Source of the DNA: Escherichia phage 04086
Sequence record: OR842557
Length of the DNA stretch: 64,000 nucleotides
Direction: 5' to 3' (one strand)
Part shown: in pieces, positions 1-64,000 of the stretch
Position numbering within the stretch: the first letter of the stretch is position 1
How the letters are laid out: each line of letters begins with the position of its first letter
Made by a program: the position numbers and the translations under genes
Notes under the pieces: generated by a model
Told to the model about the DNA's origin: nothing
Databases searched by the model: none
The model's input: the letters and a program-made list of their open reading frames with translations, nothing else

Positions 1-662
1 ATCTTCAACAACAGCAGGAACTTTAGGAGTTTCGGCCTTAGGTTCTTCTGGAATAGAGTCTTCAATAACCTTTAATGAACTCCCTTCCGGTGGAATAGAA
101 ATACCAGAAAATTTAGCCTCCAACATATTAGAAAGCTTATTAATCTTTTCGTTTAATGCATCCGAAAGAGCTTTAGATTGTTGAGTTTGTTCTGATATAG
201 CTTCAGCTGTTAATTCTGTCCCGGCAACAACATCTTGGACGCTTTTATCTACTCGGTCTACAGAACTAATAATCTGATTAGACTTTGTCTCAACCACTTC
301 AGAGAGCAATTCAGACGCCGCCTGGGAATCGGATAAAACATCTGATATATTTCCTAATTCGTCGTTCTGAGTTTNNNTTGTTGAGTTTGTTCTGATATAG
401 CTTCAGCTGTTAATTCTGTCCCGGCAACAACATCTTGGACGCTTTTATCTACTCGGTCTACAGAACTAATAATCTGATTAGACTTTGTCTCAACCACTTC
501 AGAGAGCAATTCAGACGCCGCCTGGGAATCGGATAAAACATCTGATATATTTCCTAATTCGTCGTTCTGAGTTTGGGCTAGCGCCTCAGCACGACGCTGA
601 GGAGCCATTTCTTCAATCAGTTTATTGCGACGAAAACTATTCTGATTAGATTCGTTCTTCAT
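1..662 (-). CDS. 29: Baseplate hub / tail-length protein gp29, N-terminal part; gene continues past window start; interrupted by N-bounded duplicate
   Basis: ORF 354..662 ([30 protein letters not shown]) lies directly downstream of gp28 on the minus strand, as in T4 order 51-27-28-29; reading frame continues to position 1. Confidence 0.5.
178..574. repeat. N-bounded direct duplication (copy 178-374, NNN 375-377, copy 378-574); probable assembly-join artifact
   Basis: About 197 nt repeated in tandem, separated only by NNN, inside the gp29 coding region. Confidence 0.6.
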
Positions 663-1215
663 TTAAGATATCCATGATTTTAAGCAATCCTTTGATAGGA
701 CCATTAGGACCAGGGATAGCTATAGTAGAAGTTATATCGTCGGCCCATGTAGCAACAAAGGCAGGCATATCCAGAAAATCTGGTACATCATCACCAAGGT
801 AAAGGGACTGTAATACACTATCAACAGGCCCAAATGTTTGAAATGGTTCATGTGATTTAAATTTAAATGTTTTACCTTGGAATTGGAATTCAAGTCGTTG
901 GCAGATATAAAGGTCATTTAAGTTATAAGTAAACCCGTCTTTGGTTACTTTACTTTTTAATCTTCCATTGAATTCTAAAAGGTGAAGAGCGGCAAAATCA
1001 GTCTCTGCCGCGGATAAATCTTTATAAATGGAATTCATTAATATGTGAAGAGCCTTGTAAGGGTCTTTTTCATCTTTAACCAATTTCTGGTGTTTAAGAC
1101 CCAATTTAGGAATAGAAATCTCTTTATCACCCAGCGTTATTTTCTTGATCGGGAGTATCAGTTTTAAGTTCATTTTTAACCTTCGGTGGTTCTTCAATCT
1201 TAATAGGCTTACCAT
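646..1215 (-). CDS. 28: Baseplate hub distal subunit gp28
   Basis: 189 aa ORF between gp27 and gp29 positions; size close to T4 gp28 (177 aa); synteny. Confidence 0.55.
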
Positions 1216-2487
1216 TAGTAAACATATAAAGGTTTGTAATTGATGTATTGTTACTCACTTCATGAATAACTTCGTCTACATAAAAATCGTATTGGAATTG
1301 GTTTTTAGGGTCGTAGAAATTAATCTTATCACCTGGAGTTAGTTCAAAGTTACCGTATACCTTACAATGCGCGTAGCCGTCGTATTGGGCCATTGTAACT
1401 AATCTATCAGCTTCTTCATATCCATTTCGATAGGTATAATCGGAATATCCGCCAGAGCGAGAAACCAATATACTGTTTTGCCCATCGCCAAAAGTAATTC
1501 GTGTGGCGTTTTTGTCTAAGAAAGAGTGGGCGTATATAGTAGCGTTTTCATATGGCTTTCTGGAATGCTGGTTGGCTTTAGTTAACCATTCAAAATCAAA
1601 TGCGATAGGAGTATCCATATCTTGAACGTATTGGCCTATTAAACGCGGCTCACCTACCACAAAATTAATTGGCTCTTGATTAACCATAAATTCGTAGTCC
1701 ATAATAGAAATACCATCTATATCTTCCCAGACAAATACAAATTTATCAGATTCAACAGCCATACCTACTTCTCGTACAAATTCCATATAACGGTCCATTG
1801 AATCACACCAAGGAACATTAGGAACGTAAACGTTTATCCCGTTCAATGGAGGTGCAAGAAGTGGGCGGTCTTGATAAATAACACCAATCATTTCGGTTAA
1901 TGTTTCTTGAACACTTGGGAAGAACATACGTCCGAATTTAAGATTTTCTAAAAAGTGGATTGGGGCGAGTTGTATTGTTATGATATTATCACCCTTCGAA
2001 TCCACTCCTACAGCAAAGTGTTTACTTCCATAAATTCTTGATTGGGTACGTTCAGAGTTAGCATTCTTAACAGAAATTTGAATAATCTGCTCACCATCCA
2101 TTTTAGTATGAAGGTTCTTTGCATCATAAAACTGAAGCAACCCTTCATTACTACCGTAAAGNGTATTGTTATGATATTATCACCCTTCGAATCCACTCCT
2201 ACAGCAAAGTGCTTACTTCCATAAATTCTTGATTGGGTACGCTCAGAGTTGGCGTTCTTAACGGAAACTTGAATAATCTGTTCGCCGTCCATTTTAGTAT
2301 GAAGGTTCTTTGCATCATAAAACTGGAGCAATCCTTCATTACTACCGTAAAGTCCATCTCGCATTGTTAGAGTAGTAAATGTCGCGCCTAGTTCAACAAA
2401 ACGATGCTCTAACCAGGCGTCATAATCTTCGTAAAGGCGTATACTGATATTAGGAAAGCCTTCACGTTGCATAGTTTTTGAACTCAT
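1127..2487 (-). CDS. 27: Baseplate hub subunit gp27, frame broken by duplicated segment at N 2162
   Basis: ORFs 1127..2140 and 2008..2487 share the duplicated peptide [21 protein letters not shown]; removing the ~191 nt duplicate gives ~390 codons, matching T4 gp27 (391 aa); synteny. Confidence 0.6.
1971..2352. repeat. N-bounded near-identical direct duplication (N at 2162); probable assembly-join artifact
   Basis: Two ~191 nt copies with a few mostly silent substitutions flank a single N inside gp27. Confidence 0.6.
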
Positions 2488-3236
2488 TTCTTAAGGTCCT
2501 TTTCAACCAAAGACAAAGCAATACCGCGTTCGATTGGAATCATCTGCATAATGCTTTCTAATGAATAATTGTTCTTTACCAATAAATGGTTTATTTGGTA
2601 AAATAAAAATATCTCATCCGGATTGACTATAAGCTTAAACACCTCTAAAATATCGGTATACGTAATTGTTCTACGATTACAGCACCCATATTTGAGTTCG
2701 AAATGAATAGGGCTAGTTTGTTTAACTATATCCTCTAAAGTGGATAAGTCTATAGCATCTATTACGGCTAATTGGTCTTCTTCAGAAAGGTCAGTCCAAT
2801 TATATTTCCCGTTTTCATCTTCTACTGTTTGGAGGGTGTTCAAAATCAATTCGGATTTGTCGTGATATTCTATTTCCGGAAATTTGAATGTTAGCTTCAA
2901 GCCTGCCACTTCAATTGTGGGGTTATCTAACTTGGCCTGTTTCAAATTGAATAAGACTTGTCTATCCTTTTCACACTTACTGCAAGTGTATCGGATAGGA
3001 ATTTTGGTCTTGCCGAGTGATGACGTGTAAAGTTCAATGAACATATACGGGCGCCATGACATAGGATATTCACCGAAGTATTCTTCCAGTAACTCATCTA
3101 AAATTTGTTTTTGCTCTTCAGGTGATTTATTATTCATGTCATTTCGAATCAAAATAAAATCACGATAATCAGCTACTGTAAAAGGTTTAAATCGGTGGAC
3201 TCCATCGGGCATTTCACAACGTACTATATTAGCCAT
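2484..3236 (-). CDS. 51: Baseplate hub assembly catalyst gp51
   Basis: ORF 2484..3287; internal Met (MANIVRCEM) at 3236 gives ~250 aa, as T4 gp51 (249 aa); late promoter 21 nt upstream; synteny. Confidence 0.55.
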
Positions 3237-3256
3237 AGGGTGTCCTCTTATTGATG

Positions 3257-3268
3257 TATTTATAAATA
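3257..3268. promoter_or_regulatory. Overlapping divergent T4-type late promoters (TATTTATAAATA) for gene 51 (minus) and gene 26 (plus)
   Basis: TATTTATA at 3257-3264 and TATAAATA at 3261-3268, each ~20-28 nt upstream of its start codon. Confidence 0.55.
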
Positions 3269-3286
3269 AGCTTAAAGGAGAAGACA

Positions 3287-3910
3287 ATGAATTATACTTT
3301 TGACGTAAAAATTAAAAACAAAACCATAAAATGCAGAGCATTTACCCTCAGAGAGTATAAGGACTTGCTCCAAGCTAAATTAGAAGGCAGAATAGAGTCC
3401 TTTATCAATGAACTCATTTCGAATTGCACAGATGCTCGTGATTTAAACAAGCAAGAATCTGAGCTCCTGGTGATAAACCTGTGGGCCCATTCATTAGCCG
3501 AAGTGAATATAGAACGTGAGTGGGTTTGTAGTTGTGGTCGCTCACAGGTTGTCCCTATGACACTAACTCGCGCAACATTAGGTAAAGAGCCTGATGTTAT
3601 TAAAGACTTTGGCAACTTTAAAATTGTTTTCAGATATCCTAAACTCTTTGAAGATAAAAATAGAGCTATGATGGTCGCAGGGTGTATCGATTATATTTTA
3701 ACTTCTGCAGGCGAAAAGCTTTTTCTTTCCGATTTAAGCGATGCGGAACTTGATGACCTTTATTCTGTGATATCAGAAAAAGACATAAAAGAAGTTTATG
3801 ATGCACTAGTTGCCCCTAAGCCTATTTTGGCCATACCTATTTCTTGTGAATGTGGTGAACATACCGTCCACGTTATTGAGGGACTTAAAGAGTTCTTTAA
3901 GGTGATGTAA
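3287..3910 (+). CDS. 26: Baseplate hub subunit gp26
   Basis: 207 aa (T4 gp26 208 aa), immediately upstream of gp25 with ATGA-type overlap; synteny. Confidence 0.55.
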   Translation: MNYTFDVKIKNKTIKCRAFTLREYKDLLQAKLEGRIESFINELISNCTDARDLNKQESELLVINLWAHSLAEVNIEREWVCSCGRSQVVPMTLTRATLGKEPDVIKDFGNFKIVFRYPKLFEDKNRAMMVAGCIDYILTSAGEKLFLSDLSDAELDDLYSVISEKDIKEVYDALVAPKPILAIPISCECGEHTVHVIEGLKEFFKVM

Positions 3911-4299
3911 TGAATATCAATAAAATGTATTCAGATTTAGACCCTGAAATGAGGACGTCTTGGAATAGAGACGTCGCTAAAGCTACGGGTGCACGTGCAG
4001 TTAAAAATAGTTTGTTAGGCATTATTACTACTCGCAAAGGTTCACGCCCTTTTATGCCTGAATTTGGGTGTGACATCAGTAACCAATTGTTTGAGAATAT
4101 TACTCCACTAATCACGGATACCATTAAGCGTAATATAGTTTCCGCTGTGCGGAACTTCGAACCCAGAATTTCTACCCTGGCTGTAGGTGTGACACCTGTG
4201 TACGATGATAACTCGATTATAGTGACCGTTCAGTTTAGTATAGTTGATGACCCGGATACATTAGAGCAAATTAGAATCCAGCTCTCACAGAGTGGTTAA
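3910..4299 (+). CDS. 25: Baseplate wedge protein gp25 (gpW / lysozyme-like fold)
   Basis: 129 aa; near-identical to remembered T4 gp25 segments (LLGIITTRKGSRPF, PEFGCD, SAVRNFEPRI). Confidence 0.85.
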   Translation: MNINKMYSDLDPEMRTSWNRDVAKATGARAVKNSLLGIITTRKGSRPFMPEFGCDISNQLFENITPLITDTIKRNIVSAVRNFEPRISTLAVGVTPVYDDNSIIVTVQFSIVDDPDTLEQIRIQLSQSG

Positions 4300-4326
4300 T
4301 TGCTGTTCAAATGAATAGTGTATAAT
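4296..4326 (+). promoter_or_regulatory. Candidate T4 middle promoter (MotA-box-like TTGCTGTTCA plus TATAAT) for uvsY
   Basis: aattgctgttcaa then ~12 nt then tataat at 4321-4326, ~32 nt upstream of the uvsY ATG. Confidence 0.4.
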
Positions 4327-4357
4327 GGTCCTATGGTTATTACACAGGAAACATGCG

Positions 4358-4792
4358 ATGAGTAAAGAGATTGAATATAAATTAGAATCATTTCAGGACG
4401 CATTAGACGAGGATTTAAAGATTGATGGAACTCGTTTACAATATGAAGTACAGAACAACGTTTTGCTGCACAGCAAATGGCTAAGGCTGTATACGAATTG
4501 TAAGAAAGAAATAATGAGATTAGAAATCCAGAAAAAGACCTCACTTAAGAAGCGATTAGATTTCTACACGGGACGTGGAGAGCCTGGTGATGAGGTTTGT
4601 ATGGACCAGTATGAGAAGTCTGAATTAAAGACCGTTATGGCTGCGGATTCTAGTGTAATTAAAATCGACACATCAATCCAGTATTGGGCTTTATTACAGG
4701 ACTTTTGTAGTTCAGCACTTGATGCTATTAAGGCGCGTGGTTTTAACCTTAAGACCATGCATGAGATGAGACAATTTGAGGCAGGTAAATAA
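4358..4792 (+). CDS. uvsY: Recombination mediator UvsY
   Basis: Strong match to remembered T4 UvsY (TRLQYE..NNV.L.SKWL, YEKSE.KTV, IDTSIQYW, MRQFEAGK); ORF track start 4325, ATG at 4358 preferred. Confidence 0.85.
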   Translation: MSKEIEYKLESFQDALDEDLKIDGTRLQYEVQNNVLLHSKWLRLYTNCKKEIMRLEIQKKTSLKKRLDFYTGRGEPGDEVCMDQYEKSELKTVMAADSSVIKIDTSIQYWALLQDFCSSALDAIKARGFNLKTMHEMRQFEAGK

Positions 4793-4918
4793 TGAGACGT
4801 ACTAAAAATACCAAACCCATTAAAGTAGATGCCGATAAAATGAAACTTCTCCAAGAATTCATTAATGCTGCTTTAGCAAGTAATAAATAGATATGTAAGT
4901 TAAACTAAGGAGACAATC

Positions 4919-5086
4919 ATGTCAGATAAGATTTGCGTTGTCTGTAAAACTCCAATCGATGCTGCATTGGTTGTTGAAACAGAAAAAGGTCCGGTTCATC
5001 CGGGCTCATGTTATAATTACGTTCAAAGCCTGCCTGTTACGGAAAACACTGAAGAACAGCTGAACGAAACCCAATTACTACTTTAG
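4919..5086 (+). CDS. Small Cys-containing ORF (55 aa), position of T4 uvsY.-2-type ORFs
   Basis: ATG with AGGAG RBS (ctaaggagacaatcATG); CxxC...C pattern; below the 60 aa cutoff of the ORF track. Confidence 0.3.
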   Translation: MSDKICVVCKTPIDAALVVETEKGPVHPGSCYNYVQSLPVTENTEEQLNETQLLL

Positions 5087-5115
5087 TCTAGTGTGTATAG
5101 CCATTTATGGTTATT

Positions 5116-5143
5116 GGCCCTTCCGAAAGGTTGGGCCTTTTTT
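5116..5143 (+). terminator. Intrinsic terminator (GGCCC-ttccgaaaggtt-GGGCC + T6)
   Basis: GC stem with GAAA-centred loop followed by tttttt, after the uvsY operon. Confidence 0.7.
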
Positions 5144-5145
5144 GT

Positions 5146-5373
5146 TTAGAAATCTTCCTCTTCCTCGTCGTCCATCGACTCCAATTCAGCTCTCTTACCA
5201 GCCAATGCATCACGCACGCTAATATCATCCGAATCACGAAGTTCAGCTTCCTTACTACGAGTTTTGTAATACTTTTCCAATTCCTTCAGACCATCCATAG
5301 TCTGACAAGAACCAATTTTAGCCATGAAGCTTTCAATAGATGCTTCTTGAATAACTTCTTTAAAGGTTTTCAT
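5146..5373 (-). CDS. uvsW.1: UvsW.1 (small acidic protein downstream of uvsW)
   Basis: 75 aa ORF overlapping the uvsW stop; acidic C-terminus; synteny with T4. Confidence 0.65.
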   Translation of the reverse strand: MKTFKEVIQEASIESFMAKIGSCQTMDGLKELEKYYKTRSKEAELRDSDDISVRDALAGKRAELESMDDEEEEDF

Positions 5374-6866
5374 AAATCCACCTGTTTCATTACGTAATTA
5401 AATTTCTCATCAGCATAACGTTGAATACGTTCTAAAGCGTGTTTGAGGGCGTAGTTCAAATGAACATATTTCTTTTTAGCCGTAGCTGATTTAGGCTTAA
5501 CACCCATGTCGTCGATGATATCCCACACCTGTGCTGTTGATTTAGAGGCATGTTTACGGAGTACACGACCAATTGTCTGGAGTACAATGATTTTAGATTT
5601 TACTGGATGAGCAAATACAACGTGGTGAAGGTTCTTAACGGAAATACCAGTAGAGAACACACCATAACTTGCCACAACAATAATACCCTTACCATTTTCC
5701 GCCATTACTTTCAGAGCATTACGCGTTTCAGTATTAACTTCACCTGATACATAATAAACTTCTTTATGTTGCTCTTTAACCATTTCAAAAAGAGTTTTAC
5801 CGTGTTCGATGTTTTTAAACATCAGGAATACGTTCTCTTCTTTCTTAGCGAGTTTAACAGCTAAATTAGCAACCCATTTATTACGACGAGTAGCCTTAGT
5901 AATGACTTTAATTTCTGATTGGTAATCTTTACCTTTCATCTTAACAGTGAATTCGTCTGGGTATCGAAGGAAAATACTGTTGATTTTAAGGTCAGTAACC
6001 TGTCCTTCTTCCATTAATTGGGAAGTGGATACCGGCTTAAACACATCACCAAACAAACCCATATATTGCATTAAATTAGCTTTACCATCTTTTAAAGAAC
6101 CAGACAAACCGAATTTAAACATACAGTTGGTTAGGCCTTCGATGATAGTAGAAATAGATTTACCTGTAGCCAAGTGGCATTCGTCGTTCATAAACATACC
6201 GAACTGAGCAAACCATTCTTTAGGTTGCTTGATAGCAGTTTGATAAGTTGAAACATAAATCATTGCATCGGAATCACGAGCAGTACCTGAACGAATACCA
6301 AGCATTGCTGCTTTAGGGAACAATCGATAATCGATGAAGTCATTAATCATCTGGTCGACGAGTGCAGTAGTAGGAACCAGAATAAGGATTTTACCTTCGT
6401 AGTTCTCAACGTAATATCGACTCAAGAGCGCCTGAATCAATGATTTACCTGCGGATGTAGGTAAATTCAGAATTGCACGACGTTTTGTCAGGCCGTTGTA
6501 TACGGCTTCATTCTGATACCAATGAGGCTCAATCTTGGTAGACCCTGAATAAATTTCTTGAGAAGCTACCCATGAATCGAAATCTTCACGAGAAATATCT
6601 TCCTGTTCAAGAATACGTGGGTCAATCCACAGAGAGTATTCAAATTGTTCGGCGAACTTTTTAATTTGAGGGACCAGTCCATAAGGCAGTTTACGGTTAT
6701 AATCTAGAAGACGAATACGACCATCCCATTGTCCATAACGAAATTTAGGGTTGAATTTATATCCATCAGCTTCAAAGCTAAAATAGTCTCTGAGTTCGTA
6801 GAATGTGGATTCATCACACTCGATACGGACATGACTAAAATTATCAAAATGTACTTGAATTTGCAT
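5370..6866 (-). CDS. uvsW: UvsW RNA-DNA and DNA-DNA helicase
   Basis: 498 aa; matches remembered T4 UvsW, with helicase motifs (LNLPTSAGKS Walker A, MNDECH DExH box). Confidence 0.92.
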   Translation of the reverse strand: MQIQVHFDNFSHVRIECDESTFYELRDYFSFEADGYKFNPKFRYGQWDGRIRLLDYNRKLPYGLVPQIKKFAEQFEYSLWIDPRILEQEDISREDFDSWVASQEIYSGSTKIEPHWYQNEAVYNGLTKRRAILNLPTSAGKSLIQALLSRYYVENYEGKILILVPTTALVDQMINDFIDYRLFPKAAMLGIRSGTARDSDAMIYVSTYQTAIKQPKEWFAQFGMFMNDECHLATGKSISTIIEGLTNCMFKFGLSGSLKDGKANLMQYMGLFGDVFKPVSTSQLMEEGQVTDLKINSIFLRYPDEFTVKMKGKDYQSEIKVITKATRRNKWVANLAVKLAKKEENVFLMFKNIEHGKTLFEMVKEQHKEVYYVSGEVNTETRNALKVMAENGKGIIVVASYGVFSTGISVKNLHHVVFAHPVKSKIIVLQTIGRVLRKHASKSTAQVWDIIDDMGVKPKSATAKKKYVHLNYALKHALERIQRYADEKFNYVMKQVDL

Positions 6867-7247
6867 AAGTAATTCTCAGTTATAAATATAGTTATATTTA
6901 TACACCAACAAGAGACTAATTATGGATACTCAATATATTGAAGAGCTTCGTGCACTCGAAGATAAAAAAGAAGCTAAAGCTAAGTTAATCGAATACGGCG
7001 AACAGTTTGGTTTAAAACTTAAGAANAGATTCATCGCATTCAATACGGACATGACTAAAATTATCAAAATGTACTTGAATTTGCATAAGTAATTCTCAGT
7101 TATAAATATAGTTATATTTATACACCAACAAGAGACTAATTATGGATACTCAATATATTGAAGAGCTTCGTGCACTCGAAGATAAAAAAGAAGCTAAAGC
7201 TAAGTTAATCGAATACGGCGAACAGTTTGGTTTAAAACTTAAGAAAA
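6808..7247. repeat. N-bounded direct duplication (N at 7026) covering uvsW start, late promoters and inh start; probable assembly artifact
   Basis: ~218 nt present twice with minor substitutions, joined at a single N. Confidence 0.6.
6881..6902. promoter_or_regulatory. Divergent late promoters: TATAAATA (plus, inh) and TATTTATA (minus, uvsW)
   Basis: tataaata 6881-6888 and tatttata 6895-6902 in the uvsW-inh intergenic region. Confidence 0.55.
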
Positions 7248-7813
7248 CCCGTTCGTTTGATAATTTGATTATCGATATCTCTGAAGGCCTTAAAGCCTTG
7301 GCTGACGAACCACTCCCAGAAACCGACGGGTTGTCTATTTCTGATTTGATTGATGCTGCTGACGAACTCACCGGTGATAACGATTTTATCGAAGGTGTAG
7401 AACCAGCTAAAGAAGAAGCAACCCTGTTGTTCGATGCTCCTGAGGCGGTTGTTGAAGTAATAGAGGTAGCCGAACTTCCTAAGGTAGAGATTATCGAAGA
7501 GGATGTTCCATTTGACGAAGAGAAATTCAAAGAGGCTATAGCCAAGGTTGTTGAATCTGAAAAACCTGTATTCTCTTTACCTGAAAACTTCAGTCCTAAT
7601 CTTTTGCTTATCGGTAAGAACCCAGGTTATTGCACTGTTCCTTGGTGGATTTACCAATGGATTTCTGAGACTCCGGATTGGAAAGAACGTCCAACCAGTT
7701 TCCAACATCCTACCGCACACCAAACACTATTCAGCTTGATTTATTACATCAATCGTAATGGGTCTGTTCTAGTACGAGAAACTCGTAACTCATCTTTTGT
7801 CACTTTAAAATAA
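7142..7813 (+). CDS. inh: Inh-like acidic protein (inhibitor of prohead protease), start lies in duplicated copy
   Basis: 223 aa acidic protein between uvsW and hoc as in T4; equivalent ATG in first copy at 6922. Confidence 0.5.
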   Translation: MDTQYIEELRALEDKKEAKAKLIEYGEQFGLKLKKTRSFDNLIIDISEGLKALADEPLPETDGLSISDLIDAADELTGDNDFIEGVEPAKEEATLLFDAPEAVVEVIEVAELPKVEIIEEDVPFDEEKFKEAIAKVVESEKPVFSLPENFSPNLLLIGKNPGYCTVPWWIYQWISETPDWKERPTSFQHPTAHQTLFSLIYYINRNGSVLVRETRNSSFVTLK

Positions 7814-7823
7814 GGGTTTTATT

Positions 7824-8672
7824 ATGGCTTATACCGTAGATATTGCTCCTTTGGCGGCTACGGCCGTTATTGGAGCAACAACCAATTTCACTGCGACCGG
7901 TTCCGGTGCTGCAGCTGAAGGTACCGAATCATTTGTCTGGACCGTTGATGGCGTTCCTCAATCTTCTGTGACTGCTGCAATGGATTATGTTGCTGTTGGC
8001 CCGGCAGGCAGCAAGACTATTAAAGTTGTTGCAACAACTACACCGGCGGACGGCGAACCAGAAACAGCTGAAGCCGAAACAACTTTAACTATCCAGAATA
8101 AAACCATTTCCGGTGTTTCTGTGACATTAACCCCAGCTTCGATTAATGTTCCGGAAGGCACTCCAGCTTCTTTTAAAGCGGATGTGGTCGGCGCTCCTGC
8201 TGGTGCTACTTTTGCCTATTCTTGGAAGAAAGACGGTTCTCCTGTAGTTGGCACCACGGATACTCTAGCAATCGATACAAGCACTGAAGGTTCACAGGTT
8301 ATTGAAGTTTCTGTTGTGGTTTCGGCGACTGATTATAACCCGGCGACTGTCACAAAAACCGGTAATGTAACAGTCACGGCTAAAGTCGCACCGGTTCCGG
8401 ATGGCGAATTACCTTACGTTCATCCACTCCCTGTTCGTAATTCAGCATATATTTGGGTTGGTTGGTGGGTTATGGATGAAATCCAGAAAATGACTCTTGA
8501 AGGCAAAGACTGGAAAACAGATGACCCGGATAGCCCGTATTATTTGCACCGATATACACTTCAAAAAATGATTACCGACTATTCAGAGGTTGATGTACAA
8601 GAATCTCGTAATGGTCGAATTATTCATCGCACCGCTTTAGAAGCTGGTATTATATACGATTACATTTATTAA
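7824..8672 (+). CDS. hoc: Hoc, highly immunogenic outer capsid protein (short form with fewer Ig-like domains)
   Basis: Ig-like repeats and a C-terminal capsid-binding domain matching remembered T4 Hoc (LPYVHPLP, WVMDEIQKMT, GKDWKTDDPDS, YYLHRYTLQKM). Confidence 0.85.
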   Translation: MAYTVDIAPLAATAVIGATTNFTATGSGAAAEGTESFVWTVDGVPQSSVTAAMDYVAVGPAGSKTIKVVATTTPADGEPETAEAETTLTIQNKTISGVSVTLTPASINVPEGTPASFKADVVGAPAGATFAYSWKKDGSPVVGTTDTLAIDTSTEGSQVIEVSVVVSATDYNPATVTKTGNVTVTAKVAPVPDGELPYVHPLPVRNSAYIWVGWWVMDEIQKMTLEGKDWKTDDPDSPYYLHRYTLQKMITDYSEVDVQESRNGRIIHRTALEAGIIYDYIY

Positions 8673-8676
8673 TAAT

Positions 8677-8696
8677 GGGCCGCAAGGCCCATTTTG
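8677..8696 (+). terminator. Intrinsic terminator (GGGCC-gcaa-GGCCC + attttg)
   Basis: GNRA tetraloop hairpin followed by T-run directly after the hoc stop. Confidence 0.65.
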
Positions 8697-8716
8697 CATT
8701 AAAGTACAAAATTCCT

Positions 8717-8746
8717 GTTTACAAGTTAAAAATTCTATGTTAAGAT
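8717..8746 (+). promoter_or_regulatory. T4 early-type promoter (GTTTAC -35, 17-18 nt spacer, TAAGAT -10)
   Basis: gtttacaagttaaaaattctatgttaagat upstream of ORF 8776. Confidence 0.45.
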
Positions 8747-8775
8747 GGGTTTACCAACTCAACGAGAGAATTGTT

Positions 8776-8976
8776 ATGGATAAGGTTAAAGTACATTTTT
8801 TACACGAATCTGGGTTGAATTTTATAGAAATTGCTAAAAAAATGGGCGGGACCGCTAAGGACATGGCCAAAGCATGGGTTGATGTAGAACAAGCCAAGGC
8901 CAAATTTAAAGCGAAAGAAAAGGTTGTTTATCGTAAGAGATTGAACAATAAGGTTCGGCGCAAAGCGCATTCTTAG
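8776..8976 (+). CDS. Small basic protein with helix-turn-helix-like segment
   Basis: ORF 8737..8976; ATG at 8776 follows the early promoter; segment LNFIEIAKKMGGTAKDMAKAW resembles an HTH; basic C-terminus. Confidence 0.4.
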   Translation: MDKVKVHFLHESGLNFIEIAKKMGGTAKDMAKAWVDVEQAKAKFKAKEKVVYRKRLNNKVRRKAHS

Positions 8977-8987
8977 TCTAAAGTAAT

Positions 8988-9014
8988 ATGCTTTAAATTT
9001 AGATGTGTTATAAT
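8988..9014 (+). promoter_or_regulatory. T4 middle promoter (MotA box ATGCTTTA plus TATAAT)
   Basis: tatgctttaa 8988-8996, 13 nt spacer, tataat 9009-9014, upstream of rnlB. Confidence 0.45.
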
Positions 9015-9100
9015 GGGTCTAGGTCCTTCCGTTCAACCATTTGGTTTGGTGACAGAAGACTACTAGCTCTTCTATTTAATTATATTTATTATGGTGATTT

Positions 9101-10105
9101 ATGTTCAAGAAATATAGCAGTCTCGAAAACCACTACAACAATAAGTTTATCGAAAAACTCCGTACTAACGGTTTGACCACTGGTGAATGGGTAGCACGTG
9201 AGAAGATTCATGGAACCAACTTTAGTTTAATCATAGAACGTGACGCAGTCACATGCGCCAAGCGCACTGGCCCTATCCTCCCTGCTGAAGATTTCTATGG
9301 CTATGAAATTGTACTTAAGAACTATGCTGATTCTATTAAATCTGTTCAACATCTAATTGAATCGATTAATTACCAGTCATACCAGATTTATGGCGAATTC
9401 GCTGGGACAGGTATCCAGAAGAATGTGGACTACGGTGATAAAGACTTTTATGTGTTCGATATCCGAGTTACTAAGGAAGATGGTACTGAATCTGTTCTAA
9501 CCGATACATTGATGGAAGCATTCTGTATTATCCATAAGTTCAAGGTTGCCCCATGTCTGGCCACTGGTAGCTTTGAAGACCTTATTAAACTTCCTAATGA
9601 TTTTGATTCAGTTGTTCCTGATTATAATTTTGCAGTGGATAACGCAGGCTTAACTATTGCAAACTCAACTGATTTTATTCCTAAGGTTGAAGGTAAAGTA
9701 TTCACGGCCGAAGGCTTTGTACTGAAACCTGATGTTCCTACCTGGCTTCCAAACGGAAATCGTGTAGCGATTAAATGTAAGAACTCTAAATTCAGTGAAA
9801 AGAAAAAGTCTGATAAACCTATTAAGGCTGCAGTGGTATTGTCCCAAGACGATATGGATTTGATGTGGCAATTCACCGATTATGTGACTGTTAACCGCAT
9901 TAACAATGTCATCAGTAAGATTGGCGAAGTATCTAAAAAGGATTTTGGAAAGGTAATGGGCTTGACAGTCCAAGATATCTTAGAAGAAGCTGCCCGTGAA
10001 GAATTAGAATTAACCGATGCAGAAAATCCTGTTGAAGTTAAAAAGCAACTTGTTGAGTGTGTAAAAGATACCCTACGAGCCGTATGGATTGAATTAGTGT
10101 CGTAA
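9101..10105 (+). CDS. rnlB: RNA ligase 2 (Rnl2)
   Basis: 334 aa; N-terminus [13 protein letters not shown] and [15 protein letters not shown] (ligase lysine motif) match remembered T4 Rnl2. Confidence 0.92.
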
Positions 10106-10114
10106 GACGACAAA

Positions 10115-10135
10115 GGGACCTCACGGTCCCTTTTT
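10115..10135. terminator. Bidirectional intrinsic terminator between convergent rnlB and gene 24
   Basis: gggacc-tcac-ggtccc followed by ttttt on plus and T-rich run on minus. Confidence 0.65.
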
Positions 10136-10136
10136 G

Positions 10137-11417
10137 TTAGTTTAATTCAGTCAAAACTTTAGGAAGTTTCACACCAAGCAATACAGACATATCAGAACGT
10201 CCAGCCATCAAATCCATATTAGTCGCATCAATAATACGGGCTTGTTTATCATCAGCAGTAACCGTATAAGGGTTAGCAGCCAGTGCATAACGAACCATTA
10301 ATGCAATAGATGGTTGCAGGCTTTCAGGGTCAACGACCACTTTAAATGTACCTACATGTTCAGGGTCAGCCAAATCAAGGCCTTCTGTATACGGCGCATA
10401 GAACAAAGAACCTACTGCTTCTTTCCCACCAAATTCCTCTTTAACACCTACAGTAACATAATCAATTGGCGTGTTGGTATCACAATACAGAGGCAAACCA
10501 TTTTCCAGGAATCCGTATGCACTTGCAGAAAGATATTTGTCATTCTGTGGGGTATGTCTCAACCATCCGGAACCAGCCAGAACAGCAGCTACACGAGTAC
10601 TCGCTACTACATAAGTTGCCGTATAAGAGGTTGCGCGCTGGATATGAGAAACCATTTCACACACCAATTCATAAAGCTTGCGAGAAGCTTCCGGTGAGTT
10701 AGCATAACTCAGGTCAATTAAGCCATCATCACACAAACCTTCAACTTTATAACGCTTGGAAACCGTAACCAGGGACTGAAGAATATCTTTGTTGATTTCA
10801 TCAGCCATTTCAGTAGCCAGGAGGTCTTCCAAGAAATTAGGGGCATCGAAACCATTTGCTTCTAGGTCTTGAGCCAGTTCTACAGTAACAGTACTCTTCA
10901 ACTTACGGGATTTAACCGGAGCGTTCCATTTATTAACGATGAATCTGGCTTCAGAGATATCTACTTCTTGAGGACCTTCAAAACGCTCAGTCAGTGCGGC
11001 TTCGGACATAATACGGATAGTCAACTTAACAATAGCTTCTTGAAGTTGTTCGTATTCATCACCAGTAGCACCGGCAAATGGTGATGCTACCAAAGCTTTA
11101 TAAACCACGTTTTCAAATTGGAACAAATCATCTTTAGCATAAACAGCACCTGCAGTGAAAACCGGGATAGTGGCACGGTCTTTAGCGGATACTGCGCCTG
11201 AATAAGTAGCACCCGTCTGGAAAGATAATTCGTCTTTTTCTGTAAGATATTTGATACCATATAGAGCAGCCAAAGGTTGGTTAGTACGCTGCTGAGCTAC
11301 AAGGTCGGTATAAACAAGTTTGGTCGTAGCTCTGGTTAAAGCTACTAAATTTGGACGACCAATCGAAGAACTCGAAGTAATGGTCGACTCTTTTAAAAGG
11401 TCGTTAATTTTAGCCAT
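10137..11417 (-). CDS. 24: Head vertex protein gp24
   Basis: 426 aa (T4 gp24 427 aa); gp23-like paralog located next to gene 23. Confidence 0.85.
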   Translation of the reverse strand: MAKINDLLKESTITSSSSIGRPNLVALTRATTKLVYTDLVAQQRTNQPLAALYGIKYLTEKDELSFQTGATYSGAVSAKDRATIPVFTAGAVYAKDDLFQFENVVYKALVASPFAGATGDEYEQLQEAIVKLTIRIMSEAALTERFEGPQEVDISEARFIVNKWNAPVKSRKLKSTVTVELAQDLEANGFDAPNFLEDLLATEMADEINKDILQSLVTVSKRYKVEGLCDDGLIDLSYANSPEASRKLYELVCEMVSHIQRATSYTATYVVASTRVAAVLAGSGWLRHTPQNDKYLSASAYGFLENGLPLYCDTNTPIDYVTVGVKEEFGGKEAVGSLFYAPYTEGLDLADPEHVGTFKVVVDPESLQPSIALMVRYALAANPYTVTADDKQARIIDATNMDLMAGRSDMSVLLGVKLPKVLTELN

Positions 11418-11446
11418 TGCTATTTTCCTTATTGAGAATATAATTT

Positions 11447-11454
11447 TATTTATA
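11447..11454 (-). promoter_or_regulatory. T4 late promoter (TATAAATA on minus) for gene 24
   Basis: tatttata at 11447-11454, 30 nt upstream of the gp24 start. Confidence 0.6.
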
Positions 11455-11460
11455 AAAGTG

Positions 11461-11490
11461 GTTTACACACAAAAAGCGTCGTGTTACTAT
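11461..11490 (+). promoter_or_regulatory. T4 early promoter cassette (GTTTAC-N17-TACTAT with conserved TACTATAGACCTATCAAAAC core)
   Basis: Same architecture as the promoter cassettes at 46235, 49852, 55336, 58812, 61428. Confidence 0.55.
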
Positions 11491-11519
11491 AGACCTATCA
11501 AAACATGAGGAGATTAAAA

Positions 11520-11786
11520 ATGAACAAATTAAACTTTATCCGTACTACACTTTCTAACCTTGACAAAGACATCAAAGCTCTGGTAGAAAAATTCGGTACC
11601 AATCCTAACGGTAATGCAGTTAATGCATTGGTTAAGAAATACGAAGCCCTGGCTTATGAAACCGACTTCTGGTGGAACGGTGAATACTCTACCCATACCA
11701 AAGACAAATCTGGTAACTGGCTGAAAATCCAAGAAAATCGTATTGACTTCCGTGATATCATCAACCGTCGAGTTAAAGCGGAGTAA
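11520..11786 (+). CDS. Hypothetical protein (88 aa) cotranscribed with GIY-YIG endonuclease
   Basis: ORF 11505..11786; ATG at 11520 follows RBS gaggag; plus-strand insert between minus-strand genes 24 and 23. Confidence 0.45.
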   Translation: MNKLNFIRTTLSNLDKDIKALVEKFGTNPNGNAVNALVKKYEALAYETDFWWNGEYSTHTKDKSGNWLKIQENRIDFRDIINRRVKAE

Positions 11787-11789
11787 AAT

Positions 11790-12461
11790 ATGAATTATTT
11801 AATTTACAAAATAACCAATCTCGTTAATAACAAGATTTATGTAGGAGCCCATGCCACTACAGATGTTAATGATTCTTATATGGGCTCCGGAGTTAACATA
11901 GTAAAATCCATAAAGAAATACGGTTTAGAGAATTTTAAAAAGGAAATCCTTTTCAATTTCGAAACATCTGAAGAGATGTATGCTAAGGAAGCCGAACTAG
12001 TTGACGAGGCTTTTGTCATGAGAACGGATACTTATAATGCAGCCTTAGGCGGCAAGGGTAATCCTGTTATAGTAGCTTTACAGGAACCTGGGTATCGTGA
12101 GATGTTATCCGAAAAGACCAAGGCAGGTATGACTGAGAAAGTAAAGGCCCATATTTCAAAAATGAAAAAAGGTGTAAAACAATCACCTGAGCTTATTGAA
12201 AATAAACGAATCGGTAATTTAAAATTTTACAAAGAAAACGGTTCAAGACTTAAAGGTAGAAAATTATCAGAAGAACATAAGGCCCGTATAAAGGCTAATT
12301 CCAATAAAGGCAAAAAATTTGTATTTGTTGATATAATGATTAAAGGCCGTAGATTTGATAGATACGAAAATGCAGCGAACTACTTTGGAGTAAGTGGTAA
12401 AACAATACGTAACTGGATTAAAGAAACCAGGCCACAATTTGCTGATTGTTATAAGTTATAG
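11790..12461 (+). CDS. GIY-YIG homing endonuclease (Seg-like)
   Basis: N-terminal YKITN..KIYVGA...YMGSG matches the GIY-YIG motif; basic C-terminal DNA-binding region; same locus as T4 segD between genes 23 and 24. Confidence 0.75.
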   Translation: MNYLIYKITNLVNNKIYVGAHATTDVNDSYMGSGVNIVKSIKKYGLENFKKEILFNFETSEEMYAKEAELVDEAFVMRTDTYNAALGGKGNPVIVALQEPGYREMLSEKTKAGMTEKVKAHISKMKKGVKQSPELIENKRIGNLKFYKENGSRLKGRKLSEEHKARIKANSNKGKKFVFVDIMIKGRRFDRYENAANYFGVSGKTIRNWIKETRPQFADCYKL

Positions 12462-12471
12462 AAACAAGAAT

Positions 12472-12489
12472 GGGAGACCGAAGTCTCCC
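12472..12489 (-). terminator. Hairpin terminator after gene 23 (GGGAGAC-uucg-GUCUCCC on minus)
   Basis: UUCG tetraloop hairpin downstream of the gp23 stop, followed by T-rich sequence on minus. Confidence 0.6.
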
Positions 12490-12520
12490 AAATAATTTTA
12501 AGAATTAATAACTTATGTTA

Positions 12521-14080
12521 TCAAATTCCTTTGACATAAACCCGACGAAAATAACCATTCAGACCAAGGCTGTTAACGATGTCAGGCATACCGCTCTGAA
12601 TACGTTTGGTAGGAGCCTGTGCAGACGGGTCAGCGAACGGGTTGATACCGATACCGTAACGAGTTTTGAAGCCCATTACCGGTTGGAAGTTCTTCGGATC
12701 GGAACCACGCAGCGGGGTCAGTGCAACGTACGGAGCATAGTAGATACCTGCGTCCATTTCGTTAGCGCCTTTATAACCGATGGTGAAGTAATCGGAACGT
12801 GCATACTGGTCGATGTAAACGCGATATTTACCACCAAGAACACCGGCAAATACTGCTTTGGTTGTGTCAACGTTGAAACCTTGACCCAGACCTTGAGCTG
12901 CATAACTTACAGAAGTATCAACTGCAGCCAGTACGTTAACTACGTTACGGGAAGCGATGATGAAGTTACCAGCACCACGACCGGTCTGACGAGCGATTTC
13001 GGCTGCTTCTTTATCAATCTGGAACAGAAGGGCTTTAAAGCTCTCACCGGCCCAACGAGCACCACGGATATCAATCGGGTCCTGGAAGTCAAACACACCA
13101 GCTTTAGCGCCAACGGTGTTGGTCATACCAGATTTACCAACCTGTGCAGAGTAGTTAATCCAATCGATAACTTCACGGTTGATTTCGAGCATAATTTCGG
13201 TAGCAAGGATACCGGACAGTTCAGCATCTGCATCCATACCGTGTACTGCACGAAGGTCCTGTGCCAGTTCGATAGAGTAGCTTGCTTTCAGCTGACGGGA
13301 TTTAGCTTCGATAACTTGTTTGTCGATGCGGAAGCCCATTTCGTTCCACGGGTTATCCTGGGAACCGTTAAAACCTTCCTGAAGTTCGGCGATAGAAGTA
13401 GCCATACCTTCAGCCAATTCAGCCAACTTACCAGCTTCAATCAAAGCGGTAACAGCAGCATCCAGTTTAGCGGCATCGGTAGCAGCAGAATCAACGGTTA
13501 CAGCTTCAACAGCCTGGAAGTGTGCAGCACCGGTAGCTTCGAAGAAGTGGGAATAAATTTTACCAACTTCCAGAACTTTGCTTGCAGCCAGTGCTTCGAA
13601 AGATTTAGCAGCACCCTGACCAGAGAACATAGCGTCCGGAGAATACATCGGATGGAAAGCTTCTTTAGCGCCAGCAGCGATAGGGTCTTTACCATAAACT
13701 GCGCGCAGGGCAAATACCTGGCCGGTAGGGTTATTCAGAGGCTGAACACCACAAATATCAAAAGCAATCAGATGAGGAATAGCACGACGAACCATACCCA
13801 TTACTGCCGGCCCAATCTGAGTTACAGCACCAGAAGTCTGGCCGGCTGCGATATTGGTAGCATCATAACCGTGGTCACCACCAATTTCAGCTTCGGTCAA
13901 GAAAGAACCAAATGCTTCGGAGATTTTTTCATCACGGTATTCCGGGGCAGTCAGGATGTCTTGTTCCTGGTTTTCGAAAATTTTAGCGATGATAGCTTGT
14001 TTAGAAGCACCCACGATTTCAGGAAGGGCTTCGTTTTCCAGCAGAGCGGACCATTTTTGAACTAATGCATTCTTTTTCAT
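12521..14080 (-). CDS. 23: Major capsid protein gp23
   Basis: 519 aa; very high identity to remembered T4 gp23 over most of its length (AIIAKIFENQE, GGDHGY, IAFDICGVQP, YRVYIDQYA, FRRVYVKGI). Confidence 0.97.
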   Translation of the reverse strand: MKKNALVQKWSALLENEALPEIVGASKQAIIAKIFENQEQDILTAPEYRDEKISEAFGSFLTEAEIGGDHGYDATNIAAGQTSGAVTQIGPAVMGMVRRAIPHLIAFDICGVQPLNNPTGQVFALRAVYGKDPIAAGAKEAFHPMYSPDAMFSGQGAAKSFEALAASKVLEVGKIYSHFFEATGAAHFQAVEAVTVDSAATDAAKLDAAVTALIEAGKLAELAEGMATSIAELQEGFNGSQDNPWNEMGFRIDKQVIEAKSRQLKASYSIELAQDLRAVHGMDADAELSGILATEIMLEINREVIDWINYSAQVGKSGMTNTVGAKAGVFDFQDPIDIRGARWAGESFKALLFQIDKEAAEIARQTGRGAGNFIIASRNVVNVLAAVDTSVSYAAQGLGQGFNVDTTKAVFAGVLGGKYRVYIDQYARSDYFTIGYKGANEMDAGIYYAPYVALTPLRGSDPKNFQPVMGFKTRYGIGINPFADPSAQAPTKRIQSGMPDIVNSLGLNGYFRRVYVKGI

Positions 14081-14101
14081 GTGTTGTATAACCTTATTAA
14101 A

Positions 14102-14917
14102 TTAAGAAATTCGTGATGCTGCGATTGCAGACAGGTCCGCGAAGGACAGGGTAGGCTTAGAGCCTTTTTCTTCAACTGCTTCTGAAATGTAATTCAGGGC
14201 CGCAGCATCGTCTACATTTTTATTTATAGCGGCTTCGGTGATTGGGTTTTCAACGTCAGACTGACCTTTAACCATTTCAACAATAGCGCCAATTTTTTTA
14301 CCGAATGCATCGGAATAATCCATGCCTTCTACCAGAGAACTAACTTTTTCTTTTTGGGATTCAGTCAGGTCTTTAGTTGCTTCTGTAACAGCAACTTCAC
14401 GCTGTACGTAATTAATATACGCATCGCGCTTACCAACTTCTTCGAACAGACGAGCGGTTTCATCTTTCTGCTCTTGGAGCTCTTCTTCCATTTCAGCGAC
14501 AACATCTACTGCTTCTTCTGGAACAACCACATTGTGTTCAACAAACAGTTCTTTCATACCCATCAACATGGATTCGAACAGTTCGGCTTTAATACCTTTA
14601 TCAACAGCCAGCTGGTTTTCAGCCATCCATTCTTTAGCAACGTGGTCAAGGAAACGACCGGCAGCTTCTTGGATTTTCTTATCGGCTTTTTCTTCAGCTT
14701 CTTCTTTATTTTTCTCGACTTCTTCTTCCGCTTTTTCAGCGATTTTAGCGATGTGAGATTCAGCCAGTTTCACGGCGTGTTGCTTGACGGTAGCTTCGAA
14801 TACAGTGCCGAAAGTTTCTTTTGCTTCCGGAGAAATATTAACTGATTCGAAAATACTGTCAAGAGCAACGGAAGCATCAATATTCTGTGCTTCGGCGATC
14901 AGTTGTTCTTTAAGCAT
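14102..14917 (-). CDS. 22: Prohead core scaffolding protein gp22
   Basis: 271 aa acidic coiled-coil protein (T4 gp22 269 aa) between genes 21 and 23. Confidence 0.8.
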   Translation of the reverse strand: MLKEQLIAEAQNIDASVALDSIFESVNISPEAKETFGTVFEATVKQHAVKLAESHIAKIAEKAEEEVEKNKEEAEEKADKKIQEAAGRFLDHVAKEWMAENQLAVDKGIKAELFESMLMGMKELFVEHNVVVPEEAVDVVAEMEEELQEQKDETARLFEEVGKRDAYINYVQREVAVTEATKDLTESQKEKVSSLVEGMDYSDAFGKKIGAIVEMVKGQSDVENPITEAAINKNVDDAAALNYISEAVEEKGSKPTLSFADLSAIAASRIS

Positions 14918-14944
14918 TTTGTAGTCCTGTTGTTTAGATAATAA

Positions 14945-14952
14945 TATTTATA
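14945..14952 (-). promoter_or_regulatory. T4 late promoter (TATAAATA on minus) for gene 22
   Basis: tatttata at 14945-14952, 28 nt upstream of the gp22 start, overlapping the gp21 stop. Confidence 0.55.
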
Positions 14953-15583
14953 ACGCTTTTTTCATGGCCTCTGCGAGAGCCATAAAGGCGTCATCGGCAC
15001 TGGTATCGGTTTCTACCGTTTGTGATTCTGTAATTTGCTTTGGAGTTACATAAGCATCAGGAGCAGATGGTCCCCATACTGCATCAACACCGACGGTTAA
15101 TTTATAACCTTCATTTACACGCTTATATCCTTTGTTGGTTTCGGTTAAAGAACCAAGACCACGAGAACTAACACCAGGAACCCAACCCGCTCGAATATTT
15201 GCGGCTAGTTTATCACCCGGGCCATGGTCACCTTCGATGATACGTGCACGTCCATAAACATCATTACCTTTCCACCACATATCTTCAATAATGATAGCAG
15301 CTTGCATAGGGTCAACGTTAGCACGAGGTGGATGGTTTAATTCTCCTAAAGCTTGTTTAGTAGCAACCTGTTCTGCCATATAATCAGAAACGGCTTTTTC
15401 CAAAATAGGTTTTGGGTAAAGGCGTTTATTACGGTTAACTACCTCTGCTTGCATGAAAATGCCTTCTATATAAAGGCCGGGAGCAAGCCCAGAATTTTTT
15501 CCATCATGAGATTCCAACATAGGAACCCCATCGATAATTTCACCTGGTTGTCCCCAATGTTCGATGAGCAATTCAGGTTTCAT
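14948..15583 (-). CDS. 21: Prohead protease gp21
   Basis: 211 aa (T4 gp21 212 aa); position between gp68 and gp22. Confidence 0.85.
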   Translation of the reverse strand: MKPELLIEHWGQPGEIIDGVPMLESHDGKNSGLAPGLYIEGIFMQAEVVNRNKRLYPKPILEKAVSDYMAEQVATKQALGELNHPPRANVDPMQAAIIIEDMWWKGNDVYGRARIIEGDHGPGDKLAANIRAGWVPGVSSRGLGSLTETNKGYKRVNEGYKLTVGVDAVWGPSAPDAYVTPKQITESQTVETDTSADDAFMALAEAMKKAL

Positions 15584-16011
15584 TAGTTAAGTCCAAAAGC
15601 TTTACGTTTAGAACGGGCTTTCTTACGCTTACGTTCGGCACGTACTTGAGTAGACGGGTTAGCACGTTTGGTTTTAGATGCTTTACGAGCAATCTGACGG
15701 CGTTTTGCTTTAGATAAACCTGTCGTTTGGAATGCGTTACGTTGACGGGTTTTAATATCTTTAGTACGAGTAAGCACACCTTTAGAGGAAACGTGTTTAA
15801 CGATAAATTCGTTAAGAGCCATTGATTCATTTAAAGAACCAAGAGCGATAGCACATTCGATATCGCCTTCAGCAATCATGTTCTCTACAAGATTATTTAT
15901 ATCGCTTTTCTCGAGCGCTTCAGAAAGAGCAGCAAAACGTCCCTGTGCTTCTGGAATTTTGGCCTCTACGCTTTCTAGAGTTAATTCGTAATCATCAGGG
16001 ATAAGGAACAT
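15583..16011 (-). CDS. 68: Prohead core protein gp68
   Basis: 142 aa (T4 141 aa), basic C-terminus; synteny 20-67-68-21. Confidence 0.6.
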
Positions 16012-16256
16012 TATTCGTCGTCCTCGTCGTCATCCGCATCGTCAGATTCTTTTTTGTCTTTCTTATCTGCTTTATCGGATTTTTCGTCGTCTTCGTCATC
16101 TTCGTCAGCTTCTTCGCCTTCAATCATAACGGAGCGAGCAATTTCTGCTTTACGGGCTTCAATCAAAGCGGTTACTCGAGATTCGATAAGCGGGGCTGCT
16201 GCTTTACGAACTGCTACGAGGTCGTTTGATTTAATAGCTTCGATTAAATCTTCCAT
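16011..16256 (-). CDS. 67: Prohead core protein gp67
   Basis: 81 aa with highly acidic C-terminus (T4 gp67 80 aa); synteny. Confidence 0.6.
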
Positions 16257-17830
16257 TAGAAATCCTCTTCTTCTTCATCTGGGTTTTGGAAACGAGCCTC
16301 TTTAGACTCTTCTTCAATTTGCTTAGCTTCTTGATTAATTTCTTCGTCGGTCATTTGGAGGAAATCTTTCATAGCCGTTTGATGTGAAATGTACTTACCA
16401 ATAAATGGTTCAGCCATCGTTAGCATATTGATTCTGCGTTCCATGATTTCAGCATCTTTCATTTCACTGAAATAGCTATCACGGTTAAACGTAACTTTAA
16501 TATTATTTATTTCCTTTTCCCACTCATCTTCTGTAATAATCTTTTTAAGAATGAGGTTTGTTTTTAACGGGTCTAGGAAAATTTCTTCAAATTTGTTTTG
16601 TAGTTGACGAATCCATTTAGAGAATTTTAATTCGTCACGAGTGATTGCTGTACCGGCATCAAACATAACACCAGAATTAGACTCGCTAGGGATACGTGAT
16701 TCAGGAACACGCAACGCACGGTAAAGTGCTGTGCGGAAATAAAGAACGTCATCCATATCACTCATACCAGTAGCACCTGGCATTGTATCAACTTCTGTTA
16801 CCGCTTTACCATCACGACGTTGCAACCAATAGTCTTCAGTCATGGACATATTGTGTTGTTGGTTTTTAATTTTACCCGTCGAAGCATCATACACCACACG
16901 GTTTTTCATCGTGTTCATGATATGTTGCATTTGTGCTGCAGCCTTACGTGAAGGCATATTACCTGTATCGATATAAAACACACGACGGTCAGGAGCACGT
17001 GTAATACGGTAGATGACCATTGCGTCTTCCATCAATTTAAGCTGGTTTGCAGGCTTAATAGCACGTTGCAAATAGCCAATGATGTTTTTACCACAACAAT
17101 CTAATAATCCTGAATGGGCATAAACCACAGCAGCACGAGGAATTTTAACTTTAGTCCCGGCTGAATAAATGCGTCCATCTGCGCAATAGCTTTCATGACC
17201 TGTGTCGTAAACGAAAAACTCGCGATATCCGTCTACAACTTTAACACCATCTTCCATACGTGTAACGATTTCACGAATATATTGGACTTGGCGTGGGTCT
17301 AAGCGACGAAGCTCTTGTACGCCATCTTTCATTTTTTTAGGGTTTATAATTTTATGAAAGAAAATTCTTGAGTCTACATACCAGCGTTGGAAATGGTCAG
17401 TGCCTTTACGTTGGAAATTTAAAAGGTTTAAAACTTCACTGAATTCGGCCAAGATTTTATCTTTAATTGCTTGACTAAATTCTGTCCCGTCTAAGTTCAA
17501 TGCAACTACTTCTTTATCATCCTCATAGACAATAGCGTCAGACACAATTTCCTGTACGGCGTTGTCGACTTCATAGTTGTTCATTAAATTACGGTAGGTA
17601 TCAATAAGTTCCCTGGTATTTTTAACTTCAGGCTCATTACTACCAAACATCTGTTGCATAAGAGCATTATAAGGAATATTTTGCTCTTGTGTCTCAATTT
17701 CGCGAGCGCCATCATCAAGCTTAGGTGCGGTGACAGACTCTAAATTGTTATTAATTTGTTGTTTATATTCTTTTTCGTCTTCATTAGCCCATGGCTTAAG
17801 AAAACTTAATATTGTATTAAAGTTTGCCAT
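16256..17830 (-). CDS. 20: Portal vertex protein gp20
   Basis: 524 aa, identical in length to T4 gp20; synteny. Confidence 0.9.
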
Positions 17831-17878
17831 TAGAGTCTCCGATGAATGGGATAAGGAGCCGAAGCTCCTTGATAATTC

Positions 17879-17886
17879 TATTTATA
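17879..17886 (-). promoter_or_regulatory. Candidate late promoter (TATAAATA on minus) upstream of gene 20
   Basis: tatttata 17879-17886; a hairpin (ggagc-cgaa-gctcc, 17855-17868) lies between it and the start. Confidence 0.5.
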
Positions 17887-17887
17887 C

Positions 17888-18379
17888 TCATTCCCACCAA
17901 TCGATAGCGAACGTACTTTCAAACGTTTCAACTTCGTTGTTCGAATCCCAATCCATCTGGACTTCACCAACGTTAGTAGGCCATAAGCCGTAAATTGTAA
18001 CTTCTTTGGTCACAGTCTTGCCGTCACGATGGAACTGGCGAACTACTGCTTGTTTCTTATATTCTGCAGGTGCTGCACCGGTAATTTCATTGGTCATACC
18101 ATGACAGAGATTCTGCCAATCAACAATTGCTTGACGAGTGTCATGTGCATCATCGTTATAAATGGTAATGGTCCAATCATCAAACGTACGGTCACCAGCT
18201 ACGTTAATTTTACGGTTCATGTAGCCAACCGGTACTTTTTCTACAATGCCTGCTGGCATAGGTGCTGCTTTACATTTAAAGCTAAAGTTTTTACCAAGAA
18301 ATGGAATTTCCACTTCGAAAAGGTTAGGGCGTGCAAAGTCACCTGACTCAAATGCACGAGTGATATCTGTCAACTCCAT
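17888..18379 (-). CDS. 19: Tail tube protein gp19
   Basis: ORF 17888..18409; start at MELTDITRAFESGDFARPNLF (18379) gives 163 aa as in T4; high identity to remembered T4 gp19. Confidence 0.88.
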   Translation of the reverse strand: MELTDITRAFESGDFARPNLFEVEIPFLGKNFSFKCKAAPMPAGIVEKVPVGYMNRKINVAGDRTFDDWTITIYNDDAHDTRQAIVDWQNLCHGMTNEITGAAPAEYKKQAVVRQFHRDGKTVTKEVTIYGLWPTNVGEVQMDWDSNNEVETFESTFAIDWWE

Positions 18380-18431
18380 GGGATGCCTCATAAGCCAGTT
18401 CCTGGACACACCAGGAACGTTCTGATTAATT

Positions 18432-18439
18432 TATTTATA
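18432..18439 (-). promoter_or_regulatory. T4 late promoter for gene 19
   Basis: tatttata 18432-18439; 5-prime UTR hairpin 18398-18418 between promoter and start. Confidence 0.6.
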
Positions 18440-18564
18440 ACAGTTGATAAATCATATTCCTAAAGAATAATCAATCCCAGGCGCAATTCTACGTGATGTA
18501 CGCTGTAACCAAACTCATGGTATAATGGTTTTAGGTTCTTTATATTACAGCCTGGGATAATAGA

Positions 18565-20941
18565 TTATACTAAAGGTCCAATCAATTCATCAAAATCAGC
18601 ACCAGTGCTCGTTGCAACGAAGTTCAACGTGATGTAGTTAATAGAACGAGAAGGTTTAACATAGATATTAGCAATAAACTCATTACGGTCGATAACCGCA
18701 GGGGTGTTCACTGTAGTATCACAAACCACACGTCCTTCATAAATCCCACCAAGTGCCTTAATACCATCTAAGTACTGAGAAACTTCCATACGGAAGCTTG
18801 AACGAGTGAAGTTATCGTTCAATTCAAACAGTTTGTATTTAGAGGCATCACCGATATTTTTCTTAAGCATGTTGAACAGACGGCGAACGTTAATATGGTC
18901 CATCGGAGATGGAACTTTAGTTGCAGTCTTATCACCAAACAATACGAAACCATCGCCACCAGCAAAACCAACAACCGGGTTAATAGCTTCTTGGTACATG
19001 CGGTCACGTTGAGCTTGGCGTGGTTCAATTGCCAATTTCAGAACGTTAAGAATCTGACCACGGTTATAACCAGCCGGAGACATCCAAGGCTGAGAAACAT
19101 CATCTGTACGCGCACACAAACCAGCCATATCAGCGGCCAGAGGCACCCAACGGTTTACGTCATTATATTTGTCATACTGATATTTATAGTTACCATCAAT
19201 AGCAGCATAAGTGGTGCTAATGTTCATGTTGTTGGTATCGAAAGTACCTGCACCTGTACGCCAGTCAATAAGGTTATCTACTGCACGAGTCAATGGAACG
19301 TTAACCAACAGTCCTTTAGGAGGAGAAATAAAGGCTAAGCAATCTTGACGTTCATCAGCAATGCTCACCACGTGTTTCTGAACGGTAGAAGCAACTTCAT
19401 CGCCTTCACCAGCAACAGCACCAGCAATCAAAAGGTTAATATGGAGTGCTTCACGGTCGGCAAACAAATCCCAACCCTGCATCAAATCACTTGCAGTAAC
19501 CTGATCGTTAGCAGATACACCACCCATTAGATTAATGATACCACTGAAGCCTTTAGGCCAGTTCAAAGAGGTAGCAAAAATATAGTTAGAAGTACCTTTA
19601 GCGAAATAGTCGTCAAGATAAATGTTATTACCGTAAACGTCTTTTTCACCTTCTTTGGTAGAAAGTACGACAGATTCTACGATAGCGCCGTCACGACGAA
19701 CAATAATCGCGTATTGGTCATCTGTTTGTGGGCCGTAATTAAATACCGCCTTGGCAATAGAAGCACGGGTACCACCGCCAGGATAAATATCCAGCATTTT
19801 AGAAGAACCAACATCATAAGCTGCTTTGGAAACGATTTCTACTTCTAAGGTGGAACCAATTTCGCCTGGATAAAGAGCAACTACGCCTGGCATAGCAAAT
19901 TTCTTAAGAGATGCTTGGAATTCCAGGGAAGTAATAGCTTCTTCACTGTTCTCTGCTTCAGTTAAAAGAATACCTGAATCCGTAACAATTTTACCTACGG
20001 TAATAGTACCGGAAACACCAGAAGAAGCGGAAGTAACTTCAGCCGTCCAAGCCGGGCCCAGGGTAGGANCACGCCAGGCATACCAAACTGTTTAAGAGAC
20101 GCTTGGAATTCTAGGGAAGTAATAGCTTCTTCACTGTTCTCTGCTTCGGTCAAAAGAATACCGGAATCGGTTACGATTTTACCAACGGTAATAGTACCAG
20201 AAACACCTGAAGAGGCAGAAGTTACTTCAGCAGTCCATGCCGGGCCGAGGTTCGGATACTGGTTTAAAGAACGTGCATAAGCAATAATTTTTGCTGATGG
20301 GATAAACACGGAAAGAATTTTACCATCCGTATCTACAGAAGTCACACGNCTTCAGTTAAAAGAATACCTGAATCCGTAACAATTTTACCTACGGTAATAG
20401 TACCGGAAACACCAGAAGAAGCGGAAGTAACTTCAGCCGTCCAAGCCGGGCCCAGGGTAGGATACTGGTTTAAAGAACGTGCATAAGCAATAATTTTTGC
20501 TGATGGGATAAACACGGAAAGAATTTTACCATCCGTATCTACAGAAGTCACACGACCTTCAGATTCAACAACAGTTTGGTTGTGCTTGATATTAATTTTA
20601 TCGCCTACTGCATAGTTAGAACCAGCCGTAGTAATAGTGGTTTCGATATTGCCTGCAACAGGAGATGCGTTTTTAGCGAATTCACGGTTAACAACACGAA
20701 CAGTACGAAGGTCGTTACCATATTGGAGGAAGTTCATACCAGACATAAAATAATCTGCCACTTCGTTGTTAGGACCTCCAAACAAATCCACCAGTTCAAC
20801 TTCGTTAGTAATTTGAGTTACCTGGAAAGCAGGGCCCCACTGGAATTTACCAACCAGCGCTGCACGACCCGTTGCGTTACGAACGACAGTACTCTGTACG
20901 GACGTTTCTTTGAGCTCAATGCCCGGTGATAATAAAGACAT
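18565..20941 (-). CDS. 18: Contractile tail sheath protein gp18, interrupted by two N-bounded duplicated segments
   Basis: ORFs 20342..20941 (N-terminus MSLLSPGIELKETSVQSTVV) and 18565..19893 (C-terminal two thirds) match remembered T4 gp18; intervening N-joined repeats break the frame. Confidence 0.88.
19895..20530. repeat. Triplicated N-bounded segment (N at 20069 and 20349) inside gene 18; probable assembly artifact or mixed variants
   Basis: Three overlapping copies of ~180-280 nt; the middle copy differs at many third-codon positions. Confidence 0.6.
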
Positions 20942-20970
20942 TTTGAATCCTCTTGGTTATGCTTTATTGT

Positions 20971-23280
<2,310 letters not shown>

Positions 23281-23284
<4 letters not shown>

Positions 23285-24171
23285 GGGTTTCTCCTTGGTG
23301 CTGGAGGCGCTGGCTCGACAGGCACTGGAATATCTTGTGAATATGTTTGAACGGAACTTCCATCCCATTCTTTTTCTTCTATACCTCTAGGAACCACTTC
23401 GCTATCAACCGATTCGAAATTACCTTCAGGAGCGAGTTCCTTTGAGTTAGCAAAGAAATCAAGATAAATGGTTTTAATTTCGCCTTCCATTTCTTTAACT
23501 GGAGGATATAACCACCCGTTAACCTCAAACATCATAGACCATTCTAAGCGACGACGCGAAGTGGTATCACCTTCTAATTGTTCGTCCATTGCAATAGACT
23601 GGAACACAATACGAATATCACGGTCAAATTTAATCTCGTTTGTATAGAGTTCGGTAATTGTAGTATTAAAATGAGGTTGGAAATAAGGCATAATCTGTTC
23701 CACAATTTGGAACATATCATCTTGGGTTCTAGTGTAAATACCCAGTTCGAAAATCATTTTTACTGGAGTAGGAGAATATTGGCTAACTCGTTTTCTCGGG
23801 TCACCATTCTCAAATTGAATTTGTGTTCTGTTCTGAAGAGCCGTTTTGTATTGTGAGTTATAAAGCATATCAACCATTTGAAGGTTCATACGTGGAAGAA
23901 CTGTTTCCACTTTAGCTTTTTGTTCAGCTCGTTCTTTAGGAGACATATTAGGGTTTGGAATATTCTGTACTGCCGTCCATTTACCCAAATTTGCCATAAA
24001 TCTTTCTTTAGAAGCATACGTAATAGGAACTTTAATAAATTTAAGCCCCGTATCTTCTCTTTGACGTGCTACTTGAACATGGGAAAATAAATCACCCATC
24101 AAAACAATATAGCGACGTAGCGAACTATTATACCAATGTCCAAACATCAAACCTCCTAAATGGCGCACCAT
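23281..24171 (-). CDS. 15: Tail sheath stabilizer / tail terminator gp15
   Basis: 296 aa (T4 272 aa); synteny 14-15-16. Confidence 0.75.
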
Positions 24172-24185
24172 GCGCCATGTATTAT

Positions 24186-24959
24186 TTAATCATCTAAAAA
24201 AGCATCATCAAATGCTGTAGGAGGAGCATCCTCTCCTCGTCCATTAATTACAACATAAGGATGTACGAATTCAGCCGCTTCAGCATTAATCTCATTGACC
24301 TCTTCGTATTGAATGTCAGAGATATCAGCCAACCCGTCGATATTCTTAACAGGCATTAAATCAAGCTCACTAAATTCAGGAATATTAATACCTTCATTTC
24401 TCTGTAATTCAGGACGAAGTTCTTCACCATTATAAATGAACTTGGTAGCAGTGATTCGACGCTGGACGTTAGCTCCTACTTGATAGAATGGGTCGTAAGG
24501 TTGAACCCAGTTAATTTCGAATAGGCTGTTGTCCATTGGGAAATAAATCAAGTCGCCTGAAACAGGTTCAGTGCCATTGCATTGATGTTTAAAAAGGTTA
24601 GGGTTAATTGTGATTGTTACTTCATCATTAACCATCATACCGAACTTACTGAAATAAGTATTGTCACCGGAATAACCTTCAAAGGAATCCAAATAACCTG
24701 CAAATTTCCAGGCTTTAGTAAATTTGTTCTGAAGGTCTTCGCCAAATAGCTGGTCTGGTTTAACGTATTCACGTGGTATATAATAAAGCTCAATACCACG
24801 CATTTGAATAGACTCAGCAACTAAAGCATCAGCCAATGTTTGGGTATTCTCATGCTTGTAGAAGTTGACGAACGGGTTCATTATTTCAGTTTCGTTCGTA
24901 TTAGCATAGCCAGTATTATCTTCTAGCTTGGCGAATAAACTCGAATCGAAAGTAGCCAT
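24186..24959 (-). CDS. 14: Neck protein gp14
   Basis: 257 aa (T4 256 aa); synteny. Confidence 0.75.
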
Positions 24960-24961
24960 AA

Positions 24962-25894
24962 TTATCCAATTAAAATAGGTGTTGGTGGGTCGAGCAAATC
25001 CAATTCTTCGCGAAGTCGTTCTTTTTCTAAACGAGCTTCTTCAATCAATCGAATGCCATCTACAGTGGTTCCACCCGCAAGTTGCATGCCTTGATGTTTG
25101 GCCAAAATATTACCATTGACTTCTTTAACCAATGCAGTAGCATAATCTTTAACCCAACGGTTATTATATGCACCATCTTGAAGCCCAAGGTCCTCACCCA
25201 CACGCATACCAGAAATACGACGCGCAGGGTTATCCCAAATAGCACCAGGACTCCATGCATCTTCACCACAAGCTGAAGCATAACCATATCCTACAGTATT
25301 TCCTACCATAGAATCGACCCCATTAAAAGAGCGAGTATAAACTTCAATTACAATAAAATCGCCTTTAACAAAGTTACCCATTACCTTCAACTGTTCAGTG
25401 GCATCGTTATACCAATAATCAGGTAGTGGAACCAAAAGGTCCTGCATCATAGAACGATATTGCATTAGTTGGGTAAAATAACCAAGGTCGGCGCCGAAGG
25501 CATTAGGTCCAAAACTGTTACATGAAGACCCTAACCCACCGTTAATACCTGCTAAGCCTAATACAAAATCAGTAAACCATGGATAAGTTGCTTGCCCGTC
25601 CATAGAAGTCAAAGAACCTACATTGGTTCTCAAAATTTGTGTCACCGCAAATATATTACGTCCTTTAAGGTCAAATACACCATTACGGAATTTTTCTTCA
25701 TCGTCATGACCTATATAAAAAGCCTGATAACCTTTGTTATACCCGTTATAATGATACTCACCATAGAGCTCTAGGGCTCGCTGGATGCAATCGTATACTT
25801 GGTCTGTAGTTACTTCAATATTTGTAATCGGCGCACCCAGGCGGCGCAGAATAGCGTCCTTGAGTTGCTTAGGGTTAAATGATTCACTTGCCAT
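24962..25894 (-). CDS. 13: Neck protein gp13
   Basis: 310 aa (T4 309 aa); synteny. Confidence 0.75.
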
Positions 25895-25915
25895 GTTTTA
25901 TTCCTCTAATAACCG

Positions 25916-25923
25916 TATTTATA
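25916..25923 (-). promoter_or_regulatory. T4 late promoter for gene 13
   Basis: tatttata 25916-25923, 21 nt upstream of the gp13 start. Confidence 0.6.
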
Positions 25924-25924
25924 G

Positions 25925-25947
25925 CAAAAAAGGGCCGAAGCCCTTTT
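25925..25947 (-). terminator. Intrinsic terminator after wac (GGGC-uucg-GCCC + U6 on minus)
   Basis: Tetraloop hairpin followed by a six-T run on the minus strand, right after the wac stop. Confidence 0.7.
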
Positions 25948-25948
25948 A

Positions 25949-27493
25949 TTATGGCGCCGGGTTTAAAGTCACAAAATCCGACAATAGAACCCATGCATTA
26001 TCAACCAGAACATACGGAAGTCCGTCAGCCGCAGGAGCAACAGGAGGGCGTTTAGCCAACTCGGTTTCTAGCGCAGTGATTTTACCTTCAGCCTCCAATA
26101 AAGAAGCTTTGACTGTATCAATTTCTGTAGTGCCAAGGATTTCAGCCCAAGCCGCATCTTTACGTCCGTATAATTTACCATCAGCAGGAGCATCACCCAA
26201 TTTAGTAGGCATTTGAGCTTCAAGGCCTTTAACAGAGTTTATTAACCCTCGTTCTTCTACAGTGCCACCGTTAGGGTTTGTTCCTTCAATTTGGTTGGTA
26301 ATTTTAAGAATAGAACCTTTAATACCCGTTTGGTTATTACCAATTTCAGCCTGTAAATCCTGAATGGTTGAGGCTGAAGTATTACCTTGAGTCGTAAGGT
26401 CATTCAAACGTTTATTAATTGTTCCTGCAGCCGGACTTACATCAGCACCAATTTTACGGTCTATATCGGAAACCTGGAAACGAAGCCCTTCAGACGAACT
26501 AGCACCTACTATAGTTTTTAGTTCATTAACATCGGTACGTAAGCCACCTAATCTACCATTAATAGAAGTAGGGGTGCCTGCCTCGCCGATAGCGGTTTCC
26601 ACTGCAGTAACTCTAGGGGTCAAACCGTTATTAACAGTGTTTTCTAAAGTGGAAGTTTTAGTTTCCAGCGTGGTTACTCTTGTATCAATAGGGCCTTTAT
26701 TAAAACCTATACTGGTTTTGATAGAATCTATTGATTCGTTAAAGCTTACAGCAGCAGTTTCAAGAGTGGAAATCCTGGTATACGCCGGTTGTTTACCTAT
26801 GGTATCGATATGAGGGCCGAGTTCTTCACGAATTTCGTTAATCTTAAGCCCAAGTTGCCCTACATCAGAATCTTCGTAATTCTTTTCAAGGGTATCTATA
26901 CGTTGTGAATGGTCGACAATAACACTGGTATTATCCATAATGCGACGTTTCATGCCGGTGGCTTCAGAAGTTTCACCTGGAGGAAGCGGTTGGCTGTTTA
27001 TATCCTGGTTCGCATAATGACCAATTTCAGATTTAAGAAGATTTATATTTTCTCTGACGGTTAGATAAGTCCCGTCTAAAGCCGGGTCATAATAACCTAC
27101 ATCTTCTTCTAAAAAATTAAAATTAACGGTTAAGTCACCTAATTCTTGTTTAGTTTCGGAAGCCTTTTCATCCACAGCCAGTATATCGACACGGTTCTTT
27201 TCAATTTGCTGAATAACCGCCGTATCAGTAGAAATATCTAGGGCTTCATTAATCAAATTAACGTTATCCACAAGCTCGTTAATTTTGTCTTTAGAAGCTA
27301 TACTGTTTTCTTCTAATCTAACTACGTTGGTTTGTACTCCTAAAGCAGGGGCATTCAAATTACCGTCGTGACCGTATTTAGTCGTGGCTCCTTCAATACA
27401 TTCTCCATTGCGTATCCAACGGATACGCTCTTGGGATGCATCGGGTACACCATCGACAAACGGAAGTTCTTTAATACTCAGTTTGTCAATCAT
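25949..27493 (-). CDS. wac: Fibritin (whisker antigen control protein)
   Basis: 514 aa, largely predicted coiled-coil, between genes 12 and 13 (T4 wac 487 aa). Confidence 0.8.
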   Translation of the reverse strand: MIDKLSIKELPFVDGVPDASQERIRWIRNGECIEGATTKYGHDGNLNAPALGVQTNVVRLEENSIASKDKINELVDNVNLINEALDISTDTAVIQQIEKNRVDILAVDEKASETKQELGDLTVNFNFLEEDVGYYDPALDGTYLTVRENINLLKSEIGHYANQDINSQPLPPGETSEATGMKRRIMDNTSVIVDHSQRIDTLEKNYEDSDVGQLGLKINEIREELGPHIDTIGKQPAYTRISTLETAAVSFNESIDSIKTSIGFNKGPIDTRVTTLETKTSTLENTVNNGLTPRVTAVETAIGEAGTPTSINGRLGGLRTDVNELKTIVGASSSEGLRFQVSDIDRKIGADVSPAAGTINKRLNDLTTQGNTSASTIQDLQAEIGNNQTGIKGSILKITNQIEGTNPNGGTVEERGLINSVKGLEAQMPTKLGDAPADGKLYGRKDAAWAEILGTTEIDTVKASLLEAEGKITALETELAKRPPVAPAADGLPYVLVDNAWVLLSDFVTLNPAP

Positions 27494-27502
27494 TTTATTT
27501 CC

Positions 27503-29035
27503 TTAAGCAACTTTAATAATGAATAGGATGGACATAGTCCAAGGACGGTTTTCGTTACCAACCAACCCTTCGCTGTTTAGAGTAGTTCTTGAATCTCGTG
27601 AACCTGAACCGTCAATTTCATATCCTTCGTTTGTAAAGTAAGAACGGTTATCCCAGTCCAGCCCTTTACGAGTACCTGCAAAGTTGGAACGAACGGTATT
27701 ACCAAATGCACCTGCGTTGTCGTGTTCGCCAAAACCACCAGCGTGTTTATGGAAACGAAGCTGCTGGGCTTGTACAGTGCCATGGCCATATGAGCCGCAA
27801 CCCACGCCTAATTTAGGTTTACCTTTGGCATCATTACCTTTGGCATCTCTAATTCTAACGTTGGCATCCCATTCTCTTAATCCACCGTCGTTAGTCTGGT
27901 TTGCACCTCTAGGATATAATCCACGGAAATCAGGACGAGCGCCAGTTGAACCCCATTTACTACCAACTACATTTCGGAATCCTTGTTCACCAGAGTTACC
28001 ACCATCACAAACAGCCCAACCTGCAGGGATATTATTAATCTGGCCTCCCCACATAACAATAGTACCGATAGGGACAGAATCTTTTAATTGGTCGATAGTA
28101 ACAACATCACGCCCATTGCGACGTAAAGTACCGTTAACGTTTAAAGTACCATTAATGGTGCCGCCTGTGGTAGAAATAACGTTAGCATTATATGCCAATG
28201 CAGTATTCCCATCACCAGAACCAACCGTAGTCGATAATTTAACAACACCCAACCTTCCAGTAGTACCAGTACGAGAAAGAAGAGTTGAAGGAGATAAAGC
28301 TATATTAGAATCACTGCCAGCAGAAGCTTCTTGCGGGGTGGCCAATCTAATAATACCTGCTCGTCCTTGGGTAGAAGTTAAAGATTTTAGCCCAGAAGGA
28401 GAAATTGCCACACCATTAGTCAATGTACCATTTGCCACTTCAGCATTTGTTGCAATTCTAACAATACCTTCAGTAGTTTGAGTAGCACTTGAATAAGTTG
28501 GTAATGCCGATGTAGCAGCGCCAATTGCCTGGGCGGTTTTCAGAGGTGTCATTGCCGTTGTATCATCTGTACCTGCTAGAGCAGCCGGCAGGGTTGAAAT
28601 CTTGAGTACGCCTGTAGTGTTCTCTGTGGCTAAACGATTGGTGAATGTATAATCTATAGTAGCTTTCAAAGACGATGCTACGATTGCAGCCTGGGTTTCT
28701 GTTCCGGCAATGGCTTCACCATTAGTGGCATAACGGGTGATACCTACATAAGTTTCTGTTGCTTGAGTAGGAATATCTAAACGGCCTTTTAAAGTGGCCG
28801 GAGTTACTGCAGAGAAAGTATCGGTGCCATCAATAACTTCTTGTTGGGTCGCTAATCTAATAATACCCTGTTCTGTTTCAGAAGCTGAAGGTATATTACC
28901 TGTAACACCTATAGCGGAAATAGACGCCAATGCATCCTGGACATTAGTAATAGAGGGGTCAAAATTCGACCCAGTAGGGTCGAATGTTTTAAATTCTGAT
29001 TTATCACTTATGTGTTTTAGTGTATTTGTAGACAT
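27503..29035 (-). CDS. 12: Short tail fiber protein gp12
   Basis: 510 aa with repetitive Thr/Gly-rich beta-structure; synteny 11-12-wac. Confidence 0.8.
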   Translation of the reverse strand: MSTNTLKHISDKSEFKTFDPTGSNFDPSITNVQDALASISAIGVTGNIPSASETEQGIIRLATQQEVIDGTDTFSAVTPATLKGRLDIPTQATETYVGITRYATNGEAIAGTETQAAIVASSLKATIDYTFTNRLATENTTGVLKISTLPAALAGTDDTTAMTPLKTAQAIGAATSALPTYSSATQTTEGIVRIATNAEVANGTLTNGVAISPSGLKSLTSTQGRAGIIRLATPQEASAGSDSNIALSPSTLLSRTGTTGRLGVVKLSTTVGSGDGNTALAYNANVISTTGGTINGTLNVNGTLRRNGRDVVTIDQLKDSVPIGTIVMWGGQINNIPAGWAVCDGGNSGEQGFRNVVGSKWGSTGARPDFRGLYPRGANQTNDGGLREWDANVRIRDAKGNDAKGKPKLGVGCGSYGHGTVQAQQLRFHKHAGGFGEHDNAGAFGNTVRSNFAGTRKGLDWDNRSYFTNEGYEIDGSGSRDSRTTLNSEGLVGNENRPWTMSILFIIKVA

Positions 29036-29700
29036 TAACTTACTCGCTTATAGTGATATAAGGTTGTTGTTCCATTTACGGTTCCACCTGTCATAGATTC
29101 TGTAGTAGAACCTAAATATTCCCAGTATCCATAACCTGCACGAGGCTGTTGAACTATAGTCTGAGAAATGGTGCATCCTGCTTGTTTAAATGGCTCAAAA
29201 ATATGGTTTTGGTAGTCGTTATATTTAATGTTTAAAGTAGACTGGTCTAGAGGGTCGATAGACGTTTCTGCCAAAATATAACTATCGGCAATAGCGCTTA
29301 TAAAAGCATCGTTAACTTTAGAAGCAACCAGGACCGAAGAATCACCCACAATAACTTCAACAGGCAAACCGAATACCTTAATAATAACCGTATCGCCTAA
29401 TTCGCCGCCAGAAGAAATGGAGCCGGAGAAAGTTAATTTATCTGATTGTTGAATAAAGCCAGGTGCCCTGTTTTCAGTAGTAGTTACCACTGCATTGACA
29501 GGAAGTTCTGCACGGAAAGCAATATCATCAATAGCACTTTGGACCGTAGGGTAATAAACACCTTTTTGGGTTTGGTTTGCCGATGGACCACCAATAGGGC
29601 GTTGACCTGCCACTGCGGCAGGCTGATTAGTTGTAAAAGAAAATTCTAAAAAGTCGGCAAGGCGGGATTTTAACCCGCTTTTCATTTCTGTTAAAGTCAT
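29035..29700 (-). CDS. 11: Baseplate wedge protein gp11 (short tail fiber attachment)
   Basis: 221 aa (T4 219 aa); synteny. Confidence 0.75.
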   Translation of the reverse strand: MTLTEMKSGLKSRLADFLEFSFTTNQPAAVAGQRPIGGPSANQTQKGVYYPTVQSAIDDIAFRAELPVNAVVTTTENRAPGFIQQSDKLTFSGSISSGGELGDTVIIKVFGLPVEVIVGDSSVLVASKVNDAFISAIADSYILAETSIDPLDQSTLNIKYNDYQNHIFEPFKQAGCTISQTIVQQPRAGYGYWEYLGSTTESMTGGTVNGTTTLYHYKRVS

Positions 29701-31511
29701 TACGCAATCCTCACCCAGCGATAAACGGTTGTATATGGAGGCAAAGTGCCAATAGGAATAGGCGTTGTAGATTGCTGTTTGTTTATCGTAGCTTTATCTT
29801 CACGATATTTTGTATAAGCCGGGCCTTGGGCATCCGGGTCTACCAAACATCCGCCAATAACAATAGGGCCGTTATCATCGGCAACTAATACCTTGTCGTC
29901 TGTATTAAGTTCAGGAACGTTTTCATATTTAATGGAAATATTATGAGAACCACCCGTACCACCTGCAGTAGATTTAGGAGCACCACCAGAATCTAAATCA
30001 TTATTGTTTGCATTGAACAACGAGTCAGCATCCGGAGACCAACCTACAAGGAAACTATCAGACAGACGTTTCCAACTACCCATACCCATATAAGTTGCAG
30101 GGTTATTAGGGTTCACGGTGTTCTCATAAATCGTTCCAATAGGGTGGAACAAATCAAACATCACTGCTGCCGTATTAATAGAAACTTCAGATTCTGCTAC
30201 AGGTTCAAAGTTAGGAGAAAATGGATTATCCACATCAGTAATACGAACCTGACCGGTTAAAGATACTGAAGGACCTTGAGAAATATAGATATCATTTGTG
30301 GTATCTAAAATCTCATCAATAGTCATAGTGGTACCAATATCATTGTTATACCAAATTACAGTAAGGATATCACCATGTTCCAGTTTACGTCCAAATTCAA
30401 ATGACTCGATTTTATCGTCATCTGCAATATTCAAAATATAATCGGATTTAGATTGGGTCCATACACCACCTGAATCTGCACAAAGGCCTGCATCATCCGT
30501 ATCAACACCTTCACAATAGAAAGCAGGGAATCCGGCAGTACCAGCTTGATGCAATAAAGTACTATTAAGCATTACCTGACAAGCATTAGGGTTAATAGGG
30601 CTTGTAGGAGAAACATTTAATTCTGCTGATGTAATAGTCTGTACGGTAGAAAGGTCTAATACTACTTTAGAACCGTTAACTGTGGTTTCATGGGTAAGGG
30701 TCGTATCTAAAATAGTAATATCGCGACGATTATAAGAACTGCGCCATTGAGCCAATCCATCGTTATACGATTTAATAATTACCGTATCGCCAGCTTCACA
30801 AGGATATTTCAAACGGATATCTTTACCGTTCAATTCAACCAATTCGCCTGGGTTTGCACCTGGGCTACCAAACTCAGAAGTGGCTTCATCAAATATATCA
30901 TCCACACCGTAGAACAAGTTGTTACCACGTTGGATAACGCTAAGACTTGAAATATTATAGGTTAGACCTGGGAAAATATCCAAGAAATCGGTTTGACCTT
31001 CGGTGGCAATAAACTGTTTAGTTGCTACAGTAGCGAGGTCGTTATTTGGAATACGGTTAACTTGTTTGTTCTCAACATATTCCCAACGTCCTGGGGCACA
31101 GTAAACAAGTTCAAGGTCAGCAAAATTACGAGCTATTTCAACCTGTACAGCGGAACCTTTAATTGTATCGCCTGGGGCCGGTATAATAGTCACAGGGTTA
31201 GCTTGCCAAGAGGAATAAACGTCACGTAAACGAATTACAAAGTTATATTCTGATGGGGTGCCTTTAGGAAGTTGAACGTTAATCCTTCCACCTTGAGTAT
31301 TCAATGTATAGCTATGACCCATAACAGCATTAAGTAAAGGACCATCTGCAGTAGAATATTGTTTCCAGGCACCAGCAGCGTGTGGATTATCTCCATCACC
31401 TAATTGATAATATAACTCATTAAAGTTATTATTGATTTTTAGACCACCTGCTCGCAGGTAATCTCCGGAGCCATCGTCAACGGCCTGGCCGATTTTTAAT
31501 TCTTGTTTCAT
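29700..31511 (-). CDS. 10: Baseplate wedge protein gp10
   Basis: 603 aa (T4 602 aa); synteny. Confidence 0.8.
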   Translation of the reverse strand: MKQELKIGQAVDDGSGDYLRAGGLKINNNFNELYYQLGDGDNPHAAGAWKQYSTADGPLLNAVMGHSYTLNTQGGRINVQLPKGTPSEYNFVIRLRDVYSSWQANPVTIIPAPGDTIKGSAVQVEIARNFADLELVYCAPGRWEYVENKQVNRIPNNDLATVATKQFIATEGQTDFLDIFPGLTYNISSLSVIQRGNNLFYGVDDIFDEATSEFGSPGANPGELVELNGKDIRLKYPCEAGDTVIIKSYNDGLAQWRSSYNRRDITILDTTLTHETTVNGSKVVLDLSTVQTITSAELNVSPTSPINPNACQVMLNSTLLHQAGTAGFPAFYCEGVDTDDAGLCADSGGVWTQSKSDYILNIADDDKIESFEFGRKLEHGDILTVIWYNNDIGTTMTIDEILDTTNDIYISQGPSVSLTGQVRITDVDNPFSPNFEPVAESEVSINTAAVMFDLFHPIGTIYENTVNPNNPATYMGMGSWKRLSDSFLVGWSPDADSLFNANNNDLDSGGAPKSTAGGTGGSHNISIKYENVPELNTDDKVLVADDNGPIVIGGCLVDPDAQGPAYTKYREDKATINKQQSTTPIPIGTLPPYTTVYRWVRIA

Positions 31512-32371
31512 TATACTGGGACTCCAATAGTTTGGGTATCTACGACTTTAATTGCTAATCTCATAGGGGTTTCAGATGATGCCGTAGCCACTATATAGTT
31601 GGATGTATCAAATTTAAAATCGAGATTGTAAATTTCGTCTTCATCAGTGGCTTGTCCACGACGGATAACAGCATATTCCGTGGAATATATTTTTTTAGCT
31701 TGGTTATCCATAAACAAAAGATATTCAGAAGCTTTATAAACAGTCTCATTGGCATTTACTGCCGTAACCAAAAGCTTAACTAAAGAATATTGACCTGAAT
31801 AAACCACCTGGACATCTCTAGGTACGTTGGAAATATTATATGTTCTATTTAATGGTACTCGTTTGTCACCAAACATGCTCTCAATAGAATAATCCCATAC
31901 AGCTACACCGTTTATATCGCTTACACACCATAAAAGAACTCGAGTATAAGGAGTTACTATTCTTAAGGCTGATGTAGGATGGTTCAAAAACGAATCCAAT
32001 ATACGGATTTCAAGATAGTTAGTAGCTGAAATACTTCCATTAGAGTTAATTATTTCAATACCTTCACCTACAGCTCCTTTTACGGTTGTTAAAACTATAG
32101 AACCGGTAGAAGCATCGACATCCACCAAAGAGCCAAGGTCAACAGAACCTGCTTGGTCGGTATCGCCGAATTTTTGATAGTATCCAGTGGCATGTAATTT
32201 TTGACCGGTAGTTTCGCCTGTAAGGGCTGCTTTACGTTGGTCACCAAAAGTATTATAGATGTTGTTTAAGTCGGTGTTCAGTTTAACACCACCGTCATAT
32301 AAGATGTCGCCGGTGCTGGCATTACCAATCTCACCGACGTCAATTAGTAACTTACCAGTTTGCTTAATCAT
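31511..32371 (-). CDS. 9: Baseplate wedge protein gp9 (long tail fiber socket)
   Basis: 286 aa (T4 288 aa); synteny. Confidence 0.75.
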   Translation of the reverse strand: MIKQTGKLLIDVGEIGNASTGDILYDGGVKLNTDLNNIYNTFGDQRKAALTGETTGQKLHATGYYQKFGDTDQAGSVDLGSLVDVDASTGSIVLTTVKGAVGEGIEIINSNGSISATNYLEIRILDSFLNHPTSALRIVTPYTRVLLWCVSDINGVAVWDYSIESMFGDKRVPLNRTYNISNVPRDVQVVYSGQYSLVKLLVTAVNANETVYKASEYLLFMDNQAKKIYSTEYAVIRRGQATDEDEIYNLDFKFDTSNYIVATASSETPMRLAIKVVDTQTIGVPV

Positions 32372-32415
32372 AGGTATGCCTCATTATTGATATAATGTAT
32401 TTATACCCCCGAAAG

Positions 32416-32429
32416 GGCCTTGCGGCCCT
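32416..32429 (-). terminator. Hairpin (gggcc-ttgc-ggccc) after gene 8, weak terminator
   Basis: GC hairpin immediately downstream of the gp8 stop with short T-run on minus. Confidence 0.4.
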
Positions 32430-32431
32430 TA

Positions 32432-33439
32432 TTAGAATTCGAAGATAATGTTAATTTCTTCTGTTTGGTCCATGGAACGAATAACCGGAGGACGGTTTTC
32501 CATATAAATCATTTCACCTGAATGGCGGGAGAGGTCTATAACATCATAGTACTCTTTTTCAGCTTTAATGATTGGATCGGATGGGTGAGCTTTAGCTTCT
32601 AACGGGTTAGAAATTATCGAAAGCTGTCTAAACCCTTTGTTACCAGGCAGACTAAATTCAGGGAAGTAAACTGAATCTAAGAATGCTTTAAAACGAATAG
32701 TATTGGCTTTAATACGATAAATTAGACCATAATCATCTTGCTGCCAAGTTAGGTTATTCTCGTATCCCCAACGTTCAGGGTCTTCAGCAATTTCTTCTGG
32801 CCATGGAACCACAATATATTCATTAGTGCAACGGTTGATACTTACATCAGGTGGAATCTCATAAAGGTATTCCCATAGATATCCATCACCTGTATCAACC
32901 ATACCTTCCGTATCACCTTGTCCTGCAGGAGCTTTAACAGAAGGAACGTTAGCGGTCCATTTACCACCAAGTTTAATACACTCGGTTTTATTATCAAGAG
33001 ATAAAATAGAACATGCTCCTGATTCAGGCACGTCTACACAACGATAAACCATCCAACCTGCACCAACATCAGTACGGTTTTGAGGTTGACTGTTAGCCAC
33101 TACAATTTCACCAATTTGGAAAGTGAAAGGATTAGGATAAGAGGTATCGCCCCAGTCTTTGCGAGGAACAACACAATCCAACATGCTCTTATAAACCTTA
33201 ACACAACCCATCATGTTTGTCCAGACGTCTTCTACGCCCTCAGAATCATCTACAGGATAAGGTGGAGCAAAGCCTGGGTCGTTTTCGTTAGGAGCCCATG
33301 GTTGGGCTCTCCCGAAAGATACATACATCGTGTTCTGGTCTTCACCATCACCAATTGTTCTGTAAAAGTTGTACATCTTTTCCGTTCTAAATTTAGAAGT
33401 AACAATAGAACGGTATATTACTGTTGAATTAATCATCAA
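32432..33439 (-). CDS. 8: Baseplate wedge protein gp8
   Basis: 335 aa (T4 334 aa); synteny. Confidence 0.75.
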   Translation of the reverse strand: MMINSTVIYRSIVTSKFRTEKMYNFYRTIGDGEDQNTMYVSFGRAQPWAPNENDPGFAPPYPVDDSEGVEDVWTNMMGCVKVYKSMLDCVVPRKDWGDTSYPNPFTFQIGEIVVANSQPQNRTDVGAGWMVYRCVDVPESGACSILSLDNKTECIKLGGKWTANVPSVKAPAGQGDTEGMVDTGDGYLWEYLYEIPPDVSINRCTNEYIVVPWPEEIAEDPERWGYENNLTWQQDDYGLIYRIKANTIRFKAFLDSVYFPEFSLPGNKGFRQLSIISNPLEAKAHPSDPIIKAEKEYYDVIDLSRHSGEMIYMENRPPVIRSMDQTEEINIIFEF

Positions 33440-36400
33440 TTTTTACCTGAGTTGGGTCTTGCGGGTCTCTAGGGTTTCCAATATCAGCTTTAAGTCTGTC
33501 ATCAACTAAAGCACGCCATTTTGAAAATGTTACTGCACTTTGGTCAAATAAAGGACTATGCTTTTTAATACGTTCATGAGGTAATTGACCTTGGAATACA
33601 GAGAAATCATTTTCTGCATCATAATCAACAGGAATAGGGAACGGTTCGCCTGCTTTAGGCCCAACGTTATAAACCGGAAGTCCTGTTCTAGGGTCTCTTT
33701 CTATATTACCATCAAATCCGATTACAGCAACTCTATCGTACCACTCGGACGGAAGACCTGAGTCCCACTTATAGTTCTTAAGTATATTAATAATGGTTTC
33801 CGTGTGCTTTAATGTCAATCCGACGTTAACAAACATAGAAAGCAACGTAATCCCTATAAAACCAAATCCTACAGGATGGACAAATCTCAACACGTCATTA
33901 CGATATCGAGAAGTAGGGAGGTTGGATTTAATAGTCATAACATAATAAGAACGGTTACGGTTAATATAATCGATATTGTTACTTAACAATTCTTTACCGC
34001 GTACACCCTGCACTATCATACCTTTAAATGAGGTGCGTTCAGATTTAATCTCTTGTCCAACTATAAAACGGCCTAAAAGATTGTGAATGGTTAAACGCCA
34101 TTGCAATTTACCTTCTTTGTAATTTCGTTCTATATAAGTAACATTACTTCTTCCTGTAGGGGTATAAATCGTTTGGCCTACGATATCTTCACTGATATTG
34201 TCGGATTCTACGATGATATCATATTCAATCGAGTTCTTGGACTCGATGTCAATTTCAACATCTTCGTTATAAAGCAATTTAAACAGGAATTTATATGAAG
34301 CTTCAGTACCTTTTGTAGACCAGAAATCTGATTGTCTTGCTTGGAAGAAACGAACTACTTCGTCGCGTTTTTCTTTAGACAAATAGATATTGCGTTTATA
34401 GATTTCAGACCATAAGTATTCCCAGGCATCTTCTTCTCTAGGATATTGGTTACGAATAAGATTTAATAGATTATTATAATGGGTGCCGGAGCCATCACTA
34501 ATAAACTGGAGATAATATTCGCAGAATTTTTCAAAGTTGGAATCTTGAAGCAAATAACTATCAGGAACCATTTTAACCAATAAAGGACGCAAATCAGGGT
34601 CTTGTTCACCGGTTTCCTCTTTAGGGGTCCATGGAATTTCATGCTCTTGGTTTTGGAGTTCAGCCGTAAACATTATTTCTTTAGGCTTCCAAATTATTCT
34701 AACTTCATCTCGAACTCGGTAGTCGAACTCGAAATATCCAACCAATTCACCCGATGATTTGTGAATCATTATACCTGAAGAGTATTTTTTAAATCCATTG
34801 AATTCGATGTTAGGACATGTTACAGTACAAAAGCCTTTATCCCAAATTTCACGAATAATACGTTCAGGAGAAGAACCGCTGTTTAAATCAATAATTTTCT
34901 GGTATAAGGCGTCATTATAAACAACCATTGCATGATTACTTGTGGTAATCCAAGAACGGGTCCCATCGCGTCTAGACCAACTAAAGAAAGGTTCAGCATA
35001 ATAAGCCATTCGTCCAGGTTTGAATTCTTTAAAATCTGATTTACTGTTAGCTCTAAAGCTCATCATCAGATAATGTTTATCGTGAATCCACTGTTCATCC
35101 TTAACATATTTTACCGCTGAGGCCACAATAGGGTATTCCAAAGGTAATTCGTTATCAACTTCTACTTCATATTTGAAGTTACTTGAGCTAAAGAATATTT
35201 CTTCGCCATCGGTAGACATGCTAGTATACCCATGCTCAATACGACGTCTCTCTTCTTCAGTATTACCAAATACTCGGGTCCATGTATCAGTTTCTACATC
35301 CAACCAATAAACACCTTTAGATTCAGAATCAACCACGTTTTCTTCTTTAGTAGGGTCCATTCTTTCTTCTTTAACTTCACCCGTAATTAAGGCAAAGGTA
35401 TTTCCTTGGATAGAATCCAATTTATAACAAACTGCTTTAGGGTTGCCGGTTATAGTCGAATATCCGCTTTCAAATATTTTTTCACCGTAAGTAGGAGAGC
35501 CTGGGTCGGTATCAATAGGGGCATCAGTAGTTTTTGCTTTGTAAACTCTGTCTCGGGCTGCAACGTAAATAAAATCATCCGAAGCACACATAGCTTCTGC
35601 GATAGTAGAAATAGCTAATGGTAAACGGGCATAAGAACCGAAAATTTCGATTTCGAAGTCCAGGTCGATATCACTACCAATTTTGGCAAATGTCACGTCT
35701 TGTGAGCTAAAACGTACATCATCGGCAGACCAACGAATATCACTTGATTTACGTCCGTAAAATATGCGGTCGTATCCTAAAATATAAGTTGTTGTGTCTG
35801 TTTGATAATGAGCCGTACGTGAAACCGGATTACCTACTCTATCATTAAACAAACGGATATAATGCCAGTTCTGGGCCTTATCGTTAGATACCTTAGCGGT
35901 GTTCTGGAATCTTTCTAAAAGGTAAAGTACACCACCAAGCTCCATTAAAATAGAACGATTAGGGTCTTTACAAACGGCTTGGATACTTCCTTGAATCTCG
36001 TGGAAGCGGTCGGCCTTTAATACATAATTAGAAATTGAAGAAAGGTGTGAATATGCCGGAGTCCAAGTAAAATCTTCGGACATCATAGAAGCCATAATGG
36101 CATCACTATTAAAATCTACGTAACTCTGGTTATTTTTGGTAAATTTTTCTTCAATGAATTTATTGGATAAAGTGAATTCGCGCATATGCTCGAAGGTATA
36201 CGCGTTAGTAGAAAATGTCTCGAATTCTTCTGTATAAACCCATTCAGATTGTTCAAATCCTTGAGCAGCTACAGCGACACGCATTTTATAAAACGAATTA
36301 GGAGAAATAAATCTTTCTTCGAACCAGTTATTGTTCGGGGTGTAACCTAAATTTCTCCAAAATAACTTATCATCGGGTATAGATTCACCCGCATCCTTGG

Positions 36401-36521
36401 TTTGGGCCAGTTCTACGAAATAATAGAAATTGGCGCCTACGTCATCCCAAAGAATACTTACATGGTTAGCCGAGAGTTTATCAATTCTCAAACTAGTAAC
36501 GGAAGGCGCTTGCACAGACAT
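33429..36521 (-). CDS. 7: Baseplate wedge protein gp7
   Basis: 1030 aa (T4 1032 aa); synteny. Confidence 0.85.
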   Translation of the reverse strand: MSVQAPSVTSLRIDKLSANHVSILWDDVGANFYYFVELAQTKDAGESIPDDKLFWRNLGYTPNNNWFEERFISPNSFYKMRVAVAAQGFEQSEWVYTEEFETFSTNAYTFEHMREFTLSNKFIEEKFTKNNQSYVDFNSDAIMASMMSEDFTWTPAYSHLSSISNYVLKADRFHEIQGSIQAVCKDPNRSILMELGGVLYLLERFQNTAKVSNDKAQNWHYIRLFNDRVGNPVSRTAHYQTDTTTYILGYDRIFYGRKSSDIRWSADDVRFSSQDVTFAKIGSDIDLDFEIEIFGSYARLPLAISTIAEAMCASDDFIYVAARDRVYKAKTTDAPIDTDPGSPTYGEKIFESGYSTITGNPKAVCYKLDSIQGNTFALITGEVKEERMDPTKEENVVDSESKGVYWLDVETDTWTRVFGNTEEERRRIEHGYTSMSTDGEEIFFSSSNFKYEVEVDNELPLEYPIVASAVKYVKDEQWIHDKHYLMMSFRANSKSDFKEFKPGRMAYYAEPFFSWSRRDGTRSWITTSNHAMVVYNDALYQKIIDLNSGSSPERIIREIWDKGFCTVTCPNIEFNGFKKYSSGIMIHKSSGELVGYFEFDYRVRDEVRIIWKPKEIMFTAELQNQEHEIPWTPKEETGEQDPDLRPLLVKMVPDSYLLQDSNFEKFCEYYLQFISDGSGTHYNNLLNLIRNQYPREEDAWEYLWSEIYKRNIYLSKEKRDEVVRFFQARQSDFWSTKGTEASYKFLFKLLYNEDVEIDIESKNSIEYDIIVESDNISEDIVGQTIYTPTGRSNVTYIERNYKEGKLQWRLTIHNLLGRFIVGQEIKSERTSFKGMIVQGVRGKELLSNNIDYINRNRSYYVMTIKSNLPTSRYRNDVLRFVHPVGFGFIGITLLSMFVNVGLTLKHTETIINILKNYKWDSGLPSEWYDRVAVIGFDGNIERDPRTGLPVYNVGPKAGEPFPIPVDYDAENDFSVFQGQLPHERIKKHSPLFDQSAVTFSKWRALVDDRLKADIGNPRDPQDPTQVKIDD

Positions 36522-36549
36522 TAAATCTCCTCAAAGCCTCCTAAGAGGC

Positions 36550-38508
36550 TTATATTGTAATAGGTTCTAATTCAATGGTCGTGTATTGAGGGCGGAGGTC
36601 ATCTTCAAATACGATTAACGAACCGTCTTTTGTAAAGATGTTGTCTTGGTCAGGTCCCGCATAAAGTTCTATAGATTGAACTTCAAAACGATCGGACGTC
36701 AAACCGATAGCCGCAATGTCCCAGAAAATGAAATCTGAATAATAATCAATTTCACCTATAACGTAATAAACGGATTGGTCTGCAGGAGCAGGCATTTTAT
36801 CAAAGTCATTTCCTGTATATGGTTTAATATATTGGTTTTCAATTACATCTCCTGGACGGAAAGGACCAATAACCATTTTACCATCACCACGTTCGTCTTT
36901 ATCTGTAGCTGCAATTCTGACATTATATGCCGGACTGTCTTCAGAAACGATAGTAGGGACAAACTCAAATTCACTAGAAACCACAGAACGGTTAGTGTAT
37001 TGATTATAGTATTTAATACCTGATTCAGGGGTTTTGAAAAAGTTCAATACCTCACGAACCATTGTTATGGTAGCAGAGGAGCCTAAAATACTATGGTCAG
37101 CATTATCAATATAAGTCAGCATTTTTGACTTGGCGAATCCATGGTTAAAAATTTCTACTTCGTTAATATAATAACGGTCTATCTGAGAAAGAATTTGGGC
37201 CGATAACCACTGTTCAGATTCCTGTAATTTATTCAAGGCATATGATACCTTAATTTTATGCTTTAAGAACAAATAATCAGGAGAAATAACAGAAGCGGTA
37301 ATAGGGGCTAAGTTAAATTCTTTTAGATAGCCTTGGATATCTTCACGTTGGACTGCCGTCAAATATAGCCCTGATTTAGGTTTAATGGTGACAAAAGCAT
37401 AACCAGGTTTATTTGGGTCTGTAAAGGTTTGTACTGCTTGTACAATAGAACCAAAACGCTCGGACACGAATGTATCGTAGTCGGTTCCTGTTACAGCACG
37501 CATCTGGGCTTCACGCTTAACTACAGCCAATTCGCGGATTCGTTCGATATCTTCAGGGTCACCACCACCATCAGCACCCACATAATCAGGGTCATCGTTA
37601 TAGTTTTCAGTAATTTTTTCTACAGTAATATAAGCCAAGGAGTCAGCATAACTGAAGTCAACTGCGCCGTTTGCAACTTCACCGTCTGTACGAAGGTATT
37701 CTATAACAATGGTAGAATCTTTAACAGGTTTTAGACCGCCGATATAATTAGCTTCTAATACTCCACCCGCAACAGATTTCTCGGCTTCACCTTCACCAAA
37801 GAAGAATTCGGTATTACCATCTACGGTTTCGCGCATATAGTAAATTGTCGAGGTGCTACCAGCGTGAACCATTGATTTATCGGTCCAGTTAATCCATTCC
37901 GCGCCATCAACATAAAGTTTAACTTCTTGTCTATCAATATCCGGGTCACGAATAAGAATAGGAGTTTTAGGGTCGTATTTAAGTTCGGTACGGATAATAC
38001 GTCCTTGGGCCAGAGAAACAATAGGCCAATACTGGTTATTAACGTCACGAACTGCAATAACGTTATCAGTGGTCACAAAAGAATATGGATCGGCGGATGT
38101 ATCACGGGCATAAGCCAGGAATTTAGTACCTCTTGGAATACGAATATTCTTTTCATTAAGGGCTTGAGTACACGTAAGCATTACGGTGGTTTTTGCCGCG
38201 GATTTGGAACTAGGAAGATATCCATTATCTTGTGCAGCCTGGACAACCGAAGAACGAAGGTTTGCTGTTCCTATAAAAGATTCGTATAAAGCAGTGTTAG
38301 CAAATTGCTGCATATAAAGGGTATTATAAGCAAGCATATCAATAAGGATATTCATTCGAGAACCAACGAAATCATAATCCTTAAATTCGTCCTGGCTAGA
38401 AAGCCAGTCTATAATATTCTTTTTAATTTCTTCAAACGTAGCTCCCACAAATACTTTTGGGATAGCGTTAACGGTTCTTGTTAATTGGTAATTCGTAGGA
38501 GTAGCCAT
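36550..38508 (-). CDS. 6: Baseplate wedge protein gp6
   Basis: ORF 36550..38565; ATG at 38508 (MATPTNYQL) gives ~652 aa (T4 660 aa); synteny. Confidence 0.85.
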   Translation of the reverse strand: MATPTNYQLTRTVNAIPKVFVGATFEEIKKNIIDWLSSQDEFKDYDFVGSRMNILIDMLAYNTLYMQQFANTALYESFIGTANLRSSVVQAAQDNGYLPSSKSAAKTTVMLTCTQALNEKNIRIPRGTKFLAYARDTSADPYSFVTTDNVIAVRDVNNQYWPIVSLAQGRIIRTELKYDPKTPILIRDPDIDRQEVKLYVDGAEWINWTDKSMVHAGSTSTIYYMRETVDGNTEFFFGEGEAEKSVAGGVLEANYIGGLKPVKDSTIVIEYLRTDGEVANGAVDFSYADSLAYITVEKITENYNDDPDYVGADGGGDPEDIERIRELAVVKREAQMRAVTGTDYDTFVSERFGSIVQAVQTFTDPNKPGYAFVTIKPKSGLYLTAVQREDIQGYLKEFNLAPITASVISPDYLFLKHKIKVSYALNKLQESEQWLSAQILSQIDRYYINEVEIFNHGFAKSKMLTYIDNADHSILGSSATITMVREVLNFFKTPESGIKYYNQYTNRSVVSSEFEFVPTIVSEDSPAYNVRIAATDKDERGDGKMVIGPFRPGDVIENQYIKPYTGNDFDKMPAPADQSVYYVIGEIDYYSDFIFWDIAAIGLTSDRFEVQSIELYAGPDQDNIFTKDGSLIVFEDDLRPQYTTIELEPITI

Positions 38509-38516
38509 TTTAATTC

Positions 38517-38810
38517 CTATTTTATGAATACTTTGGATGAGGCTTGTGCGACTGTATCTCCGCATGAAATAGGGTCTGCCATCTGGACAGCCTTTTTGCC
38601 TGTAACATATACCTTTGATGTTCTAGGTTGGGTTACCCCACCGTGGGTTTCATATGGTTTTTTAATTTCTGTGTGTTCTGTAATAGGGTCTCCTGCAACT
38701 AATACAGGAATACCACCCGTAAATACTTTACCTTGGGTGGCATTTATTACTGTAGGAGGCCATGCTTCATGACCTGCCGTTACACATTGGTTATAACTTA
38801 AGCCTGACAT
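38517..38810 (-). CDS. 5.4: PAAR-repeat spike tip protein gp5.4
   Basis: 97 aa, Gly/Thr/Val-rich beta protein located between gene 5 and gene 6, as T4 5.4. Confidence 0.75.
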
Positions 38811-39371
38811 TTATGGCCTCGCATATACGTATTCTCTTAATTGATTTGCCCATTTGCTCCAATTACCCACTATAACCTTGGTATAAACCTTAGTAAGGGT
38901 TTTTCTTACTGGCGCTGGAGGAGGGTCTGTTTCGTTACCGGCTCTAGAATTACTACCTCCTGAGTTCCCTGTGTCACCTCCTGATGACTCTTCTTGAAAG
39001 TCATAGATTAATGTGACCATATAAGAAAAAGTCTTCTGGAGATTGCTAGGGGCTTTCCAGAGGTATAATTGAGTGCTATTGTCCTCTGGTAAATCTTTCC
39101 ATGAGCCTGCAGTTTTAAATTCATCTCCTAATCGGTATTTTAATGCATCCTCAGAGAATCCAAATACCGATTCGTATGTTCCATATAAATGAGCTCCATC
39201 GACAATAATGCCTTCTGTAGGCTCATATTCTGATATATTTATTTCAACTAATGTTTCGTTTGTTTCTAATTGAGCGGTAAACGTAACATCGATTGAGCTT
39301 CCTTCCATGGAATCTCCTAAATCAGTGCTCATTGGTAGGATATTAGCCAATGTCAATCCTCGAACCATCAA
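38811..39371 (-). CDS. Hypothetical protein at the T4 5.1 / 5.3 position
   Basis: 186 aa ORF between gene 5 and 5.4; start uncertain because it overlaps the gene 5 end. Confidence 0.4.
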   Translation of the reverse strand: MMVRGLTLANILPMSTDLGDSMEGSSIDVTFTAQLETNETLVEINISEYEPTEGIIVDGAHLYGTYESVFGFSEDALKYRLGDEFKTAGSWKDLPEDNSTQLYLWKAPSNLQKTFSYMVTLIYDFQEESSGGDTGNSGGSNSRAGNETDPPPAPVRKTLTKVYTKVIVGNWSKWANQLREYVYARP

Positions 39372-41440
39372 TAGTGTATTGACCGGATGCGATAGAACTC
39401 ATAGTCGACATAGTTTCAGACCAATTGCCTGCAACAGTCATATCAACGTTTCCATTTACCGACCATTTAACGTTTCCATTTACTGTATAGTCATGGTTGC
39501 CTTCAACTAATGTTTTTGCATCACCCTCAACAGTTATATCCGCATTGCCCTCAACAAGAATTGTGACGTTTCCTTTAACAATAAGGGTTCCATCACCTTC
39601 TACTGTTTTGATTTCATTACCACGAATATGAATGCTTTCGGACCCATCAGTTTGACGGCGCACGTTTGCCATATTATAATAGGTTTCATCACCGCCTATG
39701 TTGACTTTATTATTACCACCAACATAAGTATTAGAATCGCCTTGGGTCATATAATACCCATCGGCTACCGTCTTAGAAGTTTTACGTCCGTCAGGAGCAA
39801 CTTCTTCATAACTACCGGTTGGATGGATTAAACGATAACGTTCTTGCCCTGGGGTATTATCGAATTCTTGAACATGTCCACCTTCGGTTTGCATTGTCTG
39901 CACATAAGGATATTCGCCTTTGTAACTTGATTCTGGCTCTTTAAAAAGAATCCTTGTGTCTTCTGGAGTCCACGGATCGGCAGGGTCTGAATTTTTAGGG
40001 GCTGCAAAGGTTTGAATCATTCTATACGAACGCCCTTTAAATGACCTTTCTTTAGGGGCCANATCGAATTCTTGGATATGCCCGCCTTCAGTTTGCATGG
40101 TTTGGACATATGGATATTCGCCTTTATAACTAGAATCAGGTTCTTTAAAAAGAATCCTTGTGTCTTCTGGAGTCCACGGGTCGGCAGGGTCTGAATTTTT
40201 AGGGGCTGCAAAGGTTTGAATCATTCTATACGAACGCCCTTTAAATGACCTTTCTTTAGGGGCCATAATACCGTATGATTCCATGTTACCTGTAAGGATA
40301 ATCATTGATACCCTTGATGCACNTCCACGGATCGGCAGGGTCTGAATTTTTAGGGGCTGCAAAGGTTTGAATCATTCTATACGAACGCCCTTTAAATGAC
40401 CTTTCTTTAGGGGCCATAATACCGTATGATTCCATGTTACCTGTAAGGATAATCATTGATACCCTTGATGCACGACCTTTAGTTTGGTTAAACCACACAG
40501 AATCACGAGCGGCATCAAATGCTTTCTTATAATCTCCGGCTAACATTGCAGCGAGCATGGTTCTAAATTTAGCCAGTCCACCCAATCCCATTTGGAAAGC
40601 CATGTTTTCAAGAGCCATTTGTCTTGAACGGTTTTCTTTATTGTAAACAGGACCTACAACACTATGTCGACCTATATCACTTTGGACTTTTTTAAGGTCT
40701 TCTTGGAATAATTTAGAAGCCTCATCCATTGATATTGCACCAGGGTTACCTTTAACTTCTCGACCTATTTGTTTAGACAATATTTTGTTTATTTGGTTCA
40801 TATCTCTAATAGGTTGTGGCGTAATAAGGTGACCTATACCTATAGTAGGGTATCCTTCGGTGTCCCAATATACCTTCAGTCTAAGCCCTTCATCACGGTG
40901 AAGCATGTTTTCTATTGTGAAATTAGGATTATCGTCGGGTTTGACTTGACTTAAATCTAAACCATCAGGATTAATACCTACATCAGTGTTTGCATCTTGT
41001 ATTACGTTAGAAGTGGCATCATATCCAACTTCACCACCTCGGTTTAGTGCAGCAGCATCGTTACCTAAATAAAGTGGATATTGACCTGTTGGGTCACTAA
41101 AGCCTTCATTAGGATTTGCTTTTTGTTTTGAAGCAGAACCGTATGTACCTAGGACAAGTCCGTTTAATTTCCACTTATCAAGAAAGTGGCCATAAACTTG
41201 TGTACCTGGGACCATACCTGTCATAGCGGTTTGTATACCTGAAACAGAGGCCGAAGATGTAGGCATTAATACCGACATCCATGGTAAATCTTCTGTACGA
41301 AGACCTTTTACAGGGCCCTGTACTTTTTCATAGGGATGCATACCCCATACGCGCACGCGTACTCGGCCTTGTTTGAGCGGGTCCATTCGGTCTTCAACTA
41401 CACCGACGAACCAACTTACATTATCAGACATGTTAATCAT
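39343..41440 (-). CDS. 5: Baseplate central spike / tail lysozyme gp5, interrupted by N-bounded duplicated segments
   Basis: ORF 40286..41440 has an OB-fold N-terminus and lysozyme domain (YWDTEGYPTIGIGHLI); ORF 39343..40362 has the C-terminal beta-helix VxGxxxxx repeats; N at 40062 and 40323. Confidence 0.88.
39845..40560. repeat. N-bounded duplicated segments inside gene 5; probable assembly artifact or variant overlap
   Basis: Near-identical ~200-260 nt copies with scattered substitutions joined at N 40062 and N 40323. Confidence 0.6.
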
Positions 41441-42042
41441 TAGAGGGCTTTCTCCATTTCGCGAATAAGGGCAGAAATAAAGGACTCAATATCATTAGGG
41501 TCTATAATCTTTATTTCGCGCTTATATTCATTTTTACGAATAGCATCCTCGTAAATATCTACTGCGGCCAAAGGACCCTCATATTGAGGATAACGTTTTT
41601 CTGTATCGCCTTTATCATACCAAGTATACGGGTTTTCTGGAGTGTTAACAAGATTCCAGAATTTCTCACCCTTTTCATTAACATGATAAAGAACTTGATT
41701 GCCACCTGCAGTAGAATATCTTTGGATTGCTGCTTGATATGCGACTTCTTGGCCTGTAATCCAGCCGTAATAAGGGTCATATACGTTATTACACATCAAT
41801 AAAACCCAGTATAACTGAACGTTACCGTAAAGTTGATTGGCCAATTCTTCTGGACGAGGGGCCCCGTTGATATAATAAGTCTTTAGTGTATAGTTTTTAG
41901 CCACTTTATCAAAATATTCTTTATAATTTCTAAATATATCAGTCATCGGCACGCTCAGTACATCGGCATTTGTTAATGAGCCCGAATCCGGCTTGACTGT
42001 TTTTGATTCGTAATCGATAGGATCGAAAAATGAGAAGAGCAT
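41440..42042 (-). CDS. 53: Baseplate wedge protein gp53
   Basis: 200 aa (T4 196 aa); immediately upstream of gene 5; late promoter 26 nt upstream. Confidence 0.65.
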   Translation of the reverse strand: MLFSFFDPIDYESKTVKPDSGSLTNADVLSVPMTDIFRNYKEYFDKVAKNYTLKTYYINGAPRPEELANQLYGNVQLYWVLLMCNNVYDPYYGWITGQEVAYQAAIQRYSTAGGNQVLYHVNEKGEKFWNLVNTPENPYTWYDKGDTEKRYPQYEGPLAAVDIYEDAIRKNEYKREIKIIDPNDIESFISALIREMEKAL

Positions 42043-42054
42043 AGGGCCTCCGAG

Positions 42055-42077
42055 TATAAATAATATTAATATTTATA
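42055..42077. promoter_or_regulatory. Interleaved divergent late promoters: TATAAATA (plus, gene 4) and TATTTATA (minus, gene 53)
   Basis: tataaata 42055-42062 and tatttata 42070-42077 within the 46 bp intergenic region. Confidence 0.55.
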
Positions 42078-42088
42078 AGGAGGCGACT

Positions 42089-42538
42089 ATGGCTTACTCA
42101 GGGAAATTTAAACCTACAAACTTACAAAAATATAAAGGTGACTGGAAGAAAATCCAATATCGTTCCTCTTGGGAAGCATGGTTTATGCGTTGGCTTGACA
42201 ACCATCCTAATGTAGTCCAGTGGAATTCAGAAGAGGTGGTCATTCCTTACTTTTGCAATGCCGAAGGAAAGAAAAGACGATATTTTATGGACTTCTGGGT
42301 TAAATTTGATACGGGCCAACAATTCTTTTTTGAAGTCAAACCTTTTAAAGAAACCCATGCTCCTGCGGTGCCTGTTAAAATGACTACGGCTGCTAAAAAG
42401 AGATATATCAACGAACACTATACTTGGTCTGTTAATACTGATAAGTGGAAAGCAGCTAAAGCTACAGCAGATAAAATGGGTATCACCTTTAGATTGATTA
42501 CCGAACATTCACTGAAAAAATTAGGATGGAAAGGATGA
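42089..42538 (+). CDS. 4: Head completion protein gp4
   Basis: 149 aa (T4 gp4 150 aa); divergent from gene 53 as in T4. Confidence 0.7.
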
Positions 42539-43362
42539 GTATATTTTCCTACATCAATGAGGCTACTGAAACCACAAAGGGTTCCAAGCCCACCCGTTCA
42601 GAACAACAATGGATAACTTTAGGCGTTGAATATGCCAATGCCAAGGCTAAAGGTGTCTCGGCTAAGAAATTCGCTGAAGATAAAGGCATCAAGTATTCTA
42701 GTTTTACATCTGCGATGTCTCGATACTCGAGTCGAATTAAAACTGCTGTACAGGTTGAAAAACTTCAGAAGAAACCTGGCAATAAATTAACCAAAGCCGA
42801 ACGTCAATTAATTTTGGTGAATAGTTTTAGAAAGAGTATTCGTGATAAGATTGCTAACGAAGGCGCCGCTGTAAACAATAAATCAGCTAAATGGTTTACA
42901 GAAACATTAAAGAAAGGAATTCGTGGACACCAGGTATCTAAACCGTCTCCTGGCAAGCTTTATGCTTATATCTATGATGCCAAACATAAGGATACCCTAC
43001 CATACTGGGACAAATATCCTTTAATCATTTATCTTGGGTTAGGTAAGCATAATTTAATGTATGGGCTGAACTTACACTATATCCCGCCTAAAGCACGCCA
43101 ACAATTTCTGGAAGAATTGCTGAAGCAATACGCGAGTACGCCTACCATTACTAACTCGACTAAATTAAAAATCGATTGGAGCAAGGTAAAAGGATTCGCC
43201 GGCGCAGACGTTATGATTAAGGCTTATATCCCTGGAAATATCAAGGGCCCTTTAGTAGAGATAAAACCTGCTGATTGGGCTAATGTAATAGGATTACCAC
43301 TTCAACAATTTGTATCTAAAGGCAAGCGTTACTCAGCTCAGAAAGTTTGGAAGAAGGCATAA
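42526..43362 (+). CDS. 2: DNA end protector protein gp2
   Basis: 278 aa (T4 gp2 274 aa); synteny 4-2-3-1. Confidence 0.7.
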
Positions 43363-44012
43363 TGAATTACCAGAAAATATATTCTTCATTAATTACACGT
43401 GCTCAAGGACGAGCACTATCCTGTTATACAGAATCTCATCATATTTTACCTAGATGTATGGGTGGAGGCGATGAATCTACAAACTTAGTTGATTTAACTC
43501 CTGAAGAACATTATTTAGCACATCAACTATTAGTTAAAATGCATCCGGGACATCCTGGTCTAACTTTTGCAGCTATGACAATGACTCAAGGCCCTCGTCG
43601 TTCTAATAAGCTTTACGGTTGGCTTAAACGTAAGCACTCTGAGAATATCACAGCAACCCAAACAGGAAAGGTTTATTATAATAATGGCAAGAAGTGTATT
43701 AAGCTGTTTCCGGGTGAACCGATTCCTGAAGGATTTGTAAAGGGACGAGGATGGAGTCCTACAAAAGGAACCACTCATGATAGGAATAATGGCCATTTTG
43801 CCAATAAAGAACTCCAAGCGGAGCTTTCTAAACGGAGATGGGATAAAGCCAGAAAGGAAACTTGTGAACAATTTGGTGTGGATACTATAGAAGAGGCCAA
43901 GGATATGGTTCGGGCATTTAAAGCTACATGCCACGAAAGATACTGGATAAAACCAACTATAGCCAAATGGCCTTTTATGACACCAGTAAGACTACGTGAA
44001 TTTATAAAATAA
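43362..44012 (+). CDS. HNH homing endonuclease inserted between genes 2 and 3
   Basis: ORF 43347..44012; ATG at 43362 overlaps the gp2 stop; motif SHHILPRCMGGGDESTNLVDLTPEEHYLAH; paralog of 57594..58346. Confidence 0.8.
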   Translation: MNYQKIYSSLITRAQGRALSCYTESHHILPRCMGGGDESTNLVDLTPEEHYLAHQLLVKMHPGHPGLTFAAMTMTQGPRRSNKLYGWLKRKHSENITATQTGKVYYNNGKKCIKLFPGEPIPEGFVKGRGWSPTKGTTHDRNNGHFANKELQAELSKRRWDKARKETCEQFGVDTIEEAKDMVRAFKATCHERYWIKPTIAKWPFMTPVRLREFIK

Positions 44013-44094
44013 TCTATTATCCCAGCCAGTTATTGAATGGAACAGACCTAGGACCATTATACACTGTCTGGGACTTAAGCAATATAGGAATCCT

Positions 44095-44685
44095 ATGAAC
44101 GGTTTATTTAACCAAACTAACACCACCAACTTTATCTTAGAGGTTAGTGACGCAGGAATGACCCAGGCATTCAAATTGAACGTACAAGATGTAACACTAC
44201 CTGGTATCCATATTCCGATCTCAGACGTCCCAGGATCGACCCAGGGCATACATCGTGCTAAGCTGCCAGGTTCTACTGTAGAATTCGACCCATTGGTCGT
44301 GAACTTTCTTGTGGACAAAGAATTGAAATCATGGCTTGACGTTTATAAGTGGATGTTGTCATTAAACAACTACGTAACCCATGATTCAGAAGCCTGGCAT
44401 CCTAAAGGCTTACCTGAAGCAATTACGCTCCATATCCTTGATAATAACAAACAGAAAATAGTAATGAGTATTCATTATTACGGTGGTTGGCCATCCGACC
44501 TCTCGGAAATCCAGTATTCGTATAAAGAAGATTCTGACCCTGCGATAATCGCTACAGCAACATTCAACTTCAAATCGTTTGCTGTAGAAATAGATGGTAC
44601 AATAGTTACAGGTCGTCCACAAATTGATTCGTATGCCGAACAACGTGTGGCTCGTATGTCTATGCATCCATCTATGAGAAAATAA
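44095..44685 (+). CDS. 3: Tail completion / sheath stabilizer protein gp3
   Basis: 196 aa (T4 176 aa) between gene 2 and gene 1. Confidence 0.65.
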   Translation: MNGLFNQTNTTNFILEVSDAGMTQAFKLNVQDVTLPGIHIPISDVPGSTQGIHRAKLPGSTVEFDPLVVNFLVDKELKSWLDVYKWMLSLNNYVTHDSEAWHPKGLPEAITLHILDNNKQKIVMSIHYYGGWPSDLSEIQYSYKEDSDPAIIATATFNFKSFAVEIDGTIVTGRPQIDSYAEQRVARMSMHPSMRK

Positions 44686-53255: not shown

Positions 53256-53480
53256 ATGTCTGATATTAATGAATTAGAAAAAGCTGCTCTTGAACTGGCT
53301 GCACTGTATAAGAAAGTAAAAGATATGGCTTCTGCCCAGGATTTCGGTGTTGAGCTCGATGATTATGACGGTGAAGTTCGTCTCGAAGATTGGCTGAATA
53401 GCTCTTGTTATGGTGAAGAAGCTGGTCGCACCTTCGTTGCTCAGGCCGATGGTAAAATCTGGTATCCGAGCTCATGCTAA
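53256..53480 (+). CDS. Small protein, member 5 of tandem paralog family (C-terminal IWYPSSC)
   Basis: ORF track 53106..53480 trimmed to ATG 53256 after tgctaaggaaataaaaATG; 74 aa; degenerate version of the motif. Confidence 0.5.
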   Translation: MSDINELEKAALELAALYKKVKDMASAQDFGVELDDYDGEVRLEDWLNSSCYGEEAGRTFVAQADGKIWYPSSC

Positions 53481-53701
53481 AATTAAAGAAAAGATACATT
53501 CGTAAAATAAATGGTCTTCGCGATTATGCCAAAGGTTGGCCACTAAGTATTATTATGGCTGATAGACACCCACGTTATAATACCGAGATGACTTATTACA
53601 AAAAGTATGATTCGTATTGTCGGTCTAAAGCAGGCCGTTTAGATGGTTCTTACGAAGACTATTTTGGTAAAAAACCTACTCGTGTTTCGTTAGGAAAATA
53701 A
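53474..53701 (+). CDS. Hypothetical basic protein
   Basis: 75 aa ORF overlapping the end of the paralog array. Confidence 0.4.
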   Translation: MLKLKKRYIRKINGLRDYAKGWPLSIIMADRHPRYNTEMTYYKKYDSYCRSKAGRLDGSYEDYFGKKPTRVSLGK

Positions 53702-53731
53702 TTTAACCACATGGATGTGGTAGGAGGACTT

Positions 53732-54061
53732 ATGCATAAAGATTCAGTATTCAAATATCTTTTGAAAACAGATAAAGAATTCTATATGAATGGGCAAGCC
53801 TTCTTGTTCGTTCGTGGTAAACGTGAGATGTTTTACAAATGCGACCTCTCAATGCACCATCATATGTATCACACCCACGGCGAGCCTATACTGGGGTTCT
53901 CTGGTGACGAAACTAGACATATAGCTATGTACTACGACCATTTTAAGCTCAATGATTGTGGTGACAACGCTTTGGTCTGGAATCCATCTTGGCGTCGTTG
54001 GGATACGGTAGACAACGATAAATTATTTTTAGAATATTGCAGAAGTGATGTACAACTCTAA
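53732..54061 (+). CDS. Hypothetical protein
   Basis: ORF track 53711; ATG at 53732 after RBS aggagg; His/Cys-containing. Confidence 0.45.
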   Translation: MHKDSVFKYLLKTDKEFYMNGQAFLFVRGKREMFYKCDLSMHHHMYHTHGEPILGFSGDETRHIAMYYDHFKLNDCGDNALVWNPSWRRWDTVDNDKLFLEYCRSDVQL

Positions 54062-54104
54062 AAATACGTGTTACTATTACCCTACACAAACATGAGGAGA
54101 ACAT

Positions 54105-54344
54105 ATGTGGTATTACGCTCCGATGTCCGATAAGTCTAATGAACCGGTACGCATTACTCGTGCCAAGTTTAAAAAGATTTACGGCTTTGCTTATAAGAAG
54201 TCTGATTACGGTGTTCGTTTTGAAGATGCCCACTGTATCAATGACCCTTATGCAGAAGAAATCTCTAATGAGATAATTCCTATCGTTGAGAGTAATTCCA
54301 ATGATATGTGGGAATTGCATAACACTTACGTTGCCGAAATTTAA
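54105..54344 (+). CDS. Hypothetical protein
   Basis: 79 aa ORF after RBS gaggag. Confidence 0.45.
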   Translation: MWYYAPMSDKSNEPVRITRAKFKKIYGFAYKKSDYGVRFEDAHCINDPYAEEISNEIIPIVESNSNDMWELHNTYVAEI

Positions 54345-54363
54345 GTTTACTGAGGAAAATATT

Positions 54364-55323
54364 ATGATGTTAGTTATTGGTTCTCGTGCACTGCACCAAG
54401 CTGGTTTGATTGAAAGTAAGTATATCGAAAATTCTGATTGGGATTTCATTGCCGACCAAGGCTCATGGAACCACTTTAAAGCACGTATGTTCGGTGCTCA
54501 TGTACACGTTGACAATCCTGATGTTCAGGCTTTCAAATGTATGCATAATGGTAAAGAAACCTATTTCGAAGCTTATATCGTCCGGGCCCTGACTAATGTA
54601 CGAGAAATTACCGGTGAGCTCCAAGATGAAGACTACACCTCAAGCTATCGTCTCCTGAAATATGCTGAAACCCATATTAAAAAGGACCGTCTTACAGGTT
54701 TCTATTGGGCAACGCCTGATATCTGTCTGGCTATCAAAACCTCTCATCGTTTCCTGAAGAATAATCCATTCTTCCTGAAAACTATGTCCCACATCAAATA
54801 CCTTCGTAATAAAGGTATCACCCTGAATGAAGAACTCCAGGAAATTATGCTGCAACGTCAAAAAGAAACGTTGAGCTATTCCCATCCTAAATTGGATGTA
54901 AACAAATCATCGTTCTTTAATGATACCATTTATACCCTAGACCATGACTCTATTCATGAAGCAGTGGCATTGGCAGGGCGCCCTGCATATACCTTTTATA
55001 TGAAGGAAGGTTCTGAAGTCATGACCTCTCGTGAGAAGTTCGAGGCTTTGCCTGAAGCTATTAAACTGGCCGGTGTGTATGAAGAAACTTGTGTCCTGGC
55101 CCTAGAACGTTCACAGGTTCCTAATGACTTCAATATTTCACCATCATTAAGTTTCTATATGGCTCTTGAGAAAGTGTGTACCTCAATCACTTCAGGTTGG
55201 TTCCGCGAGTACGCCTGGGAAAACTACCAAGCTGTGGTTAATATGTATAAGGCTCTAGGTGAAAACGACTACATCAAGCGTTTCCAAGATAACCATCATT
55301 TAATTCGTCCTTTCGAAAAATAA
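54364..55323 (+). CDS. Hypothetical protein, possible nucleotidyltransferase-fold N-terminus
   Basis: ORF track 54286 (TTG); ATG at 54364 after RBS gaggaaaatattATG; N-terminal LVIGSRAL...SDWDF loosely fits the GS...DxD motif; 319 aa. Confidence 0.5.
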   Translation: MMLVIGSRALHQAGLIESKYIENSDWDFIADQGSWNHFKARMFGAHVHVDNPDVQAFKCMHNGKETYFEAYIVRALTNVREITGELQDEDYTSSYRLLKYAETHIKKDRLTGFYWATPDICLAIKTSHRFLKNNPFFLKTMSHIKYLRNKGITLNEELQEIMLQRQKETLSYSHPKLDVNKSSFFNDTIYTLDHDSIHEAVALAGRPAYTFYMKEGSEVMTSREKFEALPEAIKLAGVYEETCVLALERSQVPNDFNISPSLSFYMALEKVCTSITSGWFREYAWENYQAVVNMYKALGENDYIKRFQDNHHLIRPFEK

Positions 55324-55335
55324 TTGCACAAAACA

Positions 55336-55364
55336 GTGTACAAGGTCTATAGGTGTGATACTAT
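55336..55364 (+). promoter_or_regulatory. Early promoter cassette (GTGTAC-N17-TACTATAGACCTATCAAAAC)
   Basis: Near copy of the cassette at 46235 (caaggtctatagg..gatactatagacctatcaaaac). Confidence 0.5.
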
Positions 55365-55401
55365 AGACCTATCAAAACAACAGAGTGAAATGGAGAATAA
55401 A

Positions 55402-55614
55402 ATGAAACTTTCTAACCAAGCAATCAACATGTTAAACGAAGTTCGTGCAGCTGGTGCTAAATGCCTGATGGTTAACACTCGTGACGGTGACCTTCGTCAA
55501 GCATTTGGTGAATTGAAATCTGCTGACCTGGTTAAATGTTCAGTTGGTATTGGTAACGCACTTCGTGTATCCTTATCTCCTAAAGGTAAAATGTACTTTT
55601 TCAACAAAAAGTAA
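55402..55614 (+). CDS. Hypothetical small protein
   Basis: ORF track 55324 overlaps the promoter; ATG at 55402 after RBS ggagaataaaATG; 70 aa. Confidence 0.45.
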   Translation: MKLSNQAINMLNEVRAAGAKCLMVNTRDGDLRQAFGELKSADLVKCSVGIGNALRVSLSPKGKMYFFNKK

Positions 55615-55628
55615 GTGAGGAAAATATT

Positions 55629-56318
55629 ATGAACGGTCCGAAAACTTTTAATTCTCAAGCTCGTGCAGTCGGTGGTTTTGCTCAAGATATCAGTAATGAT
55701 ATGATTAAAAATGAGCCTATGTTCTTTAATTGCGATGCTTATTTTGCTCATAAACACGGTGGTCCTATTACTCGTAGCTTTATTGAAAACCTGCCTGAAG
55801 ATTGGCAATGTGGCCCTGATATTGTATTTGATTCCCGTGTACACATGTTAATGCCTGGCTGGTACCCTGCTATCCCAGGTTATCACCATGATGACGTACC
55901 GCGCCCGGATATTCCAGTTGGCCAACACTTTATTACTGCAGGGCAACCTGATTATGATAATCCTCGATACCATTCTGAACATATTCTTGGTCTTGTTAAC
56001 GCTGGTGTGTGTCCTACCCATTTTGCAACCGGAACTGCACAGTTCAGTCAGATTCCTGAAGGCGAACTTATCTATCGCCAGTGGCATAAAGAAGTTCTGG
56101 AAAAAATTGAGTCCAATGAATTAACCAAGTGGGATGCTCCTGACCGCACGTTGCTCCAGTTTGATTGGCAGACATGGCATACAGGTTCTCGTGCAGTAAG
56201 TAATGGGTGGCGCTGGTTTGGTCGTGTGTCTCGTAATACAGACCGTGTTAAAAAGATTACAAATGAAATCCGCGTTAATGCTCAAGTATATCTGGAATTC
56301 CCTATGGAGGGCTGGTAA
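55629..56318 (+). CDS. Hypothetical His/Asp-rich protein
   Basis: 229 aa; RBS gaggaaaatattATG; clustered His and Asp (YHHDD, YHSEH) suggest a metal site; no confident family. Confidence 0.5.
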   Translation: MNGPKTFNSQARAVGGFAQDISNDMIKNEPMFFNCDAYFAHKHGGPITRSFIENLPEDWQCGPDIVFDSRVHMLMPGWYPAIPGYHHDDVPRPDIPVGQHFITAGQPDYDNPRYHSEHILGLVNAGVCPTHFATGTAQFSQIPEGELIYRQWHKEVLEKIESNELTKWDAPDRTLLQFDWQTWHTGSRAVSNGWRWFGRVSRNTDRVKKITNEIRVNAQVYLEFPMEGW

Positions 56319-56905
56319 TGGCCCTTTATGAACCTGGTTGTATGGGTATTGATACAAACTTCATCCGTCGGTCGGAAAATGCTGGAATTATTATCCCAAG
56401 TGGTGAGACTATGATTATTAAAAAGTCCTGGCGAAATATTGATGATGGTGATGAAGGAATTTCAGCCAGTACAATAGATTGGTCAGGTTGTACTGCCGAA
56501 ATGAAACAGCTTTTAATTGAGGAATATAAAATGGGCTATATCGTAAATGGCTGGCAAGCGGAACCACATAAAGAACAGACTCCAGACCCATTGATTTGTT
56601 ATAGCAAAAAATACGGCTTCCGTGCATGGAGTGATGAATACGACAAATTGGTGAGTTCTAGATTCTATGTTTGGATGGGTATATTATTTTTCCCACTCCT
56701 AGGGTTTTTCCTGACAACAGATAATGACCTGCCTATTTGTGTATTCGCTTCAGCGATGTCTGCTGCTATCTTAGGTCTTATCGCATCATTTTTATGGACA
56801 TCGGTTATCGAAGTACCTTTTCGTATTTCTAAAGTTAAAAAGGTATATGATGATATCACTAAGAAAAATACATTAAACTCTTTTATTAAGGAATGCCGTA
56901 AATGA
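56318..56905 (+). CDS. Membrane protein with C-terminal FIKECRK tail
   Basis: 195 aa; two transmembrane helices near the C-terminus; tail NTLNSFIKECRK parallels 51885..52238. Confidence 0.5.
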   Translation: MALYEPGCMGIDTNFIRRSENAGIIIPSGETMIIKKSWRNIDDGDEGISASTIDWSGCTAEMKQLLIEEYKMGYIVNGWQAEPHKEQTPDPLICYSKKYGFRAWSDEYDKLVSSRFYVWMGILFFPLLGFFLTTDNDLPICVFASAMSAAILGLIASFLWTSVIEVPFRISKVKKVYDDITKKNTLNSFIKECRK

Positions 56906-57138
56906 GCATTGCAATTTATATTAAATCTGAGTCATGTGATTCTTATCTGTATTCCTATGATACCGGAACATCAGAAGAGAAAATCAAAGAAGATTTAGAA
57001 AGCGATATGGATATGTTCTGTCCTATTGGTGACTATATGCTTCAAGTGTCTGATAATGAAAGTCCATCATCAGAAAATAGACTTCAAATTATTATGCAAG
57101 ATATTTTTAAACAATCATGGGAACGAGACGATGGGTAA
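56902..57138 (+). CDS. Hypothetical acidic protein
   Basis: 78 aa ORF with coupled start. Confidence 0.4.
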   Translation: MSIAIYIKSESCDSYLYSYDTGTSEEKIKEDLESDMDMFCPIGDYMLQVSDNESPSSENRLQIIMQDIFKQSWERDDG

Positions 57139-57580
57139 GAAAGCTAAGGAATCATCGGCAGGTATTTTGTTCATGACCGTTGATAAAGAACTGGTCATGG
57201 GTCGTGTAACAGGCTCTCGTAATCCAGAGAACATGCGTCATAAATGGGACATTCCTAAAGGTCATGTCGAACCAGGCGAAGAGCCTATTCAAGCGGCAAT
57301 GCGCGAAACCGAAGAAGAGATTGGATTCACAGCATACGATCCTGCGTTCCTGAAAGACCTAGGTGAGTTCAAATATTCAAGCAATAAGAATCTACATCTG
57401 TTCTTATATACAGTGCCTGTGGAACACGAGCAGTTCAAGGATTGCAAATGTACGGCTTACCATACGTTCCCTGATGGTCGCACGGTTCCTGAATTCGATG
57501 CGTTCGCTTTGATTAAACGTCCGCAATGGGAATATGTCATGGGCCCGTCGATGTATAAAGTTTTGAGTTCGCTCTTTTGA
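57131..57580 (+). CDS. nudE: Nudix hydrolase (NudE-like)
   Basis: Nudix box GHVEPGEEPIQAAMRETEEEIGF; ORF track 57026, ATG at 57131; lies upstream of e as T4 e.1. Confidence 0.8.
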   Translation: MGKKAKESSAGILFMTVDKELVMGRVTGSRNPENMRHKWDIPKGHVEPGEEPIQAAMRETEEEIGFTAYDPAFLKDLGEFKYSSNKNLHLFLYTVPVEHEQFKDCKCTAYHTFPDGRTVPEFDAFALIKRPQWEYVMGPSMYKVLSSLF

Positions 57581-57593
57581 TATAAATACCCGT

Positions 57594-58346
57594 ATGAATT
57601 ATTTAAAAATATATGAATCTTTAATAGAATCCACTATTAAAAGACCTCACATATGTGGGTACACCGAAAAACATCATATTTTACCGAAATCGATGGGTGG
57701 TAGTGATTCTATTGATAACTTAGTCGACCTCACCGCCCGAGAACATTTTATTGCACACCTATTATTGGCACGGATTTTTAAAAATCGCGAAATGTGGTCC
57801 GCTGTATATATGATGGCTTCAACAAGCTTGTCAAACTCTGACAGACATAGATGTTCATCGCATTTGTACGAATTATTGCGAGAACGTGCATCAATATATA
57901 ATTCAGGTGAAAATTCTCCAAATTGGGGAATTAAACGTTCCGAAGAAACACGATTAAAAATGTCAATTTCGAAAATGGGTTCCAAAAATCCAATGTATGG
58001 GATTCCTCAATGCTCGGAACACACCAACAAAATTAGTCTTGGTGTTATTGAAGCTTTTAAAAATCCGGAAATAAAAGAGCGACATAGGCAAAGTGTTTCC
58101 GGGGAACTCAATGGGTTTTATGGAAAGAACCATTCCGAAAAAAGTTTGGAAAAACAACGGAATGCAAAACGGAAAGGATTTCCTTGGGACAATTATTCAG
58201 AATTGTACCCAATTTGGGTTTCATTAAATTGTCCCAAACATCCAACATTCACAAATGAACTTGTTAAATTGGGATATCCTAAAAAGAAACTTGTTCGAAT
58301 AGTGGAAGAATTTAAAAATGAATATCTTCGAAATGTTACGCCTTGA
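57594..58346 (+). CDS. HNH homing endonuclease between nudE and e
   Basis: Motif [31 protein letters not shown]; N-terminus [11 protein letters not shown] paralogous to 43362..44012. Confidence 0.8.
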
Positions 58347-58806
58347 TGAAGGCTGTAAATTGGACTTATATAAGGATACTGAGGGCTACTATACTATTGG
58401 CATTGGCCAATTGATTACTAAGAACCCTTCTAAAGATGTTGCTCGTGCTGAACTTGATAAGCTTATGGGTCGAGTTTGTAATGGTCGTATTACTATGGCT
58501 GAAGCTGAACAACTCTTTAACCGATCGGTTGAAAATGCTCGTAGAGCTATTCTGCGTAATCCTAAATTGAAACCTGTTTATGATGTACTGGACGAAGTTC
58601 GTCGTTGTGCTTTAATTAACATGGTCTTCCAAATGGGTGAAGCAGGCGTAGCAGGGTTCACTAACTCTTTACGTATGCTCCAACAGAAACGTTGGAACGA
58701 TGCGGCAGTTAACCTGGCTCAATCCCGTTGGTATAAACAAACTCCTAATCGTGCTAAGCGTGTTATCGCCACCTTTAAAACCGGCACATGGGCTGCTTAT
58801 AGATAA
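58318..58806 (+). CDS. e: Endolysin (T4 lysozyme, gene e)
   Basis: 162 aa; [11 protein letters not shown], catalytic Glu11/Asp20 context [13 protein letters not shown], and [29 protein letters not shown] match T4 lysozyme. Confidence 0.97.
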
Positions 58807-58811
58807 AAGCA

Positions 58812-58860
58812 GTTTACATCTCCTGTAGTCATGATACTATAGACCTATCAACTACAGGAG
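58812..58860 (+). promoter_or_regulatory. Early promoter stem-loop cassette (GTTTAC-N17-TACTAT inside CTCCTGTAG / CTACAGGAG hairpin)
   Basis: Near-identical copy at 61428-61478; directly upstream of denV. Confidence 0.6.
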
Positions 58861-58868
58861 ATTAAAAA

Positions 58869-59276
58869 ATGACTCGTATCAACCTTACCTTAGTATCTGA
58901 ATTGGCTGACCAACACTTAATGGCTGAATACCGTGAACTCCCACGGATTTTTGGTGCGGTTCGCGAACGTATTGCCAAAGGGCAAGGCTTCTCTGATATC
59001 CCTAAAGACTTCCGCCTTGGTGCAGGGCACGTCAAGTTCTTTTATGTCAAAATTGGATTTTTGTTCTTGCGACAAAATGCAATAATTGAGGAACTTCTGA
59101 AGCGTGGTTACCAGATTCAAAATACCCATGTAGACGTAGCGGATATTCCATTACGGCTCATGAACGATTTCACCCCATCCGAAGCTGATATAGCTTTAAG
59201 CCAAGCTCGATTGGACGAAAAAATTGCACAACGCCCTACCTGGTACAAACATTACGGCAAGGCTATTTACGCTTAA
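58869..59276 (+). CDS. denV: Endonuclease V (pyrimidine dimer DNA glycosylase)
   Basis: 135 aa; [26 protein letters not shown] and C-terminal QRPTWYK.YGKAIYA match T4 DenV. Confidence 0.93.
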
Positions 59277-59318
59277 TTAAACCCGTGATAGAATACTTCT
59301 ATCAACTTAAGGAATAAT

Positions 59319-59678
59319 ATGAAAACTTACCAACAATTTATTACTGAATCTACTCAGCGCATTAACGAAGCTATGTCTCCTGAACAGTTGGCTAAAGCTA
59401 AAGAAGGGCTGAACCCGTCCGAAGTCTTTAAAGTTACAGGTAAAGATTTCTCTTCCATGGCCACTAACCAAAGTCTGGCTAAAGAACTTAAATCTAAATC
59501 TAACTTCATTCATGCTACATGGAATGGTGATTCTCTTACTTCAATAAGTGTGTACAATAAAAAAGGTCTCCTTAAGAGTTCTTATGGCGCGGATGCCATC
59601 CGTGTTTCTAAATCAGATTGGCATAAAAACACTACTAAAGCAGAAAAACCTCATAACCCGGCACTTGACCATCTTTAA
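59319..59678 (+). CDS. Internal-protein-like protein with capsid targeting sequence
   Basis: N-terminus MKTYQQFITE; 119 aa; RBS taaggaataatATG. Confidence 0.6.
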   Translation: MKTYQQFITESTQRINEAMSPEQLAKAKEGLNPSEVFKVTGKDFSSMATNQSLAKELKSKSNFIHATWNGDSLTSISVYNKKGLLKSSYGADAIRVSKSDWHKNTTKAEKPHNPALDHL

Positions 59679-59686
59679 GGAATAAT

Positions 59687-59944
59687 ATGAAAACTTACCA
59701 GCAATTTATCGCAGAATCCACTTTAGTTTCTAAACGTTGGAATATGATTGTAAACGTTAAACCTTCCGGCACTGAAGTTTCTATGGCCGACCCTAATGAT
59801 GACGAACTTGAGCACGCTTTTAGCTCTAAAGAAACTGACGAGAAAGTGGTTAAGCAACTGGTTGCTGATGCAGACCAACTTCGTAAAGTAGCAGATGTTG
59901 TTAAGCTGTTTACTAAGAAAGGTTTTAAACACGAAGAGCGTTAA
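59687..59944 (+). CDS. Internal-protein-like protein with capsid targeting sequence
   Basis: N-terminus MKTYQQFIAE; 85 aa; same RBS context as 59319. Confidence 0.6.
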   Translation: MKTYQQFIAESTLVSKRWNMIVNVKPSGTEVSMADPNDDELEHAFSSKETDEKVVKQLVADADQLRKVADVVKLFTKKGFKHEER

Positions 59945-60101
59945 TTAGCATTTTAAATGGGAGCAAGCTGGACCTCGCAATTCTGTGAGGGACTCCCGCC
60001 AACCTGTAATAAGGTCGAGCCCAAGTGCGGTAATGGGTAAATGCAGAAAGGGACGAATTAATGTGCCAAGGAATGGCCCCTCCACTTAAAAAGAGACAAT
60101 T
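59945..60101 (+). other. GC-rich structured non-coding segment (candidate small RNA or leader)
   Basis: 157 nt without ORF; nested inverted repeats (gggag..ctccc, cctcg..tgagg); GC content well above flanks. Confidence 0.2.
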
Positions 60102-60644
60102 ATGAAATTTTTAACCGGTAGTTATCTATCCCTGATGAATGCTTTTGCAAACCATTCTGATGCTAGAGTAGAACACATTTGTAATAGTGGGTTTTATGTA
60201 CCTGATTCACAAACCCTGTTTAAAGAATGCTGCACCTTAAAACTTGATGGTGGGCGCCAATCCGGTAAAACTAAAGCAGTATCCATTTTTGCCACAGAAT
60301 GGTTAGCTAATGGCGGCTCTATTGTTATTTTATCTAATAACACGGCATATGCCAATGTTTCGGCTAGTGCAATCCGAAAGGAATATTTTAATAACCATAC
60401 AGAAAGTATTAAGTACCGTTTGTACACTGATTCTGTTCGTAGTTTTATTGGTAATACTGCATGCAAATTCCGTGGATTATCGCTTTCACGTGTTCTGTAT
60501 ATAATTGATGAGCCTGTTAAAACACCTAATATGGATAAGATTTATGATGCCCATATAAAGGTGGTGCAACATTGCTGTCATGCATCATGTGTCGAAACCA
60601 ATCAAACTGCTCGTCCTCTGTTCTTTGTGATAGGAATGCAATGA
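60102..60644 (+). CDS. Small P-loop NTPase-like protein
   Basis: 180 aa; Walker A-like GGRQSGKT and Walker B-like VLYIIDEP. Confidence 0.45.
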   Translation: MKFLTGSYLSLMNAFANHSDARVEHICNSGFYVPDSQTLFKECCTLKLDGGRQSGKTKAVSIFATEWLANGGSIVILSNNTAYANVSASAIRKEYFNNHTESIKYRLYTDSVRSFIGNTACKFRGLSLSRVLYIIDEPVKTPNMDKIYDAHIKVVQHCCHASCVETNQTARPLFFVIGMQ

Positions 60645-60937
60645 TGACCGATGAAGAACTTTTTGAGTTCTGTTATTTCTCACGTAAGGTCCGAAGAGAG
60701 GACCTTACTGCAAATTTCGAATATGCTTATTTCTACCCGCTAGAATACGTGTTCATGACAGGGCCCTTTAAGGGCTCTCGTTTTAGATGTCATGCTCCTA
60801 GTATCCGATTAATGAAACAGGTTCCTTACTTCACTCTCGAGTTCATCTCAGGGCCTTGTAAGGGTATTATTACTCGTAGTCTCTTGACTTATGACCAAGA
60901 GATTCATATGATTTCTGACTGGAAAAAATATGTCTAA
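60641..60937 (+). CDS. Hypothetical protein
   Basis: ORF track 60572; ATG at 60641 overlaps the upstream stop (ATGA); 98 aa. Confidence 0.4.
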   Translation: MMTDEELFEFCYFSRKVRREDLTANFEYAYFYPLEYVFMTGPFKGSRFRCHAPSIRLMKQVPYFTLEFISGPCKGIITRSLLTYDQEIHMISDWKKYV

Positions 60938-61148
60938 ATTGACAATTGAAGGTTCTGAAGAAGCTCTGAAAAGATTTGTTGAATGGCTTAATGGACCAGG
61001 TGAACAAGACTTTCTGGAAGTCTGGGATGGCGGTCGGTGGAATGGTAAAGAAATGATTTACCCGACTACCTATATCTCCGTGCAAGGTTGGACTGAAGGC
61101 CTTCGTTTGGTAGAATATGATATCGCAACTGGCGAGGAAGTGAAATGA
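60930..61148 (+). CDS. Hypothetical protein
   Basis: 72 aa coupled ORF. Confidence 0.4.
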   Translation: MSKLTIEGSEEALKRFVEWLNGPGEQDFLEVWDGGRWNGKEMIYPTTYISVQGWTEGLRLVEYDIATGEEVK

Positions 61149-61423
61149 TTGAAGATATCAAGGGTTACAAACCACATACCGACGATAAAATCGGTAAAGT
61201 GAATGCTATTAAAGATGCCGAAATTCGGTTAGGGCTGATGTTTAAAGCTCTAGAAGAAGAACATGTTACCTATTATATGAACTTAGATACCGAAGAGGTT
61301 TCTGAACAAGAACTAGACCAGGCTCATGAACGCATTACCCAGATTCGTAATGCAATTGACCGTCTTAAAGAAGCTAGTATGTGGGCTTGTCGTTCTGTGT
61401 TCCAACCAGAAGAAAAGTACTAA
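61145..61423 (+). CDS. Hypothetical protein
   Basis: 92 aa coupled ORF. Confidence 0.45.
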   Translation: MIEDIKGYKPHTDDKIGKVNAIKDAEIRLGLMFKALEEEHVTYYMNLDTEEVSEQELDQAHERITQIRNAIDRLKEASMWACRSVFQPEEKY

Positions 61424-61427
61424 AGCA

Positions 61428-61478
61428 GTTTACATCTCCTGTAGACGTGGTACTATAGACCTATCAACTACAGGAGAT
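61428..61478 (+). promoter_or_regulatory. Early promoter stem-loop cassette, near-identical to 58812-58860
   Basis: agcagtttacatctcctgtagacgtggtactatagacctatcaactacaggagatta. Confidence 0.6.
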
Positions 61479-61484
61479 TACAAA

Positions 61485-61943
61485 ATGTCAGAAATTAATT
61501 CAGAAGTATTCATCCGCCGCAACAAATTACGTCGTCAGTTCGAAACCGAATTCCGCGAACTGAATGCGTCCATCAAAAAAGCCGCCATTAAGAGCGGAGT
61601 CCCAGCCTTCTTTATTAAGTACTCTAATCACTTGTTAGACCGTGCTATCCAACGTGAAATCGACGAAAAATACGTTTTTGCTTTATTCAAGCAACTCCAT
61701 AACCATGTTAAAGAAATTCATGAATTTTTAATCCAGGAACCTCTGCCTGATGTAGAATCCGAAATTGTCCCTGGTAAAGTGTATCGCCCATTGCGTCTCG
61801 AAATTACCGATAAAACCTTATGGTTGGGTATGACCGTAGACCGTAAACATCCTGATAAAGGATACTCGTTAAAATGTCGTATGGCATTTGTTAACTCTAA
61901 ACGTTTAGAAGGTAAAACCAGCACGAAAGTAATTTACTTGTGA
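61485..61943 (+). CDS. Hypothetical protein
   Basis: ORF track 61326 overlaps the promoter; ATG at 61485 (MSEINSEVF) after RBS caggagatta; 152 aa. Confidence 0.45.
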   Translation: MSEINSEVFIRRNKLRRQFETEFRELNASIKKAAIKSGVPAFFIKYSNHLLDRAIQREIDEKYVFALFKQLHNHVKEIHEFLIQEPLPDVESEIVPGKVYRPLRLEITDKTLWLGMTVDRKHPDKGYSLKCRMAFVNSKRLEGKTSTKVIYL

Positions 61944-61950
61944 GGACAGT

Positions 61951-62685
61951 ATGGAAACTATAAAATATCCATATGACTACTATAAAATAATAAATGACGC
62001 CTTATCTAGGGATACACCTAATGATGCCTATACAGAAAAGCACCATATAATACCGAGTTGCGTTGGTGGTCCTGACACTCAAGACAATTTAGTTGAGCTT
62101 TATGCTGACGAACATTATTTGGCCCATATGTATCTAGCCAAAGCTAATCCAAACCACTATGGGTTGAATTTTGCTTGGCTAAATATGAGCTCTACTTCAA
62201 ATTCAAAACAAAGGTCTTATTTTGTAGATTCTGAAAATTATAAGTTGGCTAAAGAATCATTTTCAAAATTGCAATCTATTAATAAAATTTTATTTTTCTC
62301 TAAAAAGGAAAATAGGGCTGCTCATTCAATGGCTTTAATAAAGTATTTTGAAAAGGAAGGCTCTAAAGAACGGCTCAAAGAAATTTTAAATTCGCCAAAA
62401 GTAAAAGCTAAAATGTCTGAAAAACGGGTTAAGTATTTTGAAAATCCTGAAAATAGACAAAAATTTAAAGCCATACAAAATTCTAAAGAAACTATAGAAA
62501 GGAAAAAAGCCTCTTTGCGGAAATCCCCTATATGGCATGAACCGATGTATTCACAATTATATAAATTATGGGTAGATAATAATAAACTCAAGTGTGGAAG
62601 ATTTAGTAAAATCGCAATTAAGAACGGCTTCCCTAATGTAGATTACCGAGGACTTATTGATTATGATTTTTCTAAAAAAACTTAA
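61951..62685 (+). CDS. HNH homing endonuclease (third copy, more divergent)
   Basis: Motif EKHHIIPSCVGGPDTQDNLVELYADEHYLAH; basic Lys-rich C-terminal half. Confidence 0.7.
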   Translation: METIKYPYDYYKIINDALSRDTPNDAYTEKHHIIPSCVGGPDTQDNLVELYADEHYLAHMYLAKANPNHYGLNFAWLNMSSTSNSKQRSYFVDSENYKLAKESFSKLQSINKILFFSKKENRAAHSMALIKYFEKEGSKERLKEILNSPKVKAKMSEKRVKYFENPENRQKFKAIQNSKETIERKKASLRKSPIWHEPMYSQLYKLWVDNNKLKCGRFSKIAIKNGFPNVDYRGLIDYDFSKKT

Positions 62686-63220
62686 ATATTCTTTAATAGT
62701 GGCTATTATGTGTGGTTCGTTTTCTGTAAGTGCAGCAGAACCCGTATTTACAGAAACCCAGCTTGATAATTTACATTATGCGTATGCTTTCGGTGAACAA
62801 TACCAAAAGTCGGGAAAGTTCAAAGAAACCCCTAATCAAAAAGGATTAGGATATATCATGGCCGGATTACTATGGCAGGAATCATCCGCCGGAATTAATC
62901 AAGGTTTAAATAAAGATAAGCACCATGCTTATGGCATGTTCCAAAATTACTTGCCTACGTTAAGAAGTCGTGTTCAACAGGTAGGTTGGAAGATGTCTGA
63001 TAAAGAAATAATTCGTATGGTCCAAAAACGACAGAACAGTGCCTCTTGGGCCTACATTGAGCTGTCTTATTGGATTGATGTTCACAAAGGTGACCTGAGA
63101 AAAGCGATTGCTTCTTATAATGCGGGCTGGAACGTCAAAGCAGGCAGTAAGTATGCTTCTGAAGTTCTAGAAAAGGCCAATTACCTAAAATCTAAAAAGA
63201 TGTTTGAGGCGGTATATTAA
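62663..63220 (+). CDS. Lytic transglycosylase (SLT domain) with N-terminal signal peptide
   Basis: Signal-like MIFLKKLKYSLIVAIMCGSFSVSA; SLT motifs LWQESSAG (catalytic Glu), YGMFQ, SYNAG; ORF track start 62657 is TTG. Confidence 0.75.
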   Translation: MIFLKKLKYSLIVAIMCGSFSVSAAEPVFTETQLDNLHYAYAFGEQYQKSGKFKETPNQKGLGYIMAGLLWQESSAGINQGLNKDKHHAYGMFQNYLPTLRSRVQQVGWKMSDKEIIRMVQKRQNSASWAYIELSYWIDVHKGDLRKAIASYNAGWNVKAGSKYASEVLEKANYLKSKKMFEAVY

Positions 63221-63577
63221 ATGATTAAGCAGATGACTATAGCGCTTATGTTGATTGCTCCGGGAGTATTAGCGTCACAAGTTGATGATAGTAATAATTC
63301 AATTGTCGAGTATGCTACCCGTACAGCAAAAGATTATTGTCATCCGAGTAATACTGAATGCATTATCGAATTCAGTTCAAAAATCACAGCTGCTTTTAAA
63401 GATGGCCAGAATGACGTAGAGCATCGCCGAATGAAAGAGAAAACTCTTTCTAAAAGATACGAGCAACGTCTAAACGTTACTGAATGTATTCCGTCTGATA
63501 AAAAGTACAAAGAAATGTGCGCGTCTATGGTAGACAGACTCGTTGACTCTTACAACCGAGGATTAAACTCTAAATGA
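63221..63577 (+). CDS. Small secreted / periplasmic Cys-containing protein
   Basis: Signal peptide MIKQMTIALMLIAPGVLAS; four Cys in mature part; coupled to the SLT gene. Confidence 0.5.
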   Translation: MIKQMTIALMLIAPGVLASQVDDSNNSIVEYATRTAKDYCHPSNTECIIEFSSKITAAFKDGQNDVEHRRMKEKTLSKRYEQRLNVTECIPSDKKYKEMCASMVDRLVDSYNRGLNSK

Positions 63578-64000
63578 TTATTGATTATATTAAGGGCGAT
63601 ATTGTCGCCCTGTTTCTTCAAGGTAATAATGTTGCGCACGGGTGCAACTGTTTCCACACAATGGGTTCAGGCGTAGCTGGACAATTAGCTAAGGCTTATC
63701 CGCCTATTCTCGCTATTGATAAAACCACTTATTTAGGCCATTTGGAAAAACTTGGCACGTTTACTCAAGCCACAGGTAATAAGGGCCAAATTTGCTATAA
63801 TTTATACACCCAATACGAACCGGGCCCTAATCTTGATTACGGTGCTTTAGTAAACTGTATGATAGAATTAAACCGTACCGCAAAGGGTCTTTTGTTTAAA
63901 CCAAGAATTTATATCCCTCGCATCGGTTGTGGTATTGCTAGTGGTGATTGGGACAAGGTTTATCAATTGATTAATTTGTTTACTCCTGATATTAATTTAG
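63574..64000 (+). CDS. Macro-domain protein (ADP-ribose binding / hydrolase family), C-terminus beyond window
   Basis: GDIVALFLQGNNVAHGCNCFHTMGSGVAGQLAKAYP parallels the macro motif GDIT..VNAAN..LGGGVAGAI; second motif IPRIGCGIASG; ATGA overlap with upstream stop. Confidence 0.7.
   Translation, partial: MIIDYIKGDIVALFLQGNNVAHGCNCFHTMGSGVAGQLAKAYPPILAIDKTTYLGHLEKLGTFTQATGNKGQICYNLYTQYEPGPNLDYGALVNCMIELNRTAKGLLFKPRIYIPRIGCGIASGDWDKVYQLINLFTPDINL

Follow-up and report, generated by a model that had tools for sequence, protein, structure and literature searches.

The 223-aa open reading frame (ORF) on the plus strand between the minus-strand capsid genes 24 and 23 of Escherichia phage 04086 is most probably (roughly 70%) a free-standing homing-endonuclease gene of the SegD lineage, present as a recombinant allele and inserted into an early transcription unit of Dhakavirus type that was already in place. 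This reading was reached by comparing genomes and by structure prediction. The window, i.e. the whole analysed stretch of 64,000 nucleotides (record OR842557), had been the subject of a preliminary description in which an early promoter, an 88-aa ORF and a GIY-YIG endonuclease gene formed one self-contained unit, transcribed against the late genes and suspected of moving as a module. The orientation and the identity of the genes were borne out by the analysis, and so was their position, which is that of segD in T4. The three parts, however, proved to have different histories.

The resident early unit and the inserted DNA

The source phage is of T4 type and its closest group is Dhakavirus, with MX01, WG01 and EcoM_005 being 95-97% identical to it (window 6000-18000). 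The ORFs had been accurately described in coordinates and strand, and the features of the locus are collected in Table 1. The A/T-rich stretch that precedes the early promoter is overlapped, on the opposite strand, by the gene 24 late promoter. The hairpin between seg and gene 23 has a free energy of -13.5 kcal/mol (z -4.06), and its loop reads CGAA in the sense of seg and UUCG in that of gene 23.

Table 1. Features of the locus from gene 24 to gene 23, in window coordinates
Feature	Position	Strand	Description or basis
Gene 24	10137-11417	-	late capsid gene; Pfam Gp23 match, E<=1e-102
Late promoter of gene 24, TATAAATA	11447..11454	-	pattern search
T4-type early promoter	11461..11490	+	-35 box GTTTACA (11461-11467), 14-nt spacer, extended -10 TGTTACTAT (11482-11490)
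Ribosome-binding site of the small ORF, GAGGAG	11507..11512	+	7 nt before the ATG; kept in relatives
Small ORF, 88 aa	11520..11786	+	early; phrog_6003; resident in seg-less relatives
seg indel, 683 nt	11777..12459	+	alignments to WG01, MX01 and fDHCT2
GGAG site ahead of seg	11780-11783	+	sequence
seg, predicted SegD-family free-standing GIY-YIG homing endonuclease gene, 223 aa	11790..12461	+	homology, profile, model
Diverged 3' half of seg, linker and DNA-binding domain	12125..12459	+	drop in nucleotide identity
Hairpin common to the converging transcripts	12471..12490	both	fold dG and z; present in seg-less phages
Gene 23	12521-14080	-	late capsid gene; Pfam Gp23 match, E<=1e-102
Last 10 codons of gene 23	12521..12553	-	silent differences; right-hand recombination junction
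Genes 22, 21 and 68	beyond gene 23	-	order after gene 23

Comparison of the intergenic region among relatives separates what is inserted from what is resident. The Dhakaviruses MX01, fDHCT2 and WG01 lack seg alone: the same promoter, the 88-aa ORF and the hairpin, presumed to be a terminator, lie between their genes 24 and 23, and the only indel against them is the 683-nt segment, which replaces 13 nt reading GATTGCATA[A/G]TAC in all three phages. Its flanks are mostly 90-100% identical to theirs (for WG01, the right flank only). The segment is placed between the end of the small ORF and the hairpin, and carries a new end of the small ORF, the GGAG site and the seg ORF. The insertion thus remodels the last two codons of the small ORF, from ...RRVKIA* to ...RRVKAE*, and the ATG of seg follows the new stop codon by 3 nt. 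Since these seg-less relatives keep both the promoter and the small ORF, the two are best regarded as an old resident early unit, and seg as a later insertion.

The same arrangement without seg extends to other genera. Gaprivervirus VR7 and Mosigvirus JS09 have diverged versions of the small ORF at this locus, each behind an early-type promoter with a GTTTACA box, their amino-acid identity to it being about 65-68% (VR7) and about 35% (JS09, of the RB69ORF188c type). Gene 24 itself varies in copy number among these phages, being single-copy in the window phage, MX01 and fDHCT2 and a tandem duplicate (24a/24b) in WG01 (L019 10-2573), IME08 (L008), UP19 (L011), VR7 (L007) and the metagenome contig L015. 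Beyond gene 24, in rnlB (window 9300-9700), identity falls to 66-70% against L015 and to 49-72% against RB69-like phages, compared with 87-100% nearby, which suggests another recombination patch.

Early promoters of T4 follow the consensus -35 GTTTAC(A/T) and -10 TAnnAT after TGn, with an A/T-rich region upstream, and the promoter at 11461 fits this consensus, its spacing being 17 nt on a TTTACA alignment. A generic sigma-70 scan returned seven sites against 5.2 expected, which is not significant alone. The more specific motif GTTTACW-N15-18-TANNAT was found nine times in the window against 0.66 expected, in every case on the plus strand (8717, 11461, 46235, 46576, 49852, 50183, 50641, 58812 and 61428), and most of these sites have the extended -10 TG(A/G/T)TACTAT in common. 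Moreover, in relatives with Dhaka- or RB69-type sequence both boxes and their spacing are invariant around a mostly variable 14-nt spacer, a footprint which argues for a real promoter; in VR7 the GTTTACA box is kept and the -10 is different. The strand bias of the motif set and the conservation of the boxes, in phages with and without seg, make the early promoter credible. It can hardly be described as the endonuclease's own, given its presence in the seg-less MX01, fDHCT2 and WG01; judged from this conservation, it is a resident promoter which serves the small ORF.

The small ORF is a real gene. Its variable sites fall on the three codon positions in the ratio 9:5:27 across 14 alleles, with synonymous changes in the majority, and against MX01 it shows nine synonymous and no non-synonymous codon differences. 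Both the positional bias and the synonymous excess speak against the alternative of a non-coding ORF, which had been named as a possible objection, and indicate that the ORF is coding and under purifying selection. It matches phrog_6003, a family of unknown function (E=2e-48), and belongs with JS98 ORF173c, VR7ORF190c and RB69ORF188c. A Pfam search gave no match, and neither did a Foldseek search with its model (pLDDT 75) at E<0.5. Close homologues numbered only 7 among 5.8 billion proteins, while among 1.84 billion representatives its profile found only 13 matches, of which several are long multi-stretch proteins.

As regards the expression of seg, neither a late (TATAAATA) nor a MotA-type middle promoter was found on the plus strand in 11380-12530, and the region 11740-11840 folds like shuffled sequence (z -0.29), with no hairpin over the ribosome-binding site of seg such as those of I-TevI and segB. 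With neither motif nor start-hiding hairpin, seg would most simply be expressed by read-through from the resident early promoter; we infer that it is transcribed in this way and has no promoter of its own. Such expression would be atypical, since the endonuclease genes of T4 are read from middle or late promoters, none of its homing endonucleases being known to have an early one (PMC2988022); for T4 segD in particular, no promoter was recognised in that 2010 review.

The SegD protein and its mosaic allele

The 223-aa ORF is a full-length SegD homologue and a predicted homing endonuclease. Over all 223 residues it is 57% identical to T4 SegD (E=9e-86), and its closest annotated protein overall is the SegD of Dhakavirus IME08 (86% identity); it also matches PHROG 314, 'homing endonuclease' (E=5e-50). 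Single-sequence Pfam scores lie below the gathering thresholds for SegE_GIY-YIG (PF19835, 22.7 vs 25) and GIY-YIG (PF01541, 17.5 vs 22.6), matches which many of its homologues do carry, and those to NUMOD3 and HTH are likewise sub-threshold only. A single-sequence search of the PDB found nothing meaningful; a profile of 50 homologues was required, which matched the catalytic domain of I-TevI (1mk0, E=0.003) and, separately, its DNA-binding domain (1i3j, E=0.006).

The AlphaFold model (pLDDT 85; 88-95 for residues 1-80 and 82 for 81-90) points in the same direction. The top four Foldseek hits are the two I-TevI domains, with probability 1.0: 1mk0 and 1ln0 for the catalytic domain, at target TM-scores of 0.63-0.68, as expected of a GIY-YIG fold in the predicted structure, and 1i3j for the C-terminal DNA-binding module. 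The protein is accordingly divided into a catalytic domain (about aa 1-90, 11790-12059), a NUMOD3-like linker (about aa 100-178) and a helix-turn-helix (aa 179-223). Full-length homology, profile and fold agree on the GIY-YIG endonuclease call of the preliminary description.

The catalytic residues, mutation of which would have spoken against that call, are intact as far as the family defines them. The GIY and YIG motifs are represented by L-I-Y (residues 4-6) and Y-V-G (17-19), on model strands 2-10 and 16-23, and Y6, Y17 and G19, invariant in the 50 homologues, align with Y6, Y17 and G19 of I-TevI. The protein has each of the 19 residues that are invariant in the family, E67 and N83 among them. 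Y82-N83 align exactly with Y89-N90 of I-TevI, and E67 lies one residue off I-TevI E75 in a weak profile alignment; its invariance and this proximity make E67 the candidate metal-binding glutamate. No residue aligns with Arg27 of I-TevI, whose residues 24-29 are part of an insertion against the profile of the SegD family. The family has no invariant arginine, and H21, D28, Y30 and G32-S33-G34 take the place of the I-TevI helix. The same H21...D28-x-Y30-x-G-S-G loop is found in T4 SegD, reportedly an active endonuclease in the 2018 work of Sokolov.

The window allele is, as its uneven identity to other alleles indicates, a recombinant of the common catalytic half and a different linker and DNA-binding half. 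In nucleotides it matches other alleles at 94-99% in the 5' half of seg but at 65-77% from about 12125 on, a step which places a recombination breakpoint inside the gene; among alleles from the phage collection the 3' half is best matched by IME08, rising to 89% in the last ~60 nt. In the protein, IME08, F2 and P0004 agree with the window over aa 1-115 at 98-100%. Over aa 116-150 no other allele found exceeds 63% (the closest being the metagenomic P0005), nor any annotated phage allele 57%, and over aa 179-223 identity is 82% with IME08 and 58% with F2 and EcoM_005. Exact copies of the allele were found only in Logan metagenome contigs. GIY-YIG enzymes typically show domain shuffling of this kind, which could give the window SegD another target.

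Transfer between lineages and competing explanations

Several phages with a different capsid background carry the same DNA. In F2, JK45, ATK47, mobillu and LF82-1 the capsid flanks are RB69/JS09-like, 96-100% identical to the seg-less JS09, with gene 24 being 55-80% and gene 23 60-92% identical to the window. Within these flanks F2, JK45, ATK47 and mobillu match the window at 94-99% across the small ORF and the 5' half of seg, and the Dhaka-type small ORF accompanies seg at 94-100% identity in RB69-like backgrounds including LF82-1, where it has replaced the resident allele of RB69ORF188c type (35% amino-acid identity). F2 (L005) and JK45 (L009) are labelled Tequatrovirus, yet their 24/23 flanks are nearer to Mosigvirus than to T4 (for F2, 96-100% identity to JS09 vs 70-98% to T4); by this comparison the two show capsid-module mosaicism across genus labels.

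The extent of the transferred DNA varies from case to case. The left junction lies at the start codon of gene 24 in F2 and JK45, so that the Dhaka-type promoter is included, and in the 5' leader of the small ORF in ATK47 and mobillu, whose promoter is of the recipient type; in LF82-1 it lies a few bases beyond that of ATK47 and mobillu, and this phage, too, has kept its own promoter. On the right, the junction falls in the terminal ~31 nt of gene 23. Likewise, the window allele recurs at 100% identity in metagenome contigs whose left flanks are of two kinds, L014 with a single gene 24 (identical over 11667-13096) and L015 with a WG01-like duplicated gene 24 (identical over 11682-12707), the stretch in common being 11682-12707. 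Such variety of junctions is consistent with what co-conversion and double-strand-break repair in homing would produce, and the variable length of the co-transferred DNA would confine any cleavage site to about the equivalent of 11682-12552, the shortest tract common to every inferred transfer.

The preferred reading, that of a seg gene inserted into a resident unit, may be put together as follows. The early promoter, the 88-aa gene and a hairpin in common with gene 23 would have stood antisense between genes 24 and 23 before the insertion placed seg between the end of the small gene and the hairpin, rewriting the two final codons and bringing the new ATG to within 3 nt, where read-through from the resident promoter would transcribe it. 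In a mixed infection SegD would cut seg-less relatives near the locus, by analogy with SegA, B, C, E, F and G, and repair from the seg+ genome would copy seg with flanks of variable length. The small ORF would be carried along in this copying, joined in some cases by the promoter and by the final 10 codons of gene 23. We infer active homing of the window allele from these comparative patterns.

The same patterns could also stem from ordinary recombination, since T4 SegD is reported not to initiate homing (2018, Virology 515:215, in the summary given by PMC9523250). Under this alternative, seg would be a passive or decaying passenger, with its patchy distribution and mosaic structure due to general recombination and occasional deletion. 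The genomes of T-even phages are indeed highly mosaic, as seen from the identity drops in rnlB and gene 24, and the conserved gene ends that hold the junctions are where any recombination event would be resolved. A decaying gene, however, would hardly have remained intact at 223 aa with every family-invariant residue in place. The catalytic half is 98-100% identical in amino acids across several backgrounds, which fits recent spread and selection, and the transferred DNA is far more alike between lineages than the flanks are. A passive passenger of this kind is unlikely. A bolder extension, in which seg would be an early-expressed second cistron encoding a retargeted and actively spreading SegD, perhaps with the 88-aa protein as its functional partner, is distinctly unlikely on the sequences at hand.

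The suggestion that promoter, 88-aa ORF and endonuclease gene insert together as one mobile cassette is not baseless. T4 has a promoter-like element, ATTTACA-17-TATTAT (L003 1743-1771), homologous to the Dhaka-type early promoter and ending its -10 box 21 nt upstream of segD, while the seg-less Tequatrovirus RB3 has a 24-23 spacer of 83 nt (L020 603-685) with neither promoter nor small ORF, though with the late promoter TATAAATA of gene 24. Relative to this empty site, the insertion of T4 segD includes the homologous promoter-like element. Moreover, the small ORF does travel with seg, nearly identical, into RB69-like phages, and the promoter came along in F2 and JK45. Against these observations, promoter and small ORF are found at the locus in seg-less phages of three genera, the indel within the genus is seg alone, and T4 segD has no small ORF. 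ATK47, mobillu and LF82-1 gained small ORF and seg while keeping their own promoter. What holds of the suggested module is therefore the joint movement, and not a defined unit: the variable left junctions make the small ORF a hitchhiking, co-converted flank. A fixed cassette is very unlikely.

The end of gene 23 also deserves consideration. The peptide of its last 10 codons, YFRRVYVKGI, is invariant across four genera, with 5-9 silent substitutions between lineages, and the window version differs from MX01, fDHCT2 and EcoM_005 by 8-9 synonymous changes in 31 nt amid near-100% identity (the frame-shifted EcoM_005 row was left out of the tail comparison). In the phage collection this version is common only to the seg-less WG01, which differs from the window by one mismatch between 12460 and 13357, and an exact IMG/VR search with the 33-mer gave no match. 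It is highly improbable that the silent cluster, conspicuous as it is above an invariant peptide, is a self-immunity variant of the target co-evolved with the unusual DNA-binding half, since the exact same variant in WG01 rules out seg-specific immunity and other lineages each have a silent pattern of their own. On these alignments the tail is a standing polymorphism and a recombination junction, not linked to seg. As a separate observation, EcoM_005 (L002; 155 kb vs ~170-kb relatives) is without ~170 nt of the 3' part of gene 23, near window 12650-12800, and its major head protein is annotated as shortened, which may be an assembly or annotation problem.

Relation to known endonucleases and implications

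Among known systems, T4 SegD is the nearest, with the same locus, the antisense orientation, 223 aa, a promoter-like element upstream and a hairpin downstream. It differs in that no small ORF lies between the promoter-like element and segD, and in its linker and DNA-binding half, with segment identities of only 18-49%; moreover, T4 SegD was tested biochemically, whereas the window protein is known here from sequence and model. IME08, EcoM_005, UP19, F2, JK45, ATK47 and mobillu have the same layout as the window, with small ORF, 3-nt gap and seg, the latter already annotated as SegD or 'homing endonuclease'. The catalytic half of these alleles is 94-99% identical in nucleotides, and aa 116-150 set the window allele apart.

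The predicted protein resembles I-TevI in its two-domain, 'beads on a string' organisation, both domains being matched by profile and fold. I-TevI is encoded in the td intron of T4, while the window seg is free-standing, and the SegD model is without the Arg27/His31 helix and has the conserved D-x-Y-M-G-S-G loop there instead. SegF and SegG, free-standing genes of T4, are described as causing marker exclusion and co-conversion with cleavage outside their own gene (PMC2988022; Liu et al. 2003, as listed in PMC10448857). They share with the window seg the presence or absence among close relatives and the variable-length co-transfer of neighbouring markers; in contrast to them, the window seg is antisense to its neighbours behind an early-type promoter, and both its homing and its cleavage site are putative.

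The appropriate annotation is a SegD-family homing endonuclease, with promoter and small ORF as resident early functions. An element of this kind is already known and ordinary for T4-like phages, the new part being the recombinant allele. The locus nevertheless offers a natural example of a free-standing endonuclease gene exploiting an existing transcription unit, and of flanks of variable length dragged between lineages next to the major capsid gene, a widely used phylogenetic marker. Near-isogenic pairs with and without seg are available (the window or L014 vs MX01 and fDHCT2; L015 vs WG01), which makes homing and the mapping of its target testable in a lineage whose only studied member reportedly does not home. 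If early expression as a second cistron holds true, this gene would be unlike the homing endonucleases of T4, with their middle or late promoters, and if the allele is indeed retargeted, the specificity of the window SegD would differ from that of the common allele.

Follow-up and report, generated by a model that had tools for sequence, protein, structure and literature searches.

Two open reading frames with an HNH core, here called HNH-1 and HNH-2, are found in the genome of Escherichia phage 04086, where they separate genes that are neighbours in T4 and in most relatives, namely genes 2 and 3 and genes nudE and e. This raises the question whether they are homing endonuclease genes and how they have marked their surroundings. 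The sequence analysed is a stretch of 64,000 nucleotides from record OR842557 (the window), which derives from a T-even phage of the genus Dhakavirus (JS98-like). In a preliminary description, made from the letters of the window, both genes were taken as the footprint of active or recently active homing endonucleases. The intact genes, insert-free alleles, and mosaic flanks presented below bear out that part of the description, and its wording of the two genes as close paralogs had to be dropped. We consider HNH-1 and HNH-2 to be free-standing homing endonuclease genes of the T4 Mob family, with a probability of about 85%.

The gene order around HNH-1 is 5, 53 (on the minus strand), 4, 2, HNH-1, 3, 1, 57A, and 57B, and around HNH-2 it is e.2, nudE, HNH-2, e, and denV (Table 1). 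None of the 50,697 phage records searched is identical to the window, and the closest one across genes 4 to 1 is phage C6 (97.4%). A scan for the T4-type late promoter motif returned 20 matches in the window versus 7.2 expected from shuffled sequences, and scans for sigma-70 promoters and terminators near HNH-1 and HNH-2 gave nothing above the shuffle expectation. The window contains 13 ambiguous bases (N, at 375-377, 2162, 7026, 20069, 20349, 40062, 40323, 45752, and 48638-48640), which lead to X residues in the gp5 reading frame and in one other; none of them falls within or adjoins HNH-1 or HNH-2.

Table 1. Positions of the genes, motifs, and mosaic segments discussed in the text (window coordinates).
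Feature	Position	Strand	Basis
Late promoter motif TATAAATA (T4-type), 5' of gene 4	42055..42062	+	Motif scan and gene order
Gene 2, DNA end protector	42526..43362	+	Annotation/relatives
Substitution cluster at the 3' end of gene 2, linked to the presence of HNH-1	43285..43314	+	Permutation test and alignments
HNH-1, probable Mob-type free-standing HNH homing endonuclease gene, 216 aa	43362..44012	+	PHROG 655, homologs, alignments
Gene 3, tail completion/sheath stabiliser	44095..44685	+	Annotation/alignments
nudE, Nudix hydrolase; last ~100 nt mildly mosaic versus insert-free relatives	57131..57580	+	
Late promoter motif TATAAATA of the lysozyme gene	57581..57588	+	Motif scan
HNH-2, probable MobD-like HNH homing endonuclease gene, 250 aa, three NUMOD3 motifs	57594..58346	+	
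e, lysozyme	58318..58806	+	Annotation/alignments
Foreign Gaprivervirus-like tract, 5' end of e	58318..58428	+	Pairwise identities
e codons 22-25, GAG GGC TAC TAT	58383..58392	+	Allele comparison
Third Mob-type HNH gene, 244 aa	61951..62685	+	

Both genes lie where they had first been placed. HNH-2 occupies 57594..58346 exactly, and the ATG of HNH-1 at 43362 is located inside the listed reading frame 43347..44012, whose start is an upstream TTG at 43347; the ATG was taken as the start of HNH-1 because it matches the MNY... N-terminus of all homologs. The common N-terminus and HNH core of the two proteins were confirmed by BLASTP (35/61 identities, E 1e-19). However, the similarity, which corresponds to the catalytic HNH module (residues 1-61, 57% identity), ends at residue 61, and the C-terminal two thirds of the proteins do not align. 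HNH-1 and HNH-2 are thus members of a modular family rather than close paralogs, and a recent duplication was rejected because the alignment covers these 61 residues only. The T4 mob genes likewise consist of a well-defined HNH domain that is fused to a distinct C-terminal region (PMC2988022), and the same fusion of an N-terminal HNH module to a distinct C-terminal (presumably DNA-binding) region is found in both proteins of the window.

The HNH (beta-beta-alpha-metal) motif is intact in both proteins as judged from the alignment, the conserved residues, and a structural model of HNH-2. In eight Mob-type proteins including T4 MobD, the residues Y22, E24, H26, H27, P30, G34, G35, N41, E49, H50, and H54 are invariant, with E24, H26, H27, N41, H50, and H54 being the key HNH residues (HNH-1 numbering). 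The HH...N...H core can also be aligned to solved HNH domains, namely those of a group II intron maturase, Cas8-HNH, and McrA. With PHROG 655 (homing endonuclease), a profile specific to phages, HNH-1 and HNH-2 give E values of 9e-56 and 4.8e-56, respectively. The Pfam models HNH (PF01844), HNH_4, and HNH_5 reached 19.5, 19.3, and 17.3 bits with HNH-2, which is below their cut-offs of 21.4, 22, and 27.5, and the Pfam HNH models gave no match to HNH-1 at E values up to 0.1; given the strong PHROG 655 matches, these generic models are too distant and the motif is not absent. The Pfam search further detected NUMOD3 (PF07460) in three stretches of HNH-2 (45.7 bits versus a gathering threshold of 20.4) and none in HNH-1, and an NCBIfam search yielded no match above cut-off. 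The AlphaFold model of HNH-2 (mean pLDDT 86) displays a beta-beta-alpha core with pLDDT >90 (strands 24-28 and 43-47, helix 48-62), followed by a long helical region. When this model was compared with the PDB, only weak local matches to Cas8-HNH domains were obtained (best E 0.56) and no full-length homing endonuclease.

Inactivating mutations in the HNH core, which the preliminary description had named as evidence against its reading, were not found, and both reading frames are intact. Both genes are under purifying selection with a dN/dS of about 0.1: the values for HNH-1 are 0.09 versus C6, 0.07 versus QL01, 0.07 versus dhabil, and 0.14 versus e11/2, and for HNH-2 versus TH15 the value is 0.11 (0.099 when the overlap with e is excluded). 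Together with the invariant catalytic residues, this selection argues for working proteins and not for decaying relics, and the idea of inactive relics is therefore not supported. Both proteins are presumably active nucleases, and their genes may still be mobile.

HNH-1 and HNH-2 are free-standing, have the same orientation as their conserved neighbours, and are absent from corresponding sites in related phages. The comparison with insert-free junctions that the preliminary description had suggested was carried out, and the closest relatives have insert-free alleles at each of the two sites, with junctions that are defined to the base. At the gene 2/3 junction, alignment with insert-free IME08 and the carrier C6 delimits an insert of 650 nt (43363..44012) directly after the gene 2 stop. 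Its ends carry a 4-nt ATAA repeat, resulting in a boundary ambiguity of 4 nt, and the 82-nt spacer between genes 2 and 3 is unaltered by the insert. The ATG of HNH-1 shares one base with the TAA stop of gene 2 (TAATG), and HNH-1 is probably translationally coupled to gene 2. It also probably belongs to a late 4-2-HNH-1-3 transcript, as suggested by the TATAAATA motif upstream of gene 4 (42055). Translational coupling and promoterless cassettes are known from the mob and seg genes of T4 (PMC2988022).

HNH-1 is carried by eight close-relative records (C6, SHP1, QL01 (twice), LQ5, ABTNLS3, E33, and dhabil) and is missing from about 43 relatives, where the query coverage is 81% and exactly the HNH-1 segment is lacking. 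Full-length orthologs with 51-63% identity occupy the same site in Gaprivervirus P479, Tequatrovirus e11/2, and Serratia phage SP1. As these represent three other genera, the HNH-1 lineage appears to be old and tied to one site. The gene is already annotated in several GenBank records as a 'site-specific intron-like DNA endonuclease' or a 'homing endonuclease', and the annotated gene at the 2/3 site of QL01, C6, E33, dhabil, e11/2, and P479 is HNH-1 at the same position; the amino acid identity is 95-99.5% within Dhakavirus and 61-63% to e11/2 and P479. Literature searches found no published study of a gene 2/3 endonuclease element. In P479, a second annotated homing endonuclease is located between genes 4 and 2 (33..680 of its record segment), so that gene 2 is bracketed by two such genes in that phage.

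Mosaicism that is linked to the presence of the insert was found at both loci, in keeping with co-conversion and with the earlier proposal that the inserts mark intergenomic recombination points. On the downstream side of the HNH-1 insert, there is essentially no difference between alleles. On the upstream side, the final ~100 nt of gene 2 show 95-97% identity to the carriers C6, QL01, and E33 and 80-88% to insert-free alleles. When the window was compared with insert-free fDHCT2, 11 of the 85 differences over 3356 aligned nt were located in the 30 nt from 43285 to 43314, a clustering that 0/5000 permutations reached. The same was observed in an independent pair from another genus: between e11/2 (a carrier) and T4 (insert-free), 10/57 differences fall in one 30-nt window (0/5000 permutations), and the offset of the cluster is identical in both genera (48-77 nt before the gene 2 stop). 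The segment 43285-43314 is thus a predicted recognition or nicking region of HNH-1 that is altered in carriers, with the change from GTGGTCATGCTT to GTAATAGGATTA supplying the candidate immunity positions. Alternatively, it could represent the centre of a co-conversion tract. In the carriers C6, QL01, and E33, the CCACTTCAGCA core of insert-free gene 2 is retained and the differences lie just upstream of it, and the site is therefore not sharply defined. It counts against the footprint reading that mosaicism unconnected with HNH-1 or HNH-2 is common in the genome, for example in the 57A region. Sharp mosaic blocks that adjoin no endonuclease gene are found at 45432..45680 (gene 57A) and 46320..46600 (after 57B), the former having 54-78% identity to QL01, E33, Bp7, and JS98 and 93-99% to IME08, C6, dhabil, and fDHCT2.

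HNH-2 is distributed differently and represents a rare, essentially undescribed MobD-like lineage. No Dhakavirus record contains it, with no record covering at least 80% of the query, and a tblastn search of the 50,697 phage records identified a single close relative (90% amino acid identity) in the Gaprivervirus TH15, where it is unannotated in a record marked 'UNVERIFIED'. The block around HNH-2 has about 81% nucleotide identity between TH15 and the window, and VR7, which is a 97.9% relative of TH15, does not carry the gene. The next relative in the tblastn search is T4 MobD (38.5%). A scan of IMG/VR retrieved no close relative (best 40% identity), and among 5.8 billion proteins two close clusters were found (90% and 76% identity), both from read-archive assemblies. 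Both of these relatives are located between Nudix and lysozyme genes and have the same 3' overlap with the lysozyme gene. HNH-2 is thus known from three diverged lineages, all at nudE/e and in Dhakavirus-like as well as Gaprivervirus-like backgrounds. The nudE/e junction is listed as the site of no T4 homing endonuclease (Table 1 of PMC2988022).

A footprint is also present downstream of HNH-2. Compared with Bp7, the window shows 34 differences in 111 nt (58318-58428) and then 3 across 58429-58860. The first ~100-110 nt of e are 66-75% identical to insert-free Dhakavirus alleles and 81-91% identical to TH15, and they encode a 25-residue stretch of the Gaprivervirus type and not of the Dhakavirus type. 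Beyond this tract e is 98-100% Dhakavirus-like, which places the right breakpoint between 58428 and 58479. The tract is interpreted as a co-conversion tract from a Gaprivervirus-like donor. TH15 itself was rejected as the direct donor of HNH-2, as the genes are only ~81-87% identical in nucleotides with a dS of 0.51, and the donor would accordingly be a diverged Gaprivervirus-like relative. On the left flank, the 3' end of nudE (57481..57567) differs from Bp7 and LHE83 at 12-14 positions in about 90 nt, and there are almost no differences further upstream. This segment corresponds to neither TH15 nor L027, and the C-terminus of nudE (...MYKVLSSLF) is a hybrid of Dhakavirus and Gaprivervirus endings.

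Codon 25 of e, which in the window falls within the foreign tract, encodes Tyr (TAT/TAC) in 4/4 insert-bearing alleles and Trp (TGG) in 9/9 insert-free Dhakavirus and Gaprivervirus alleles. L027 has an otherwise Dhakavirus-like e, yet carries the Tyr25 change. TH15 and VR7 differ at 6 positions within 16 nt in the region of codon 25, which is moderately significant (57/5000 permutations). From the foreign tract, the Tyr25 change in all carriers, and the TH15/VR7 cluster, the target or immunity position of HNH-2 is predicted to lie at codons 22-27 of e (about nt 60-85). Important to note here is that the insert-bearing alleles are related and not independent, which makes the Tyr25 association a lead and not proof; the target predictions for both genes rest on associations among such related genomes.

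The insertion of HNH-2 has also altered the sequences that precede the lysozyme gene. In insert-free Dhakavirus and Gaprivervirus alleles and in T4, a late promoter motif (TATAAATA, or AATAAATA in Gaprivervirus) precedes a hairpin in which the Shine-Dalgarno sequence of e forms the 3' arm. The hairpins of insert-free Dhakavirus and Gaprivervirus alleles fold with -14.6 and -18.4 kcal/mol (z -2.5 and -3.6). In the window, 727 nt (57591..58317) stand in place of the 20 nt TCCTATACTCAGGAGGTATT (the hairpin/Shine-Dalgarno segment) of insert-free alleles, and here as well as in the three other insert-bearing alleles HNH-2 has taken the place of the 3' arm, the Shine-Dalgarno sequence, and the greater part of the 5' arm. 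The 3' end of HNH-2 overlaps e by 29 nt, so that the start of e lies inside the HNH-2 reading frame, preceded only by GGAAGAA, and the ribosome-binding region of e is part of the HNH-2 coding sequence. No significant RNA structure is predicted at the e start of the window (z -0.2). A replacement hairpin formed by UUCGAAUA and UAUUCGAA was considered and is not claimed, as it is weak in TH15 (z -1.4), bulged in the window (z -0.2), and mismatched in L027, with no covariation.

The distance from the end of the late motif (57581-57588) to the ATG of HNH-2 is 5 nt, and it is 5, 5, and 4 nt in TH15, L028, and L027, respectively. T4 late transcripts begin about six bases after the late promoter motif, and late RNA would accordingly begin at or beside the AUG of HNH-2. 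In T4, early read-through transcripts of e fold into the hairpin and are poorly translated; late transcripts begin inside the hairpin and get translated (McPheeters et al. 1986, reviewed in PMC3014915). The underlying sequence arrangement is kept in insert-free Dhakavirus and Gaprivervirus alleles and disrupted in the HNH-2 carriers. We tentatively suggest that HNH-2 rewires lysozyme control through loss of the hairpin and formation of a leaderless or near-leaderless endonuclease-lysozyme mRNA, from which e might be translated by means of a weak internal ribosome-binding site or by ribosomes that have passed through the endonuclease gene, although we regard this as doubtful. If true, an essential lysis function would be tied to a selfish gene, whose clean loss would be costly.

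Under the homing interpretation, the C-terminal region of each protein would be a lineage-specific DNA-binding part. During mixed infection, the enzyme would nick or cut the insert-free allele of a relative inside the conserved neighbour gene, presumably at the 3' end of gene 2 for HNH-1 (about 48-77 nt upstream of the insertion point) and at the 5' end of e for HNH-2 (around codons 22-27, about 65-80 nt downstream). Recombination repair by the phage would then copy the endonuclease gene together with adjoining donor sequence into the broken genome, and carrier genomes would escape cutting because of their target substitutions. HNH-1 would thus be an old lineage at the 2/3 site that is translationally coupled to gene 2 in the late operon, and HNH-2 may have entered this Dhakavirus from a Gaprivervirus-like donor along with about 110 nt of the donor e.

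Such a scheme agrees with what has been reported for T4, where MobA and MobE nick their targets and co-conversion accompanies homing (PMC2988022, PMC2790892). MobE, which is encoded between nrdA and nrdB, is a characterised nicking enzyme, and both its architecture and its way of working match those predicted for HNH-1 and HNH-2: the gene is intergenic, it has no promoter of its own or is coupled upstream, its target lies in the 5' end of the downstream gene, and the flanks are co-converted (PMC2790892). The MobE nicks in T2 nrdB, at nt 122-126, lie on the downstream side of the mobE insertion (PMC2790892), and the predicted HNH-2 target in e (nt ~66-80) parallels this position. However, the C-terminal domain, target gene, and site differ, and nicking was shown for MobE and is presumed for the genes described here. 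The nearest named relative of HNH-2 is T4 MobD (38.5% identity over 98% of its length), which is encoded between nrdC.11 and mobD.1. MobD and HNH-2 share the N-terminal HNH module and resemble each other in the C-terminal tail (LYxIWVxLNxPK...KLGYPK), and the mobD gene is likewise free-standing and oriented like its neighbours, but the insertion site is different and the identity is below 40%. As MobD is a putative homing endonuclease, whose activity and target are listed as not determined or unknown (Table 1 of PMC2988022), it provides no functional benchmark for HNH-2.

Two other explanations need to be weighed against homing. The genes might no longer be mobile and persist through their entanglement with the expression of essential neighbours. 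Clean loss would then be harmful, since e has no ribosome-binding region other than the one in HNH-2 and is cut off from its late promoter by that gene; HNH-1, for its part, is coupled to gene 2. The replaced hairpin and Shine-Dalgarno sequence and the start of e inside the HNH-2 reading frame speak for such retention, which has been described for T4 homing endonuclease genes with embedded regulatory signals (PMC2988022), and the great rarity of HNH-2 fits a non-spreading element. This explanation is nevertheless improbable in our view, as purifying selection acts over the whole reading frames (also in HNH-2 outside the overlap with e, dN/dS 0.099) and the catalytic residues are invariant. Furthermore, the occurrence of three diverged HNH-2 lineages in two genus backgrounds requires repeated transfer, and the precise insert-free alleles at the HNH-1 site imply that its clean absence is viable.

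It has to be considered as well that the nucleases are kept mainly for the benefit of the phage (marker exclusion, or recombination and amplification near useful loci), with self-propagation being secondary. It is established that homing endonucleases of T4 cause marker exclusion (PMC2988022), and SegB was reported in 2026 to promote the amplification of anti-defence loci (PMC13096335). The presence of three such genes within about 20 kb of the window would fit this idea too. We nonetheless find it very improbable: no defence or anti-defence gene was identified beside either insert, and the patchy distribution (HNH-1 in 8 of ~51 relatives, HNH-2 in 1 of 50,697 phage records) fits selfish spread better. 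Moreover, phage benefit and ordinary homing can go together, and the sequence offers nothing by which to tell them apart. Homing by Mob-type endonucleases thus remains our preferred explanation for both genes.

The third Mob-type HNH gene (containing ...YTEKHHIIPSCVGGPDTQDNLVELYADEHYLAH...) is situated between regB-like and vs.1-like reading frames. It is polymorphic as well: of the Dhakavirus records listed, PSD2002, IME540, FB, and NC-G carry it and the remainder do not (66% coverage). The HNH-1 carriers in this list (ABTNLS3, E33, LQ5, and QL01) are without the third gene, and none of the four carriers of the third gene is among the HNH-1 carriers. As these sets of carriers are disjoint and HNH-2 occurs in no Dhakavirus record, the combination of all three genes is unique to this genome.

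The biology of both inserts is expected and not surprising. Mob-family endonucleases are, however, poorly characterised, and the route from nick to homing is an open question in the field (PMC2988022). HNH-1 and HNH-2 offer two test cases, each with a natural resistant and a natural sensitive allele and with a predicted target that is narrowed to about 30 bp; at the e locus, there is a single candidate immunity change (Trp25 to Tyr). The carriers of HNH-2 are in addition a natural experiment on lysis timing without the textbook lysozyme hairpin. For comparative genomics, the inserts provide two recombination boundaries in Dhakavirus genomes, or three with the third HNH gene.

Follow-up and report, generated by a model that had tools for sequence, protein, structure and literature searches.

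A conserved accessory gene of T4-like phages is predicted to encode a sequence-orphan Fe(II)/2-oxoglutarate oxygenase

The accessory gene at positions 55629-56318 (+ strand) of the window, that is, of the whole 64,000-nt stretch of phage DNA that was analysed, probably encodes a soluble, single-domain, non-haem Fe(II)/2-oxoglutarate (2OG) oxygenase with a jelly-roll core, acting by the mechanism proposed below on a small-molecule substrate (estimated probability about 0.78). The family to which its 229-aa product belongs is a sequence-orphan lineage within a known superfamily. The features of the gene are the following:

55617..55628, + strand: translation initiation region read from the sequence, a GAGG Shine-Dalgarno followed by an AT-rich 8-nt spacer (GAGGAAAATATT) abutting the ATG
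55629..56318, + strand: CDS of the predicted Fe(II)/2-oxoglutarate-dependent oxygenase, 229 aa, PHROG 1843
55884..55892, + strand: codons H86-H87-D88, which supply the H-x-D portion of the facial triad predicted to bind iron (H86 and D88 in 78/78 homologs, H87 being Thr in 53/78)
56178..56180, + strand: codon of H184, predicted to be the distal ligand of the iron and to lie on jelly-roll strand VII (78/78; model strand 183-186)
56211..56231, + strand: codons R195-W-F-G-R199-V-S201 on strand VIII, holding the predicted arginine(s) for the 2OG C5 carboxylate, with R-x-S (R195 and R199 in 78/78)
56310..56315, + strand: codons of the C-terminal Gly-Trp, a family hallmark whose Trp, the last residue, is invariant (W229)

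The open reading frame extends from the ATG at 55629 to the TAA at 56316-56318. The first-pass annotation of this DNA, made from its letters, had reported the same position and length together with three residue clusters, all of which are borne out: AHKH occupies residues 40-43, YHHDD residues 85-89 and YHSEH residues 114-118. Its description of the protein as His/Asp-rich holds for histidine, which at 11 of 229 residues (4.8%) is about twice as frequent as in a typical bacterial proteome, and only marginally for aspartate, which at 15 of 229 (6.6%) is near average. Comparison with an ortholog of 99% identity gave a dN/dS of 0.05, and one of 86% identity a value of 0.17, both indicating purifying selection, while against orthologs of 80-81% identity the synonymous sites were saturated (pS 0.76) and pN was only 0.14. 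These ungapped comparisons leave out three loci (L016, L018 and L020), where an indel shifts the comparison frame. The ORF is thus a real gene under strong purifying selection, which makes the opposite-strand ORFs mere shadows of it.

The metal site was examined in an alignment of 78 homologs reaching down to 25% identity. Eighteen positions are identical in all of them, namely A40, G44, D68, L74, P80, P83, G84, H86, D88, P91, R92 and P107, as well as Y149, H184, R195, R199, R215 and W229. The three clusters had earlier been likened to the sites of metal-dependent hydrolases or oxygenases, a reading tied to the conservation of their His and Asp residues, and in this respect they divide: H86 and D88 of YHHDD are invariant, while AHKH, H87, D89 and H118 are not conserved across the family. 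In AHKH, position 41 is mostly Val, Ala or Tyr, and position 43 is His in just 5 of the 78 sequences. H87 and D89 occur in 25/78, all in the T4-like clade, and are Thr and Gly in the other 53. From YHSEH, H115 is His in 60/78, and H118 is restricted to the T4-like clade (25/78), with a gap elsewhere. H72 (42/78), H100 and H153 (25-26/78) also fail to be conserved family-wide. As a metal site, moreover, the three clusters lacked H184, the decisive third ligand, as well as R195 and R199. What remains conserved is an H-x-D...H arrangement followed by an Arg at +11 and an R-x-S/T at +15 from the distal His, a pattern that corresponds at the sequence level to the signature of Fe(II)/2-oxoglutarate oxygenases. 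The expression HxD(60-130)Hx10Rx3R matched 348 of 355 full-length members, including 111 of the 118 representatives at 50% identity. The C-terminal Trp is kept in 344 of the 355, in 339 of these as Gly-Trp, and such an unusual invariant terminal residue hints at a free C-terminus or a tail with a specific role, for example as an active-site lid or in contacting a partner; confidence of the structural model is low at this end (mean pLDDT 59 over residues 221-229).

Fold prediction and homology search were among the checks that the first-pass annotation had proposed. With 26 close homologs as input, AlphaFold gave a model of moderate quality (pLDDT 78.9), in which the HxD region was poorly defined. 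After addition of the distant clade (78 sequences), the model reached a pLDDT of 89.9 and a pTM of 0.88, with no segment below 50, and displayed an N-terminal beta-hairpin and helices followed by the eight core strands of a double-stranded beta-helix, or jelly-roll. In the jelly-roll of 2OG oxygenases, strand II ends with the HxD motif, strand VII carries the distal His and strand VIII the basic residue. In the 78-sequence model, H86 belongs to a beta-bridge that directly follows the first core strand (65-74), H184 falls on strand 183-186, which is expected to be its neighbour, and R195, R199 and S201 fall on strand 193-202, as alternate residues facing the same side. The predicted structure would therefore place H86, H184 and R195/R199/S201 as expected for the jelly-roll of the 2OG-oxygenase superfamily. 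Its best 60 structural neighbours were all Fe(II)/2OG oxygenases, the closest being enzymes of the PhyH type, and no metallohydrolase was among them. Between the two activities first considered, the oxygenase is thereby upheld (60/60 of the best neighbours) and the hydrolase is not (0/60, with AHKH unconserved). A viral structure library returned mostly uncharacterised phage proteins, its weak matches including proteins named phytanoyl-CoA dioxygenase or 2OG-Fe(II) oxygenase.

The homology search located 469 phage records carrying a homolog, together with PHROG 1843 ('function unknown', E 1e-94), which was the only family matched by the 229-aa protein. Searched alone against Pfam, the protein gave only a sub-threshold match; NCBIfam and PADLOC gave none, and PDB sequences were matched neither by the protein nor by the 78-sequence profile. 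The only weak hits of the family searches, AAR2_1st (E 0.037) and isopentenyl-diphosphate isomerase (E 0.6), did not reach threshold and were discarded as chance. No 2OG-oxygenase model of Pfam matched any of the 78 aligned members, which covers PF13640 and PF13532 as well as PhyH (PF05721, no match at E <= 1). Given the lack of a PF05721 match, the protein is regarded as PhyH-like in fold and is not filed as a member of the PhyH family. An alignment with hhalign to the 2OG oxygenases of cyanophage P-SSM2 was not significant (probability 0.1-0.3%), and the one short alignment that put H184 and R195 on the distal His...Arg of PiuC, at 0.3% probability, was not counted as evidence. Independently, one source gives a homolog from an Aeromonas phage, 81% identical, the name 'Phytanoyl-CoA dioxygenase family protein'; a literature search for this family or for RB69ORF132c found nothing. 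The absence of a match to any curated family shows that the family is a sequence orphan and does not contradict the predicted fold.

The closest known systems are the PhyH-type enzymes, represented by EasH, the ectoine hydroxylase EctD, ColD, the proline hydroxylase H11, EvdO2, AusE, AsqJ and human PHYH. No sequence relationship to them was detectable in Pfam or among PDB sequences, with or without the profile. The phage protein differs from them in being shorter (229 aa versus about 250-320), in its long II-III loop, in the second invariant arginine, at +15, and in the invariant C-terminal Gly-Trp, a feature that is not known from PhyH-type enzymes. The spacing of the distal motif, H-x10-R-x3-R, is identical to that of the TauD/TfdA type. 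In E. coli TauD this motif comprises H255, R266, which binds the C5 carboxylate of 2OG, and R270, which binds the sulfonate of the substrate; should this parallel extend to the phage protein, R199 would be the residue that contacts an anionic group on its substrate.

T4-like cyanomyoviruses also carry genes for 2OG-Fe(II) oxygenases and 'PhyH-domain' proteins, with functions and substrates that are not known (Sullivan et al. 2010, PMC3037559). As in the present case, these are accessory genes of T4-like myoviruses encoding enzymes of the same superfamily. The oxygenases of cyanophage P-SSM2 nevertheless form a different family: the best hit of the target-family HMM had an E of 0.038 (six-sequence database), cyanophage proteins were weak structural matches to the model (E ~1e-2, TM 0.25-0.37), and the cyanophage genes match PF13640 whereas the target family matches nothing in Pfam. 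The family described here is therefore a different lineage, found in non-cyanobacterial T4-like phages and well beyond. Some labels in the public records of Prochlorococcus phage P-SSM2 call for attention. The piuC gene (L085, 27677-28270), which matches PF13640, is labelled 'ferrochelatase', and a CDS labelled 'DNA endonuclease V' (L085, 48665-49213) has a weak PF13640 match (E 0.005). A second 'DNA endonuclease V' of 209 aa (L090, 19601-20230) appears to correspond to a P-SSM2 protein with this name and this length, which is a weak structural match to the target model. Both labels are probably annotation errors.

The window is part of a T4-like myovirus genome of Dhakavirus type, with uvsW, baseplate genes, RNA ligase 2, dNMP kinase, a T4-type lysozyme gene e at 58318-58806 and denV at 58869-59276. 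The best-matching record is that of Salmonella phage vB_SalM_ABTNLsp5 (genus Dhakavirus), in which the target protein is 99.6% identical and annotated as 'hypothetical protein'. The gene sits in the variable accessory (e.x) region, which is flanked by e.6 (50714-51307) on one side and by nudE, a Nudix gene (57026-57580), on the other, and in which the genes are closely packed and all on the + strand. This tight packing on one strand makes co-transcription with the neighbouring genes likely. The target and the next gene, which encodes a PHROG 2203 'membrane protein' (56318-56905, +), have overlapping stop and start codons (TAATG at 56316-56320), an arrangement compatible with possible translational coupling of the two. 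No late promoter was found on the + strand between 42055 and 57581, and a MotA-box-like match lies upstream of the target at 52151, which suggests prereplicative expression.

The gene had also been said to share its ribosome-binding context with the gene at 54364, which was taken to suggest coordinated expression. The shared string is real: the 15-nt GAGGAAAATATTATG has exactly two exact copies in the window, at 54352-54366 and 55617-55631, and a third copy with one mismatch at 51344, about 0.38 matches with up to two mismatches being expected by chance. Coordinated expression does not follow from it, as the GAGGAAAATATT-ATG region travels with the gene: it is kept before the orthologs in many T4-like phages in which the upstream sequence is different and unrelated. 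Since it accompanies the orthologs despite their differing neighbours, GAGGAAAATATT is best seen as the strong Shine-Dalgarno context of the 55629 gene itself, and alike initiation regions imply alike translational strength, not coordinated regulation.

Several other elements were observed around the gene. The upstream gene 54364-55323 (+) encodes a protein with DUF7277 and DUF7275 (PHROG 2141), present in 23 of 80 related loci and with no homolog found in T4. Between it and the small ORF 55390-55614 lies a perfect 9-bp inverted repeat, GGTCTATAG-N8-CTATAGACC (55344-55369, +), within a region (55320-55395) with a predicted RNA folding energy of -19.5 kcal/mol (z -3.56). The repeat was found only in the closest relatives (L005, L006, L011, L021 and L071). 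It is not a classical terminator, because it has no T-tract, and it may be an element of RNA stability or processing. Further upstream, five tandem small paralogs on the + strand (52235-52525, 52535-52816, 52826-53023, 53033-53245 and 53256-53480) encode proteins of 65-96 aa that are 24-33% identical and all end, at the very C-terminus, in G...W-x-x-S-S-x(0-2)-Cys; no Pfam match was obtained for the four that were scanned. Between the Nudix gene and lysozyme e, a homing-endonuclease gene with HNH and NUMOD3 (57594-58346, +) is preceded by the late-promoter motif TATAAATA at 57581. It looks like a recent mobile insertion, because it is absent from that position in ABTNLsp5.

The family comprises 1459 clusters at 90% identity, and 628 at 50% in a library of 1.84 billion proteins, nearly all members being single-domain proteins of 205-235 aa. 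They occur in T4-like phages of Escherichia, Salmonella, Klebsiella, Citrobacter, Enterobacter, Serratia, Pectobacterium and Aeromonas, and members of about 30% identity were found in a Vequintavirinae phage, an Erwinia phage, phages of Mycobacterium and Gordonia, and Mycobacteroides genomes, where the copies look like prophage copies. T4 has no ortholog (best tblastn E 2.8; no match to the family HMM at E <= 10), its e.6-nudE interval holding just e.5 to e.2, and this absence from T4 itself explains why the family escaped classical genetics. In Aeromonas phage 44RR2.8t the gene is located between denB and ndd, not near e. On a 612-kb Bacteroidota-like contig, a homolog of 71% identity lies close to where chromosomal genes give way to an apparent prophage, and other long bacterial contigs offer heterogeneous contexts, namely TerC/TerD genes, genes of type II secretion or pili, and arrays of small hypothetical genes. 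The gene thus behaves, and moves, as a stand-alone module. No informative fusion domain was found in the longer family members; two of these, about 420-440 aa long, align with the query over 2-3 separate stretches, so that they may have arisen by tandem duplication. In Aeromonas phage 65 the homolog appears to be divided between ORFs of 143 and 86 aa (UniProt E5DSD9 and E5DSE0), which may reflect a pseudogene or a sequencing frameshift.

In the proposed mechanism, Fe(II) would be held by the facial triad H86-x-D88...H184, with 2-oxoglutarate as a chelating ligand that coordinates the iron by its keto group and C1 carboxylate. The anchor of the C5 carboxylate would be R195, 11 residues past the distal His, or alternatively R199-x-S201 at +15. 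An arginine at +11 is found in PhyH/PHYH, EctD and TauD, and one at +15 with R-x-S in DAOCS-type enzymes; it is from these spacings in known enzymes that we infer a 2OG-binding role for R195/R199. Reaction with O2 would then drive the oxidative decarboxylation of 2OG to succinate and CO2, with formation of an Fe(IV)=O species that would oxidise, and most probably hydroxylate, the prime substrate. The HxD form of the predicted motif, as opposed to HxA/G, argues against a halogenase. As the gene is probably part of a prereplicative (early/middle) accessory array, the enzyme would act in the cytoplasm of the infected cell, and would do so only when oxygen is present.

With respect to the substrate, several features favour a small, anionic metabolite or nucleotide-like molecule that very different bacteria have in common. 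These are the invariant basic and polar residues (R92, R199 or R195, R215, D68 and Y149), which suggest an anionic substrate, the nearest structural neighbours, which are small-molecule enzymes, and a host range that takes in actinobacteria as well as Gram-negative bacteria. A macromolecule specific to one host is a less likely target. It is nonetheless conceivable, if improbable, that the protein is a 2OG oxygenase acting on a macromolecule, be it an AlkB-like DNA/RNA demethylase or a prolyl- or arginyl-type hydroxylase of a host translation factor or ribosomal protein. Both prolyl 4-hydroxylases/PHD enzymes and AlkB homologs gave lower structural scores against the target and place their basic residue differently. 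The AlkB family is characterised by R-x5-R some 17-23 residues past the distal His and by a nucleotide-recognition lid; membership in it was rejected, the invariant arginines being at +11 and +15 and no PF13532 match being found.

Other readings dispense with 2OG altogether. In one of them, the protein would be a metal binder of jelly-roll/cupin fold that makes no use of 2OG, such as a sugar-nucleotide isomerase or a 2OG-independent dioxygenase, or else a non-catalytic binding protein with the fold retained. This is very doubtful, as the best 60 matches of the better model were all 2OG oxygenases and the full catalytic set, including the strand VIII arginines, is invariant, which would be unexpected for a non-2OG cupin or a pseudoenzyme alike. 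A metal-dependent hydrolase built from AHKH, YHHDD and YHSEH can draw on the existence of these clusters in the sequence and on the superficial resemblance of H-H-D-D to HD-type motifs. It is disfavoured as scarcely credible: AHKH is unconserved, H87, D89 and H118 are clade-specific, no hydrolase family was matched in Pfam or NCBIfam, and no hydrolase fold appeared among the listed structural neighbours. The small-molecule 2OG oxygenase is thus the preferred reading.

Gene neighbourhoods offer a weak lead to the substrate of such an oxygenase. In 80 viral loci no conserved neighbour family was found beyond close T4-like relatives (maximum 24/80), and among 44 divergent loci the most frequent neighbours of the target gene occur in 6. 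Nucleotide and NAD metabolism is the one theme that recurs. In 7 of 50 divergent environmental loci of T4-like phages (L035, L043, L058, L072, L078, L080 and L083, at about 3100-5000), a NAMPT (NadV-like) gene precedes the target at a distance of no more than about 1 kb, and three of these loci (L035, L043 and L078) show a 4-nt overlap between the end of NAMPT and the beginning of the target. In an eighth locus (L065), grouped with close relatives, NAMPT is located 3 kb downstream of the target (8650-10170). Genes for NMNAT-Nudix (NatV-like) and Macro-domain proteins lie upstream of the target in some of the NAMPT loci, whose target proteins are 45-68% identical to one another. A Nudix gene is found two genes downstream of the target in the window and directly adjacent to it in an unrelated long-contig context. 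A general association with Nudix or NAD genes was rejected as a rule, since a Nudix gene no more than 5 kb away is a feature of 27/80 loci but of just 4/50 divergent ones, and NAMPT is a feature of 8/80 overall. Although the invariant arginine-rich pocket would suit a phosphorylated substrate, it is therefore rather unlikely that the enzyme is specifically a counter-defence or metabolic-takeover oxygenase acting on a small molecule derived from NAD, ADP-ribose or nucleotides.

In summary, the significance of the prediction is limited, since phage 2OG oxygenases without a known substrate are already well known. The ligand residues named here allow clean loss-of-function mutants to be made. Since the proposed chemistry needs oxygen, any benefit of the gene to the phage should vanish under anaerobic conditions. 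In this way, a gene that is annotated as 'hypothetical protein' in nearly all listed records, out of the 469 that carry a homolog, gains an enzymatic identity that can be tested.

Follow-up and report, generated by a model that had tools for sequence, protein, structure and literature searches.

Early-Promoter Hairpin Cassettes upstream of denV and regB in Escherichia Phage 04086: a Proposed Regulatory Role and Their Place in a Mosaic Locus

Gene Content of the e-to-regB Region

The window, that is, the whole stretch of 64,000 nucleotides that was analysed, belongs to a T4-like Dhakavirus of the JS98/Bp7/WG01 group. All genes described here lie on its + strand. The lysozyme gene e (58318–58806; Pfam Phage_lysozyme and annotated homologues), whose stop codon abuts the first of the two cassettes studied here, is followed by denV, encoding a pyrimidine-dimer glycosylase (58869–59276; Pfam Pyr_excise). 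This denV is a minority allele, showing 97% amino acid identity to that of ABTNLS3 and 63–68% to those of other Dhakaviruses. Two IP-like genes come next, namely A (59319–59678, 119 aa, leader MKTYQQFITE; phrog_3966), which is absent from Bp7, PSD2002, and dhabil, and B (59687–59944, 85 aa), recognized by its leader MKTYQQFIAE and a repeat match; a 48-nt leader repeat is found at 59307–59354 and 59675–59722.

Further downstream, vs.8 (60102–60644, 180 aa) displays a Walker A motif (GGRQSGKT), a Walker B-like one (LYIIDE), and a sub-threshold match to Terminase_6N, and it occurs among relatives in two allele classes, with either 92–99% or about 38% amino acid identity. It is followed by vs.7 (60641–60937), a 72-aa ORF (60930–61148), vs.4, encoding an Acb2-family (anti-CBASS) protein (61145–61423; Pfam Acb2_Tad1_hairpin, E = 4e-15), and regB, encoding the GGAG-specific endoribonuclease (61485–61943; Pfam REGB_T4, E = 5e-69). 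An earlier note on this DNA had described the content between the cassettes as denV, two IP genes, and a P-loop operon, a description that holds for the genes, with operon being a loose label because vs.8 is the sole P-loop protein there.

Two genes for HNH homing endonucleases flank the region. The one between nudE and e (57594–58346; phrog_655, E = 5e-56) is absent from every relative examined, and the one between regB and vs.1 (61951–62685; phrog_655, E = 3e-36) is present, among these relatives, only in PSD2002, at 100% identity. Comparison with Pfam and PHROGs detected no integrase or recombinase family in the nine e-to-regB ORFs or in the two HNH ORFs beside them. In addition, the stretch upstream of vs.8 (59945–60101, + strand) is conserved and non-coding, slightly higher in G+C (0.48), and homologous to the 5' part of the T4 vs.8 coding sequence as annotated. 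Its reading as a structured RNA was dropped, since folding yielded z = 0.36 and the RNAalifold consensus was weak (with the T4 row on the wrong strand). The Rfam scan of 57000–64000 returned nothing relevant, its sole match being a chance, sub-threshold SNORD45.

A Near-Identical Pair of Direct Repeats

A repeat search of the window revealed a 66-nt direct repeat at 58806–58871 and 61422–61487, with a start-to-start spacing of 2616 nt, whose copies are identical at 62 of 66 positions (94%). They differ at 58829/61445 (T/A), 58831/61447 (A/G), 58834/61450 (A/G), and 58865/61481 (A/C), the longest exact runs in common being of 23 and 30 nt, and identity ends abruptly at both edges. Near-identical cassettes in direct orientation with about four differences, as claimed in the earlier note, are thus confirmed, with the intervals it gave (58812–58860 and 61428–61478) lying inside a repeat that is larger; the observation is real but ordinary. 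A 53-nt degenerate pattern allowing up to three mismatches matched the 64-kb window twice, at the two cassettes, and never in 100 shuffles. The full cassette is shared only by this pair and one further copy outside the 64-kb window, and BLAST finds 10–15 places per genome in relatives.

Both copies are intergenic and lie on the + strand. Cassette 1 (58806–58871), comprising the denV promoter and leader, is preceded by the e stop codon (58804–58806) and followed by the denV ATG (58869); it was delineated by the repeat, the promoter scan, and RNA folding, and Dhakaviruses, Entb_45, and T4 carry orthologous copies in front of denV. Cassette 2 (61422–61487), comprising the regB promoter and leader, was delineated in the same manner, is bounded by the vs.4 stop codon (61421–61423) and the regB ATG (61485), and is conserved in front of regB at all Dhakavirus loci examined.

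Each cassette contains an 11-bp inverted repeat, ATCTCCTGTAG ... CTACAGGAGAT, with a T4-type early promoter between its arms, so arranged that the hairpin brackets the -10 region and encloses a loop of 23 nt. The promoter scan returned TTTACA-16-TACTAT with an upstream TG for both copies as a sequence match. The 5' arm, with an anti-Shine-Dalgarno (anti-SD) sequence, occupies the interval between -35 and -10, and the Shine-Dalgarno (SD) GGAG falls within the 3' arm. Specifically, cassette 1 contains the -35 element TTTACA (58813–58818), the 5' arm ATCTCCTGTAG (58818–58828), the TG (58832–58833), the -10 element TACTAT (58835–58840), and the 3' arm CTACAGGAGAT (58852–58862; GGAG at 58857–58860), and judging from the position of its -10 element transcription would start near 58847. 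The corresponding features of cassette 2 are the -35 element (61429–61434), the 5' arm (61434–61444), the -10 element (61451–61456), and the 3' arm (61468–61478; GGAG at 61473–61476). RNA folding gave -20.7 kcal/mol (z = -4.5) for cassette 1 and -19.2 kcal/mol (z = -3.5) for cassette 2, and no structure is predicted for transcripts that the cassette's own promoter initiates. No T-run was found after the stem, where an A-rich tract is present instead, and the terminator scan lists neither cassette.

A third, degenerate promoter-like cassette, TTTACG-17-TAGAAT (59266–59318, + strand), overlaps the denV stop codon and leads into the first IP gene. It is conserved wherever an IP gene comes after denV.

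Conservation and Covariation of the Hairpin

Both cassettes are maintained at orthologous positions in nearly all Dhakaviruses, with fixed position-specific ends, namely GATTAAAA-ATG at denV versus GATTACAAA-ATG at regB. A search for conversion of one cassette by the other inside single genomes gave no sign of ongoing homogenization, the position-specific differences being fixed across genomes. In T4, the denV cassette is the same as in Dhakavirus, and regB is preceded, at the same place, by a 13-bp hairpin of other sequence that includes two G.U pairs; in general, the sequences upstream of regB in other genera display the same architecture with different stem sequences. A third member of the cassette family carries a compensatory double change, CTCCAGTAG/CTACTGGAG.

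Covariation was evaluated on 16 distinct cassettes, with arms anchored on the anti-SD and SD cores, a procedure that favours structure and that was applied to mutually related sequences, although controls in slid register are clean. Pairing is present in 88% of cells, compared with 37–52% when the partner is slid. Changes on both sides occur in 7 of 13 pairs, and the covariation score of 0.321 exceeds that of shuffles (0.110), none of 500 shuffles reaching it. A MAFFT alignment of whole cassettes was set aside, as it left 3' arms out of register where stem lengths differ. Duplex energies between spacer and SD were calculated for 55 early promoters. Almost every denV or regB cassette of the hairpin class lies at or below -12 kcal/mol; matched pairs are stronger than mismatched ones (p = 0.0075), and they also exceed pairs with shuffled spacers (p = 5e-15).

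The G.U wobbles in the T4 regB and Entb_45 denV stems preserve pairing only in the sense-strand RNA, and what remains invariant across genera is SD pairing, not a G+C-rich stem with a T-run. Covariation of the stem across genera together with these wobbles points to an RNA hairpin masking the ribosome site on read-through transcripts, and indicates that the hairpin is selected as such a structure. Nonetheless, some cassettes (Bp7, dhabil, and L028) contain one stem mismatch, and the hairpin is dispensable, since ABTNLS3, IME08, and L018-20 drive denV or regB from promoters that do not have it.

Proposed Regulatory Role

The explanation that we favour, and regard as probable, is that the cassettes are regulatory elements of denV and regB in which an early promoter is nested within an SD-masking hairpin, and that their use as crossover sites is a by-product. 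Each would act as a strong T4-type early promoter (UP-like A-rich flank, GTTTACA, TGn, and TACTAT) inside the 11-bp hairpin, with the anti-SD 5' arm sitting in the promoter spacer and the SD GGAG borne by the 3' arm. RNA made from the cassette's own promoter would have an open, translatable, A-rich leader, because transcription would start downstream of the 5' arm. Read-through RNA coming from upstream genes would, on the contrary, carry both arms, fold, and hide the ribosome site. Such a difference would make denV and regB depend on the immediate-early promoter for their expression.

The open A-rich leader is also a likely target of RegB, which cleaves the GGAG of its own SD, secondary structure being protective and an A-rich 3' context stimulating (PMC3014915). 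Masking of an SD by a hairpin that contains a promoter is used by the T4 genes e, soc, 49, and I-TevI (PMC3014915). Regarding the near-identity of the two copies, it would reflect selection on almost every position (-35, stem, TGn/-10, start region, second arm, and SD), and also the copying of a denV-type cassette onto regB in the Dhakavirus lineage, a direction that a handful of genera suggest. A testable design rule follows from this arrangement, in which an anti-SD placed in the promoter spacer would confine translation to promoter-proximal transcripts, and it would help in the annotation and engineering of T4-like therapeutic phages.

A different function, which we consider improbable, would be that of a transcription terminator or attenuator insulating each gene from upstream transcription, the role assigned to the stem-loops of promoter-early stem-loop (PeSL) elements. 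A stability of about -20 kcal/mol would suit it, as would the report that a PeSL stem-loop of RB49/phi1 reduced downstream lacZ expression to an extent similar to that of the rrnB T1 terminator (PMC2839356). However, the tract after the stem is A-rich rather than U-rich, the terminator scan misses the cassettes, the loop reaches 23 nt, and the cross-genus invariant is the pairing of the SD.

Mosaicism and Crossover Junctions

The region between the cassettes is a gene-by-gene mosaic, each gene having a different closest relative, and the synteny e–denV–vs.8–regB is maintained in all relatives compared. Homology breakpoints recur at 58791–58811, 58866–58871, and 61421, and the sequence here is 97.3% identical to PSD2002 over 59959–63300. 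Two slots for IP genes flank denV, of which the upstream one is empty here, as in Bp7 and dhabil, and the downstream one is filled, as in WG01, E33, and ABTNLS3.

Three independent indel junctions of the locus fall in the common 5' part of such cassettes, within the shared segment GTTTAC(A/T)T(C/T)TCCT. The first separates the window, Bp7, and dhabil from JS98, the second E33 from WG01, and the third T6 from T4; in T6, e is fused to regB, with ipIII-ipII-denV-vs.8..vs.3 missing, by a deletion between the ipIII and regB promoters. On the basis of these sequence comparisons, it is proposed that the cassettes serve, as a by-product, as sites where short homology permits crossing over and as borders between modules of the hyperplastic e-to-regB region, a behaviour already published for PeSLs.

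The mosaicism might instead be due mostly to the pair of free-standing HNH homing endonucleases flanking e to regB, through double-strand-break repair and co-conversion, leaving the cassettes with a regulatory role only. Homing-associated co-conversion is established in T4 phages according to a review (PMC2988022), both endonuclease genes are in place (57594–58346 and 61951–62685), and the second is the one identical (100%) to its PSD2002 counterpart within the segment of 97.3% identity mentioned above. This alternative is nevertheless unlikely to be the main cause, as most relatives with the same junctions (Bp7, JS98, WG01, E33, T4, and T6) have no endonuclease gene here, and the junctions are situated within the shared promoter segment and not at endonuclease insertion sites.

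Regarding the suggestion of the earlier note that the two cassettes delimit a discrete mobile block of 2.6 kb, whose deletion or transfer as a whole by recombination also produced the rearranged denV/IP order, we find it improbable. In its general form, the notion that directly oriented cassettes act as sites of deletion or transfer is sustained by the three junctions, T6 included, and by published cases (PMC2839356, PMC4122927). The denV/regB pair could delete the block, considering that its repeats are direct, 94% identical, and share exact runs of 23 and 30 nt, that T4-type recombination operates with homology patches shorter than 50 bp and RB49/phi1 have yielded PeSL mini-circles (PMC2839356), and that T6 shows loss of an equivalent block to be viable.

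For this particular pair, however, no such event was seen in Dhakaviruses. With a chimeric query of e, cassette, and regB, which matched 1015 phage records, the e–regB join through a cassette appeared only in three T6 records and in no Dhakavirus, and none of the 1182 records matched by a query of vs.4, cassette, and denV contained the vs.4–cassette–denV junction expected of a circle or duplication product. Exact-pattern scans of IMG/VR and JGI metagenomes found no Dhakavirus-type e–regB junction, IMG/VR holding too few Dhakavirus contigs for cassette pairs and their spacing to be counted. Relatives that do not have the block, for which the earlier note had called, are thus represented by T6, in which the equivalent block is missing, and by no Dhakavirus.

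The conserved order of e, denV, vs.8, and regB speaks against this reading, and, as every gene inside the block has a different nearest relative, the block neither moves nor is inherited as a unit. ABTNLS3 has the same genes in the same order without cassette 1, with denV and ipA/ipB 96% identical, the other vs.8 allele, and a different, hairpin-less denV promoter; a relative of identical content without one of the cassettes was, loosely, what the earlier note had named as evidence against it. Nor can the pair explain the denV/IP order, because recombination between direct repeats only deletes, duplicates, or circularizes, and never inverts or permutes; the order seen here results from one IP slot before denV and another, separate one after it.

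More speculatively, hairpin-directed exchange might let the cassettes excise circles with anti-defence genes (the IP genes and Acb2) and reinsert them at other cassettes in co-infecting phages, as an integron-like shuttle without integrase, or, in a milder version, the cassette itself might be mobile, having passed in Dhakaviruses from denV to regB and to a third gene. We hold little expectation of this; the milder version would mean the spread of an "origin-gated" expression module, in which translation is set by the promoter that made the RNA.

Least probable of all is that a cruciform or hairpin in the DNA is read by a nuclease or recombinase with structure or sequence specificity, making the cassettes dedicated recombination sites comparable to integron attC: the inverted repeat is conserved and covaries, and a protein targeting PeSL stems was speculated on by Arbiol et al. 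(PMC2839356), but the G.U (G.T) wobbles of T4 regB and Entb_45 denV pair only in the sense-strand RNA, the 3' arm is always the SD and points to translation, the neighbouring genes include no integrase or recombinase, and the junctions lie in the -35/anti-SD homology, as plain homologous exchange predicts.

Relation to Known Systems

The cassette pair, interpreted as denV and regB regulatory elements that also provide short homology, is a further example of what the PeSL model has described in print (Arbiol 2010; Comeau 2014; Repoila 1994 on the IP locus) and therefore of an already known kind. PeSLs of RB49/phi1, PST/T4, and nt-1/KVP40 (Arbiol et al. 2010, PMC2839356; Comeau et al. 2014, PMC4122927) exhibit the same intergenic layout of stop codon, A/T-rich flank, early promoter, stem-loop, SD, and ATG, occur as repeats in direct orientation in hyperplastic regions, and adjoin indels between close relatives, with deletion or insertion by homologous exchange having been proposed or shown. 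Judged by sequence features, both cassettes possess an early sigma-70-type promoter, a stem-loop, an intergenic position, and indel sites between close relatives, and they fit the T4-group promoter consensus TTTACW-N17-TAYWAT. On the contrary, the stem here extends across the promoter, reaching from the edge of the -35 element to the SD, in place of the compact G/C-rich stem-loop beside or inside the promoter of PeSLs; it is followed by no T-run and its SD pairing is conserved, suggesting translational masking and not termination; and the denV/regB pair is orthologously maintained, with no sign of frequent turnover.

The elements of Repoila et al. 1994 (EMBO J 13:4181), as described in PMC2839356 and PMC4122927, belong to the same locus, e-ipIII-ipII-denV, with T4-type early promoters, A/T-rich stems, and shuffling of IP genes. 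They were reported for T-even coliphages, in contrast to the present Dhakavirus with IP genes downstream of denV.

Regarding the T4 genes e, soc, 49, and I-TevI (McPheeters et al. 1986, reviewed in PMC3014915), the SD is likewise in the 3' arm, with own transcripts devoid of the 5' arm being translated and longer upstream ones masked, a mechanism that the cassettes would share, having GGAG in the 3' arm and the 5' arm upstream of the predicted start. In that class, the nested promoter is a late one (TATAAATA) and masking delays expression, whereas the cassettes carry an immediate-early sigma-70-type promoter (-35, TGn, and -10), and masking would restrict expression to it. By analogy, they appear to work like this class without being strict members of it, their nested promoter being of the early type.

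The cassettes also resemble early leaders sensitive to RegB, among them the autoregulatory site of regB (PMC3014915), in that an A-rich tract comes after the SD GGAG and cassette 2 has regB itself as its downstream gene; the presence of the same leader on denV differs from them and would suggest shared regulation. They share with integron cassettes and phage morons the flanking of small accessory genes by repeats with a regulatory or recombination function, but there is here no integrase, attC-type site, or own terminator, and exchange apparently proceeds by general homologous recombination.

The finding leaves current understanding unchanged. It is a clean, well-anchored addition to what the PeSL model says of how modules are shuffled in T4-like phages, and it lies at a locus whose cargo (internal proteins, Acb2/vs.4, and denV) bears on host range and anti-defence. 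As a separate observation, eight early promoters of the cassette type are found within the 64-kb window, several of them with inverted repeats of their own.

Promoter-hairpin cassettes of denV and regB

Two near-identical cassettes in direct orientation are confirmed, although slightly longer than described in the earlier note. The direct repeat covers 66 nt at 58806-58871 (+), the denV promoter and leader (cassette 1), and at 61422-61487 (+), the regB promoter and leader (cassette 2), with an identity of 62/66 and a start-to-start distance of 2616 nt. The mismatches, about four according to that note, are four in number, at 58829, 58831, 58834 and 58865, leaving exact shared runs of 23 and 30 nt, and identity ends sharply on either side of the copies. 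The only matches in the window to a degenerate 53-mer, with up to three mismatches allowed, are these two sites, and 100 shuffles gave no match. Among the window's eight early-type promoters the cassette pair is 92% identical, every other pair being at or below 65%.

Each cassette begins with the stop codon of the gene that precedes it (e for cassette 1, vs.4 for cassette 2) and an A-rich flank, followed by the -35 element GTTTACA, the 5' arm ATCTCCTGTAG, a TGn-extended -10 element (TACTAT), and the segment AGACCTATCAA, common to several further early promoters of the same genome. In the last part, the complementary arm CTACAGGAGAT includes the Shine-Dalgarno (SD) sequence GGAG, and an A-rich spacer leads on to the ATG of denV (58869) or regB (61485). 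Folding of the full cassette RNA predicts an 11-bp stem in the two copies (-20.7 and -19.2 kcal/mol, z = -4.5 and -3.5), and an RNA starting directly past the -10 element is predicted to be unstructured. No T-run is found 3' of the stem, which is also missing from the terminator scan list. Inverted repeats also occur between or across the -35 and -10 elements of other early promoters, at 46236, 46577, 50184 and 50642 (for example AGGTCTATAG/CTATAGACCT and GGGCTC.../...GAGCCC); as these leave the SD out, they belong to a separate subclass of promoter-embedded stem-loops.

In nearly all Dhakaviruses examined, the two cassettes are found at these same positions, with position-specific differences fixed across genomes, such as GATTAAAA-ATG for denV versus GATTACAAA-ATG for regB. 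Thus, they are long-standing orthologues, and the same fixed differences rule out a recent duplication, or an ongoing homogenisation, of the two. In T4, denV is preceded by the same cassette, and the corresponding place before regB has a 13-bp hairpin unrelated in sequence; likewise, other genera keep the regB hairpin architecture with stems of their own (CTCCTTTTAG/CTAAAAGGAG and CTCCTCTTTATG/CATAAAGAGGAG). The simplest reading is that a denV-type cassette was probably copied onto regB within the Dhakavirus lineage. A third full cassette of the denV/regB type lies beyond the window, at reverse-strand position 10644 of a QL01-like IMG/VR contig (L033). It has the orientation of the regB cassette, from which it is separated by 8.4 kb on the downstream side, and precedes a 174-aa ORF (MNAKDIFSL...); its stem carries a compensatory double change, CTCCAGTAG/CTACTGGAG (also given as ATCTCCAGTAG/CTACTGGAGGT).

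Pairing evidence and putative masking of the ribosome site

Pairing was evaluated on 16 distinct cassettes, in an alignment anchored on the anti-SD and SD cores. Paired cells reached 88%, versus 37-52% in slid registers, both-side changes were observed in 7 of the 13 pairs, and the covariation score was above that of 500/500 shuffles. G.U wobbles in T4 regB and Entb_45 denV preserve pairing in the sense-strand RNA only. Spacer-to-SD pairing strength shows a bimodal distribution across 55 early promoters; nearly all denV/regB cassettes of this hairpin class belong to its strong mode (-12 kcal/mol or lower), and matched spacer/SD pairs are stronger than mismatched ones (p = 0.0075).

Since the 5' arm lies between the -35 and -10 elements, it is absent from RNA initiated at that promoter. 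For this reason, the hairpin would mask the ribosome site in read-through transcripts, and the leader would be open in promoter-proximal ones. The sequence of such an open leader, GGAG and then an A-rich tract, corresponds to the described RegB target; RegB is reported to cut its own SD, with secondary structure shielding from cleavage (PMC3014915). The same masking logic is described for T4 e, soc, 49 and I-TevI, which use a late promoter, whereas the cassettes use an early one (PMC3014915). The masking proposed for the cassettes represents a modified form of a known T4 device; no description of an early-promoter version was found in the more recent papers surveyed.

The cassette pair also fits the already published model of promoter-early stem-loops (PeSLs), composite cassettes of an early promoter and a stem-loop. 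In the hyperplastic regions of T4-type genomes they flank variable ORFs, and they mediate deletions, insertions and the formation of mini-circles (PMC2839356, PMC4122927). This model was shown in RB49/phi1, an extension covers PST/T4 and nt-1/KVP40, and both papers attribute the observation of such elements at T-even internal protein (IP) loci to Repoila et al. (1994) (PMC2839356, PMC4122927). Both cassettes display the structural features of PeSLs; their sequence does not resemble that of an intrinsic terminator.

Gene context of the locus

The phage is T4-like and belongs to the JS98/Bp7/WG01 group of the genus Dhakavirus. The gene order is nudE, HNH endonuclease, e, cassette 1, denV, two IP-like genes (ipA and ipB) and a 157-nt non-coding stretch, continued by vs.8, vs.7, a 72-aa ORF, vs.4, cassette 2, regB, a second HNH endonuclease and vs.1. 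The two HNH homing-endonuclease genes (57594-58346 and 61951-62685) are free-standing, belong to phrog_655 with a mutual identity of 31%, and flank the e..regB segment; the former runs into the start of e and has no counterpart in any of the relatives examined, and a 100% identical copy of the latter is present only in PSD2002.

The denV gene (58869-59276) is a minority allele, with amino acid identities of 97% to Salmonella phage ABTNLS3, 95% to L018-L020, three IMG/VR phages of a different group, and only 63-68% to other Dhakaviruses, its similarity switching at the ATG, that is, at the 3' edge of cassette 1. Both small ORFs downstream carry the IP leader MKTYQQFI(T/A)E, comparable to MKTYQEFIAE of T4 IPII/IPIII, and a 48-nt direct repeat (59307-59354 and 59675-59722, 90% identical) comprises the SD and first 12 codons of both. 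Walker A and B motifs are present in vs.8, whose alleles in close relatives fall into two classes (92-99% or about 38% amino acid identity), nucleotide homology breaking within the gene at ~60148 and ~60615. The product of vs.4 (61145-61423) is an Acb2-family anti-CBASS protein (match to the Acb2/Tad1 hairpin domain, an anti-CBASS sponge, E = 4e-15), and its alleles in relatives also form two classes (91-99% or about 78% nucleotide identity).

The non-coding stretch upstream of vs.8 (59945-60101) contains the cross-genus conserved blocks ACCTGTAATAAGGTCGAGCCCAAGTGCGGTAA and GTGCCAAGGAATGGCCCC and has two alternative 5' versions. Its counterpart is annotated as the vs.8 N-terminus in T4 and holds an early promoter in JS98, IME08 and Entb_45. 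It gave no Rfam match, its folding energy is ordinary and its alignment-based structure weak.

Proposed mobility of the block and crossover sites

The earlier note proposed that recombination between the two cassettes would delete or transfer the 2.6 kb block between them, and so might explain a rearranged denV/IP order. The latter proposal was not sustained, as an exchange between denV and regB cassettes cannot yield this order, which reflects two IP slots flanking denV, the upstream one being empty here and the downstream one holding two genes. Regarding deletion, no Dhakavirus with the e-cassette-regB join was found among 1015 phage records matching the e+cassette+regB query, the join being present only in three T6 records. 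The reciprocal vs.4-cassette-denV junction was seen in 0/1182 records matching the second query, and exact-pattern scans for a Dhakavirus-type e-regB junction in IMG/VR and JGI metagenomes gave no hit. A relative with the same block and one cassette missing, the case expected to refute the proposal, is loosely represented by ABTNLS3: it has the same gene set and order (nucleotide identity 96% for denV, 96-98% for ipA/ipB), with denV preceded by a T4-type ipII gene and a different promoter without hairpin, except that its vs.8 is the other allele. Moreover, nearest relatives differ by gene, being ABTNLS3 for denV, ABTNLsp5 and PSD2002 for vs.8, Bp7/WG01/E33 for the 72-aa ORF and WG01 for vs.4, and 59959-63300 is 97% identical to PSD2002. 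These similarity patterns indicate that the block is not a unit.

Three independent indels at the locus have junctions within the segment common to early-promoter cassettes. JS98 reads ...ATAGATAAAAGCAGTTTACATCTCCT-AGAATTG... after e (ipIII promoter) and ...GTTTACTTCTCCT-GTAGGCATGA... after ipIII-orf114 (denV promoter); the window, Bp7 and dhabil combine the left flank of the former with the right part of the latter. E33 and WG01 differ likewise, the IP gene being absent from E33. In T6 (MH550421, 2807-2869), e is joined straight to regB, and comparison with T4 shows the junction AATCTATAAAGTTGTTTACTTTTCCTCTTGAC to be the T4 e/ipIII flank plus the T4 regB promoter, fused within TGTTTACTTT, common to the T4 ipIII and regB early promoters. 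This natural deletion takes out ipIII, ipII, denV and vs.8 to vs.3, and its junction is the same in two independent sequencing projects (MH550421, AP018814). The v-gene UV repair is known to be absent from T6.

Between the window and its relatives, homology breaks repeatedly at either edge of cassette 1 and at the 5' edge of cassette 2. An extra 210-nt ORF lies between vs.4 and cassette 2 in some Dhakaviruses, namely E33 (L006, 5978-6187), IME08 and two further loci (L013, L014), in the place of vs.3 in T4; therefore, the 5' edge of cassette 2 is also an insertion point. The cassettes are probably conserved regulatory units above all, with a secondary role as short-homology crossover sites. 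The observation in the earlier note stands and its interpretation is supported in part.

Non-cassette repeats are used too: of two comparison loci, L027 has lost an IP gene and denV relative to L028, and the junction lies within the IP leader ATGAAAACTT. In T4 laboratory evolution, deletions removing ipIII arise via short homologies (PMC9391042). The leader MKTYQQFI..E, repeated in the window's two IP-like genes, is the crossover site of the L027/L028 denV+IP indel.

Follow-up and report, generated by a model that had tools for sequence, protein, structure and literature searches.

In T4, the genes around the endonuclease V gene denV run, along transcription, nudE, e, ipIII, ipII, denV, and vs.8. 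In the stretch of DNA analysed here, the 64,000 nucleotides of Escherichia phage 04086 (sequence record OR842557) that we call the window throughout, the + strand order is e, denV, IPa, IPb, and vs.8 (Table 1), with two genes that start like those of T4 internal proteins lying downstream of denV, whereas those of T4 lie between e and denV. A preliminary description made from the letters alone had noted this difference in order, which is real, and had taken it to suggest a local rearrangement and a replacement of the injected protein set. The question is whether IPa and IPb are ipII and ipIII displaced across denV or something else. In this study, we show by sequence comparison that IPa and IPb carry a capsid-targeting sequence (CTS) but are non-orthologs of T4 IPII and IPIII, that they are unrelated to each other and represent new Ip types, and that Dhakavirus has two independent internal protein (IP) cassette slots, e/denV and denV/vs.8, nothing having moved. 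Moreover, we consider it probable that the two are unrelated accessory internal proteins, held as self-contained cassettes in the denV/vs.8 slot, which would be packaged, cut by gp21, injected, and directed against host defence.

Table 1. Features of the window and copies of the RNA-like element in other phages
Feature	Position	Strand	Remarks
gp22 scaffold	14105-14917	-	
gp21 prohead protease	14951..15583	-	needed for CTS targeting/cleavage
gp68, gp67	15586-16256	-	
Third CTS gene	46301..46573	+	90 aa, MKTYQEFIAE; phrog_7673 internal head protein, E 2e-56
Fourth CTS-like gene	48731..49195	+	154 aa, MKTYNEFLTE; phrog_2280, unknown function; after tRNA genes
e (T4-type lysozyme)	58318..58806	+	
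e/denV junction	58807..58868	+	site of ipIII, alone or with other IP genes, in relatives
denV (endonuclease V)	58869..59276	+	central part is an allele unlike WG01, PSD9, JS98; matches ABTNLS3
T4-early-type promoter-like site	59266..59294	+	TTTACG, 17 nt, TAGAAT, upstream TG
35-nt repeat, copy 1	59307..59341	+	Shine-Dalgarno, ATG, first 8 CTS codons
IPa	59319..59678	+	119 aa, MKTYQQFITE; CTS-bearing internal-protein candidate
35-nt repeat, copy 2	59675..59709	+	WG01 differs at 6 positions; rest of IPb nearly identical
IPb	59687..59944	+	85 aa, MKTYQQFIAE; CTS-bearing internal-protein candidate
Conserved RNA-like element	59959..60038	+	core 60002-60033; constant right border of the slot
vs.8 homolog	60102..60644	+	phrog_1488; conserved gene right of the slot
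Element copy, T4	L004:4330-4413	-	
Element copy, Bp7	L006:8346-8430		
Element copy, navn	L012:~1465-1550		
Element copy, Ivi	L013:~1470-1545		

The coordinates, sizes, and N-termini first reported for the two adjacent open reading frames are correct. Eight to nine of the ten CTS residues are the same as in MKTYQEFIAE of T4 IPII and IPIII. In T4, the established gp21 cleavage motif is an (L/I)-x-E that closes the CTS, and it is present as I8-T9-E10 in IPa and as I8-A9-E10 in IPb; the predicted mature proteins, cut after Glu10, would have 109 aa and a pI of 9.5 (IPa) and 75 aa and a near-neutral pI of 6.1 (IPb). Compared with WG01, PSD9, and ABTNLS3, IPa shows 12-14 synonymous codon differences and 1 non-synonymous one, and IPb differs from its relatives by 4 synonymous and 2 non-synonymous codons, both of the latter inside the CTS. 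By these counts, both genes are real and subject to purifying selection. IPa is a member of phrog_3966 (unknown function; E 7e-26), the profile of which IPb matches through its first 16 residues only, and Pfam has no family for either. The protein-cluster search gave one 90% cluster apiece. Homologs of IPa were retrieved from 12 Dhakavirus records (>90% identity) and from 78 records of Mosigvirus type (<60%; about 27-37% among the matches listed). In contrast, IPb is found in 6 phage records only, which amount to 5 distinct phages, and an exhaustive HMMER search with mature IPb against 1.84 billion representatives returned only 2 clusters, the second of which (P0003) is 50% identical, 88 aa long, and starts with MKTYQEFITE. 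By these searches, IPb is a rare family with one distant metagenomic relative beyond the five sequenced phages. AlphaFold, run on single sequences, gave models of pLDDT 63.7 (IPa) and 62.1 (IPb), too low for interpretation, and when the IPa model was compared by Foldseek with PDB and viral libraries, the hits were its own family or noise (E >0.5; best PDB E 0.67), with no fold match to IPI* or any PDB entry.

The first impression that the two proteins do not resemble T4 IPII and IPIII was borne out by alignment. In BLASTP comparisons with T4 IPI, IPII, and IPIII and with the IPIII of JS98 and WG01, convincing similarity is confined to the first ~12 residues of IPa and IPb; longer extensions (up to 71 columns) are of low identity, with E-values no better than those of CTS-only matches, and the mature parts show no meaningful BLASTP similarity. 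The IPIII proteins of JS98 and WG01, in contrast, align with T4 IPIII over their full length at 86-87% identity. What IPa and IPb share with T4 IPII and IPIII is the 10-residue CTS, the I-x-E gp21 motif, small size, and the e/denV neighbourhood, and they are likewise dispensable at the population level, the denV/vs.8 slot being empty in Bp7 and VR5. They differ from them in lying in that slot and not in the e/denV slot, as well as in mature parts without detectable similarity, and mature IPb is not basic, unlike T4 IPI, IPII, and IPIII. With T4 IPI/IPI*, the GmrS/GmrD inhibitor, they presumably have in common the logic of a CTS-targeted, gp21-trimmed, and injected protein acting against a defence on modified DNA, but the 19-residue propeptide of IPI is longer than theirs and its sequence is unrelated.

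We propose that the CTS, MKTYQQFI(T/A)E, would direct IPa and IPb into the prohead scaffolding core, where gp21 would cut after Glu10 at the I-x-E motif and leave a basic and a near-neutral protein among the packaged DNA, with STQRINEAMSPEQLAK (IPa) and STLVSK (IPb) as the predicted new N-terminal peptides. Both proteins would then be ejected into the cell together with the DNA and, by analogy with T4 Ip1, Ip2, and Ip3, would most likely neutralise host defence against incoming modified DNA. Genes for the protease and the scaffold are present in the window, gp21, gp22, gp68, and gp67 being 99-100% identical to those of Bp7. The T4 CTS is sufficient for loading even foreign proteins into the prohead core (PMC3012670), and the T-even internal proteins are a diverse set with only the CTS in common (PMC3012670, citing Repoila 1994). 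Ip1, Ip2, and Ip3 of T4 are inhibitors of GmrSD type IV restriction enzymes, a different one in each case, the Ip types reported number more than 10, and T2 and T6 are naturally without ip3 (PMC12373910). It is from the CTS and from this analogy that we infer packaging, cleavage, injection, and an anti-defence role for IPa and IPb. All three T4 internal proteins being specific factors against restriction (PMC12373910), any new Ip family becomes a candidate for probing an undescribed host defence, and the rarity of IPb makes it a good test case. JS98-type phages make hydroxymethyl-dCMP and lack glucosyltransferases (PMC2993671), so that the defences relevant to them may differ from those facing T4. 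It is conceivable, if on balance doubtful, that IPa and IPb are injected inhibitors of defences of other than the Ip1, Ip2, and Ip3 types and serve as the main DNA protection of a phage without ipIII, in a slot bounded on the right by an undescribed structured RNA of several phage families. In that case their targets may be, for example, nucleases against the non-glucosylated hydroxymethylcytosine-type DNA of the JS98-group phages.

Among the alternatives, the one that survives best is that the shared N-terminus is a by-product of recombination of a promoter/RBS/5′ cassette, IPa and IPb being cytoplasmic early proteins that are neither packaged nor injected. We regard this as unlikely, although several observations would fit it. 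An early-type promoter lies directly upstream, and the canonical late promoter TATAAATA was not found directly upstream of IPa or IPb, the nearest one on the + strand being at 57581, 1.7 kb upstream of IPa; with no adjacent late promoter and an early-type promoter abutting IPa, expression during head assembly is assumed in our proposal. The 5′ patch of IPb shows clear signs of exchange, Glu10 is missing from the IPa homolog of RB69, and UvsW.1, which is encoded in the window and is not an internal protein, has the loosely CTS-like N-terminus MKTFKEVIQE. However, the complete 10-residue CTS and its cleavage motif are retained in all Dhakavirus copies of IPa and IPb and in P0003 despite 50% divergence elsewhere, the T4 CTS suffices to encapsidate foreign proteins (PMC3012670), and late transcripts might read through from the promoter at 57581. 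That the two proteins are packaged but have a structural or DNA-condensing function, neutralising charge in the head, and no anti-defence role is more improbable still. Mature IPa is indeed basic, like T4 IPII and IPIII, and lysines of the T4 internal proteins touch DNA phosphates (PMC3012670), but the pI of 6.1 predicted for IPb does not suit such a function, nor does the dispensability of genes whose slot is empty in Bp7 and VR5, and each of the three T4 internal proteins has a specific anti-restriction target (PMC12373910).

The reading of IPa and IPb as injected accessory proteins carried in cassettes also has to be seen against the occupancy of the two slots in related phages (Table 2). 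By megablast, the window belongs to the genus Dhakavirus, in the JS98/WG01 group, with ~95% nucleotide identity to WG01, PSD9, UGJNEcP3, and Bp7. The 1.8-kb e-denV-IPa-IPb stretch matched no megablast record as one colinear piece, the best five records covering 84-85% of it in three pieces. The same two genes, in the same order, occupy the denV/vs.8 slot of WG01 (ORF115 and ORF114), PSD9, ABTNLS3, E33, and LQ5 at 98-99% amino acid identity (99% for IPa, 98% for IPb), where they are annotated merely as 'hypothetical protein'; unlike the window, these WG01-type phages also have an occupied e/denV slot, with ipIII alone or in the company of other IP genes. Two WG01-type hypothetical proteins, one of PHROG 3966 and the other an unclassified orphan, can thus be regarded as CTS-bearing internal-protein candidates. 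ESCO10 has the same e-denV-IP-IP order as the window. In the Mosigvirus RB69, ORF123c, of the PHROG 3966 family, is a 34% homolog of IPa in the same slot with a CTS-like N-terminus, but it has Ala and not Glu at position 10 and its neighbours are the CTS ORFs 125c and 124c. An alternative cassette for the denV/vs.8 slot is Ip7 (ip7 of VR5 and VR7, orf112 of JS98; PHROG 2667 'internal head protein'), the mature sequence of which is unrelated, so that ESCO10 combines IPa with Ip7 where the window combines IPa with IPb. Ip7 lies in the e/denV slot in VR5 and in the denV/vs.8 slot in JS98 and ESCO10, and its presence in different slots in different phages means that cassettes do move between slots.

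Table 2. Occupancy of the two slots beside denV in the window and in other phages
Phage	e/denV slot	denV/vs.8 slot
This window	empty	IPa + IPb
PSD9	ipIII	IPa + IPb
WG01	132-aa CTS protein + ipIII	IPa + IPb
ABTNLS3	132-aa CTS protein + ipIII + ipII-like gene	IPa + IPb
JS98	ipIII + orf114	Ip7
VR5	ip3 + ip7	empty
Bp7	empty	empty
ESCO10	empty	IPa + Ip7
Ec2-ASingh	empty	IPa
RB69 (Mosigvirus)	ORF127c	ORF125c, 124c, 123c (CTS-type N-termini)
Virsaitis27 (Winklervirus)	ORF131	189-aa internal head protein
T4	ipIII + ipII	empty

The local rearrangement first suggested has to be given up, the denV-IPa-IPb-vs.8 order being common to close relatives and ipIII/ipII orthologs coexisting there with IPa and IPb in the other slot. 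Two adjacent CTS genes beside denV, on the side opposite to T4, might suggest that ipII and ipIII had diverged and been relocated across denV to become IPa and IPb, but this is very hard to credit when similarity to T4 IPII and IPIII ends at about residue 12, when ipIII (87% identical to that of T4) and an ipII-like gene are found in the e/denV slot of WG01, PSD9, JS98, and ABTNLS3, when WG01, PSD9, and ABTNLS3 have ipIII before denV and IPa and IPb after it, and when a clean deletion between repeats of a promoter sequence, and neither an inversion nor a transposition, accounts for the e/denV junction. The suggested replacement of the injected protein set holds only loosely, in that ipIII is absent from the 64 kb and the four CTS genes there are unlike those of T4, which fits the long-known internal-protein polymorphism of T-even phages (PMC3012670; PMC12373910). 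Across WG01, PSD9, JS98, ABTNLS3, VR5, Bp7, ESCO10, Ec2-ASingh, RB69, and T4, IPa and IPb behave as small accessory genes whose presence varies among relatives. By this comparison, the arrangement of IPa and IPb is ordinary for the phage group, is already in public genomes, and is an instance of known cassette variation. It is a further clear case of cassette shuffling in two slots around denV, and of modest value.

The borders of both slots point to how such cassettes may be exchanged. Compared with PSD9, WG01, and JS98, the window has a clean deletion of ipIII with its endpoints in a ~23-nt direct repeat, GATAAAAGnnGTTTACATCTCCT, which is the -35 region of two early promoters. Within the resulting e/denV junction lie a 10-bp inverted repeat (58819-58828 and 58852-58861) and, at 58813-58840, a site resembling an early promoter, and Bp7 and several other Dhakavirus phages share it as a single colinear match. 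In the denV/vs.8 slot, homology among the window, WG01, and JS98 extends through the end of denV, the promoter-like site, the Shine-Dalgarno sequence, and the CTS codons, then breaks, and resumes after the IP genes in the conserved non-coding element before vs.8. The promoter-like site, which overlaps the end of denV directly upstream of IPa and is common to WG01 and JS98, forms the left border of the cassette; an early-promoter scan gave 8 sites against 9.0 expected in shuffled sequence, which is no excess, and no stem-loop was seen at the IPa promoter. It has been described that promoter/stem-loop cassettes bring about the shuffling of modules in T4-type genomes (PMC2839356, PMC4122927), and the alignments suggest that the breakpoints of the slots follow this pattern. 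Reminiscent of the promoter-early stem-loop (PeSL) cassettes (Arbiol 2010; Comeau 2014) are the early promoter-like sites of TTTAC(A/G)-N16/17-TA..AT type at the cassette borders, the inverted repeat at the e/denV junction, and deletion endpoints inside a repeated promoter sequence; unlike in PeSL cassettes, conserved CTS codons and the downstream RNA-like element here also serve as homology. The breakpoints suggest that cassettes would be gained, lost, and swapped by recombination between an early promoter, Shine-Dalgarno sequence, and CTS on the left and the conserved non-coding element on the right, and recombination at these borders would leave relatives with different combinations.

The identical RBS context reported for the two open reading frames is likewise real and corresponds to a 35-nt string, TTAAGGAATAATATGAAAACTTACCARCAATTTAT, of which the window contains exactly two copies (59307 and 59675), with 0 expected in 100 shuffles. 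Six differences of IPb from WG01 cluster in the RBS and the CTS (GGAATAAT versus GGCTTAAT, plus Q6 and A9), and the remaining 225 nt of IPb are almost identical to WG01. This suggests a short conversion patch in the lineage of the window, to which the identical RBS context is specific, since the same patch differs in WG01.

The neighbouring genes have features of their own. The denV gene is a mosaic, the first ~80 nt and the last ~100 nt of which are near-identical to WG01, PSD9, and JS98, and the part at ~58950-59190 is a divergent allele with 3 codons fewer that matches Salmonella phage ABTNLS3. An insertion between nudE and e, at 57594-58346, is a gene for an HNH/NUMOD3 homing endonuclease (250 aa, phrog_655), of which the last 29 nt run into the start of e; WG01, PSD9, JS98, Bp7, VR5, and ESCO10 have no such insertion at this position. 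The sole late-promoter consensus near the locus (57581-57588) lies just upstream of this gene.

Besides IPa and IPb, the window contains a 90-aa and a 154-aa CTS gene (Table 1), and none of the four is like T4 IPI, IPII, or IPIII. The 90-aa gene lies downstream of gene 57A (about 45.4-45.5 kb), in the region of T4 ipI. A 75-aa ORF at 5146-5373 was considered as a fifth CTS protein and rejected, being UvsW.1 (phrog_1143). By tblastn, ipIII was not found within the 64 kb of the window, in a genome that is ~100 kb longer, and its absence would not be unusual. In the Bp7 record (NC_019500; loci L006 and L009-L011), no ipIII and no CTS-bearing ORF was found in the 166,996 of 168,066 bases scanned. 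This record has many split genes, and where gene 57A at its end meets the e.6-type genes at its start it lacks the CTS-gene/tRNA region of the window; its lack of internal-protein genes may reflect assembly quality, which makes it a weak precedent. In the window itself, the two copies of a perfect 206-nt direct repeat (48432-48846) stand on either side of an 'nnn' (48638-48640), with the 5′ end of the 154-aa CTS gene present twice; this has the look of an overlap left unmerged when two contig ends were joined, and not of biology. Before it, after tRNA-Met and tRNA-Arg, ~360 nt at 48072-48430 are unannotated, with a T-arm-like string, GGGTTCGAATCCCGG, near 48380 and no call by ARAGORN or Rfam; they might be T4-like small stable RNAs (rnaC, rnaD) or a decayed tRNA.

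The right border of the denV/vs.8 slot, if confirmed as an RNA element, could matter more than IPa and IPb. In Bp7, VR5, and T4, this RNA-like element stands directly after the denV stop codon. By blastn, the 80-nt stretch after IPb is present in 1,067 phage records, including T4-likes, Vequintavirus, and ~46-kb phages, and unrelated phages, among them Ivi (45 kb) and the Vequintavirus navn, have a 45-49-nt core at 85-94% identity, which invariably lies in the sense orientation in DNA without annotation. The full element was found in 38 of the 39 IMG/VR loci (L015-L053), the exception, L020, being without the rest of the core. An invariant ~32-nt core, ACCTGTAAnAAGGTCGAGC(n4-5)GCGGTAA, is preceded by a hairpin in which pairing is kept with entirely different sequences between phage groups: the outer and inner stems are GGGAG...CTCCC and CCTCGC...GTGAGG in this window, GGGAA...TTCCC and CCTCAT...ATGAGG in T4, GGGG...CCCC and CACAT...ATGTG in navn, and GGAAC...GTTCC and CTACG...CGTAG in the IMG/VR locus L043. 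RNAalifold showed two-sided changes at all four outer hairpin pairs, and at one position of the closing stem all 43 distinct sequences have a canonical pair, of five types in all. One-nucleotide indels occur in the core of RB69-type copies, which argues against a protein-coding role for the element. It had no match in Rfam 15 at E up to 10, its MFE z-score was not significant, and the literature search found no paper containing its sequence. Bacterial copies were considered and rejected: 33 matches to an 18-mer, none with the rest of the core, compare with ~70 expected by chance in 596 Gb, and bacterial species representatives held no true copy.

In T4, the element lies under what are annotated as the first ~41 codons of vs.8 (MRDSRQPVIRSSPSAVMGK...; NC_000866 64253-64912; L004:4290-4413, - strand), and the vs.8 start in the window and in ESCO10 is the equivalent of the internal MRTFLTG methionine of T4. 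From this comparison, the T4 vs.8 start is probably annotated too far upstream, the true one being the methionine of MRTFLTG. A second small hairpin, GCCA-AGGAA-TGGC (60065-60077), lies between the element and the vs.8 start; T4, RB69, the Winklervirus phage, and Dhakavirus all keep it and vary in the loop only.

Follow-up and report, generated by a model that had tools for sequence, protein, structure and literature searches.

A structured RNA upstream of vs.8 in T4-like phages appears to belong to a widespread, uncurated phage RNA family

The locus

The window (the whole 64-kb stretch of DNA analysed) comes from a T4-like phage of the JS98/WG01 group, and the records closest to it are those of Salmonella phage ABTNLsp5, WG01, JS98 and IME08. 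The region of interest contains the following features.

57026-57580, + strand: nudE-like gene
57594-58346, + strand: HNH endonuclease gene
58318-58806, + strand: lysozyme gene e
58869-59276, + strand: denV
59319-59678, + strand: first of two genes whose products start with MKTYQQFI, annotated in relatives as 'internal head protein'
59687-59944, + strand: second MKTYQQFI-starting gene (internal-protein-like), the stop codon of which abuts the spacer
59945-60101, + strand: spacer of 157 nt, from the internal-protein-like stop codon to the vs.8-like ATG
60090-60104, + strand: AGAGA, the likely Shine-Dalgarno region, plus the ATG of the vs.8-like gene (open reading frame list; tblastn)
60102-60644, + strand: P-loop gene homologous to T4 vs.8, encoding a vs.8-like ATPase (open reading frame list)
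3' of the vs.8-like gene, + strand: vs.7-like gene

The ATPase Vs.8 is a relative of the terminase ATPase domain (PMC13601566), and the T4 vs operon encodes both immune-evasion functions and immune triggers (PMC13243611, PMC13601566). The only ARAGORN calls in the window are tRNA-Met and tRNA-Arg at 47915-48071; in T4-like phages, the RNA element described below lies 12 kb from the tRNA genes.

The earlier note on this DNA had delimited the spacer correctly and rightly described it as GC-rich: its G+C content is 0.471, whereas the 500-nt flanks have 0.38 and 0.37 and the window as a whole averages 0.396. This value places the spacer in the top 5.6% of 157-nt segments, and the 88 nt that take part in the fold (59959-60046; G+C 0.557) are in the top 0.2% of segments of that length. 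As the note also stated, nothing resembling a promoter (-35/-10) or an intrinsic terminator is present within 59945-60101.

A conserved fold

Comparison of copies from many phages shows a predicted + strand RNA fold of about 88 nt, restricted to phages, in which helix P1 and a pseudoknot (PK) formed by its loop together clamp a three-way junction of P3, P4 and P5. The components of this fold (module 1), along with an additional module, are arranged in the window as follows.

59959-60046, + strand: module 1, the whole conserved fold (P1, PK, P2 and P3/P4/P5), delineated with the covariance model and by homology
59959-59963 with 59993-59997, + strand: P1, the closing helix, GGGAG/CUCCC, which covaries between lineages
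59968-59970, + strand: 5' strand of the PK, CUG, within the P1 loop
59973-59990, + strand: P2 hairpin, CCUCGCA/UGUGAGG with the loop AUUC, and GA on each flank
59998-60001 with 60034 and 60036-60038, + strand: P3, the junction-closing helix, (G)CCA paired with U 60034 and GG(U) 60036-60038, with G 60035 bulged
60002-60015, + strand: P4 hairpin, ACCU-GUAAUA-AGGU
60016-60018, + strand: J4/5, CGA
60019-60020 with 60027-60028, + strand: P5, GC paired with GC, loop CCAAGU
60029-60033, + strand: J5/3, GGUAA
60044-60046, + strand: 3' strand of the PK, CAG, pairing with CUG at 59968-59970
60047-60080, + strand: module 2, (A/U)GGAC...GUGCCAAGGAAUGGCCCC, in T4-like phages only
60065-60068 with 60074-60077, + strand: module 2 hairpin, GCCA/UGGC with the loop AGGAA, 5' of the vs.8 ribosome-binding site (RBS)

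A covariance model of the core, R1, has a single match in the 64-kb window, at 59991-60042 (74 bits, E 8e-22). The core alignment is free of gaps, and covariation was assessed in 58 distinct copies. The loci were fetched with patterns derived from this same core, P4 and GGUAA being required by the patterns, so that the near-invariance of the core is inflated. In P3, the pair 11-44 is formed in all 58 copies with four pair types, 10-46 likewise in 58 of 58 with five, and 9-47 in 57 of 58 with three, the outermost pair, 8-48, being formed in only 34; the bulged nucleotide is G in 56 copies. None of 500 column shuffles matches the observed core covariation, and when the 3' partners are slid as a control, pairing falls from 96% to 22-39%.

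The P4 hairpin, nearly invariant in part through the pattern requirement, has compensatory variants: Pseudomonas phage KIL1 has GCCA/UGGU in its place, and of the copies at locus L036 the second has GCCU/AGGC. The P4 loop fits GURNNA (GUAAUA in 34 of the 58 copies). P5 consists of the pairs G29-C38 and C30-G37, the latter being formed in 57 of the 58 copies as C-G (47), U-A (7), G-C (2) or A-U (1); an initial model of this helix, used for R1 (pairs 26-39, 27-38, 29-36 and 30-35), is contradicted by divergent copies and was replaced by 29-38 and 30-37. J4/5 reads CGA in 48 copies, CAA in 7 and CA in 3, and J5/3 is GGUAA in every copy, as the search patterns demanded. With this proviso, the alignment shows the predicted junction strands, the bulged G and the P4 hairpin to be almost invariant across very different phage lineages.

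The 5' part of the fold varies much more in sequence. P1 joins the five nucleotides immediately 5' of P3 to a strand located 25-56 nt upstream of them; it is GGGAA/UUCCC in T4 and GGGG/CCCC, GGAAC/GUUCC, GAGUG/CACUC, AAAGG/CCUUU, AAAGA/UCUUU and others in further lineages; an unbiased complementarity search recovers it in 12 of 13 lineages. The PK is only 3 bp long (CUG/CAG) here and in T4, compared with 4-8 covarying base pairs in other lineages, e.g., CCAGC/GCUGG, AUAGCAGA/UUUGCUAU, AAACCA/UGGUUU, UCGCCGA/UCGGUGA, CAAGAAC/GUUCUUG, GGGUA/UACCC and CGGA/UCCG, with the 3' strand located 1-10 nt 3' of P3. Both helices were assessed with permutation tests; a full-length MAFFT alignment misplaced the 5' strands, and a longest-helix search was too noisy. 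Own-lineage complementarity is 162 for P1, against a cross-lineage value of 127.9 +/- 5.3, and 160 for the PK, against 104.9 +/- 7.1; in neither case do any of 5,000 permutations reach the observed value.

The nested inverted repeats to which the earlier note drew attention, GGGAG 59959-59963/CTCCC 59993-59997 enclosing CCTCGCA 59973-59979/TGTGAGG 59984-59990, correspond to P1 and P2 and are, judging from this comparative evidence, real helices of a structured + strand RNA. Of the six helices, the note had caught these two; it did not pick up the pseudoknot or the three-way junction. P2 has the compensatory variants CCUCAU/AUGAGG (T4), CACAU/AUGUG, CUACG/CGUAG, CACC/GGUG and CUC/GAG, is absent from the phapecoctavirus-like form and is replaced by a larger conserved domain in JS98-like phages; from these alignments, P2 is a variable and dispensable part of the predicted fold.

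Module 2, which can also be given as (A/U)GGAC...GUGCCANGGAAUGGCCC, is common to the T4-like copies, where it occurs just before the downstream start codon, and is kept in all T4-like subgroups, with a single compensatory variant, GCCG..CGGGC, in a Gelderlandvirus (L003). One locus, L012, has an insertion that separates modules 1 and 2. An outer stem joining the ends of the element covaries between the phapecoctavirus-like form and L052 (GUUGUGAC/GUCACAAC versus AAUGU/GCAUU). The corresponding stem of the T4 form, GCAUUU 59948-59953/AAAUGC 60039-60044 (UAUUUAC/GUAAAUA in some relatives), is uncertain because it is AU-rich and occurs in only some T4-type copies. A further possible pairing, of CCGC just upstream with GCGG of the core, is not conserved in other lineages, as judged by eye.

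Strand and coding potential

In minimum free energy, the spacer does not stand out from its shuffled versions (z = +0.36 for the + strand and -0.59 for the - strand); therefore, the lone sequence is indistinguishable from chance, and the proof of the fold is comparative. P3, P4 and P5 contain G-U pairs, which would be A-C on the opposite strand, so that the + strand is the predicted RNA strand. In all 36 loci with nearby tRNAs, the element shares the strand of the tRNAs.

The earlier note had reported no open reading frame in the spacer. Mechanically, open frames of 34 aa (+ strand) and 46 aa (- strand) can be called, so that this statement does not hold literally; it does hold in that no frame stays open across the 20 lineages compared, the best one being open in 10. 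In the T4T record, the annotated start of vs.8 falls inside the element. Given that in every relative (27 loci) the downstream ATG is where homology of the Vs.8 proteins begins and that the upstream extension of vs.8 is interrupted by a stop codon in the window, the vs.8 start annotated in T4 is probably misplaced, by 114 nt in the upstream direction. Vs.8 proteins drop to 35-38% identity, and the junction core is more than 90% identical, a value that is inflated by the pattern-based retrieval.

Distribution and genomic context

A BLAST search started with the spacer against 50,697 phage records identifies matches in 977 of them. The match in T4 (88% identity over 120 nt) is located between denV and vs.8, at about 64,790-64,920 in T4T numbering, and the matching records include Tequatrovirus, Mosigvirus, Gelderlandvirus and T4-like phages of Klebsiella, Enterobacter and Edwardsiella. 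Outside the T4-like phages, a core of about 50 nt occurs with 90-97% identity in rV5-like Vequintavirus and a phapecoctavirus-like phage. Further copies came from pattern scans, in Pseudomonas syringae phage KIL1, in a jumbo contig of 360 kb and in metagenome contigs of saline and marine origin. Campylobacter phage matches are counted by BLAST as well; the element was not found in the first 50 kb of CP220. Among bacteria and archaea, with one genome for each of 185,579 species, there are chance matches only, those in bacteria being in GC-rich metagenome-assembled genomes, and 5,426 complete E. coli genomes contain no copy. The single matching 'plasmid' in PLSDB, of 137.6 kb, is probably an rV5-like phage genome.

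In T4-like loci, tblastn finds a vs.8 homologue downstream of the element in 27 of 27 cases, with the element directly 5' of it in 26; in the remaining locus, L015, an internal-protein-like gene is inserted between the two. No vs.8 homologue is found in the loci that are not T4-like. Among these 47 loci, 36 contain tRNA genes on the same strand, and many of the other 11 span only 1-2 kb. Copies in tRNA arrays come from rV5-like, phapecoctavirus-like and Pseudomonas KIL-like phages, the 360-kb jumbo contig and marine contigs. Some copies begin 4-20 nt past a tRNA (in L084, 4 nt past the CCA); for most, the nearest tRNA is tens to hundreds of nucleotides away. The downstream features vary and include vs.8, an internal-protein-like gene, tRNAs, a gene for a 629-aa protein and, in rV5-like phages, a gene with its own promoter, and no neighbouring protein common to the lineages was seen. 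In L033, the element is followed by an intrinsic terminator and then by a gene without room for a promoter of its own. In PEi20-like phages, two complete copies stand in tandem. PsgM04F has the element and closely related phapecoctaviruses lack it, which points to gain and loss as a cassette.

The earlier note had proposed to look for conservation and covariation in related phages, the lack of which would have told against a structured RNA; the fold is conserved in these phages and both signals are found decisively.

Relation to known RNA classes

The Rfam search that had also been proposed is negative: no family of Rfam 15 matches the element. Among the 4,227 models, nothing overlaps it in the window at E <= 10, gathering scores being reached only by two tRNAs elsewhere, and no match at the same threshold is obtained for six loci that represent the T4, rV5-like, Gelderland, phapecoctavirus-like and JS98-like forms. 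ARAGORN and RF00005 are also negative at the element, for tRNA and tmRNA. A resemblance to hammerhead and twister ribozymes (CUGAGUGA in the JS98-type insertion; CCCAAG..GCGG) was rejected, the core motifs being a misfit and Rfam blank.

ROOL and GOLLD, likewise orphan structured RNAs encoded by phages and prophages and often adjoining tRNA genes, are 500-800 nt long and included in Rfam, whereas the element is about 90-125 nt long and unrelated to them in sequence. No description of the element was found in the literature; a catalogue of 10,006 candidate viral RNAs (PMC10690425) might list it unnamed. On the basis of the sequence comparisons, the spacer appears to contain, on the + strand, one copy of a widespread, uncurated phage RNA family. 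The element thus appears to be an undescribed family of a known kind, the orphan structured phage RNAs, which is present in T4 itself.

Possible functions

Among the options raised in the earlier note, a small RNA is well supported, by very broad conservation and strong covariation in relatives. The observations seem best compatible with a stable, processed small RNA that would act on a conserved partner by way of its P4 surface and invariant junction, a reading to which we assign a rough probability of 0.45. Under this reading, the element would be transcribed within a polycistronic message that extends from the internal-protein genes to vs.8; the genomic context suggests that its RNA could then be trimmed out in the manner of tRNAs and accumulate as a stable small RNA. 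The conserved partner that these surfaces may bind would most plausibly be a component of the tRNA, translation or RNA-processing systems, or a host factor that targets these. The T4-like hairpin 5' of the vs.8 RBS would be a separate accessory element. The stable-RNA reading is favoured because of the tRNA-array setting, the closing stem, the terminator and the independence from any one neighbour. Two features count against it, namely the leader-like appearance of the T4-like copies, which are 12 kb from the tRNA genes and immediately 5' of a protein gene and have a hairpin by the RBS, and the riboswitch-like layout of L033, with its terminator between the element and a gene that leaves no space for a promoter.

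Phage tRNA clusters are known to encode stable, processed small RNAs of unknown role, such as RNAC and RNAD of T4 (PMC3014915, PMC9697503) and ncRNA2 of PAK_P3 (PMC10914365). These RNAs are phage-encoded, about 100-140 nt in size, co-oriented with tRNAs and probably excised from longer transcripts, and outside T4-like phages the element occupies an equivalent position. The element is distinct from them in several respects: the RNAC probe sequence (PMC9697503) contains none of the core motifs of the element; R1 finds a single copy in the window although the tRNA region is included; the T4-like copies are outside the tRNA cluster; and the element is known from far more phage lineages. PAK_P3 sRNA2 was considered as a homologue and rejected, R1 finding nothing in the PAK_P3 sRNA region, which contains a different RNA.

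The best surviving alternative is a new class of small self-cleaving or RNA-processing ribozyme, a candidate that would cut the polycistronic transcript near its own boundary, separating the vs.8 mRNA from the upstream message in T4-like phages and helping to release tRNA-array units in others; we consider it unlikely. What brings it to mind is the strand order, which is that of the nested double pseudoknot of HDV-like and theta ribozymes (P1-5', PK-5', hairpin, P1-3', domain, linker, PK-3'), along with the clustering of invariant nucleotides in the junctions. HDV-like ribozymes also have no sequence requirement 5' of P1, where nothing is conserved in the element, and sporadic occurrence in unrelated phages, with variable neighbours and with the tandem copies of the PEi20-like phages, is a trait of small ribozymes. 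Theta ribozymes are found in phages and are often linked to tRNAs (PMC10879173), and the copies just past a tRNA 3' end, such as that in L084, are reminiscent of them, although the greater distance in most copies speaks against a ribozyme.

The details of the HDV-like architecture do not carry over. The catalytic cytosine of these ribozymes is the first nucleotide of J4/2, and its change to U is inactivating (PMC10879173), whereas among 44 distinct copies of the element none has C at the equivalent position, where 29 have U, 10 have A and 5 have G. The 'P4' position, instead of a variable or missing helix, holds the highly conserved three-way junction. In HDV-like ribozymes, a short P3 with L3 is, as far as is known, always present and forms the active site together with P1.1, and the base of P1 is a G-U pair. 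The hairpin equivalent to P3/L3 is missing from the phapecoctavirus-like form of the element. In the element, P1 abuts P3 with a gap of 0-1 nt, and the base pair at the foot of P1 is G-C or A-U in 17 of the 17 lineages listed, never G-U. No HDV model and no other ribozyme family of Rfam 15 matches any form at E <= 10, no cleavage site can be proposed, and the outer closing stem and terminator suit a stable product better.

Somewhat less likely still is a cis-acting leader, i.e., a riboswitch-like aptamer or a protein-binding operator that would control read-through, processing or translation of what follows, which in the window is the vs.8-vs.x operon. Riboswitch aptamers that combine a three-way junction with a pseudoknot exist, the glutamine riboswitch being an example, and the element resembles them in its compact layout, invariant junction nucleotides, occurrence in tandem and, in T4-like phages, placement ahead of a gene. 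The position directly 5' of vs.8 in 26 of the 27 T4-like loci, the conservation of module 2 beside the RBS, the order of element, terminator and gene lacking promoter room in L033, and the immune-evasion functions and immune triggers of the T4 vs operon (PMC13243611, PMC13601566) are all compatible with such a role. The core of the element is aptamer-like. The features downstream of it, however, share nothing with one another; there is no consistent expression platform, and a conserved alternative pairing of the 3' strands with a terminator or with a sequestered Shine-Dalgarno sequence was looked for and not found. The phapecoctavirus-like array unit is, moreover, closed by its own outer stem, and Rfam riboswitch models are silent. 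The leader of the downstream operon that the earlier note had envisaged is unlikely as a general function because the same RNA is found in tRNA arrays of phages without vs.8; the T4-like hairpin near the RBS may have a local cis role.

Conservation at the level of DNA or protein (a mobile element's remnant or terminus, a DNA site recognised by a protein, an N-terminal extension of Vs.8 or a small open reading frame) is highly improbable: the vs.8 start annotated inside the element in T4T, the hypothetical open reading frames called over it in KIL1 and several other records, the HNH homing-endonuclease genes nearby in the window and the patchy presence exemplified by PsgM04F could be cited in its favour, but the substitutions are compensatory for RNA pairing, and only one strand tolerates G-U, even the best frame is open in just 10 of the 20 lineages, Vs.8 homology begins at the downstream ATG with the extension broken by a stop codon in the window, and the single copy per window is accompanied by neither terminal or other flanking repeats nor a transposase; nothing supports the mobile-element remnant suggested earlier. 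On balance, the interpretation in the earlier note is partly supported.

Implications

Whatever its activity, and with the stable processed RNA as the preferred reading, the element means that T4, which is among the best-studied phages, carries an uncatalogued RNA with six predicted covarying helices, a pseudoknot and a near-invariant junction that is shared by about 1,000 phages. A review of post-transcriptional control in T4, published in 2010, listed no functionally characterised riboswitch or trans-acting regulatory RNA for T4 (PMC3014915). The hosts and sources of the element include Escherichia, Klebsiella, Salmonella, Edwardsiella, Pseudomonas and marine contigs. Conservation of the junction exceeds that of the neighbouring protein and crosses phage families and host genera, which suggests that the function is tied to something universal.

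It seems doubtful, at odds similar to those of the ribozyme, that the element represents a new class of RNA, whether catalytic or binding a ligand or protein, in many large virulent phages, T4 included. If this were the case, the most striking version would be a self-cleaving ribozyme of HDV-like topology with an active site built from a three-way junction, serving as a transcript-processing cassette in tRNA arrays and 5' of the vs.8 anti-defence operon; in a second version, the RNA would be a decoy or sponge directed against a host factor with tRNA or phage RNA as its target. The placement in tRNA arrays and, in T4-like phages, beside the anti-defence operon provides concrete hypotheses for a genetically tractable phage. 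In particular, a possible anti-defence role of the element, suggested by the immune-evasion genes and immune triggers of the T4 vs operon downstream, is worth testing.

In the database records, the element goes unannotated, is called a 'hypothetical protein' or a 'terminator', or is taken for the start of vs.8. The alignment of the copies can serve as the seed for a new RNA family, and the gene models at these loci can be corrected with respect to the T4 vs.8 start and the spurious open reading frames.

Structural variants of the RNA element

In PEi20-like phages of the Edwardsiella type, vs.8 is preceded by two complete copies of the element in tandem. The second one has diverged, scoring 35-42 bits, and retains, through compensatory changes, the closing helix P1, the pseudoknot PK and the helices P3, P4 and P5 of the three-way junction. 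Copies of the JS98 type carry a sequence-conserved insertion of about 36 nt, CCUCUCCUCAUGAACGUCG(C/U)GUCCUCUGAGUGA(U/A)GG, which replaces the simple P2 hairpin and has no match in Rfam. In one T4-type locus (L018, IMGVR_UViG_2974739009, about 5870), the 5' strand of P1 reads AAGAA, not GGGAA, which disrupts this helix; the remainder of the element is intact.

L036 5092-5254: tandem element copies
L038 9017-9180: tandem element copies
L005 about 4190-4232 (also in L003, L011 and L028): JS98-type insertion

In the window, GCAUUU (59948-59953) can pair with AAAUGC (60039-60044), forming an outer stem that encloses the fold. At the corresponding position, UAUUUAC/GUAAAUA occurs in some T4-type relatives, with G-C changed correspondingly to A-U, and others have no outer stem there. 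In the window form, where the pseudoknot is weak (3 bp), this stem may form in its place, or it may be a chance pairing in AU-rich sequence.

Gene models and record labels

In the T4 record (T4T, HM137666.1), vs.8 is annotated from an ATG that lies within the RNA element and precedes by 114 nt the start common to all Vs.8 homologs; in the window a stop codon closes the equivalent frame. The vs.8 model in T4 probably extends too far upstream. A hypothetical protein of Pseudomonas phage KIL1 (KU130126.1), vB_PsyM_KIL1_0040, is annotated antisense to the element, flanked by tRNA-Met and tRNA-Arg, and is probably a spurious ORF call. Elsewhere, the segment is annotated as "hypothetical protein" or "terminator" (e.g., MZ726795.1).

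L001 (T4T) 1527-1640, equivalent to window 59984-60101: probable over-extension of T4 vs.8
L048 (KIL1) 689-931, minus strand: vB_PsyM_KIL1_0040

The Pseudomonas host labels of PsgM04F (L004, OR584014.1 "Pseudomonas phage PsgM04F") and PsgM02F (H207) look doubtful because parts of the former are 100% identical to E. coli phapecoctavirus sequences and the latter resembles an E. coli T4-like phage. The PLSDB "plasmid" CP057073.1 (H213; 137.6 kb), which contains an rV5-type core, is probably a phage genome. The family may extend to Campylobacter phages: in two BLAST searches of the phage collection, records of such phages numbered 9 and 19 among the matches; no copy of the element was found in the first 50 kb of CP220 (L065).

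Neighboring genes

Two HNH-type homing-endonuclease-like genes, both with the motif …EKHHI(L/I)P…GG…, lie one on each side of the element region, and there is a 29-nt overlap between the first of them and the start of the lysozyme gene e. Genes in the window are ordered e, denV, two ip genes, vs.8, compared with ipIII, ipII, denV, vs.8 in T4. The two adjacent internal-protein-like genes have in common the N-terminal MKTYQQFI(T/A)ES, which is typical of T4 internal-protein capsid-targeting sequences; otherwise, they are unrelated. In L015 and L053, the RNA element is separated from vs.8 by the insertion of a similar gene.

57594-58346: HNH-type gene, first
59319-59678 and 59687-59944: internal-protein-like genes
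61951-62685: HNH-type gene, second

In tRNA clusters of rV5-like phages, ARAGORN identifies a tRNA-like gene of 98-99 nt with a four-base anticodon (atcc), and in a phapecoctavirus-like cluster, a tRNA with the amber-reading anticodon CUA.

L017 1714-1812, L070 2501-2599, L104 270-367 and L106 3782-3880: four-base-anticodon (atcc) tRNA-like gene
L029 9535-9610: CUA-anticodon tRNA
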